Part shown: in pieces, positions 1 through 10,966 of the stretch
How the letters are laid out: each line of letters begins with the position of its first letter
Position numbering within the stretch: the first letter of the stretch is position 1
Source of the DNA: a virus
Taxonomy: Duplodnaviria > Heunggongvirae > Uroviricota > Caudoviricetes
Direction: 5' to 3' (one strand)
Length of the DNA: 10,966 nucleotides
Virus record (IMG/VR): IMGVR_UViG_2671180454_000005
Program-made: the position numbers and the translations under genes
The notes under the pieces: generated by a model
The model's database searches: none
What the model saw: only the letters and a program-made list of their open reading frames with translations
Told to the model about the DNA's origin: nothing

Positions 1-367
1 CCTCAAAAACACCATCATACACTAAATCAGTAAGTTGGCAGCATCACCAGCCTTCTTGAGGCTACCACCTGTTTTCAGGTGTCATTCAGACGTGATTTGC
101 CCCAGATTGGGAAAGCACGCTTTTTTCTCAGCTATCGTCCTCTTATTTTGCCGTTACATTTCTTTTTGCATTCTAATGATTAATTTACAATAATAATATC
201 GGTAATTATTGAGTAATAATAAATTAATTATTGCAAATGTAATTTAATTCCATCTTCGCGTTATATTCCAATCTTTAATCTCCGCATGGAACAAGTTGCA
301 TGCGTGACTATATTAAGACGACTTATAACCACCAAAACATTTGCTTTGCAAGCAAAAACAGTGACCA

Positions 368-396
368 TTGACTCTAAGAAAATTCCGATCTATTGT
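368..396 (+). promoter_or_regulatory. Candidate sigma70 promoter (TTGACT, 17-bp spacer, TATTGT), predicted start about 403-405
   Basis: -35 TTGACT at 368-373 (5/6 to consensus), 17-bp spacer, -10 TATTGT at 391-396 (4/6). It is 35 bp upstream of the 431 ATG. AT-rich DNA contains many promoter-like hexamers (another is TTGCAT-17-AATAAT near 166-194), so specificity is low. Confidence 0.25.
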
Positions 397-430
397 TAGG
401 GTCATCAAAGTTACTTAACAGTATTCCGAA

Positions 431-532
431 ATGAAAATACAAAGCAAGCTAATTGTCTTATTAAACATTATTATTGCATTTATATTATTTGAGCTTTTAG
501 CTCAAAAATTTGGTTTGAGTACATTATTTTAA
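431..532 (+). CDS. Hypothetical 33-aa hydrophobic peptide (MKIQSKLIVLLNIIIAFILFELLAQKFGLSTLF); speculative
   Basis: ATG at 431 to TAA at 530-532, with an apparent single transmembrane-like segment. A promoter-like sequence lies upstream and a terminator downstream. There is no convincing Shine-Dalgarno, and AT-rich DNA inflates hydrophobic codons, so this may be chance. Confidence 0.2.
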   Translation: MKIQSKLIVLLNIIIAFILFELLAQKFGLSTLF

Positions 533-681
533 AGCAAGATAAACAATATCGGGCACTCTAGTTTTTATAATTAACAATTAAACGTCCATAAAATGTTATT
601 TACTTTTCTTCGCTATTGTCATATCTTAATATAGTGGCTTACGCCACTCTACTTTCATCACATTTTGTACGTTTATGTACT

Positions 682-714
682 CGCCATGAAGCTCTTTCAT
701 GGCGATTTTTTATT
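682..714 (+). terminator. Intrinsic terminator on the plus strand, convergent with tfa (9-bp stem CGCCATGAA / TTCATGGCG, loop GCTCT, then ATTTTTTATT)
   Basis: Perfect 9-bp inverted repeat at 682-690 / 696-704 followed by a T-rich tract at 705-714. On the minus strand the hairpin is not followed by a U-tract, so it is mainly a plus-strand terminator; it could also contribute to ending the tfa transcript. Confidence 0.55.
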
Positions 715-797
715 CTTAATCCAAGAACATACTCCCTACCTATAGCAAAATCACTTTTTTAACAAAAGAATAACGTATTTAGGTAATCATTACGAAT

Positions 798-1379
798 TTA
801 CCCTATAGGTGCTACTGGCCATTCAATATCCGGTGCAGTTGATGTATCAACACGGTTCAGCAACACCCGATACTTTTTCCAAGCTTCCAGCAACAAGGTT
901 TCTTTCTCCGTTGCGATCTCCAGATCCACAGCATCCTGAAGCGGCGCTATATGCTCACTGGCTACCTGCATCAGGCTGTTTTTTGTTTCTTCCGCCTCCC
1001 GGATCCGGAACAGTTTTTCTGCTTCCGTATCCTTCACCCAGGCTGTGCCGTTCCACTTCTGAAACTCCCCTTCCGGGGATAACCAGGTGACATTTTCCGG
1101 TAATGAGCCGAGTTCAGAAATAAATAACGCGTCGCCGGAAGCCACGTCATAAACCGTTTTACCCCGATGATCTTCAACGAGATGCCACGATGACTCATCA
1201 CTGTTGAAAACAGCCACGAAACCAGCCGGAATATCTGGCGGTGCAATATCGGTACTGTTTGCAGGCAGACCTGTATGAGGCGGAATATATGCGTCACCTT
1301 CACCAATAAATTCATTAGTTCCGGCCAGCAGGTTATAAATTTTTATGGTCCGTGCTTGTTCACTCATTCTGAATGCCAT
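798..1379 (-). CDS. tfa: Tail fibre assembly protein Tfa (193 aa)
   Basis: [62 protein letters not shown]... is near-identical to lambda Tfa as recalled. The ATG at 1379-1377 overlaps the stf stop by one base (TAATG), with a GAGG Shine-Dalgarno inside the stf 3' end. Confidence 0.9.
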
Positions 1380-4300
1380 TATGCGAGCCTCACAATATAG
1401 TTAAATGCGATGTTTTTGACGGTGTTTTCCGCGTTACCAGCAGCGTTAACGGTGATGGTGTGTCCATGTGAACCAATCGCAACAGAGTGCGTATGAGCAC
1501 CAATACCGACAGTATGCGCGTGTGCACCCGCAGATGCTGCTGTGCCGGACAGTGAGTGTGTATGGTTTCCTTCTGAAGATGATTTACCTACCCATTGGGA
1601 GGTGCCACTGGTTAATGAGCCACTGATACCAACCTGATTAGTCCCGCTAACTTGAGTACTCCCTGCCGGAAACATTCCAGTAGGTTGACTCCCGCTATTC
1701 GTTCTGGGCCCAGTCTGACTATGTTGGTGGGCCCCAGCTGAACTTGTAGAGCCGCTCAGACTGTGCGTATGCGCCCCGGTGTTATTCGTGGATTTAGTGC
1801 CGTAATCAAACGACGATGTGGTTTTCGTCCCCAAATCCGTACTGGATGCGCTGGCGCTGTGGGTGTGCGATTTAATGCCATCCTGTTCCTGAGACAATAC
1901 GGCACGACCACTGGCGGGCTTGCCCTTAATCGTCCAGCCACGCATATCAGGGATCACGCCTGACGGATAAGCGGCTGCAAGTTTCGGGTAAGCAGATTTG
2001 TCAAAAGTCTGCCCCTGCATCAGGGCATAACCAGACGGAACGGTATCTGATGGCCACGGGATTGGTGCACCGACTGGATAAAACTCTGCAGGAGGATGAG
2101 CCGAGGTGTAAAGCTGCGCCCACGGCGACCAGTTTGCGTCGGTCGTATCCCGTCGTGAACGAATAAATGCCGGAGCATGAGCACCGCTTGTACCACTCCA
2201 GCCGATGAGTAACTCACCTTCGCCAACGGCTGTCATCCCTTTCAGGTGAATGATATTTCCATACGCTGTTGGATATCCGTTGTTATACACCTCGTATAAC
2301 TCAAGACCTGCTGCCCCCTGCGTATTGTCTGTCAGCGCGGCTACCCGACCTTTTGAAGCCAGATTAACTGATGATACTGCTGTTCCACCTGACGGTAGCG
2401 CCCCGATCTCTGATGCCGTTGGCTTATTTCTGGAGTTATAGTCCCTTCGCCAGCCAGGTGAATAATCTGTTCCGTGATTAATATAGGTAAACTGGGCGTT
2501 GGTTGTTCCGCCACCGCTGGATGTGGTCGGAGTGGTAATGCGGATCGTCATCGCTGACTTTATCCCCATTACTTCAATGACAGCTCCGGCGAGATGAATA
2601 TTACCGCAGCCAGTATCAGTAATGATTTTATTATTGCCATAAGACCAGGAACCCTTGCACATCCAGTATGGATGGTTAAATGCTCCCTGAGAATCCAGCC
2701 ACTCGATAAACTGTGCAGTCGTCCAGTTTCCTGTTGTTGTGCTTACTGACCCACCGAAGGCACGGCAGGCACCAATATTTTTCGTAAAGGTGTCTTTGCC
2801 AGGGATATCCGCACCGTTCTGATCTTTCTGCAGACGTTTCTCAGCATTGTCATTGGCTGCTTTTACTGCCTTTGGCGTTGCCGCCAGCGTTTCAGACGTG
2901 CTGTTGGTCGCGCTGCTTAGCTGGATTATCCCTTTCTGTGCTGTCGTTGCATCCTGTGCGGTGTATTTCCCGTTAGCCAGGTCATACGCGGCCTTAACGG
3001 CTTTTGGTGTTGCCGCCAGTGACTCGGAAGTGCTGTTAGTCGCACTACTGAGCTGTACTATCCCCTTTTTCGTCGTGCTCGCATCCTCAAGCGCCACGGC
3101 GGATGCAATATCCTCTGCCCGTTTTGCCGCTGTCTCAGCGCGCGTTGCTGCAGATTCCGCCGTACTTTTGCTCTGAGCTGCTGCCGTCGCACTACCAGCA
3201 GCCTCTGTCGCCTTCGTGGATGCCGTCGTGGCGCTGCCCTTCGCTGCTGACGCCTGTCTGGTCGCCTCATCTTTTGAAGCAGACGCCGATGATGCCGATG
3301 ACGCCGCCGAACTGGCGGACGATGCGGCAGCCGTTTTTGAGGATTCTGCACGGGTTTCCGACGCTTTCGCGTTCGTTTCGGATGTCTTCGCTGCGGAAGC
3401 TGACCTCGCTGCTGCCGTGGCCTGCTCAGTGGCTTCGCCAGCCTTCGTTGTGGCTGTTGAAGCGGATGATGCGGCGCTTTCTGCCGATTTTCCGGCGGCG
3501 GTGGCACTGGCTGAGGCCTGCCCGGCACTTGTTGACGCGGCGCTGGCAGACGACGCAGCCGCTGTTTTTGAGCCTGCCGCAGCTGAGGCACTCTGTCCCG
3601 CTGCCGTTTCAGAAGACCTGGCGTTCGTCTCGGACGTTTTGGCCGCCTTCGCAGAATTTGCAGCCGCCGTCGCCGAGGAAGCTGCGCTACTGGCGCTTGA
3701 TGATGCGTTCGTTTCTGATGATTTTGCCGCCTCTTTTGAAGCCGACGCATCCCGGGCTGAGGTGGCAGCTTCTGACGCTTTCGTGGTCGCGGTGGATGCA
3801 GAAGTGGCTGCTGATTGTTGTGACGCTGCCGCATTCGTTTCTAACGTTTTCGCCGCACCGGCACTGGTAGCCGCCGCGCTTTTTGAGGACTCTGCAGCGG
3901 CAGCACTTTTTGAGGCTTCAGTGGCCTTTGTTGATGCCGTTCCTGCGCTGGAAGACGCTGACTGAGCCGACGAAGCGGCCTGTCCGGCTGACGTGCTGGC
4001 TGCACGTGCTGAATCTGCAGCATCAGTCGCATGGGTTGCCGCCTCACGGGCTGATGTGCTGGCATCGCTGGCTGATTTCTTCGCGGCTGCCGTGTTCTGT
4101 GCCACCGCGGACGCGTTACGCGCCACCTCTTCCACCATCAGCTCAAAACGGCGCAGTGCCTCCGGACGGGCATCATCCTCCGTCATGGCACCGAGAAAAT
4201 CATTCAGCGTACCGGGTCGGGAATCTTCATACACGGTGATGGTCCCGGCATGTGACGGCGGGAATCCTTCCACCAACAGAATAACGCTGTACTGACCGTA

Positions 4301-4462
4301 CTCAACGTCCATGCTGTAACGCCCGGCTTCATCCGGATTTTCTGAGGCCAGCGTGTTCACCACCACCGTGGTGCTGTTACGTTTTGCTTTCAGCTGGATT
4401 GTGCAGTTCTGTACCGGTTTTCCTGTGCCGTCTTTCAGTACACCTGAAATCTTTACTGCCAT
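1379..4462 (-). CDS. stf: Side tail fibre protein Stf, 1027 aa, mosaic (lambda-like N- and C-termini, expanded Ala/Ser/Thr-rich shaft, extra central domain)
   Basis: ATG at 4462-4460 preceded by GGGGTG. N-terminus [36 protein letters not shown]... and C-terminus ...[49 protein letters not shown] match lambda Stf as recalled, including the His-X-His repeats. The track ORF 1379..4705 is a run-through across the N gap; everything upstream of 4462 is artefact. The stop overlaps the tfa ATG. Confidence 0.85.
2854..3078 (-). repeat. Intragenic tandem duplication (2 x ~129 bp, 43 codons) inside stf, encoding TT(K/A)(K/Q)GI(V/I)[11 protein letters not shown](S/T)[11 protein letters not shown]
   Basis: Two consecutive near-identical 43-aa units (aa ~463-505 and ~506-548). 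Lambda Stf, as I recall it, has this motif once. Confidence 0.75.
3082..4114 (-). repeat. Low-complexity Ala/Ser/Thr-rich coding repeat region inside stf (about aa 117-460), with recurring AAKTSETNA-type units
   Basis: Translation is dominated by A/S/T with repeated KTSETNA(A/R/K)SSE and [10 protein letters not shown] motifs. The same DNA yields long spurious ORFs in other frames and on the plus strand, which is typical of GC-rich codon repeats. Confidence 0.7.
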
Positions 4463-4496
4463 ATTCACCCCACAAAAAAGCCCGCCTGAACCGGCG

Positions 4497-4629
4497 NNNN
4501 NNNNNNNNNNNNNNNNNNNNNNNNNNNNNNNNNNNNNNNNNNNNNNNNNNNNNNNNNNNNNNNNNNNNNNNNNNNNNNNNNNNNNNNNNNNNNNNNNNNN
4601 NNNNNNNNNNNNNNNNNNNNNNNNNNNNN
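4497..4629. other. Scaffold/assembly gap (133 N)
   Basis: Run of n characters. Sequence on the two sides is not contiguous: IS interior on one side, stf upstream hairpin on the other. Confidence 1.
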
Positions 4630-4873
4630 GTCTTTCTGGCTGGCGGTTCAGGGTATTTGAGGTAGCGTCTGACCGTCCGTTCAGAGCAACCAATCTGAGT
4701 CGCAATATCGACGATGTACGCGCCCTGCTGGCGCATTTGCTTTATCATGTAAAAGTCCTCTCTGCTCAGCATGTTGATGTCCTTTCTGGTGTGAGAACCT
4801 TAAGGAAACAACATGTTGGGTGGAGCGGACAATCCAAATGGCGAATTACCGTCTTATATCACTGGCGCTGACA
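4630..4873 (-). mobile_element. istA: IS21-family insertion sequence, left-end fragment (terminal ~100 bp plus first 47 codons of the istA transposase), running into the N gap
   Basis: Minus-strand ORF starting at 4772 encodes MLSREDFYMIKQMRQQGAYIVDIATQIGCSERTVRRYLKYPEPPARK, which I recognise as the helix-turn-helix N-terminus of IS21-family IstA. A candidate IS terminus begins 5'-TGTCAGCGCCAG at minus-strand position 4873, the TG start being typical of IS21 ends. The family call is from memory; the exact boundary is uncertain by a few bp. Confidence 0.6.
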
Positions 4874-5185
4874 CTTCATCACCTCCGGACGTAAATCACC
4901 ATCCTTTGGTGCATTCAGAAACGCGTTCAGTGTCCCCGGTGCATCAGTCGGTGCCACATCAATATCCCCGACACGGGTTGGCTGCCAGCCGTTACAGTGA
5001 AGCGCAACCTCGTAATACCCCGGCTCAGCCTCAATCACATAAGCACCGTTATTGTCCGTCACGCAAGTGGCAACAACGTGTGCCACAACGGTCGGACTGG
5101 TTCTTCTGGCCCGCAGTTCAATCGCACAATTTACGACAGGTTTACCCGCCCCATCTTTCAGTACACCTGAAATCTTTACTGCCAT
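4859..5185 (-). pseudogene. stf: Truncated side-tail-fibre gene: N-terminal 104 codons of an Stf-like protein, fused to 4 codons plus stop from the adjacent IS terminus
   Basis: ATG at 5185-5183. [28 protein letters not shown]... is a divergent allele of the Stf N-terminus at 4462 ([28 protein letters not shown]...), and the two share ...PGTLN(A/D)FL...RPE. The ORF ends ...PEVMK-CQRQ*, where TGTCAGCGCCAGTGA is the start of the IS-like segment. The track's upstream extension (MTARWFRRAFCGVN) reads through the terminator hairpin and is not credible. Confidence 0.65.
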
Positions 5186-5196
5186 ATTCACCCCAC

Positions 5197-5221
5197 AAAA
5201 AGCCCGCCTGAACCAGCGGGC
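5197..5221 (-). terminator. Intrinsic terminator downstream of lom (GCCCGC-TGGTTCAG-GCGGGC plus TTTTT on minus strand), immediately 5' of the stf-like start codon
   Basis: Plus strand 5197-5221 aaaagcccgcctgaaccagcgggc. A partial copy (gcccgcctgaaccggcg) sits at 4480-4496 against the N gap, upstream of the full stf. Confidence 0.6.
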
Positions 5222-5248
5222 AGTCATAACACTGTGTTACCTGGCTAA

Positions 5249-5848
5249 TCAGAACTTATAACCGACACCCACGATGAAACCGTCAGTGCGCCAGTCACCA
5301 CTGCCGGAACCTTCATAAGCAAGGTCAATGGCCACGGATTCGGTCGGGTTAAACTGCACGCCAGCCCCCCACGCCAGAGACGTGTTGCTGTGGCGACCGC
5401 CATCACTTCCGGTCAGCACATCGTGCGTTTTCCCCTTGTTGTCAGTTACGCGGAGATAATCCCCGGAGAAGGTCGACACACGGCTGTAAGCCACGCCCGC
5501 CATCGCATACGCGCTGAACCATTCATTCACGCGCACAGACGGCCCCGCCATCACGCTGAACCAGCGGTTACGCACGGAATCCTCATGCCAGCGGGTATCG
5601 CTGTAATGCGTTTTTTGCTCATCTTCAGCGTTGGCATAACTGAATGACGTAATCAGCCCCAGCGTGTCCGTAAACTCATAACGGTATTTCACGTTAATGC
5701 CCTTCAGGTCATCGCTGCCTGGCATATCAGTATGGGTCTGAAGATACCCGGCGCTCAGCGTGGACTGATGTTCAGACGCCCATGCAGGCGCACCGGATAC
5801 GGCCAGACAGATGGCTGCGGACAAAATGGCTGCACAAACTTTACGCAT
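5249..5848 (-). CDS. lom: Lom / Ail-family outer membrane beta-barrel protein (199 aa), apparently intact
   Basis: Predicted signal peptide MRKVCAAILSAAICLAVSGAPAWA. Motifs GINVKYRYE, AYAMAGVA and the C-terminal AYEGSGSGDWRTDGFIVGVGYKF match lambda Lom as I recall it. GAGAGG Shine-Dalgarno 8 nt upstream of the ATG; stop TGA at 5249. Confidence 0.9.
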   Translation of the reverse strand: MRKVCAAILSAAICLAVSGAPAWASEHQSTLSAGYLQTHTDMPGSDDLKGINVKYRYEFTDTLGLITSFSYANAEDEQKTHYSDTRWHEDSVRNRWFSVMAGPSVRVNEWFSAYAMAGVAYSRVSTFSGDYLRVTDNKGKTHDVLTGSDGGRHSNTSLAWGAGVQFNPTESVAIDLAYEGSGSGDWRTDGFIVGVGYKF

Positions 5849-5872
5849 AATTACCTCTCGCTTTTCTGCAAT

Positions 5873-5896
5873 AAAAAAGGCACCATTTCTGGTGCC
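5873..5896 (-). terminator. Intrinsic terminator (GGCACC-AGAAAT-GGTGCC plus T-run on minus strand) upstream of lom
   Basis: Plus strand aaaaaaggcaccatttctggtgcc; identical to the copy at 6509-6532. Confidence 0.55.
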
Positions 5897-5915
5897 CGTA
5901 TCTGGGTTATAAAAT

Positions 5916-5982
5916 TCAGCTAATCGTGATGCCTGCAGTGGCTTTCTTCATCACCACAACCAGCAAATCGCTGATACTTGCT
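5916..5982 (-). other. Isolated 67-bp J 3'-end fragment (identical to 6552..6618) abutting ambiguous base N5983
   Basis: 5849..5982 is base-for-base identical to 6485..6618 (lom upstream region, terminator, last 22 codons of the J copy). Homology ends at N5983, after which the sequence switches to lom-downstream DNA. Confidence 0.7.
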
Positions 5983-6009
5983 NGTCATAACACTGTGTTA
6001 CCTGGCTAA

Positions 6010-6484
6010 TCAGAATTTATAACCGACACCCACGATGAAACCGTCAGTGCGCCAGAGACGTGTTGCTGTGGCGACCGTCATCACTTCCGGTCAGCACATC
6101 GTGCGTTTTCCCCTTATTGTCAGTTACGCGGATATAATCCCCGGAAAAAGTCGACACACGGCTGTAAGCCACACCCGCCATCGCATACGCGCTGAACCAG
6201 CGGTTACGCACGGAATCTTCATGCCAGCGGGTATCGCTGTAACGGGTCAGCTGGCGATTCTTGTCTCCTGCATAGCTGAATGACGTCACCAGCCCCAGCG
6301 TATCCGTAAACTCATAACGGTATTTCACGTTAATCCCGTTCAGATCATCACTGCCGGGAACGTTGGTCCGGGCATGAAGATACCCCGCGCTCAGCGTGGA
6401 CTGATGTTCAGACGCCCATGCAGGCGCACCGGATACGGCCAGGCAAATGGCTGCGGACAAAATGGCTGCACAAACTTTACGCAT
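6010..6484 (-). pseudogene. lom: lom-like outer membrane protein gene, disrupted copy (42-bp in-frame deletion plus 83-bp frameshifting deletion relative to the copy at 5249..5848)
   Basis: Start MRKVCAAILSAAICLAVSGAPAWASEHQSTLSAGY is identical to intact lom. Aligning against 5249..5848 shows a 42-bp deletion between 9-bp direct repeats CGCTGAACC (removes SVMAGPSVRVNEWF) and an 83-bp deletion between 6-bp direct repeats CGCCAG (copy-1 coordinates 5295..5377). The second deletion shifts the frame, giving a premature TGA at 6044. The native stop position is conserved at 6010-6012. Confidence 0.75.
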
Positions 6485-6508
6485 AATTACCTCTCGCTTT
6501 TCTGCAAT

Positions 6509-6532
6509 AAAAAAGGCACCATTTCTGGTGCC
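6509..6532 (-). terminator. Intrinsic terminator downstream of the J fragment (GGCACC-AGAAAT-GGTGCC plus T-run on minus strand)
   Basis: Plus strand aaaaaaggcaccatttctggtgcc; same structure as 5873-5896. Confidence 0.55.
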
Positions 6533-6551
6533 CGTATCTGGGTTATAAAAT

Positions 6552-7985
6552 TCAGCTAATCGTGATGCCTGCAGTGGCTTTCTTCATCACCACAACCAGC
6601 AAATCGCTGATACTTGCTGTGGGATACCAGCCATTTACCAGCCATGCCGATACAGAAAACTCCAGCGTCATGTGACCGTGACCGGCAGGCATATCAATAA
6701 CACCCGTATATATCAGCGTATTATCCAGGGTCGTTCGGTTATAAATTTCAGCACCGTTTTTCTTCACTATCAGGCGGCATGACGAATAAATATTGTTATT
6801 CTTCCGCTCATGTTTAGCACCGCGAAACGCCACCGCGGGAATAACAATTTGCCGATCAAACGGCTGATCGTCATAAACCCTGACGGTAATGGTCCCTGAT
6901 GGCCACCTCTCCGGTGCCCGGGAGTCCCGTGGGAAAGGTTTGCCCACTGTTTTAACGAGATCGCCTTCAATCTGGTTCGCGGACAATTTTCCCAGAACCC
7001 GACAGTTCTTATTAATCGTGACGTTGTTGAGCGTCCCGGAGTTCGCGTTCACGTTACCGCTGATATCGGCATTTTTCGCCGTCAGCCGTCCGCCAGGTGT
7101 CAGGGAAAATGCCGGAGGATTACCGCCGCTGGTAATGGTCGGAGCCGTCAGGCATTTCAGGAACACGTCGTTCATGAATATCTGATCGCCCTGACCAACA
7201 AACATCGGCTTTGTGTTGCCATTCGCAGGATTAATCATCGCAATCCTGTCTGCCGCCAGCAGCACCTGACTCTGCATTCCTGCTGGCGTATTCTCAATAC
7301 CGGCACCGATACCCGCAATATAAAGGCGTCCGTCCTTCATCTGTTGCAGCTTCACAGCCCACATGCTGTTCAGGTTATTATTTGTATCAACCTGAACTTT
7401 CTGTATCTGCTGGATTGCAGCACTCTGATTTTCCAGTTTTTTATTGACGGTTTGCGTGATTTCATTGCTGACATTCGTAATGGACGTCCTGATTTCAGTC
7501 AGGTCCGGCGCAAGCTGACCGTTATCAATCTGCGTCCACAACTCCTTGCCGAGATGCGTTTTATTGATCAACCCTTTATAAAAATTCAGATAACCTTCTG
7601 CATCATCGCTCGCCCGACCGATGGCCTCCACAAATGCCGATTTGCCAACGGTGTTCACACTGCGAACGTAAAAATAATAATCATGGCCCGGCCTGATATT
7701 GATACTGGCGGCTATCCAGTACAGCGCCGTGCCAAGATAGCGGGCGCTGGTTTCAACCTGCCTGATATCCGCAATCCGCTTTTCCGAAAACCAGAACTCA
7801 AACTGCACCGTCGGGTCATATACAGCCAGTTTCGGGACCGCCGTTATCTGAAAATACCCCGGTATCAGTTCAATAGTGACAGGCGCTGCCGGTGCCGCAA
7901 TCCGGAACGATACCGACGCCGGATCGCCCTGCTGCCCCCGGGCATTTACCGCCCGGACTGTCAGACTGTAATTCCCCAGCGCCAG
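6552..7985 (-). pseudogene. J: J C-terminal fragment (about 478 codons), second copy, 5'-truncated at N7986; carries a different C-terminal receptor-binding domain from the main J
   Basis: In-frame translation ([32 protein letters not shown]... [10 protein letters not shown]) aligns to the main J copy from about 9535 to 8082. The two are near-identical over about 320 aa, then diverge over the last ~155 aa (6552 to ~7015 versus 8082 to ~8565). Stop TGA at 6552-6554. No start codon or N-terminal 650 aa, so not a complete gene here. Confidence 0.8.
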
Positions 7986-7986
7986 N

Positions 7987-8011
7987 AAATGGCTGCACAA
8001 ACTTTACGCAT
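7987..8011 (-). other. 25-bp lom 5' fragment (ATG plus 8 codons, MRKVCAAI) ending at ambiguous base N7986
   Basis: Minus-strand ATGCGTAAAGTTTGTGCAGCCATTT is identical to the first 25 nt of lom at 5848 and 6484, preceded by a GAGAGG Shine-Dalgarno. The sequence past N7986 is J-internal, not lom. Confidence 0.7.
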
Positions 8012-8032
8012 AATTACCTCTCGCTTTTCTGC

Positions 8033-8059
8033 AATAAAAAAGGCGTCATTCCTGACGCC
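8033..8059 (-). terminator. Intrinsic terminator downstream of J (minus-strand hairpin GGCGTCA-GGAA-TGACGCC followed by a T-run)
   Basis: Read directly: plus strand 8036-8059 is aaaaaaggcgtcattcctgacgcc, giving a 7-bp GC-rich stem, 4-nt loop and 6 U on the minus strand. It lies between the J stop (8082) and the lom start codon (8011). Confidence 0.6.
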
Positions 8060-8081
8060 ATTTATTGGGGTTATAAATATT

Positions 8082-10966
8082 TCAACGAATACTGATGCCG
8101 GAAGCCGCTTTTTTGGTCACAATCACCGTACAGTCGGTGATATTGCCTGCCCCCTGATTGCCTTTCTGGAAAATCTTAAACTCCAGAGTGACGCTACCAC
8201 CACCACTAGGCATATCAATAACTGCACTGTAACTACCGGGAATGGCACCTTTAGTTTCTCTGGATGCGATTAATACGCCGTTTTTGCGAACTTCAAAACC
8301 ATAACCCGTGTATCGCGTGCCTCCTGGGTTATTTCCGCTCCCCGGATCGTCATACGCTATACCGTTAAAAATAATGGGCGGAATAATAATCTGGCGGTCA
8401 AAGTTATGATCATCGCTTATGGTGACTGTAACCGTCCCGTTTGGTGTTTCCGTGTTACCCCACGTACCAGCCTGTTTCGGAAATGATTTGGATACAGCTT
8501 TAACGAAGTCACCTCTGACCTGAGTCGCCTCCAGCATGCCCTTAATCGTACAGTTTTCATTTACCGTGACATTGTTGAGCGTCCCGGCGTTCGCATTCAC
8601 ACTGCCACTGATATCCGCATTTTTAGCGGTCAGCTTTCCGTCCGGAGTCAGGGAAAATGCCGATGGATTTCCACCGCTGGTAATGGTGGGGGCCGTCAGG
8701 CGTTTCAGGAACACGTCGTTCATGAATATCTGATCGCCCTGACCAACAAACATCGGTTTTGTGTTGCCATTCGCAGGATTAACCATCGCAATCCTGTCCG
8801 CCGCCAGCAGCACCTGACTCTGCATGCCGTCAGGGGTGTTCTCAATACCGGCACCAATACCCGCGATATAAAGGCGTCCGTCCTGCATCTGCTGCAGCTT
8901 CACAGCCCACATGCTGTTCAGGTTATTATTTGTATCAACCTGAACCTTCTGTATCTGCTGAATTGCCGCACTCTGGTCTTCCAGTTTCTTATTGACGGTC
9001 TGCGTGATTTCATTGCTGACATCCGTAATGGACGTCCTGATTTCAGCCAGGTCAGGCGCAAGCTGACCGTTATCAATCTGCGTCCACAGCTCCTGAGCCA
9101 GATGGGTTTTCCCTATCTCGCCTTTGAAAAAATCCAGATAACCGGATGCATCATCACTCGGCTGACCAACAGCCTCCACGAATGCCGATTTGCCAACGGT
9201 GTTCACACTGCGGATATAAAAGTAATAATCATGGCCCGGTTTGATATTGATACTGGCGGCTATCCAGTACAGCGCCGTGCCAAGATAGCGTGCTGTGGTT
9301 TCAACCTGCCTGATATCCGCAATCCGCTTTTCCGAGAACCAGAACTCAAACTGTACCGTCGGATCATAAACCGCAAGATGCGGCGTGGCGGTTATCTGAA
9401 AATAGCCCGGCGTCAGCTCAATCCGCGACAGCGCTGCCGGTGCGGCAATCCGGAACGATACCGACGCCGGATCGCCCTGCTGCCCCCACGCATTTACTGC
9501 CCGGACTGTCAGCCTGTAGTTCCCCAGCGCCAGTTGTGTGAAGCGGTAAGTGGTTTCCGTCGTCCGGGCCGTGCTGACCAGCCGCTCACTGCCGTCATCC
9601 GCTGTTACGGTCAGACGGAGCAGGAAGCTCACGCCCTTCACCACCTTCGGCGTGTCCCAGCGCGCCAGCACCTGATATTCCCCGCTGTCTGCGGTGACTT
9701 CGGCAGTCAGGTGCTGCACCGCTGGCGGCGTGACACCATTCACCGTGCCGCTCTGGTCGCCGTCAAAGTGCGCCCCGTTATCCACGATGGCTTCTTTTTC
9801 CGGCACATGCTGCACGGCGGTGATGGCATACGTGCCGTCGTCGTTCTCACGGATACTCACGCAGCGGAACAATCGCTGGTGCAGCGTCGGCAGCTTCAGC
9901 CCCCACACGCTGTATTCAGCAACACCGTCAGGAACACGGCTCACTTTTACCTTCACGCCGTCGGTGACGGACTGGACCTCCACGCTGACCGGATTCCCCT
10001 GCCCGTCAACCAGGCTTATCAGCGTGGTGCCGGAGGATGGCAGCGTGATTTCACGGTCGAGCGTCAGCGTCCGGGTCTGGCTGTTCACCGCCAGCACGCG
10101 CCCGCCGGTGCGGATACCGGCATAGTCATCATCGCAGATTTCAATGACATCGCCCGGTACATGACGAAGCCCTTCAGCACCCACGCTGAAATCCACGGTC
10201 TGCGTCTCCAGCAGTTCCGTTTTAATCAGCCACAGCCCGGCGCGGTGTGCCTGCCCCCGGCTGGTACAGCCAAAGGCATCCATCTTCGTGACATTACGAC
10301 CGTAACGGGCAATGGCCTGCGTATCCTCCACAAGCTCTGTCGCCGTCTCCCAGCCGTTATCCGGGTCAATCCAGTTCACCTCAACGGCATTATGGCGGTC
10401 TTTCAGGGCGCTGAAACTGTAGCGGAACGGCGCGCCATCATCCGGCATCACCACATTACTGCGGTTATAGGCCCACACCTTATCCGACTGTCGGTCCTGC
10501 ACGAACGTCAGCGTCTGCCCGTTCCATACCGGCATACAGCGCATCGCCGAGCAGAAATCACTGAGCACATCCCACGCCTTGCGCTGTGTGGTCAGCCAGG
10601 CATTACAGGTGATGCGCGGCTCCGTGCTGCCAAAGCCGTCCGGCACCGACTGGTCACAGTACTGGCCGATGACATACAGCGCCCATTTATCCACATCTGC
10701 CGCACCAAGACGTTTCCCCATGCCATAGCGCGGATGGGTCAGCATATCCCACAGACACCAGGCCATGTTGTTGCTGTATGCCGGTTTTAACGTTCCGTCC
10801 CAGATACCGCTGTATTGCCGCGTCTGCGGATTATAGTTCGACGGCACCTGCAGAATGCGCCCGCGAAGATGATAATTACGGCTCACCTGCTGGCTGCCGA
10901 ACTGCTCCGAATCCACCTGTACGCCGACCAGTGCCGTGTTCGGGTAGCACTGTTTCACATCGATGA
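8082..10966 (-). CDS. J: Host specificity protein J (tail tip / central tail fibre), 5'-partial: the reading frame runs off the window edge
   Basis: Open frame of 958+ codons on the minus strand. The translation ([57 protein letters not shown]... [21 protein letters not shown]...) matches lambda J as I recall it. The track's first 'M' at 10958 is an internal GTG (Val), and the frame stays open to 10966. Stop TGA at 8082-8084. Confidence 0.9.

What the first reader, a model, noticed from the sequence alone, without database searches (positions are those of the whole stretch)
368..714. Compact promoter / 33-codon hydrophobic ORF / terminator unit in the AT-rich region beyond tfa
The roughly 800 bp past tfa are strongly AT-rich with no long ORF, which suggests horizontally acquired cargo. 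Within it a near-consensus -35/-10 pair (TTGACT-17-TATTGT, 368..396) precedes a 33-codon ORF for a single-helix hydrophobic peptide (MKIQSKLIVLLNIIIAFILFELLAQKFGLSTLF, 431..532). About 150 nt further on is a strong plus-strand intrinsic terminator (682..714) oriented against tfa. The layout resembles small membrane-toxin or small-protein cargo genes, or an sRNA of about 300 nt. The weaknesses are the lack of a Shine-Dalgarno and the compositional bias of AT-rich DNA.
Basis: inference. Interest (0 to 1): 0.45.

Follow-up and report, generated by a model that had tools for sequence, protein, structure and literature searches.

The report
Unannotated prophage YncL-like small membrane protein
The 33-codon reading frame is a real, unannotated gene: a prophage-carried relative of the E. 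coli small membrane protein YncL, apparently with its own promoter and terminator, present in about 15% of complete E. coli genomes.

Summary
Promoter match and ORF length are no better than chance in this AT-rich DNA. Comparison with related sequences is what makes the unit real.

- The same ~580-bp module follows tfa in three prophage contexts and occurs in 816 of 5,426 complete E. coli genomes. It is never annotated there.
- The ORF is intact in every copy examined that is not cut by a contig end. That includes 47 of 48 viral contigs picked by the 3' block alone.
- dN/dS is 0.04-0.09 against alleles down to 79% identity.
- The peptide matches YncL: NCBIfam E=1.3e-5, BLASTP E=2e-7, and 0 of 20,000 shuffles reach the score. 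TM window, N12, basic residues at 6 and 26, and F27-G28 coincide with YncL.
- It scores below the YncL equivalog cut-off (25 against 35 bits), so it is a divergent paralogue, not an orthologue.

Best reading: a prophage moron (independent cargo transcription unit) making a YncL-like inner-membrane peptide. Transcription, translation and function are inferred, not shown. A conserved 3' block (633-714) hints at an additional RNA-level role. Type I toxin-antitoxin and pure sRNA readings are disfavoured.

The parts
220..797 (+). Whole AT-rich module that travels with the 3' end of tfa.
   Evidence: The same segment follows tfa at the lambda attachment site (99%), at Qin/ydfJ (about 96%) and beside sitABCD (93% and 79%). 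In the Qin and sit copies the left flank is a remnant of a tfa 3' end. GC is about 0.29.
247..326 (.). Conserved island upstream of the promoter; function unknown, possibly regulatory.
   Evidence: It is 85-90% identical in the 79% allele, while the neighbouring spacers fall to 55-60%. The ORFs overlapping it are broken in some alleles.
368..396 (+). Sigma-70-type promoter-like site TTGACT-17-TATTGT, with a C just upstream of the -10 hexamer (CTATTGT).
   Evidence: Found. It is the only promoter-like site on either strand kept at the same position in the window, the 94% allele and the 79% allele. No indels fall in it, and 21% of columns vary against 46-67% in the spacers. Activity is not shown.
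404..430 (+). Predicted short 5' leader without a Shine-Dalgarno sequence; the transcription start near 403-405 is inferred.
   Evidence: The sequence shows this directly. The initiation region 404-470 is essentially unstructured: MFE -2.3 kcal/mol, no better than shuffles. No indels occur among the alleles.
431..532 (+). 33-codon gene for a YncL-like single-pass membrane peptide.
   Evidence: The ORF was listed. It is intact in 26 of 26 alleles and in 47 of 48 block-selected viral contigs. dN/dS is 0.09 and 0.04, and 0 of 20,000 random placements of the substitutions give as few amino-acid changes. Variable sites: 13 at third, 8 at first and 2 at second codon positions. YncL HMM E=1.3e-5. BLASTP E=2e-7. 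0 of 20,000 shuffles reach the pairwise score. The TM window is residues 7-25.
533..632 (+). Variable spacer, taken to be 3' UTR.
   Evidence: 46% of columns vary and there are several indels. Identity to the far allele is 57-62%. This serves as the local neutral baseline.
633..680 (+). Conserved 3' block: hairpin 633-648 (AGTGGC-TTAC-GCCACT) followed by a nearly invariant linker.
   Evidence: It is 88-95% identical even in the 79% allele. The fold of 626-716 has z=-6.8. Two stem changes (C638T, A646G) give G-U wobbles that work only in the plus-strand RNA. The small hairpin at 667-680 is broken in some alleles.
681..714 (+). Intrinsic terminator: a 10-11 bp stem followed by TTTTTTATT, convergent with tfa.
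   Evidence: Found. No T-run follows it on the minus strand. The stem is invariant apart from its first and last base, and G691A turns a G-U pair into A-U. Comparable hairpins occur in 2% of shuffles.

Best explanation
Window 368-714 is a prophage moron, that is, a self-contained cargo transcription unit of foreign, AT-rich composition. It sits just past the tail-fibre assembly gene and points against the late operon. Its product is a 33-residue single-pass inner-membrane peptide that is a divergent paralogue of the E. coli stress-induced small membrane protein YncL.

Proposed mechanism, with the basis of each step:
1. Transcription starts about 7 nt after the conserved TTGACT-17-TATTGT promoter (inferred).
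2. The short, unstructured, A/U-rich leader allows translation without a Shine-Dalgarno sequence from AUG AAA (inferred; that the frame is translated is supported by purifying selection).
3. The peptide inserts into the inner membrane through residues 7-25 (inferred from sequence and homology).
4. By analogy with YncL, which on expression causes sublethal membrane depolarisation, the phage-shock response and nucleoid condensation (PMC12542507), it shifts the lysogen's membrane energetics or stress state. That could benefit the lysogen or interfere with other phages (speculative).
5. The strong terminator at 681-714 ends the transcript and keeps antisense transcription out of tfa and stf (terminator shown by sequence and conservation; role inferred).
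For: - Spread: the module is in 816 of 5,426 complete E. coli genomes with at least 80% coverage. All matches are chromosomal, in three distinct prophage settings, with no feature annotated under the match in any row shown.
- Open frame: the ORF is open in all 26 distinct nucleotide alleles. It is also open in 47 of 48 viral contigs retrieved through the 3' block alone; the exception is cut by the contig end.
- Selection: dN/dS is 0.09 against the 79% allele (11 synonymous, 7 non-synonymous changes) and 0.04 against the 94% allele. None of 20,000 random placements of the 18 substitutions gives 5 or fewer amino-acid changes.
- Specificity: the other ORFs in the region are broken in some alleles or change only non-synonymously.
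- Homology to YncL: NCBIfam NF000537 gives E=1.3e-5, 3.7e-5 and 7.5e-5 for the three natural variants, and no hit for 8 shuffles. BLASTP against K-12 YncL gives 11 of 28 identities, gapless from Met1, E=2e-7. The pairwise score is 60 against 20 +/- 4 in shuffles, with 0 of 20,000 reaching it.
- Shared layout with YncL: TM window 7-25, basic residues at 6 and 26, and N12, F20, F27-G28.
- Promoter: it is the only promoter-like site positionally conserved in three diverged alleles.
- Terminator: conserved and beyond chance.
- Conservation pattern: islands of conservation (promoter plus ORF, and the 3' block) lie between spacers at 55-62% identity.
- Precedent: Salmonella yncL is itself a short, sRNA-sized stand-alone transcript (STnc1110) (PMC5437024).
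Against: - There are no expression data. The promoter scores only 9/12, no better than chance on its own.
- There is no Shine-Dalgarno sequence.
- The YncL HMM score (22.5-25 bits) is below the curated 35-bit cut-off, so it is not an orthologue. Function cannot simply be transferred, and the reported YncL phenotypes come from plasmid expression.
- Allelic diversity is limited to three main lineages, so the selection signal rests on few independent comparisons.
- A frameshifted 43-aa variant exists on 2 assembled contigs.
- Gene callers almost never call the ORF.
- The element was not found in any species-representative genome, so it is a narrow, probably young family.
Confidence: 0.72

Rival explanations
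1. Dual-function or separate 3' small RNA. The conserved block 633-714 (5' hairpin, nearly invariant single-stranded linker, terminator with U-tail) would be an ~80-nt Hfq-type sRNA. It would be made either by processing of the peptide mRNA's 3' UTR or from a weak internal promoter (TTTACT-17-TATCTT, 599-627). It would regulate host or phage mRNAs by base pairing, in addition to the peptide gene.
For: - The block is 88-95% identical in an allele where the neighbouring spacers are 57-62% identical. Only 13% of its columns vary against 46% just upstream.
- The linker 649-666 varies at a single site among the block alleles.
- The fold has z=-6.8.
- The stem changes C638T and A646G are wobble-compatible only on the plus-strand RNA.
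- A promoter-like site ends at 627, so a transcript would start at the base of the hairpin.
Against: - No Rfam family matches it.
- The internal promoter is weak (8/12) and drops to 3/6 in the -10 of the far allele (sequence).
- There are no compensatory double changes, and the small hairpin at 667-680 is broken in some alleles.
- The U-tail is interrupted (TTTCTT) in the diverged alleles.
- The block is never found without the ORF.
- The conservation could reflect terminator or mRNA-stability needs, or a recombination patch.
- There is no meaningful pairing with the gene's own initiation region.
Confidence: 0.2
2. Type I toxin-antitoxin module. The hydrophobic peptide would be a membrane-damaging toxin, held in check by an antisense RNA from the minus strand (for example from ATGACA-18-TAACAT at 622..593) that overlaps the 3' part of the toxin mRNA. 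The pair would stabilise the prophage.
For: - The peptide has the size and hydrophobicity of type I toxins.
- YncL expression depolarises the membrane (PMC12542507).
- Prophage-borne type I systems are known (PMC12648545).
- A minus-strand promoter-like site lies at roughly the same place in three alleles.
Against: - No terminator-like site on the minus strand was found in 1-1400.
- The minus-strand -35 degrades to 3/6 in the far allele, and the region it would transcribe (533-590) is the least conserved part of the module and carries indels.
- The leader is short (about 27 nt) and unstructured, unlike the translationally inert, highly folded toxin mRNAs typical of type I systems.
- There is no 5'-3' fold-back pairing.
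- YncL is described as sublethal, not as a TA toxin.
- No PADLOC hit.
Confidence: 0.06
3. Chance ORF and chance promoter in AT-rich, H-NS-silenced spacer DNA. Only the terminator would be functional, insulating the late operon from inward transcription.
For: ORFs of this length and 9/12 promoter matches are expected by chance here. AT-rich DNA readily encodes hydrophobic peptides. There is no Shine-Dalgarno sequence, and the ORF carries no annotation in any of the E. coli genome records listed.
Against: dN/dS is 0.04-0.09, with 0 of 20,000 simulations matching. The frame is never broken, while the five neighbouring ORFs at 261-368(-), 286-399(+), 300-371(+), 313-408(-) and 616-762(+) are. There is specific similarity to YncL that shuffles do not reproduce.
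Confidence: 0.02

Closest known systems
YncL (E. coli K-12 b4598; Salmonella STM14_1932/STnc1110), NCBIfam NF000537 'stress response membrane protein YncL'
   Same: Both are about 31-33 aa single-pass hydrophobic peptides. The alignment is gapless from Met1, with 11 of 28 identities. They share N12, F20 and F27-G28, basic residues at 6 and 26, and the TM window 7-25. Each is a short stand-alone transcription unit of sRNA size (PMC5437024).
   Different: The window peptide scores 25 bits against the 35-bit equivalog cut-off. It is prophage-borne, next to tfa, rather than chromosomal between patD and ortT. It lacks a Shine-Dalgarno sequence, whereas yncL has AAGGTGG. It has a 150-nt variable 3' UTR plus a conserved 3' block. 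The two loci share no evident nucleotide-level similarity (not formally aligned). Regulation and phenotype are untested.
Phage morons at the tail-fibre end of lambdoid genomes (lambda lom and bor, HK97 gp15, phi80/N15 cor; own knowledge)
   Same: It is an independent promoter-gene-terminator unit of deviating composition, sitting at a module boundary. It is present in some related prophages and absent from others, and it encodes an envelope protein likely to be expressed in the lysogen.
   Different: It is much smaller (33 aa) and shows no sequence relationship to those proteins (no PHROG hit). It is oriented against the late operon. No exclusion or virulence phenotype is known.
YohP and other stress-induced small membrane proteins of E. 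coli
   Same: Same class: under 50 aa, one TM helix. YohP and YncL both depolarise the membrane sublethally (PMC12542507).
   Different: No sequence similarity to YohP was detected; the only family hit is YncL.
Type I toxins (Hok, Ldr, TisB, Ibs, ShoB, Zor)
   Same: A small hydrophobic membrane peptide carried on a mobile element.
   Different: No convincing antisense antitoxin, no structured leader and no family hit.

Membership tests
YncL (NCBIfam NF000537, equivalog) | HMM score at or above the curated cut-off of 35 bits. | tested here: not met
   The three natural variants score 25.0, 23.5 and 22.5 bits.
YncL (NCBIfam NF000537, equivalog) | Statistically significant sequence similarity to YncL that composition does not explain. 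| tested here: met
   HMM E=1.3e-5 to 7.5e-5, with 0 of 8 shuffles hitting. BLASTP E=2e-7. 0 of 20,000 shuffles reach the pairwise score.
YncL (NCBIfam NF000537, equivalog) | A peptide of about 30 aa with one TM helix and matching layout of the flanking basic residues and the in-membrane Asn. | tested here: met
   The TM window is 7-25 in both. K6/R6, K26/R26, N12, F20 and F27-G28 align.
YncL (NCBIfam NF000537, equivalog) | Orthologous chromosomal position (patD-yncL-ortT). | tested here: not met
   It lies in prophage cargo next to tfa at the lambda attachment site, Qin and sit-adjacent sites. K-12 yncL lies between patD and ortT.
YncL (NCBIfam NF000537, equivalog) | Inner-membrane localisation, stress or stationary-phase induction, and depolarisation on expression. 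| not testable with these tools
   Known for YncL only (PMC12542507, PMC5437024, PMC10470546).
Phage moron | Its own terminator and a nucleotide composition unlike the flanking phage genes. | tested here: met
   Terminator at 681-714. GC is 0.29 against about 0.5.
Phage moron | Its own promoter, active in the lysogen. | tested here: inconclusive
   A positionally conserved 9/12 site is present. Activity was not measured.
Phage moron | Present or absent among otherwise related prophages, and located at a module boundary. | tested here: met
   It is in 816 of 5,426 genomes and always 3' of tfa, with left flanks that differ by context. That K-12 Qin carries pinQ at this position instead is from my own knowledge and was not checked here.
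Type I toxin-antitoxin | A cognate antisense or divergent sRNA with a conserved promoter and terminator. | tested here: inconclusive
   Only a weak, poorly conserved minus-strand promoter-like site was found, and no minus-strand terminator.
Type I toxin-antitoxin | A toxin mRNA held translationally inert by a structured leader or 5'-3' pairing. | tested here: not met
   The initiation region is unstructured. Linker-to-initiation-region duplex energy equals that of shuffles.
Hfq-type 3'UTR-derived sRNA | A terminator hairpin with U-tail preceded by a conserved single-stranded seed. | tested here: met
   The U-tail is interrupted in the diverged alleles.
Hfq-type 3'UTR-derived sRNA | A stable short RNA species, Hfq binding, and mRNA targets. 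| not testable with these tools
   No expression data are available, and there is no Rfam match.

The most novel reading that the evidence does not exclude
The unit is a dual-function prophage cargo gene. It would make a YncL-like depolarising peptide that protects the lysogen, for example by blocking PMF-dependent DNA entry of other phages or by pushing cells into a tolerant low-energy state. Its conserved 3' end (633-714) would also be released as an Hfq-binding regulatory sRNA acting on host genes.
Probability: 0.12. Interest if true: 0.6.

Novelty: new member of a known kind. Interest (0 to 1): 0.4.

Why it matters
Small membrane proteins are systematically missed by annotation. This one sits in about 15% of complete E. 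coli genomes and carries no annotation in any of the E. coli records I looked at. It was almost never called as a gene among 15 billion predicted proteins. It gives YncL, a protein only recently linked to sublethal membrane depolarisation and nucleoid condensation, a mobile, phage-borne paralogue. That suggests phages have recruited this class of host stress peptide as lysogenic-conversion cargo. It also offers natural sequence variants (for example E21K and A24D inside the helix) for structure-function work. If it affects membrane energetics, it could influence stress or antibiotic tolerance, or phage exclusion, in the strains that carry it.

Tried and rejected
- **Rfam** (E up to 1) over 1-1400 found only IS009 inside tfa and nothing in the unit.
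- **Pfam, PHROGs and PADLOC** gave no meaningful hit for the peptide.
- **tblastn of the peptide against phage records** found nothing, although four phage genomes carry the gene at the DNA level. Probably the low-complexity filter masks the query.
- **The 1.84-billion-representative search** returned only the peptide itself and one frameshift variant.
- **Species-representative genomes** gave no match, either with peptide patterns or with the 3'-block DNA pattern.
- **Literature searches** for the peptide or DNA strings gave nothing.
- **The in-ORF hairpin 488-506** as an attenuator or terminator: rejected, because the stem is broken in diverged alleles.
- **The 37-aa ORF 286-399**, annotated in phage PhiR70_1: rejected, because the ATG is lost and stops appear in other alleles.
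- **The minus-strand 24-aa ORF 626-700**: it is intact only because it lies in the conserved block, and all its changes are non-synonymous.
- **Fold-back pairing of the 3' linker with the initiation region**: no better than shuffles.
- **A formal covariation test on the 3' block**: not run, because only about 10 alleles with a handful of changes exist.

Full report
**1. The observation**

The window starts inside the end of an IS1 element (1-48; see section 8). An AT-rich stretch follows (49-797, GC 0.29-0.35). Then come the late genes on the minus strand:
- tfa, 798-1379
- a long tail-fibre gene, 1379-4705
- lom, 5249-5848
- J, 8082-10958

These assignments come and from the annotation of near-identical relatives.

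- TTGACT-17-TATTGT at 368-396.
- An ATG-initiated 33-codon ORF at 431-532, encoding MKIQSKLIVLLNIIIAFILFELLAQKFGLSTLF.
- A 10-11 bp hairpin at 681-705 followed by TTTTTTATT. It is a terminator on the plus strand only, because no T-run follows it on the minus strand.

Taken singly, two of the three are unremarkable. Promoter-like 9/12 sites occur 5 times in 1-1400, against 4.4 +/- 2.4 in shuffles. ORFs of at least 33 aa occur 6 times in 49-797, against 3.3 +/- 1.6. Only the terminator exceeds chance: a perfect stem of at least 9 bp followed by a T-run appears in 10 of 500 shuffles. The case therefore depends on comparative evidence.

**2. Distribution**

- Window 360-730 matches 828 of 5,426 complete E. 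coli genomes, 816 of them over at least 80% of its length. All matches are chromosomal. No annotated feature lies under the match in any of the 60 rows listed, which were sampled across the whole ranking.
- Four sequenced phages also carry it: mEp332, PhiR70_1 and two records of ev099.
- The segment from about 220 to 797 follows a tfa gene in three different prophage settings:
  - at the lambda attachment site next to bioA and ybhB (99% identical);
  - in Qin-type prophages at ydfJ (about 96%);
  - next to sitABCD (93% and 79%).
- In the Qin and sit copies the left flank is a remnant of another tfa 3' end.
- It was not found in the one-genome-per-species collection, either by peptide patterns or by a 33-nt DNA pattern from the 3' block.

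It is therefore a narrow family, seen here only in E. coli prophages and phages.

**3. Is the ORF a gene?**

- I collected 45 loci, which gave 26 distinct nucleotide alleles of 350-740. The 33-codon frame is intact in all of them.
- Some of those loci had been selected through the peptide, so I ran an independent test. I retrieved 48 viral contigs using only a 29-nt pattern from the 3' block. Forty-seven carry the intact ORF; the remaining one is cut by the contig end.
- Nei-Gojobori counts against the 79% allele give 11 synonymous and 7 non-synonymous changes, so dN/dS is 0.09. Against the 94% allele the counts are 5 and 1, so dN/dS is 0.04.
- I placed the same 18 substitutions at random 20,000 times. 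None of the runs gave 5 or fewer amino-acid changes; the mean was 11.4.
- Of the variable ORF columns, 13 are at third codon positions, 8 at first (many of them CTN/TTR leucine changes) and 2 at second.
- No other ORF in 200-800 shows such a pattern. Five are broken in some alleles. The two that stay open (374-442 minus, 626-700 minus) change almost only non-synonymously.
- One frameshifted 43-aa variant exists, on 2 contigs assembled from raw sequencing runs.
- Gene callers almost never call this ORF: three called protein sequences (two intact variants and the frameshifted one) among 15 billion proteins.

I conclude that the frame is under purifying selection as a protein.

**4. What protein?**

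Pfam, PHROGs and PADLOC give nothing. NCBIfam gives a single hit, NF000537 'stress response membrane protein YncL'.
- E=1.3e-5 at 25 bits, aligning residues 1-28 to model positions 1-28 of 30.
- The two other natural variants hit the same model (E=3.7e-5 and 7.5e-5).
- Eight composition-preserving shuffles hit nothing.
- BLASTP against K-12 YncL (translated from L009:12100-12195, minus strand) gives a gapless alignment from Met1 with 11 of 28 identities and 18 of 28 positives, E=2e-7.
- The Smith-Waterman score is 60, against 20 +/- 4 in 20,000 shuffles. None of the shuffles reaches it.

The two peptides also share their layout:
- the best 19-residue hydrophobic window, 7-25;
- a basic residue at 6 and at 26;
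- Asn12 inside the helix;
- Phe20 and Phe27-Gly28.

The score lies below the curated 35-bit equivalog threshold, and the locus is not the patD-yncL-ortT position. So this is a divergent, prophage-borne paralogue, not yncL itself.

**5. The transcription unit**

- I scanned three diverged alleles (window, 94% and 79%) on both strands for sites of at least 8/12. The 368-396 site is the only one kept at exactly the same position in all three.
- It has no indels, and 21% of its columns vary, against 67% just upstream.
- Its -10 reads CTATTGT, with a C immediately upstream of the hexamer. K-12 yncL has CTATACA before its leader. yncL is sigma-S dependent in Salmonella (PMC5437024). I note the resemblance to sigma-S-type -10 elements only as a lead from my own knowledge.
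- The leader would be about 27 nt, with no Shine-Dalgarno sequence. The initiation region is predicted to be unstructured (-2.3 kcal/mol, weaker than most shuffles), and the second codon is AAA. Both are compatible with Shine-Dalgarno-independent initiation (inference).
- Downstream of the stop codon, 533-632 is the least conserved part of the module: 46% of columns vary, there are indels, and identity to the far allele is 57-62%.
- Conservation then rises to 88-95% over 620-719. That stretch contains hairpin 633-648, a nearly invariant linker and the terminator. The fold of 626-716 has z=-6.8.
- Two stem substitutions (C638T, A646G) create G-U wobbles, which are tolerated only in a plus-strand RNA. 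G691A converts a G-U pair at the top of the terminator stem into A-U.
- The hairpin inside the ORF (488-506), which the scan also flagged as terminator-like, is broken in diverged alleles and is dismissed.

**6. Mechanism and rivals**

The best-supported reading is a moron: a cargo unit of foreign composition with its own promoter and terminator. It is placed at the tfa end of the prophage and produces a YncL-like inner-membrane peptide in the lysogen.

What is known about YncL:
- It is induced by heat shock, in minimal medium and in stationary phase (Hemm et al. 2010 for heat shock and minimal medium; Hemm et al. 2008, 2010 for stationary phase and stress; both as cited in PMC12542507).
- It is sigma-S dependent in Salmonella, where its mRNA had been listed as the sRNA STnc1110 (PMC5437024).
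- It was cleaved by the intramembrane protease RseP in the in vivo assays, but a cleavage fragment was not reproducibly detected with purified RseP in vitro (PMC10470546).
- On expression it causes sublethal membrane depolarisation, the phage-shock response, reduced protein synthesis and nucleoid condensation (PMC12542507).

By analogy, the prophage peptide probably tunes membrane energetics. Whether that benefits the host (stress tolerance) or the prophage (exclusion of other phages) is speculation.

The terminator also shields tfa and stf from antisense transcription (inferred).

Rivals:
- **(a) An additional ~80-nt 3' sRNA.** The unexplained conservation of the linker supports it. The evidence against it is listed under the rival explanations. 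I give it 0.2, and it is not exclusive of the coding reading.
- **(b) A type I toxin-antitoxin pair.** A weak minus-strand promoter-like site (622..593) is roughly conserved. There is no minus-strand terminator. The region it would transcribe is the least conserved part of the module. The leader is short and unstructured, and no fold-back pairing exists. I give it 0.06.
- **(c) A chance ORF.** The substitution pattern and the YncL similarity contradict it.

**7. Novelty and verdict**

The kind is known, both as a small stress membrane protein of the YncL type and as a phage moron. This member appears undescribed:
- It has no annotation in any of the E. coli genome records listed.
- No name is attached to it in the protein collection.
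- No paper in the searched library contains its sequence.

I rate it a new member of a known kind and of moderate interest. Transcription, translation, localisation and phenotype all remain to be shown.

**8. Things seen in passing**

- Window 1-48 matches the inverted-repeat end of IS1. The sequence identity is from my own memory; it is consistent with its multi-copy distribution in 4,998 of 5,426 genomes.
- In strain 104 a full IS1A lies between a YdeO/GadX-like AraC-family regulator and the module. Strain TUM9757 lacks the IS1 and has about 750 bp of other DNA there, including a tRNA-like fragment that ARAGORN does not call.
- Window 49-133 recurs at other prophage ends in several hundred E. 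coli genomes (count estimated), for example beside DUF1076 genes in O157:H7.
- Rfam IS009 matches 838-1036 (minus) inside tfa.
- The GC dip at 4351-4800 is an artefact of a run of 132 N at 4498-4629. It lies next to a transposase-like N-terminal fragment (IS21-family IstA by my own recognition, not searched) and a duplicated tail-fibre N-terminus.
- A conserved island at 247-326, upstream of the promoter, is unexplained.

Noticed in passing
window 1-48: This is the terminal inverted repeat of IS1, identified from memory and consistent with multi-copy matches in 4,998 of 5,426 genomes. In relatives such as strain 104 a full IS1A sits between a YdeO/GadX-like AraC-family regulator gene and the module. 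Strain TUM9757 lacks the IS1 and has about 750 bp of other DNA there, including a tRNA-like 3' fragment that ARAGORN does not call.
   Followed up: partly
window 49-133: An 85-nt segment recurs at 93-100% identity in several hundred other E. coli genomes, detached from the rest of the module. One example is the end of an O157:H7 prophage next to DUF1076 (NleG-like) genes near uspF (L094:2501-2586). It may be a recombination or module boundary.
   Followed up: partly
window 247-326: This island is 85-90% conserved in the 79% allele, lying 40-120 bp upstream of the promoter and flanked by spacers at about 55% identity. No intact conserved ORF or conserved hairpin was found in it. It may be a regulatory region for the small gene.
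   Followed up: partly
window 838-1036 (-): A full-length Rfam IS009 match (218 bits, E=7e-55) lies inside the 3' half of tfa.
   Followed up: no
window 4498-4629 and surroundings (4377-5227): The window contains a run of 132 N, which causes the apparent GC dip at 4351-4800. It is flanked by a transposase-like N-terminal fragment (ORF 4377-4772, minus strand; IS21-family IstA by my own recognition, not searched) and by a second, truncated copy of the tail-fibre N-terminus (4859-5227, minus strand). The stf 5' end is therefore disrupted or misassembled here.
   Followed up: partly
L001:4501-5244 (-), about 750 bp left of window position 49 in relatives: This is a prophage-borne AraC-family regulator, most similar to YdeO (149 bits, below the equivalog cut-off) and to GadX. 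It lies in the same AT-rich cargo region. Whether it regulates the small gene is unknown, and Qin-type copies of the module lack it.
   Followed up: partly
window 599-627 (+) and 622..593 (-): Two weak promoter-like sites sit just upstream of the conserved 3' block. TTTACT-17-TATCTT on the plus strand would start an RNA at the base of hairpin 633-648. ATGACA-18-TAACAT on the minus strand would give an RNA antisense to the ORF's 3' end. Both are only partly conserved in the 79% allele.
   Followed up: partly

Follow-up and report, generated by a model that had tools for sequence, protein, structure and literature searches.

The side tail fibre protein (Stf) encoded in the window (the whole stretch of 10,966 nucleotides that was analysed) carried a central block that was absent from lambda Stf, and this block consisted of two separate, independently mobile modules, A and B, and a short linker. 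The block is probably a cassette of two shaft domains that can be swapped between fibres. They would stand out as knobs, flanked by the rod and the needle, and the specificity would remain in the tip. The protein is a tail-fibre mosaic of an already known kind, and the same architecture was already present in public databases.

The gene content of the window, all on the minus strand, was J, lom, stf and tfa, which corresponds to the tail end of lambdoid prophages. The tfa gene lay directly after stf, and its start overlapped the stop codon of stf, an arrangement also seen in lambda. The features of this region were as follows (aa, residues of Stf).

1379..4462, minus strand: stf, the complete side tail fibre gene, encoding 1027 aa according to the ORF translation
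4061..4462, minus strand: N-terminal tail-attachment domain, aa 1–134 (Pfam phage_tail_N, PF08400, E = 1e-71)
3098..4060, minus strand: Ala/Ser/Thr-rich repetitive rod, aa 135–455 (74% Ala+Ser+Thr, zero aromatic residues)
2828..3079, minus strand: two Phage_fiber_2 repeats, aa 462–545 (PF03406, E = 6e-37, two stretches)
2069–2860, minus strand: non-lambda central block, aa 535–798, absent from lambda
2771..2860, minus strand: linker opening the central block, aa 535–564, aligned to 8ju3 from chain residue 178
2411..2770, minus strand: module A, aa ~565–684, a globular fibre domain of the Mu S'/P1 Sv'/P2-like H type
2357..2410, minus strand: inter-module connector, aa 685–702, with a motif recurrent at module ends
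2102..2356, minus strand: module B, aa ~703–787, a small all-beta fibre domain (as modelled) with no curated family
Within stf, minus strand: Collar, aa 798–845 (Pfam, E = 7e-12)
1382..2083, minus strand: T4-gp37-like receptor-binding tip, aa 794–1027 (2xgf, T4 gp37 tip, E = 1e-81)
798..1379, minus strand: tfa, tail fibre assembly chaperone (Pfam Caudo_TAP, E = 5e-44)

Both ends of the protein were lambda-like. The N-terminal domain shared 90% identity with lambda, and its first 94 residues matched the lambda tail fibre chain of the cryo-EM entry 9e7m (E = 1e-51); the tip was 78% identical to the lambda tip. The duplicated motif that the original prediction had recognized upstream of the block, SSATNSTSE(S/T)LAATPKAVK, proved to be the two Pfam Phage_fiber_2 repeats.

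For the comparison, lambda Stf (Ur-lambda) was rebuilt to 774 aa from NC_001416 across the PaPa frameshift, which joined orf-401 and orf-314. The two proteins had in common phage_tail_N, the Ala/Ser-rich rod, the Phage_fiber_2 motif, the gp37-like tip and the downstream tfa, and the window stf probably also shares the place of the lambda gene after J and lom. However, their mid-sections were unrelated. The tblastn alignment to lambda (NC_001416) was limited to aa 1–~500 and aa 795–1027 of the window Stf and left the block uncovered, and a BLASTP comparison of window aa 535–798 with lambda aa 386–533 found nothing significant (best E = 1.4). The linker at aa 535–564 had no counterpart in lambda either. 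From the Phage_fiber_2 motif to the conserved APIPWPSD, lambda Stf contained 148 aa (386–533) and the window Stf 264 aa (535–798), a net gain of 116 aa. The remaining length difference was mostly upstream (+149 aa), where the Ala/Ser/Thr-rich rod was ~105 aa longer than that of lambda (105 gap positions in the alignment) and two Phage_fiber_2 repeats stood in place of one. Since 148 aa of unrelated sequence occupy this position in lambda, the central block is a replacement and not an insertion.

The original prediction had described an extra domain of ~250 aa compared with lambda. Its picture of lambda Stf was correct in this region and the block was indeed absent from lambda, but it takes the place of another segment and is not an addition. 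The proposed span, 2077–2830, mapped correctly to aa 545–795, although the non-lambda block was slightly wider, at aa 535–798. To call it a globular insert in a fibre was fair wording, in that module A resembles a crystallised domain of Mu S' and module B is modelled as compact beta, but there are two mobile modules and not one domain. The P2 gpH-like mid-section that lambda possesses was missing from the window Stf. It cannot be regarded as defining the family, because the annotated Stf proteins of isolated phages carry the same central block as the window.

Module A was homologous to a domain in the fibres of Mu and its relatives. Residues 539–723 of Stf matched chain residues 178–362 of 8ju3_A with E = 1.4e-69 and ~80% identity over the core, and a profile of 12 module A sequences matched 8ju3 with E = 9e-92. 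The entry 8ju3 is the fibre of phage Mu in the G(-) form (S/S', gp52). The identity of module A was 81–87% in P2-like H proteins, 67% in P1 Sv' and 60% in D108 S', and the module was also found in P7, D6 and SSU5. At ~80% identity, module A would be expected to share the fold of Mu S'. An AlphaFold2 model of aa 520–806, built from the single sequence with no alignment, was unusable (pLDDT 30).

The linker and module A were homologous to the corresponding parts of Mu/D108 S' (gp52), P1 Sv' and P7 S, and the linker was also present in a P2-like H protein. Domains similar to module B occurred in P1 Sv' and P1 S. The S', Sv' and S fibres of Mu/D108, P1 and P7 differed from the window Stf in several respects: they are myovirus fibres with other N-termini, are borne on invertible segments, and have other distal tips and chaperones (U'). 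No catalytic role is known for the crystallised Mu S' domain.

Module B was detected in 662 clusters of a representative library at 50% identity, and no curated family was found for it. A Pfam scan of 32 homologues gave nothing meaningful, no NCBIfam model was found, and the single sequence had no match among the PDB sequences. The profile of 32 sequences gave one hit with E = 0.03 to the FN3 domain of the leptin receptor (WSxWS region), which was taken as chance. The AlphaFold2 model of module B, calculated from the 32-sequence alignment, had a mean pLDDT of 85 (core >94) and contained six strands. In the Foldseek search of this model against the PDB, the best match was the C-terminal region of T4 gp34 (4uxg/5nxf; probability 1.00, E = 4e-3 to 2e-2, TMq 0.49–0.58). 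Other PDB matches were 6eu4 (an Acinetobacter phage tailspike) and 8ju3, and the weaker ones included R-pyocin fibre regions (E = 0.3–0.4) and phage receptor-binding proteins. The top fold matches in BFVD were the tail fibres of Goslar and of the Acinetobacter phages 133 and Acj9.

The P3–P5 domains of T4 gp34 are wider domains of the shaft with a five-stranded antiparallel sheet per chain, and phages mix, match and duplicate domains of the gp34 type (Granell et al., 2017, PMC5537660). Module B and the gp34 C-terminal region (P3–P5) appear to be alike as small antiparallel beta-sheet domains, but their sequence identity was just 13–18% and the fold match was only moderate (TM ~0.5–0.58, high rmsd). 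The model suggests that module B may resemble, by fold, the widened beta domains found at intervals along the gp34 shaft. We also asked whether modules A and B were homologous to each other. The hhalign match between them came only from the C-terminal flanks of module B, which some sequences in the alignment of module A also covered, and it was uninformative on the cores.

The original prediction had also offered an enzymatic domain as a reading of the block. As a depolymerase, esterase or deacetylase, it would degrade surface polysaccharide, and enzymes do occur in some tail fibres and tailspikes. In module A, a D-T-G-(C)-G stretch was invariant, as were His and Glu residues, and this would be compatible with such a role. 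The D-T-G motif was considered as a catalytic signature and rejected, as neither a family nor a fold supported it. No enzyme family was matched in Pfam, NCBIfam or PHROGs, and the PHROG matches were annotated as 'tail fiber protein' or belonged to families of unknown function. Moreover, each module has merely ~85–125 aa, and the fold matches that scored best for module B (with high Foldseek probability) were phage fibre or tailspike proteins. An enzymatic function is therefore very improbable. The segment had been said to contain four Cys, but only three were counted (aa 566, 602, and 619), all of them within module A; the remaining Cys of the protein was at aa 20.

The two modules were combined in different ways among fibre proteins. 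Module A preceded module B in the window, whereas P1 Sv' and many database proteins had them in the order B then A. In other proteins, module B was located directly before the gp37-like tip and module A was absent, and a Photorhabdus protein had module A in tandem. The position of module B ranged from 1 to 80% of the length of the protein that carried it, and some proteins had two or three copies. Mu S' and a P2-like H protein had different distal parts attached to module A, and A/B modules also occurred together with unrelated tips of phages that infect different hosts. A connector, W-x3-Y-x4-KP(S/T)-x2-(D/E)-(I/V)-G-A, recurred at the module ends in many homologues. The Pfam model Gp34_trimer matched aa 654–713 weakly, below the cut-off (E = 0.003). 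Mobile pseudo-domains of fibres, several of them from distal gp34, have been described with RBPseg (PMC12143355).

The same block was carried by isolated lambdoid phages, whose genes were annotated as 'side tail fiber protein Stf'. The Stf of PhiR68_2, PhiR29_1/2, PhiR42_1, PhiR26_1, mEp460_ev081 and SPF_0923 had the same domain order from end to end as the window, and the identity of the block across the set was 97.6–99.6%; they differed in the tip only (83–85% identity). In PhiR68_2, SPF_0923 and mEp460_ev081, modules A and B were 97–100% identical to those of the window, compared with 83–85% for the tip. Among the database proteins with the order of the window, the modules were 96–100% and the tip 69–83% identical. 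Where A, B and the tip directly adjoined, the modules were again 96–100% and the tip 69–79% identical, and three divergent variants had 74–82% identity in A and 91–92% in B. At the nucleotide level, the window and PhiR68_2 were 99–100% identical at aa 501–800, 37% at aa 901–950 and 79% at aa 951–1000, so the hypervariable stretch of the tip, measured against PhiR68_2, lay at aa ~901–1000. These identity profiles across relatives indicated that it was mainly the tip that had diversified, rather than the central block.

Such a pattern bears on the suggestion in the original prediction that the segment was a second receptor- or glycan-binding module. The suggestion gained no support here, as the modules were 97–100% conserved where the tips fell to 69–85%. 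In a more specific form, one or both modules could be an accessory low-affinity carbohydrate site on the shaft, which would recognize LPS core, O-antigen or capsule and aid reversible adsorption. The modules are globular and aromatic-rich: Trp, Tyr and Phe made up 10% of the modules vs. 0% of the Ala/Ser rod. Many positions of Trp, Tyr and Arg were invariant, although the invariant aromatics may just build the hydrophobic core of a trimer. The presence of R-pyocin fibres and phage receptor-binding proteins among the weaker fold matches is consistent with a carbohydrate site, as is the fact that, in Mu S' and P1 Sv', module A lies in the variable part that switches the host range. However, the modules were nearly invariant where the tips diverged, they were paired with unrelated tips in phages of different hosts and in either order, and the Pfam scans returned zero matches to lectin or carbohydrate-binding families. 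We regard a low-affinity carbohydrate site of this kind as unlikely.

The conservation and the shuffling of the modules are more in keeping with exchangeable parts of the shaft than with determinants of specificity. The high conservation of the modules is also compatible with the binding of a conserved ligand, for example LPS core. There is a small chance, slighter still than that given to the low-affinity site, that modules A and/or B are accessory glycan-binding knobs of the shaft. If so, fibres of this common E. coli class would bind at two spatially distinct points, a protein or LPS receptor through the tip and a conserved sugar through the shaft, and module B would be an undescribed carbohydrate-binding family of phages with at least 662 clusters at 50% identity.

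The block was widespread in Escherichia coli. At least 80% of the segment was present in 800 of 5426 complete E. coli genomes (~15%), and at least 80% of the whole stf gene in 636 complete E. coli genomes. In K-12, a remnant of the Qin prophage beside nohA contained module B and the gp37-like tip with 99.6–100% nucleotide identity (query positions 488/491–754). It differed from the window Stf in being truncated, without module A and everything upstream. The fibre remnant gene next to nohA is known as stfQ.

The prevalence of the gene also bears on whether the block could come from a mis-joined chimeric ORF or a decayed prophage remnant and not from a functional fibre. The window is a scaffold with runs of N at 4497–4629, 5983 and 7986, pieces of J, lom and stf are repeated within it, and a gap of 133 N and an IS fragment lie between stf and the upstream lom/J. 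The start codon of stf was only 34 nt from the nearest gap. However, the complete ORF of stf was contained in the gap-free piece 1–4496. The Stf of PhiR68_2, an isolated phage with the gene order J-lom-stf-tfa, was 95% identical to the window Stf over all 1027 aa, and the Stf of mEp460_ev081 and SPF_0923 were similar. With complete, near-identical genes known from isolated phages and from several hundred closed genomes, an assembly artefact was rejected; we consider this explanation extremely improbable.

The preferred explanation remains a cassette of exchangeable shaft domains. Here, the P2-gpH-like mid-section of lambda would have been replaced, through mosaicism of tail fibre genes, by two in-line domains that form trimers. 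Module A is the domain with which the variable part begins in Mu S' and P1 Sv', and it also occurs in P2-like H proteins. In the assembled trimer, each module is predicted to protrude from the shaft as a knob, and the two knobs would separate the Ala/Ser-rich rod from the T4-gp37-like needle tip. The role of the modules is likely to be structural, probably purely so: they may lengthen and stiffen the fibre, set its geometry and hold the trimer in register. They may also supply conserved junctions at which tips and shafts recombine, and the candidates for such junctions are, on the upstream side, the Phage_fiber_2 motif, then the KPTAxxIGA connectors and, on the downstream side, APIPWPSD. The specificity for the host receptor would stay in the C-terminal tip, the folding of which may be aided by Tfa.

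Both modules are common and mobile, and they are shared by Mu, P1, P2-like phages and ~15% of the E. coli genomes, so the feature belongs to ordinary tail-fibre mosaicism. It is a textbook case of such mosaicism between lambdoid, Mu/P1 and P2-like phages and adds little new biology. Module B, as a widespread fibre domain with neither a curated family nor an experimental structure, is a small annotation gap worth filling. The mapped boundaries (Phage_fiber_2, KPTAxxIGA, and APIPWPSD) are usable as natural junctions for engineered chimeric Stf, and the variation relevant to host range in this class of Stf lies in the tip, at aa ~900–1000.

The window is a scaffold, in which four pieces are joined by N runs at 4497-4629 (133 N), 5983 (1 N) and 7986 (1 N). 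Mutually similar repeats were found at the ends of these pieces.

Repeats at the ends of the scaffold pieces
7002-7985 and 8550-9533, C-terminus of J, 89% identity
5554-5982 and 6190-6618, lom, 91% identity
4413-4496 and 5136-5218, 5′ end of stf, 90% identity

The gene order past the first, gap-free piece probably reflects several lambdoid prophages in a draft assembly rather than a single prophage. The genes concerned, which encode the tip attachment protein J, Lom and the side tail fibre (Stf), were each present in two copies or parts of copies.

Duplicated genes and gene fragments
4859-5227, minus strand, truncated second Stf N-terminus (122 aa; phage_tail_N, E = 1.5e-36)
5249-5848 and 6044-6484, minus strand, lom in two copies (Ail/Lom family)
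6552-8000 and 8082-10958, minus strand, two J C-terminal regions

The truncated Stf copy departed from the main Stf beyond the first ~30 residues, and it stopped immediately ahead of an insertion sequence (IS) fragment. One of the lom genes was full length (199 aa); the other, which lay close to the single-N join at 5983, encoded 146 aa and covered only positions 1-159 of the 199 in the profile, with an internal gap. The shafts of the two J copies were ~89% identical to each other, whereas the receptor-binding domains (Ig_GpJ_C), which make up the final ~130 aa of each copy, were plainly unlike. This suggested that the two J proteins were derived from two different prophages.

Possible traces of insertion sequences were observed at the first join, where the fragment just mentioned lies, and at the start of the window.

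4630-4772, minus strand, transposase-like ORF (MLSREDFYMIKQMRQQGAY...), cut short by the N run after its 47 N-terminal residues

This partial ORF matched an IS21-family transposase model weakly (E = 3e-5, far below the cut-off). The first ~46 nt of the window (1-46) resemble a terminal inverted repeat of IS1, and positions 1-1400 had up to 68 matching places per E. coli genome, plasmids included. The remainder of 1-797, as far as the end of the tail fibre assembly gene tfa at 798, had a GC content of 32-38% and contained no ORF of at least 60 aa.

Long antisense and alternative-frame ORFs (249-258 aa) were found on both strands at 3058-3965, where they overlie the Ala/Ser/Thr-rich part of stf. 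The sequence there is repetitive and strongly biased, with a GC content of 61%, and these ORFs are most likely by-products of such sequence and not genes.

Module B, a small all-beta fibre domain at Stf aa 703-787 (window 2102-2356; homologues P0121-P0268), was strongly conserved and ~90 aa long, and its consensus includes YNNGYPTxYGNVLxLKG. It was present in 662 clusters at 50% identity; no model was found for it in Pfam or NCBIfam, and no match in PDB by sequence.

The T4 gp37-like tip of Stf contained a hypervariable patch.

1463-1762, minus strand, hypervariable tip patch (Stf aa ~901-1000)

Compared with the isolated lambdoid phage PhiR68_2, nucleotide identity was 37% at aa 901-950 and 79% at aa 951-1000, whereas the rest of stf was mostly 98-100% identical, with 93-95% in three other 150-nt windows. 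The same patch was the stretch of Stf that aligned worst with T4 gp37, and it is probably the receptor-contact region.

Follow-up and report, generated by a model that had tools for sequence, protein, structure and literature searches.

Side tail fibres are dispensable for plaque formation by phage lambda, and laboratory lambda PaPa reportedly carries a frameshifted stf gene (orf-401/orf-314), a finding credited to Hendrix and Duda in 1992. That case shares with the locus described here an inactivated side-tail-fibre gene that leaves an N-terminal ORF. On the other hand, lambda PaPa is a viable phage with a single-base frameshift, whereas the Shigella sonnei gene was broken by an IS insertion plus a deletion, and most structural genes of its prophage are gone as well.

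The uninterrupted gene that resembles this locus most closely encodes WP_046880233.1, a 470-aa 'prophage tail fiber N-terminal domain-containing protein' that is found in enteroinvasive E. coli CFSAN029787 and in eight other complete genomes. From the end of lom to the first 312 nt of the fibre gene, the two loci show 99.7% nucleotide identity, and they have the same neighbours, with J and lom upstream and a DUF4376 gene downstream. They differ in that the fibre gene of S. sonnei breaks off after codon 104, lacks codons 105-248 and keeps a 3' remnant of 95% identity.

Hawkey et al. (2020, PMC7373316) described a genome-wide IS expansion with pseudogene formation in Shigella, and the locus reported here shows the same process with the same IS types, IS21 and IS600, in the same species. 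Both elements belong to the 12 IS types that are listed there for S. sonnei 53G (PMC7373316). The IS21 family is characterized by terminal inverted repeats of the form 5'-TG...CA-3' together with repeated transposase-binding motifs, and a 5-bp target-site duplication was reported for IS5376 (PMC10122671). For IS21 itself, the type element of the family, we used a complete 2130-bp copy from E. coli FDAARGOS_943 (L002:3501-5630), which has TG...CA termini, imperfect terminal repeats and a 4-bp flanking duplication, CATC. It encodes an IstA of 390 aa, which has rve and Mu-transpos_C_2 domains and scored 284 bits for NF033546 (cut-off 160), and the AAA+ helper IstB of 265 aa, which scored 302 bits for NF038214 (cut-off 200).

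The window, by which we mean the whole stretch of 10,966 bp that was analysed, is the entire draft record CXDT01000145.1 of S. sonnei (assembly GCA_001249065.1). On its minus strand, the ORF 5185..4859 has 108 codons and a stop. Residues 1-104 matched positions 1-104 of the 134 positions of PF08400, 'Prophage tail fibre N-terminal' (E 9.8e-37), and the score of 126.4 bits was well above the gathering score of 26.6. This agreed with the sequence-only reading, which had taken the ORF for the N-terminal domain of a side tail fibre. PF13620 also matches the ORF, with its beta-sandwich part complete (residues 5-83), and neither the native start codon nor the ribosome-binding site has been lost. The contig that carries the ORF begins after a single N at 5983 with the last 60 nt of J, followed on the minus strand by an intact lom of 199 aa (5249..5848; its identical counterparts in L003 and L023 carry PF06316 Ail_Lom) and then by the fibre gene. 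Between lom and the fibre gene lies a terminator-like hairpin with a T-run (5202..5221, minus strand), 16 nt upstream of the ATG of the latter. Judging from the domain content and from this J-lom-stf order, which is that of lambdoid phages, the interrupted gene is a lambdoid stf. It is predicted to be non-functional as a gene, stopping after 104 native codons, where a functional Stf has a full-length ORF with a shaft and a C-terminal receptor-binding part.

The insertion point was read by comparison with the uninterrupted allele of CFSAN029787 (L001:6076-7488). The native 5' part of stf, 104 codons on the minus strand (4874..5185), is identical to that allele up to base 4874 (L001:6076-6387). 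Before the break the gene reads GAG GTG ATG AAG (the end of GAGGTGATGAAG); the intact allele continues with CGCTTTGAGG, in place of which the window has TGT CAG CGC CAG TGA. The alignment diverges after base 4874, and therefore the last four codons and the stop of the ORF (C Q R Q and TGA, 4859..4873, minus strand) are supplied by the insert; they are nucleotides 1-15 of IS21. The insertion thus lies 312 bp into stf, after codon 104, close to the distance of about 310 bp that had been estimated from the letters of the window, and the ORF does stop four codons into the IS, as proposed. The sequence-only reading had named two findings that would speak against it, the lack of an IS21-family match for 4630..4873 and a native stop codon at 4859, and neither was found.

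The element begins at window position 4873 (TGTCAGCGCC). From there to 4630 the window is identical to nucleotides 1-244 of the complete IS21 (244/244 nt) on the minus strand, a stretch that holds the terminal inverted repeat of the left side (about 4873..4820) as well as the 5' untranslated region. The ATG of istA (4772) stands 101 bp into the element and at the same place as in IS21; a start about 100 bp on had been expected. The first 47 codons of istA (4632..4772, minus strand), which form its helix-turn-helix region (Pfam HTH_23 and HTH_7), are readable before a run of 133 N. With this run, the IS end and the ORF, the whole range 4497-5185 given for the feature is accounted for. The terminus is TGTCA, and the left end TGTCAGCGCCA pairs at 10/11 positions with the reverse-complemented right end TGTCAACGCCA, the latter taken from the complete copy, as the window holds the left end only. 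In the complete copy there is also a second similar terminal block (GACGGTAATTCGCCATTT and GACCGTTATTTGCCATTT), and over about 50 nt the left end matches the reverse-complemented right end imperfectly. The terminal repeats are in this way those of the IS21 family. As regards the protein, IstA of the IS21 family is a DDE transposase with a helix-turn-helix at its N-terminus; the 47-aa IstA fragment gave only helix-turn-helix hits, and its best NCBIfam match, NF033546, reached 23.5 bits against the cut-off of 160, the fragment being short. The membership in IS21 rests on nucleotide identity, because this fragment is too short for the Pfam and NCBIfam family cut-offs. RefSeq names the matching element 'IS21-like element IS21 family'. 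The inserted element is not only an IS21-family element, as had been proposed, but by nucleotide identity IS21 itself. IS100 of Yersinia, initially considered as the source of the IstA N-terminus, was dropped, with RefSeq naming IS21 and with IS21 listed for 53G.

What follows the first 244 nt of the element was read directly in nine long loci of S. sonnei (L003, which is CP010829.1, and L023-L030), which lie on chromosome-scale or large contigs. In L003, codon 104 of stf is followed by IS21 nt 1-428, then by a complete IS600-type element of 1264 bp in the opposite orientation with GTT on both flanks, and then by IS21 nt 429-1098. The next segment is a second IS600, which starts with an abrupt junction at its nt 89 and runs to its normal end at nt 1264. 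From codon 249 (the equivalent of L001:6821), stf then resumes and stays in frame for 222 codons to its native stop, with no start of its own, and the DUF4376 gene comes after it. The IS21 parts of L003 are 99.8% identical to the complete IS21 over nt 1-428 and 99.9% over nt 424-1098, and across the S. sonnei loci the identity over nt 1-1098 is about 99.8%. The junction spacings are common to the nine loci, save for length differences of 1-2 nt.

A complete element with istA and istB, 2-2.5 kb long, had been expected in the N run next to the left end. Instead, the interval between the break of stf and its resumption is 3.54 kb in the nine long loci and consists of IS21 and IS600 with no istB, and neither the window nor these loci hold the istB and right terminal repeat of a complete IS21. 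The lost parts are IS21 nt 1099-2130 (with the right terminal repeat, istB and the C-terminus of IstA), codons 105-248 of stf (433 bp) and the first 88 nt of the second IS600. A look for a target-site duplication flanking the IS had also been suggested. If of 4 bp, it would be GAAG at this site, but none is readable in the nine long loci, because the right junction of the IS21 copy is deleted. The expectation that the tail-fibre frame would go on beyond the IS was borne out in part: the frame does resume, as described, but with the 433 bp missing. Compared with the type element, the S. sonnei copy is dead, being interrupted by IS600 at nt 428 and ending at nt 1098, and it lacks istB, the right repeat and a readable duplication. 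From these nine other S. sonnei loci we infer that the window strain has the same IS600-nested, truncated structure beyond the end of its contig. The 3' remnant of stf and the DUF4376 gene (L003:13855-15069 versus L001:6821-8032) show 95% identity to the uninterrupted locus, against 99.7% for the 5' part. This difference suggests a recombination mosaic inside the fibre gene.

The most parsimonious reconstruction of the order of events would be as follows. IS21 would first have transposed into stf after codon 104, its left end providing the four codons and the stop that make the 108-codon ORF. A copy of IS600 would then have inserted into istA, and a second copy into stf. Finally, a deletion of about 1.55 kb, from nt 1098 in istA into the second IS600, would have taken away everything of IS21 beyond that point, with the remainder of istA, the istB gene and the right end, together with 433 bp of stf. 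Because of these insertions and the deletion, both stf and the IS21 copy are dead.

The prophage that hosts the interrupted gene, here called prophage B, has the order M, L, K, I, J, lom and broken stf in L003 and L023. In the closed genomes, a Q-like antiterminator and a tRNA-like cluster are followed by IS600 fragments, a 121-aa ORF and M, and the 121-aa ORF matches only the C-terminal 52 residues of a tape-measure protein. Between the Q-like antiterminator and M, the lysis, head and tail-shaft genes are absent from the closed genomes. These gene losses indicate that prophage B is defective and unable to form particles, in line with the defective prophage that had been offered as one reading of the orphan ORF. 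The tRNA-like cluster lies at L003:1000-1330, downstream of the Q-like antiterminator and immediately before the IS600 block, which stands in place of the lysis, head and tail genes. At the other side, L003:15300-18749 adjoins the prophage with a four-gene ABC metal-transporter cluster, which encodes an ABC ATPase, a ZnuA-type binding protein and two ABC-3 permeases. CFSAN029787 has an ipaH pseudogene, and not this cluster, after the equivalent prophage end.

The window places the broken gene directly before an intact stf and its tfa, and this arrangement had led to a model of one prophage with two adjacent stf genes, in which a complete IS21-like element sits in the upstream stf and its remainder is hidden in the 133-N gap (4497..4629). 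The order seen in the window, broken stf with IS, gap, stf and tfa, favours this model, and so does the fact that the IS end is a genuine IS21 end. The make-up of the record speaks against it. The record consists of four small contigs that are N-joined at 7986, 5983 and 4497-4629. These Ns are taken as contig joins and not as low-quality bases, because the sequence jumps abruptly there between unrelated parts of J, lom and stf; the gap is thus not the only break, the single Ns being abrupt joins as well. The first piece carries J (10958..8082, minus strand) and the start of lom and ends at the N at 7986, where lom is left at its codon 9 and the sequence goes on in the middle of a J gene. The second piece has the C-terminal half of another J (ORF 8000..6552, minus strand) and a shortened lom (146-aa ORF 6484..6044, minus strand), and at 5983 it changes from the region downstream of a lom gene to the J 3' end of the third piece. 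After the 133-N gap, the fourth piece opens with the tail of a lom terminator (minus strand), which precedes the intact stf.

The pieces were compared by BLAST with two loci of the closed assembly GCA_965230885.1, where prophage A lies at 1.27-1.29 Mb (L018) and prophage B at 1.95-1.97 Mb (L023) of one contig. Piece 10966..7987 matched prophage A best (99.9%), as did piece 4496..1 (100%, equal to L018:9967-14462), while piece 5982..4630, with lom, the broken stf and IS21, matched prophage B best (100%). The pieces on the two sides of the gap are therefore parts of loci about 680 kb apart, and prophages A and B are separated by about 680 kb in GCA_040189005.1 too (L013 and L024). What stands after the gap is the lom terminator and the stf upstream region of another prophage, neither the right end of an IS nor a continuation of the broken stf, and in the long S. 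sonnei loci the IS21 copy lacks the istB and the right end that the gap was supposed to hide. With the flanking pieces 100% identical to two distant loci, we regard the model of two neighbouring fibre genes in one prophage as very improbable.

Evidently, then, the scaffold is a short-read one, in which four repeat-bounded contigs from the two lambdoid prophages are interleaved; across the 133-N run, the IS21 end from prophage B has been linked to the lom terminator from prophage A. That a second stf stands beside the first is an artefact of the scaffold, because the pieces map to two prophages about 680 kb apart. The suggestion that the IS explains the break in the scaffold holds in so far as the contig ends inside a multi-copy IS, but the N run itself joins contigs of different loci. 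The third piece reaches 244 nt into IS21, and sister draft assemblies stop about 50 nt in.

Piece 7985..5984 showed 97.8% identity to prophage B (33 mismatches) and then 100% to prophage A over its last 216 nt. Its lom has a deletion of about 42 nt relative to both prophage copies, and its 146-aa lom ORF was found in no other assembly of the collection. This piece is probably a collapsed or chimeric repeat contig. It was also considered as part of a third prophage, and this was rejected, as its lom ORF occurs in one assembly only and its identity switches from prophage B (97.8%) to prophage A (100%). In strain 53G, the end of the second piece and the start of the fourth are only 4 bp apart. 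In practice, gene order across the Ns, the single Ns included, should not be taken as real, because the scaffold interleaves contigs of two near-identical prophages, and an N run beside an IS end need not conceal the remainder of that IS.

Prophage A carries the intact fibre genes, a stf of 1027 aa (1379..4462, minus strand) with PF08400, Phage_fiber_2 and Collar domains, and a tail-fibre assembly gene, tfa, of 193 aa (798..1379, minus strand; PF02413 Caudo_TAP on the identical gene). In the closed genomes this stf is not adjacent to the IS21-broken gene and directly follows J and a truncated lom. The lom of prophage A is a pseudogene in S. sonnei, with 160 aa in 53G versus 199 aa (window 6044-6060; L019:9420-9902); its frame is shifted near the 3' end by the loss of about 83 nt between short CTGGCG repeats. 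On the plus strand of window 2847-4295 there are several long ORFs (100-258 aa), which are either antisense to the Ala/Ser-rich repeat region of the 1027-aa stf or not in its frame. Rather than genes, these ORFs are probably artefacts of composition, caused by the repetitive coding sequence of the fibre shaft. The scaffold ends 47 nt inside another sequence (1..47, minus strand), which reads GGTGATGCTGCCAACTTACTGAT... and which we take to be the IS1 terminal repeat. In the closed genomes, IS1 insA is called just beyond the equivalent of window position 1 (L018).

The sequence-only reading had further proposed that a free N-terminal domain could compete with full-length Stf for the attachment site on the virion. 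More broadly, the truncated fragment might have been kept for some benefit, for instance by competing in a dominant-negative manner for the side-fibre docking site of virions of prophage A or of superinfecting lambdoid phages. The preserved start codon and ribosome-binding site and the complete PF13620-type beta-sandwich would fit such a role, as would the presence of the fragment in many S. sonnei assemblies, where its reading of 122 aa from an upstream ATG, also present in CP010829.1 for example, is indexed in 543 blocks of the collection (the 108-aa ORF and the 122-aa reading being alternative calls). However, the fragment covers 104 of the 134 positions of PF08400, so that the last 30 are missing, and its identity to the N-terminal part of the Stf of prophage A is no more than 50%. 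It also lies behind the terminator-like hairpin, no promoter-like site was found in the 1.35-kb piece that carries it, and the late-gene block of its prophage is lost. Its uniformity in S. sonnei, whose genomes are closely related, is no sign of selection, because a shared ancestral insertion could produce it. Laboratory lambda with its frameshifted stf still forms plaques, and we know of no interference by the N-terminal product of that gene. Retention for a benefit is thus a very doubtful explanation. Likewise, there is only a slim chance that the 104-residue fragment is expressed and acts as a decoy at the side-fibre docking site of lambdoid virions, whether of prophage A or of incoming phages; if this were true, it would be an interference protein created by an IS. 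The best-supported reading of the 108-codon ORF is that of a pseudogene remnant, which is probably without function.

The 24-nt junction, GGTGATGAAG joined to TGTCAGCGCCAGTG, was present in 16/16 other fetched S. sonnei loci, and several of these lie on chromosome-scale contigs, some of about 4.8 Mb. By megablast of the junction region, it was absent from all 5426 complete E. coli genomes, 9 of which have the intact allele (99.7% identity). In a species-representative genome collection, in which S. sonnei is not necessarily among the representatives, the exact 24 nt gave 0 hits. The insertion is real, because the same junction occurs in other S. sonnei assemblies, chromosome-scale ones included, and it appears confined to S. 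sonnei within the collections searched. The remaining alternative, that the junction is an assembly chimera at a repeat with no real insertion, can point to the untidy scaffold, with its collapsed- or chimeric-looking piece 7985..5984 and a lom ORF unique to one assembly, but it is almost certainly wrong, as the identical junction stands in the 16 other loci and the break coincides exactly with the first nucleotide of IS21, as transposition predicts. Public closed genomes already contain this exact structure. In the texts of the papers searched, that of PMC7373316 among them, this specific insertion was not found described.

Taken together, the data make it highly probable that the broken stf is a fossil of IS-driven decay in the defective prophage B of S. 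sonnei, and that the window is an interleaved scaffold of two prophages. The interruption is an ordinary instance of IS-driven gene decay in an IS-rich pathogen, an event already on record. Its biological weight is minor: it adds one more case of the IS-mediated gene decay that is typical of Shigella, in a prophage remnant that is unable to form particles.

Follow-up and report, generated by a model that had tools for sequence, protein, structure and literature searches.

The window, a stretch of 10,966 nt, is the entire record CXDT01000145.1 (GCA_001249065.1), a Shigella sonnei draft scaffold, for which a literature search by accession returned no match. Its Lom' protein is listed under the name S. 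sonnei. It carries phage tail genes whose Pfam families fit those of phage lambda, namely Phage-tail_3, Ig_J, Phage_Tail_Tip and Ig_GpJ_C for J, Ail_Lom for Lom, phage_tail_N for Stf, and Caudo_TAP for Tfa (Table 1). The only non-ACGT characters are a 133-N run (4497-4629) and single Ns at 5983 and 7986, delimiting four blocks, A (1-4496), B (4630-5982), C (5984-7985) and D (7987-10966). The 133-N run marks the record as a scaffold, and the suspect joins are gap characters, not sequence. The apparent false join at the 133-N gap, the likely chimeric structure of block C, the 83- and 42-nt losses in lom' and the IS21 end were absent from the initial annotation.

Table 1. Features of the window, with their assignment to blocks and to the two reconstructed loci, P1 and P2.
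Feature	Position	Strand	Block or locus	Basis
Block A	1-4496	-	P2	colinear with the eight P2 loci
tfa, tail fibre assembly gene	798-1379	-	block A	ORF call and Pfam
stf, side tail fibre gene (1027 aa)	1379-4462	-	block A	ORF call and Pfam
stf-lom intergenic terminator hairpin, first 34 nt	4463-4496	-	end of block A	
133-N scaffold gap, apparent false join	4497-4629	.	P2/P1	
IS21-family element end (istA N-terminal region), in stf'	4630-4877	-	P1	istA identity
Rest of block B	4878-5982	-	P1	ORFs, repeats, finished-locus identity
stf' N-terminal fragment	start codon at 5185	-	block B	
lom, intact (199 aa)	5249-5848	-	block B	
Spacer (67 nt)	5849-5915	-	block B	
J' 3' end (last 67 nt)	5916-5982	-	block B	
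Single-N join, apparently false	5983	.		
C-left: lom' pseudogene and 33 nt upstream of ATG	5984-6517	-	P2	
lom' pseudogene, with frameshifted ORF 6044-6484 (146 aa)	ATG 6484, original stop 6010-6012	-		
42-nt loss site in lom'	6180-6199, break at 6189/6190	-		
71-nt exact P1/P2 repeat (lom codons 1-13 and 33 nt upstream)	6447-6517	-		
C-right: spacer (6518-6551) and 3' 1434 nt of J' (6552-7985)	6518-7985	-	P1	
Single-N join, apparently false	7986	.		
Block D	7987-10966	-	P2	ORF call and Pfam
lom', first 25 nt	7987-8011	-	block D	
Spacer IG''	8012-8081	-	block D	
J'' (at least 958 codons)	8082 to record end	-	block D	

The initial annotation had reported single Ns at non-syntenic joins, and both were confirmed at 5983 and 7986. 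To the left of N5983 lay the last 67 nt of J preceded by a 67-nt spacer, described previously as about 70 bp, and its right flank (5984-6009) was made up of the first 26 nt past the lom' stop codon; sequence to the right of this N also matched 5223-5254 over 32 nt. The left flank of N7986 was internal to J, with an ORF (6552-8000) running through the N, while to its right (7987-8011) came the opening 25 nt of lom, read on the minus strand. The fusion of a lom start to J-internal sequence described earlier was therefore present, with its length corrected from ATG plus 24 nt to ATG plus 22 nt. The reported identity between 5849-5982 and 6485-6618 was reproduced (134/134) and extended further than claimed, with 5811-5982 identical to 6447-6618 (172/172 nt). 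Likewise, 7987-8044 (58 nt) was identical to both 5824-5881 and 6460-6517 (58/58). Exact repeats of 58 to 172 nt are far above chance. The stub fragments were exact duplicates, with neither divergence nor flanks of their own, and on sequence comparison the J 3' stub and the lom start stub appear to be the same genomic bases written twice, across contig overlaps of 172 and 58 nt that were left unmerged. The true continuation of 5982 is 6619, where GATACTTGCT reads directly into GTGGGATACC, and the true predecessor of 5984 is GGCT, itself preceded by 4496. Because 7987-8044 is the same as 6460-6517, block D truly runs into C-left and not into J', a join borne out in the finished loci.

Finished chromosomes, the decisive ones found by searching with the exact Lom(B) and Stf(A) proteins, revealed two syntenic modules approximately 0.67 Mb apart. 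All blocks were present in finished chromosomes, including S. sonnei 53G, at 99.97 to 100% identity, as two separate and fully syntenic J-lom-stf modules, with P1 and P2 located 662 to 668 kb apart in the three chromosomes carrying both. The two sides of the joins matched different loci of these finished same-species genomes, and the re-joined pieces were colinear with them.

Locus P1, composed of B and C (6619-7985) and reading J'-lom-stf'::IS21, matched ten loci without a gap or mismatch over 2720 nt (100.000% identity); these loci lie on chromosome records of finished size (~4.8 Mb), most likely those of S. sonnei. In these ten loci, all 1353 nt of block B were matched at 100% identity and continued directly into the sequence of 6619-7985, which constituted the J directly upstream of lom(B) (1367/1367). 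The same stretch of J' was 99.6% identical to J of Escherichia coli FDAARGOS_943. The IS21-family end (4630-4877) shared 99.6 to 100% identity with annotated istA of E. coli records; its boundary with stf' is approximate (4874-4879), with E. coli prophage matches to block B starting at 4874, and the IS-stf' junction was the same in the ten finished-chromosome loci.

Locus P2, reading J''-lom'-stf-tfa and composed of A, GGCT, C (5984-6517) and D (8045-10966), aligned end to end (7956 nt) with eight further loci, including S. sonnei 53G (HE616528.1) and one short-read draft of another accession series, with two SNPs and one 42-nt gap. Both SNPs relative to the finished loci, at 10293 and 10309, fell in block D, and the GGCT between 4496 and 5984 was exact in finished loci. 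The exact Stf(A) protein adjoined a J''-type J and lom' in eight loci, one of which was S. sonnei 53G. In E. coli 181.1, IG'' (100%) and the J'' C-terminus (98.75%) of block D were matched and followed by lom', and C-left was 99.6% identical to the full-length lom' allele of this strain.

Both reconstructed loci followed the J, lom, stf, tfa order of phage lambda on one strand, with fitting protein families, as judged from Pfam families of the called genes in the window and the finished loci and from the annotation of the E. coli homologues. The pairing was J'-lom(B) in all ten finished P1 loci and J''-lom' in all eight P2 loci. The J'-lom' module (6044-7985) of the initial annotation is a false pairing, J' belonging with lom(B), and lom' with J'' (D) and stf (A); the modules number two and not three, the stubs being duplicate bases.

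Within CP104423.1, no exact P1/P2 match in the vicinity of the lom start was longer than the 71-nt repeat, and the left end of block D falls inside this repeat. C-left matched P2 only and C-right matched P1 only. Block C itself is probably chimeric, with an unmarked P2/P1 crossover located within this repeat (6447-6517). What is observed directly is how the blocks are arranged, where they overlap and that, once re-joined, they are exactly colinear with finished chromosomes and an independent draft. In that draft, an S. sonnei scaffold of the CX series (L004), window position 5984 was followed by 4 nt and then by window position 4496, with 100% identity on both sides. A single-N join lay at the lom-start repeat there too, but a different one, the same lom' contig being connected to another partner, and the draft contained a third J-lom copy.

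Neither N junction was reproduced in independent assemblies. Among 5,426 closed E. coli genomes, 3,375 contained a syntenic control junction and none the N5983 or the N7986 junction; the closest matches in this set were only 96 to 99% identical, which demonstrates synteny, not identity. Exact junction scans of viral, metagenome and GTDB genome collections, which do not contain the window's source record, using a pattern that does match an N in its targets, recovered neither junction, and these empty scans are informative solely as absence. Both were also missing from every fetched locus bar the window itself. Each joint contains an N, and a continuous joint sequence occurred nowhere else.

These data strongly support the view that the window is a short-read S. 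sonnei draft in which two paralogous lambdoid tail modules, ~0.67 Mb apart, have been interleaved, representing an assembly artefact and not recombination scars. A chimeric assembly was also the preferred reading of the initial annotation, and the two syntenic modules of finished genomes support it. As to mechanism, contigs from two paralogous loci interleaved by a paired-end scaffolder are a better description than the single bubble walked twice that it proposed. The structure in this isolate would correspond to that of the other S. sonnei genomes, from which it is deduced, and the software presumably behaved as a greedy paired-end scaffolder followed by a gap closer of the SSPACE/GapFiller type. 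P1 and P2 have numerous short exact repeats in common, and those at the lom start (71 nt) and within lom (86 nt) are the longest of this region. In the proposed model, as read pairs in those repeats would link contigs of one locus with contigs of the other, the scaffolder would interleave the blocks in the order A (P2), B (P1), C (P2 then P1) and D (P2). Neighbours truly overlapping by 172 and 58 nt would not be merged end to end, resulting in the minimal one-N gap; in SSPACE and ABySS conventions, a single N denotes a negative gap with no overlap found. The assembler would switch from P2 to P1 inside block C, within the 71-nt repeat, leaving no N, and 42 nt would be lost inside the 86-nt repeat, between two copies of a 10-nt word. 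The 133-N gap appears to be a third false join, judging from the loci matched on its two sides. The model leaves unaccounted for the size of this gap and the points at which B (5982) and C (7985) stop on the right, which lie off the P1/P2 repeat boundaries; a third J-lom copy, as in the independent draft, may be involved there. A de Bruijn k-1 signature at the block ends was rejected, the terminal exact matches of 172, 32, 14 and 58 nt fitting no single k, and gap filling has probably modified the ends.

Such behaviour has precedent. Page et al. (2016, PMC5320598) describe N gaps as the way in which scaffold joins are recorded, and SSPACE and GapFiller as greedy tools capable of false joins. 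As in the false joins of greedy scaffolders and gap closers (PMC5320598, PMC3446322), those in the window are N-marked and connect contigs that share terminal repeats and derive from distant paralogous loci. As in SSPACE/GapFiller-type errors, one N stands where contigs truly overlap, and a 42-nt loss at a 10-nt overlap is within GapFiller default tolerances, its gap closure accepting an overlap of ≥10 nt and a size discrepancy of ≤50 nt (Boetzer & Pirovano 2012, PMC3446322).

The lom' gene carries two losses. It shares with lom an 86-nt exact repeat, the longest lom/lom' exact match, and differs from lom(B) at positions such as 6160 (A against G) and 6222 (T against C). An 83-nt deletion at 6049/6050 was also carried by the finished P2 loci, where lom' is called at 160 aa, and its presence in finished genomes rules out a gap-closing artefact. 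A further 42 nt, CGCTGAACCATTCATTCACGCGCACAGACGGCCCCGCCATCA, were missing at 6189/6190; these run from CGCTGAACCATTC to CCATCA, and the window junction reads CATACG followed directly by CGCTGAACCAGCGG. This loss is flanked by the 10-nt direct repeat CGCTGAACCA and was found only in the window and L004. It is probably a gap-closure collapse, in agreement with its position exactly within the longest exact lom/lom' repeat, with the fit of its size and 10-nt overlap to the GapFiller default closure rule, and with the origin of both affected drafts in the same CX accession series; all eight other P2 loci, including the short-read draft of a different series, retained the 42 nt. A real deletion in the lineage of the two isolates is unlikely but carries some weight, given that the two drafts come from different isolates and are identical over 471 nt, that deletion between 10-nt direct repeats occurs in vivo, and that lom' was already a pseudogene, with no selection against further deletion.

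Far less probable is that block C is genuine, i.e., a recombinant J'-spacer-lom'-stf locus in which only B is misplaced, the second locus then being J''-spacer''-lom(B)-stf'::IS21. Block C is continuous and free of N, both resolutions satisfy the 58- and 172-nt overlaps, and homologous exchange at the conserved 71-nt block is mechanistically plausible. However, block B joins lom(B) to a J'-type spacer and the J' 3' end, 101 nt past the shared repeat, in contradiction to J''-lom(B), the pairings in the ten P1 and eight P2 loci are likewise incompatible with it, and the contig in L004 is also broken in this repeat. The related arrangement of an intact block C with D joined to B was ruled out by the matches to finished loci (P1 100%).

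Least probable of all is that the joins are real, the scaffold being a tandem array of partial J-lom units generated by illegitimate recombination among lambdoid prophages, with the Ns as uncalled bases; lambdoid tail modules are mosaic and decay is seen in Shigella prophages (an IS element disrupts stf', and lom' has its 83-nt deletion), but the sole single Ns in 10,966 nt sit exactly on the two non-syntenic joins, the supposed fragments are byte-identical to sequence elsewhere in the scaffold, all blocks re-join into two intact loci syntenic with finished chromosomes, either junction is found in no other genome or contig, and in another draft of the species the same lom' contig has a different neighbour. 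It is equally hard to credit that this isolate truly has the order J''-lom stub-J' fragment-lom'-J stub-lom-stf', unlike every finished S. sonnei genome examined; if it did, the scaffold order would document ongoing, serial illegitimate exchange between two prophages resident in one genome at a distance of 0.67 Mb. Among genuine mosaics, E. coli 181.1 and FDAARGOS_943 combine J, spacer and lom differently and switch near the conserved start of lom, at the 71-nt block, hence real exchange could occur there. In the window, by contrast, finished genomes contradict both the N junctions and the apparent exchange point of block C, and no natural sequence contains the joins. Nothing found supports the exchange between prophages that the initial annotation had offered as its alternative.

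The interleaving of two loci by the assembly process therefore provides no evidence of tail-module shuffling in the window and has no biological import of its own. Its value lies in curation. A public GenBank record fuses two prophages 0.67 Mb apart, and holds an apparent unmarked chimeric join, pairing J' with the wrong lom, together with a probable 42-nt collapse. Artefactual proteins have entered nr in this way, namely a Lom of 146 aa and, through a sister record, an Stf-Lom fusion of 282 aa. A single-N join in the short-read draft of a genome rich in IS elements and prophages, such as that of Shigella, is no basis for calling a mosaic boundary. Unlike phage lambda, the loci are decayed remnants, with lom' of P2 a pseudogene and stf' of P1 cut by an IS21-family element, and the real features underlying the record, the 83-nt lom' deletion and this insertion, are those of ordinary prophage decay.

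The finding is an assembly artefact. The 146-aa product of lom' has one exact match, CXDT01000145.1 (GCA_001249065.1, 10,966 nt), which is the window itself, and the deposited protein (CSR46865.1) bears the name Shigella sonnei. The sized gap of 133 N identifies the record as a scaffold, not a contig. Three N runs account for all non-ACGT characters and delimit four blocks, A to D, in which the minus strand is the coding strand of every gene. These blocks carry parts of two lambdoid prophage tail loci, P1 (J', lom, stf') and P2 (J'', lom', stf, tfa). The region contains five assembly errors, counting a 42-nt loss in lom' that is probably one of them.

Blocks, N runs and assembly errors in the scaffold
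Feature	Position	Strand	Content
Block A	1-4496	-	stf and tfa of P2
N run; error, 133-N join	4497-4629		133 N; P2 joined to P1
Block B	4630-5982	-	lom and stf'::IS21 of P1
N run; error, single-N join	5983		one N
Block C	5984-7985	-	lom' of P2 (C-left) and J' of P1 (C-right)
Probable error, 42-nt loss	6189/6190		in lom'
Error, unmarked P2-to-P1 crossover	within 6447-6517		71-nt exact repeat in block C
N run; error, single-N join	7986		one N
Block D	7987-10966	-	J'' of P2

The initial annotation described the window structure correctly. The identity it reported between 5849-5982 and 6485-6618 holds, and the exact identity is in fact longer, at 172 nt (5811-5982 and 6447-6618). At N5983 a 67-nt spacer and the 67-nt 3' end of J are, as described, fused to lom-downstream sequence, namely the 26 nt that follow a lom stop. 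At N7986 a lom start is indeed fused to internal J, although it is 25 nt long (ATG plus 22 nt) and not ATG plus 24 nt. Block C opens with a copy of 5223-5254, and block D with 58 nt (7987-8044) that are identical to both 5824-5881 and 6460-6517. The apparent J 3' and lom start stubs are unmerged contig overlaps, identical genomic bases written twice. The 133-N gap (flanks 4463-4496 and 4630-4877) likewise joins non-syntenic sequence, the third join of this kind: block A stops 4 nt (GGCT) before the first base of block C, and block B starts inside an IS21-family istA gene. A mechanical ORF at 1379-4705 (1108 aa) spans the 133 Ns and is not real.

For closed-genome comparison, we used 5,426 complete E. 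coli genomes, in which the 3.3-kb region resolved into single J-lom-stf loci of ~2.25 kb, in five overlapping pieces with top identities of 96-99%. Junction probes of 55 nt (27 nt + N + 27 nt, either half alone failing the E-value cut-off) for N5983 and N7986 gave zero matches in these genomes, while a control probe with the same left half and the syntenic continuation into J matched 7,266 places in 3,375 genomes. Neither junction was found by exact scans of viral, metagenome and GTDB genome collections, using a pattern search that can match N in the target and recovered the window's own copy.

Block A stops within the stf-lom terminator hairpin (...AAAAAAGCCCGCCTGAACCGGCG) and block C opens with GTCATAACACTG; in E. 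coli 181.1, GGCT alone lies between these sequences. Block C's lom' has a 99.6% match in the lom of that strain, and block D matches the strain's spacer at 100% and its J C-terminus at 98.75%. E. coli FDAARGOS_943, conversely, has a lom and stf that match block B and a J that shares 99.6% identity with J' of block C. The leftmost 248 nt of block B are the end of the IS21-family element. Together, these matches suggested that only two loci are interleaved in the scaffold, with P1 as J'(C-right)-lom(B)-stf'::IS21 and P2 as J''(D)-lom'(C-left)-stf(A)-tfa, under which block C would be chimeric across a shared repeat.

Exact protein look-up of Lom (block B) returned ten loci in records of ~4.8 Mb chromosomes, and re-joined P1 (4630-5982 plus 6619-7985) matched 10/10 at 100.000% over 2720 nt with no gap. 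Look-up of Stf (block A) returned eight loci, including HE616528.1, cited in the literature as S. sonnei 53G. Re-joined P2 (A + GGCT + 5984-6517 + 8045-10966) aligned end to end over 7956 nt, with two SNPs (10293 and 10309) and a single gap, of 42 nt, at 6189/6190. The GGCT linker had been a guess and proved an exact match to finished P2 loci. Against CP104423.1, 10293 A to G and 10309 G to A, both in J'', were the sole base differences. P1 and P2 lie 662-668 kb apart in three chromosomes with both loci. CP019689.1 (4,621,248-4,643,264) carries two P1 modules with lom genes ~9.4 kb apart, an apparent tandem tail-region duplication flanked by IS elements, unlike the single P1 copy of other finished genomes.

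An independent S. sonnei draft, CXAM01000182.1 (L004; GCA_001261375.1, regions 2036-2971 and 3919-3977), runs from window 6454 to 5984, then 4 nt, then 4496 to 3554, both segments at 100%, so that block A is seen to adjoin C-left in another data set. This draft has a single N of its own, at 2500, which lies in the same lom-start repeat and links lom' to an unrelated stf N-terminal fragment, a different wrong partner for lom' than in the window. The fragment meets lom' at codon ~11, and the false join gives rise to the deposited 282-aa 'outer membrane protein' CSN59748.1, a Stf-Lom chimera. The sequences on either side of the draft's 59-N gap share 55 nt when placed on the window (3554-3608).

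Relative to a 99.6%-identical full-length E. coli allele, lom' (6044-6484) lacks 83 nt at 6049/6050, bounded by the 6-nt CGCCAG, and 42 nt bounded by the 10-nt direct repeat CGCTGAACCA; the 83-nt deletion makes lom' a frameshifted pseudogene. In P1, the IS21-family element breaks stf' after ~100 codons (region 4630-5185). Finished genomes carry both the 83-nt deletion and the insertion, so both are real, and the insertion, whose junction with stf' is identical in ten finished-chromosome loci, is apparently fixed. The 42-nt loss occurs only in the two CX-series drafts and in 0/8 other P2 loci; it is probably artefactual, and a real deletion shared by the lineage of those drafts is less likely. 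A 63-nt in-frame segment of tfa (798-1379), at 1193-1255, is present in most finished loci, is not a tandem repeat and is missing from S. sonnei 53G and L004, an apparent indel polymorphism of this tail fibre assembly gene.

We infer a scaffolder mechanism for the record. Read pairs in exact P1/P2 repeats would tie contigs of separate loci together, a greedy scaffolder would then order the mismatched contigs in series, and a minimal one-N gap would be written where the estimated distance was at most zero and the contig ends were not found to overlap. One-N gaps are the convention of SSPACE and ABySS. The crossover and the 42-nt loss fall inside the lom region's two longest exact P1/P2 repeats (71 and 86 nt, respectively). 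In a candidate pipeline, Velvet + SSPACE + GapFiller, joins create N gaps, and the greedy SSPACE and GapFiller steps can make false joins (Page et al. 2016, PMC5320598). GapFiller closes gaps at an extension overlap of at least 10 nt and a size discrepancy of at most 50 nt (PMC3446322), a rule that the 42-nt loss at a 10-nt repeat fits. Neither the end of B (5982) nor that of C (7985) is a P1/P2 repeat boundary, and finished genomes (L005, position 4500) run J' on past 7985 with no long exact P2 repeat there. Both ends may be due to an additional, third copy of J-lom of the kind seen in L004; the stop at 7985 may reflect either a third copy of J in this isolate or a fall in coverage.

The chimeric assembly preferred by the initial annotation is supported, with its copy number, gene pairing and mechanism revised. 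Its alternative, recombination scars, is not supported: the re-joined blocks are colinear with two separate finished-genome loci, in which both modules keep intact order, and the junctions were not found in the closed E. coli genomes or the collections scanned. The region holds two decayed but ordinary lambdoid tail modules, not three, and the single-N joins represent no real biological feature.
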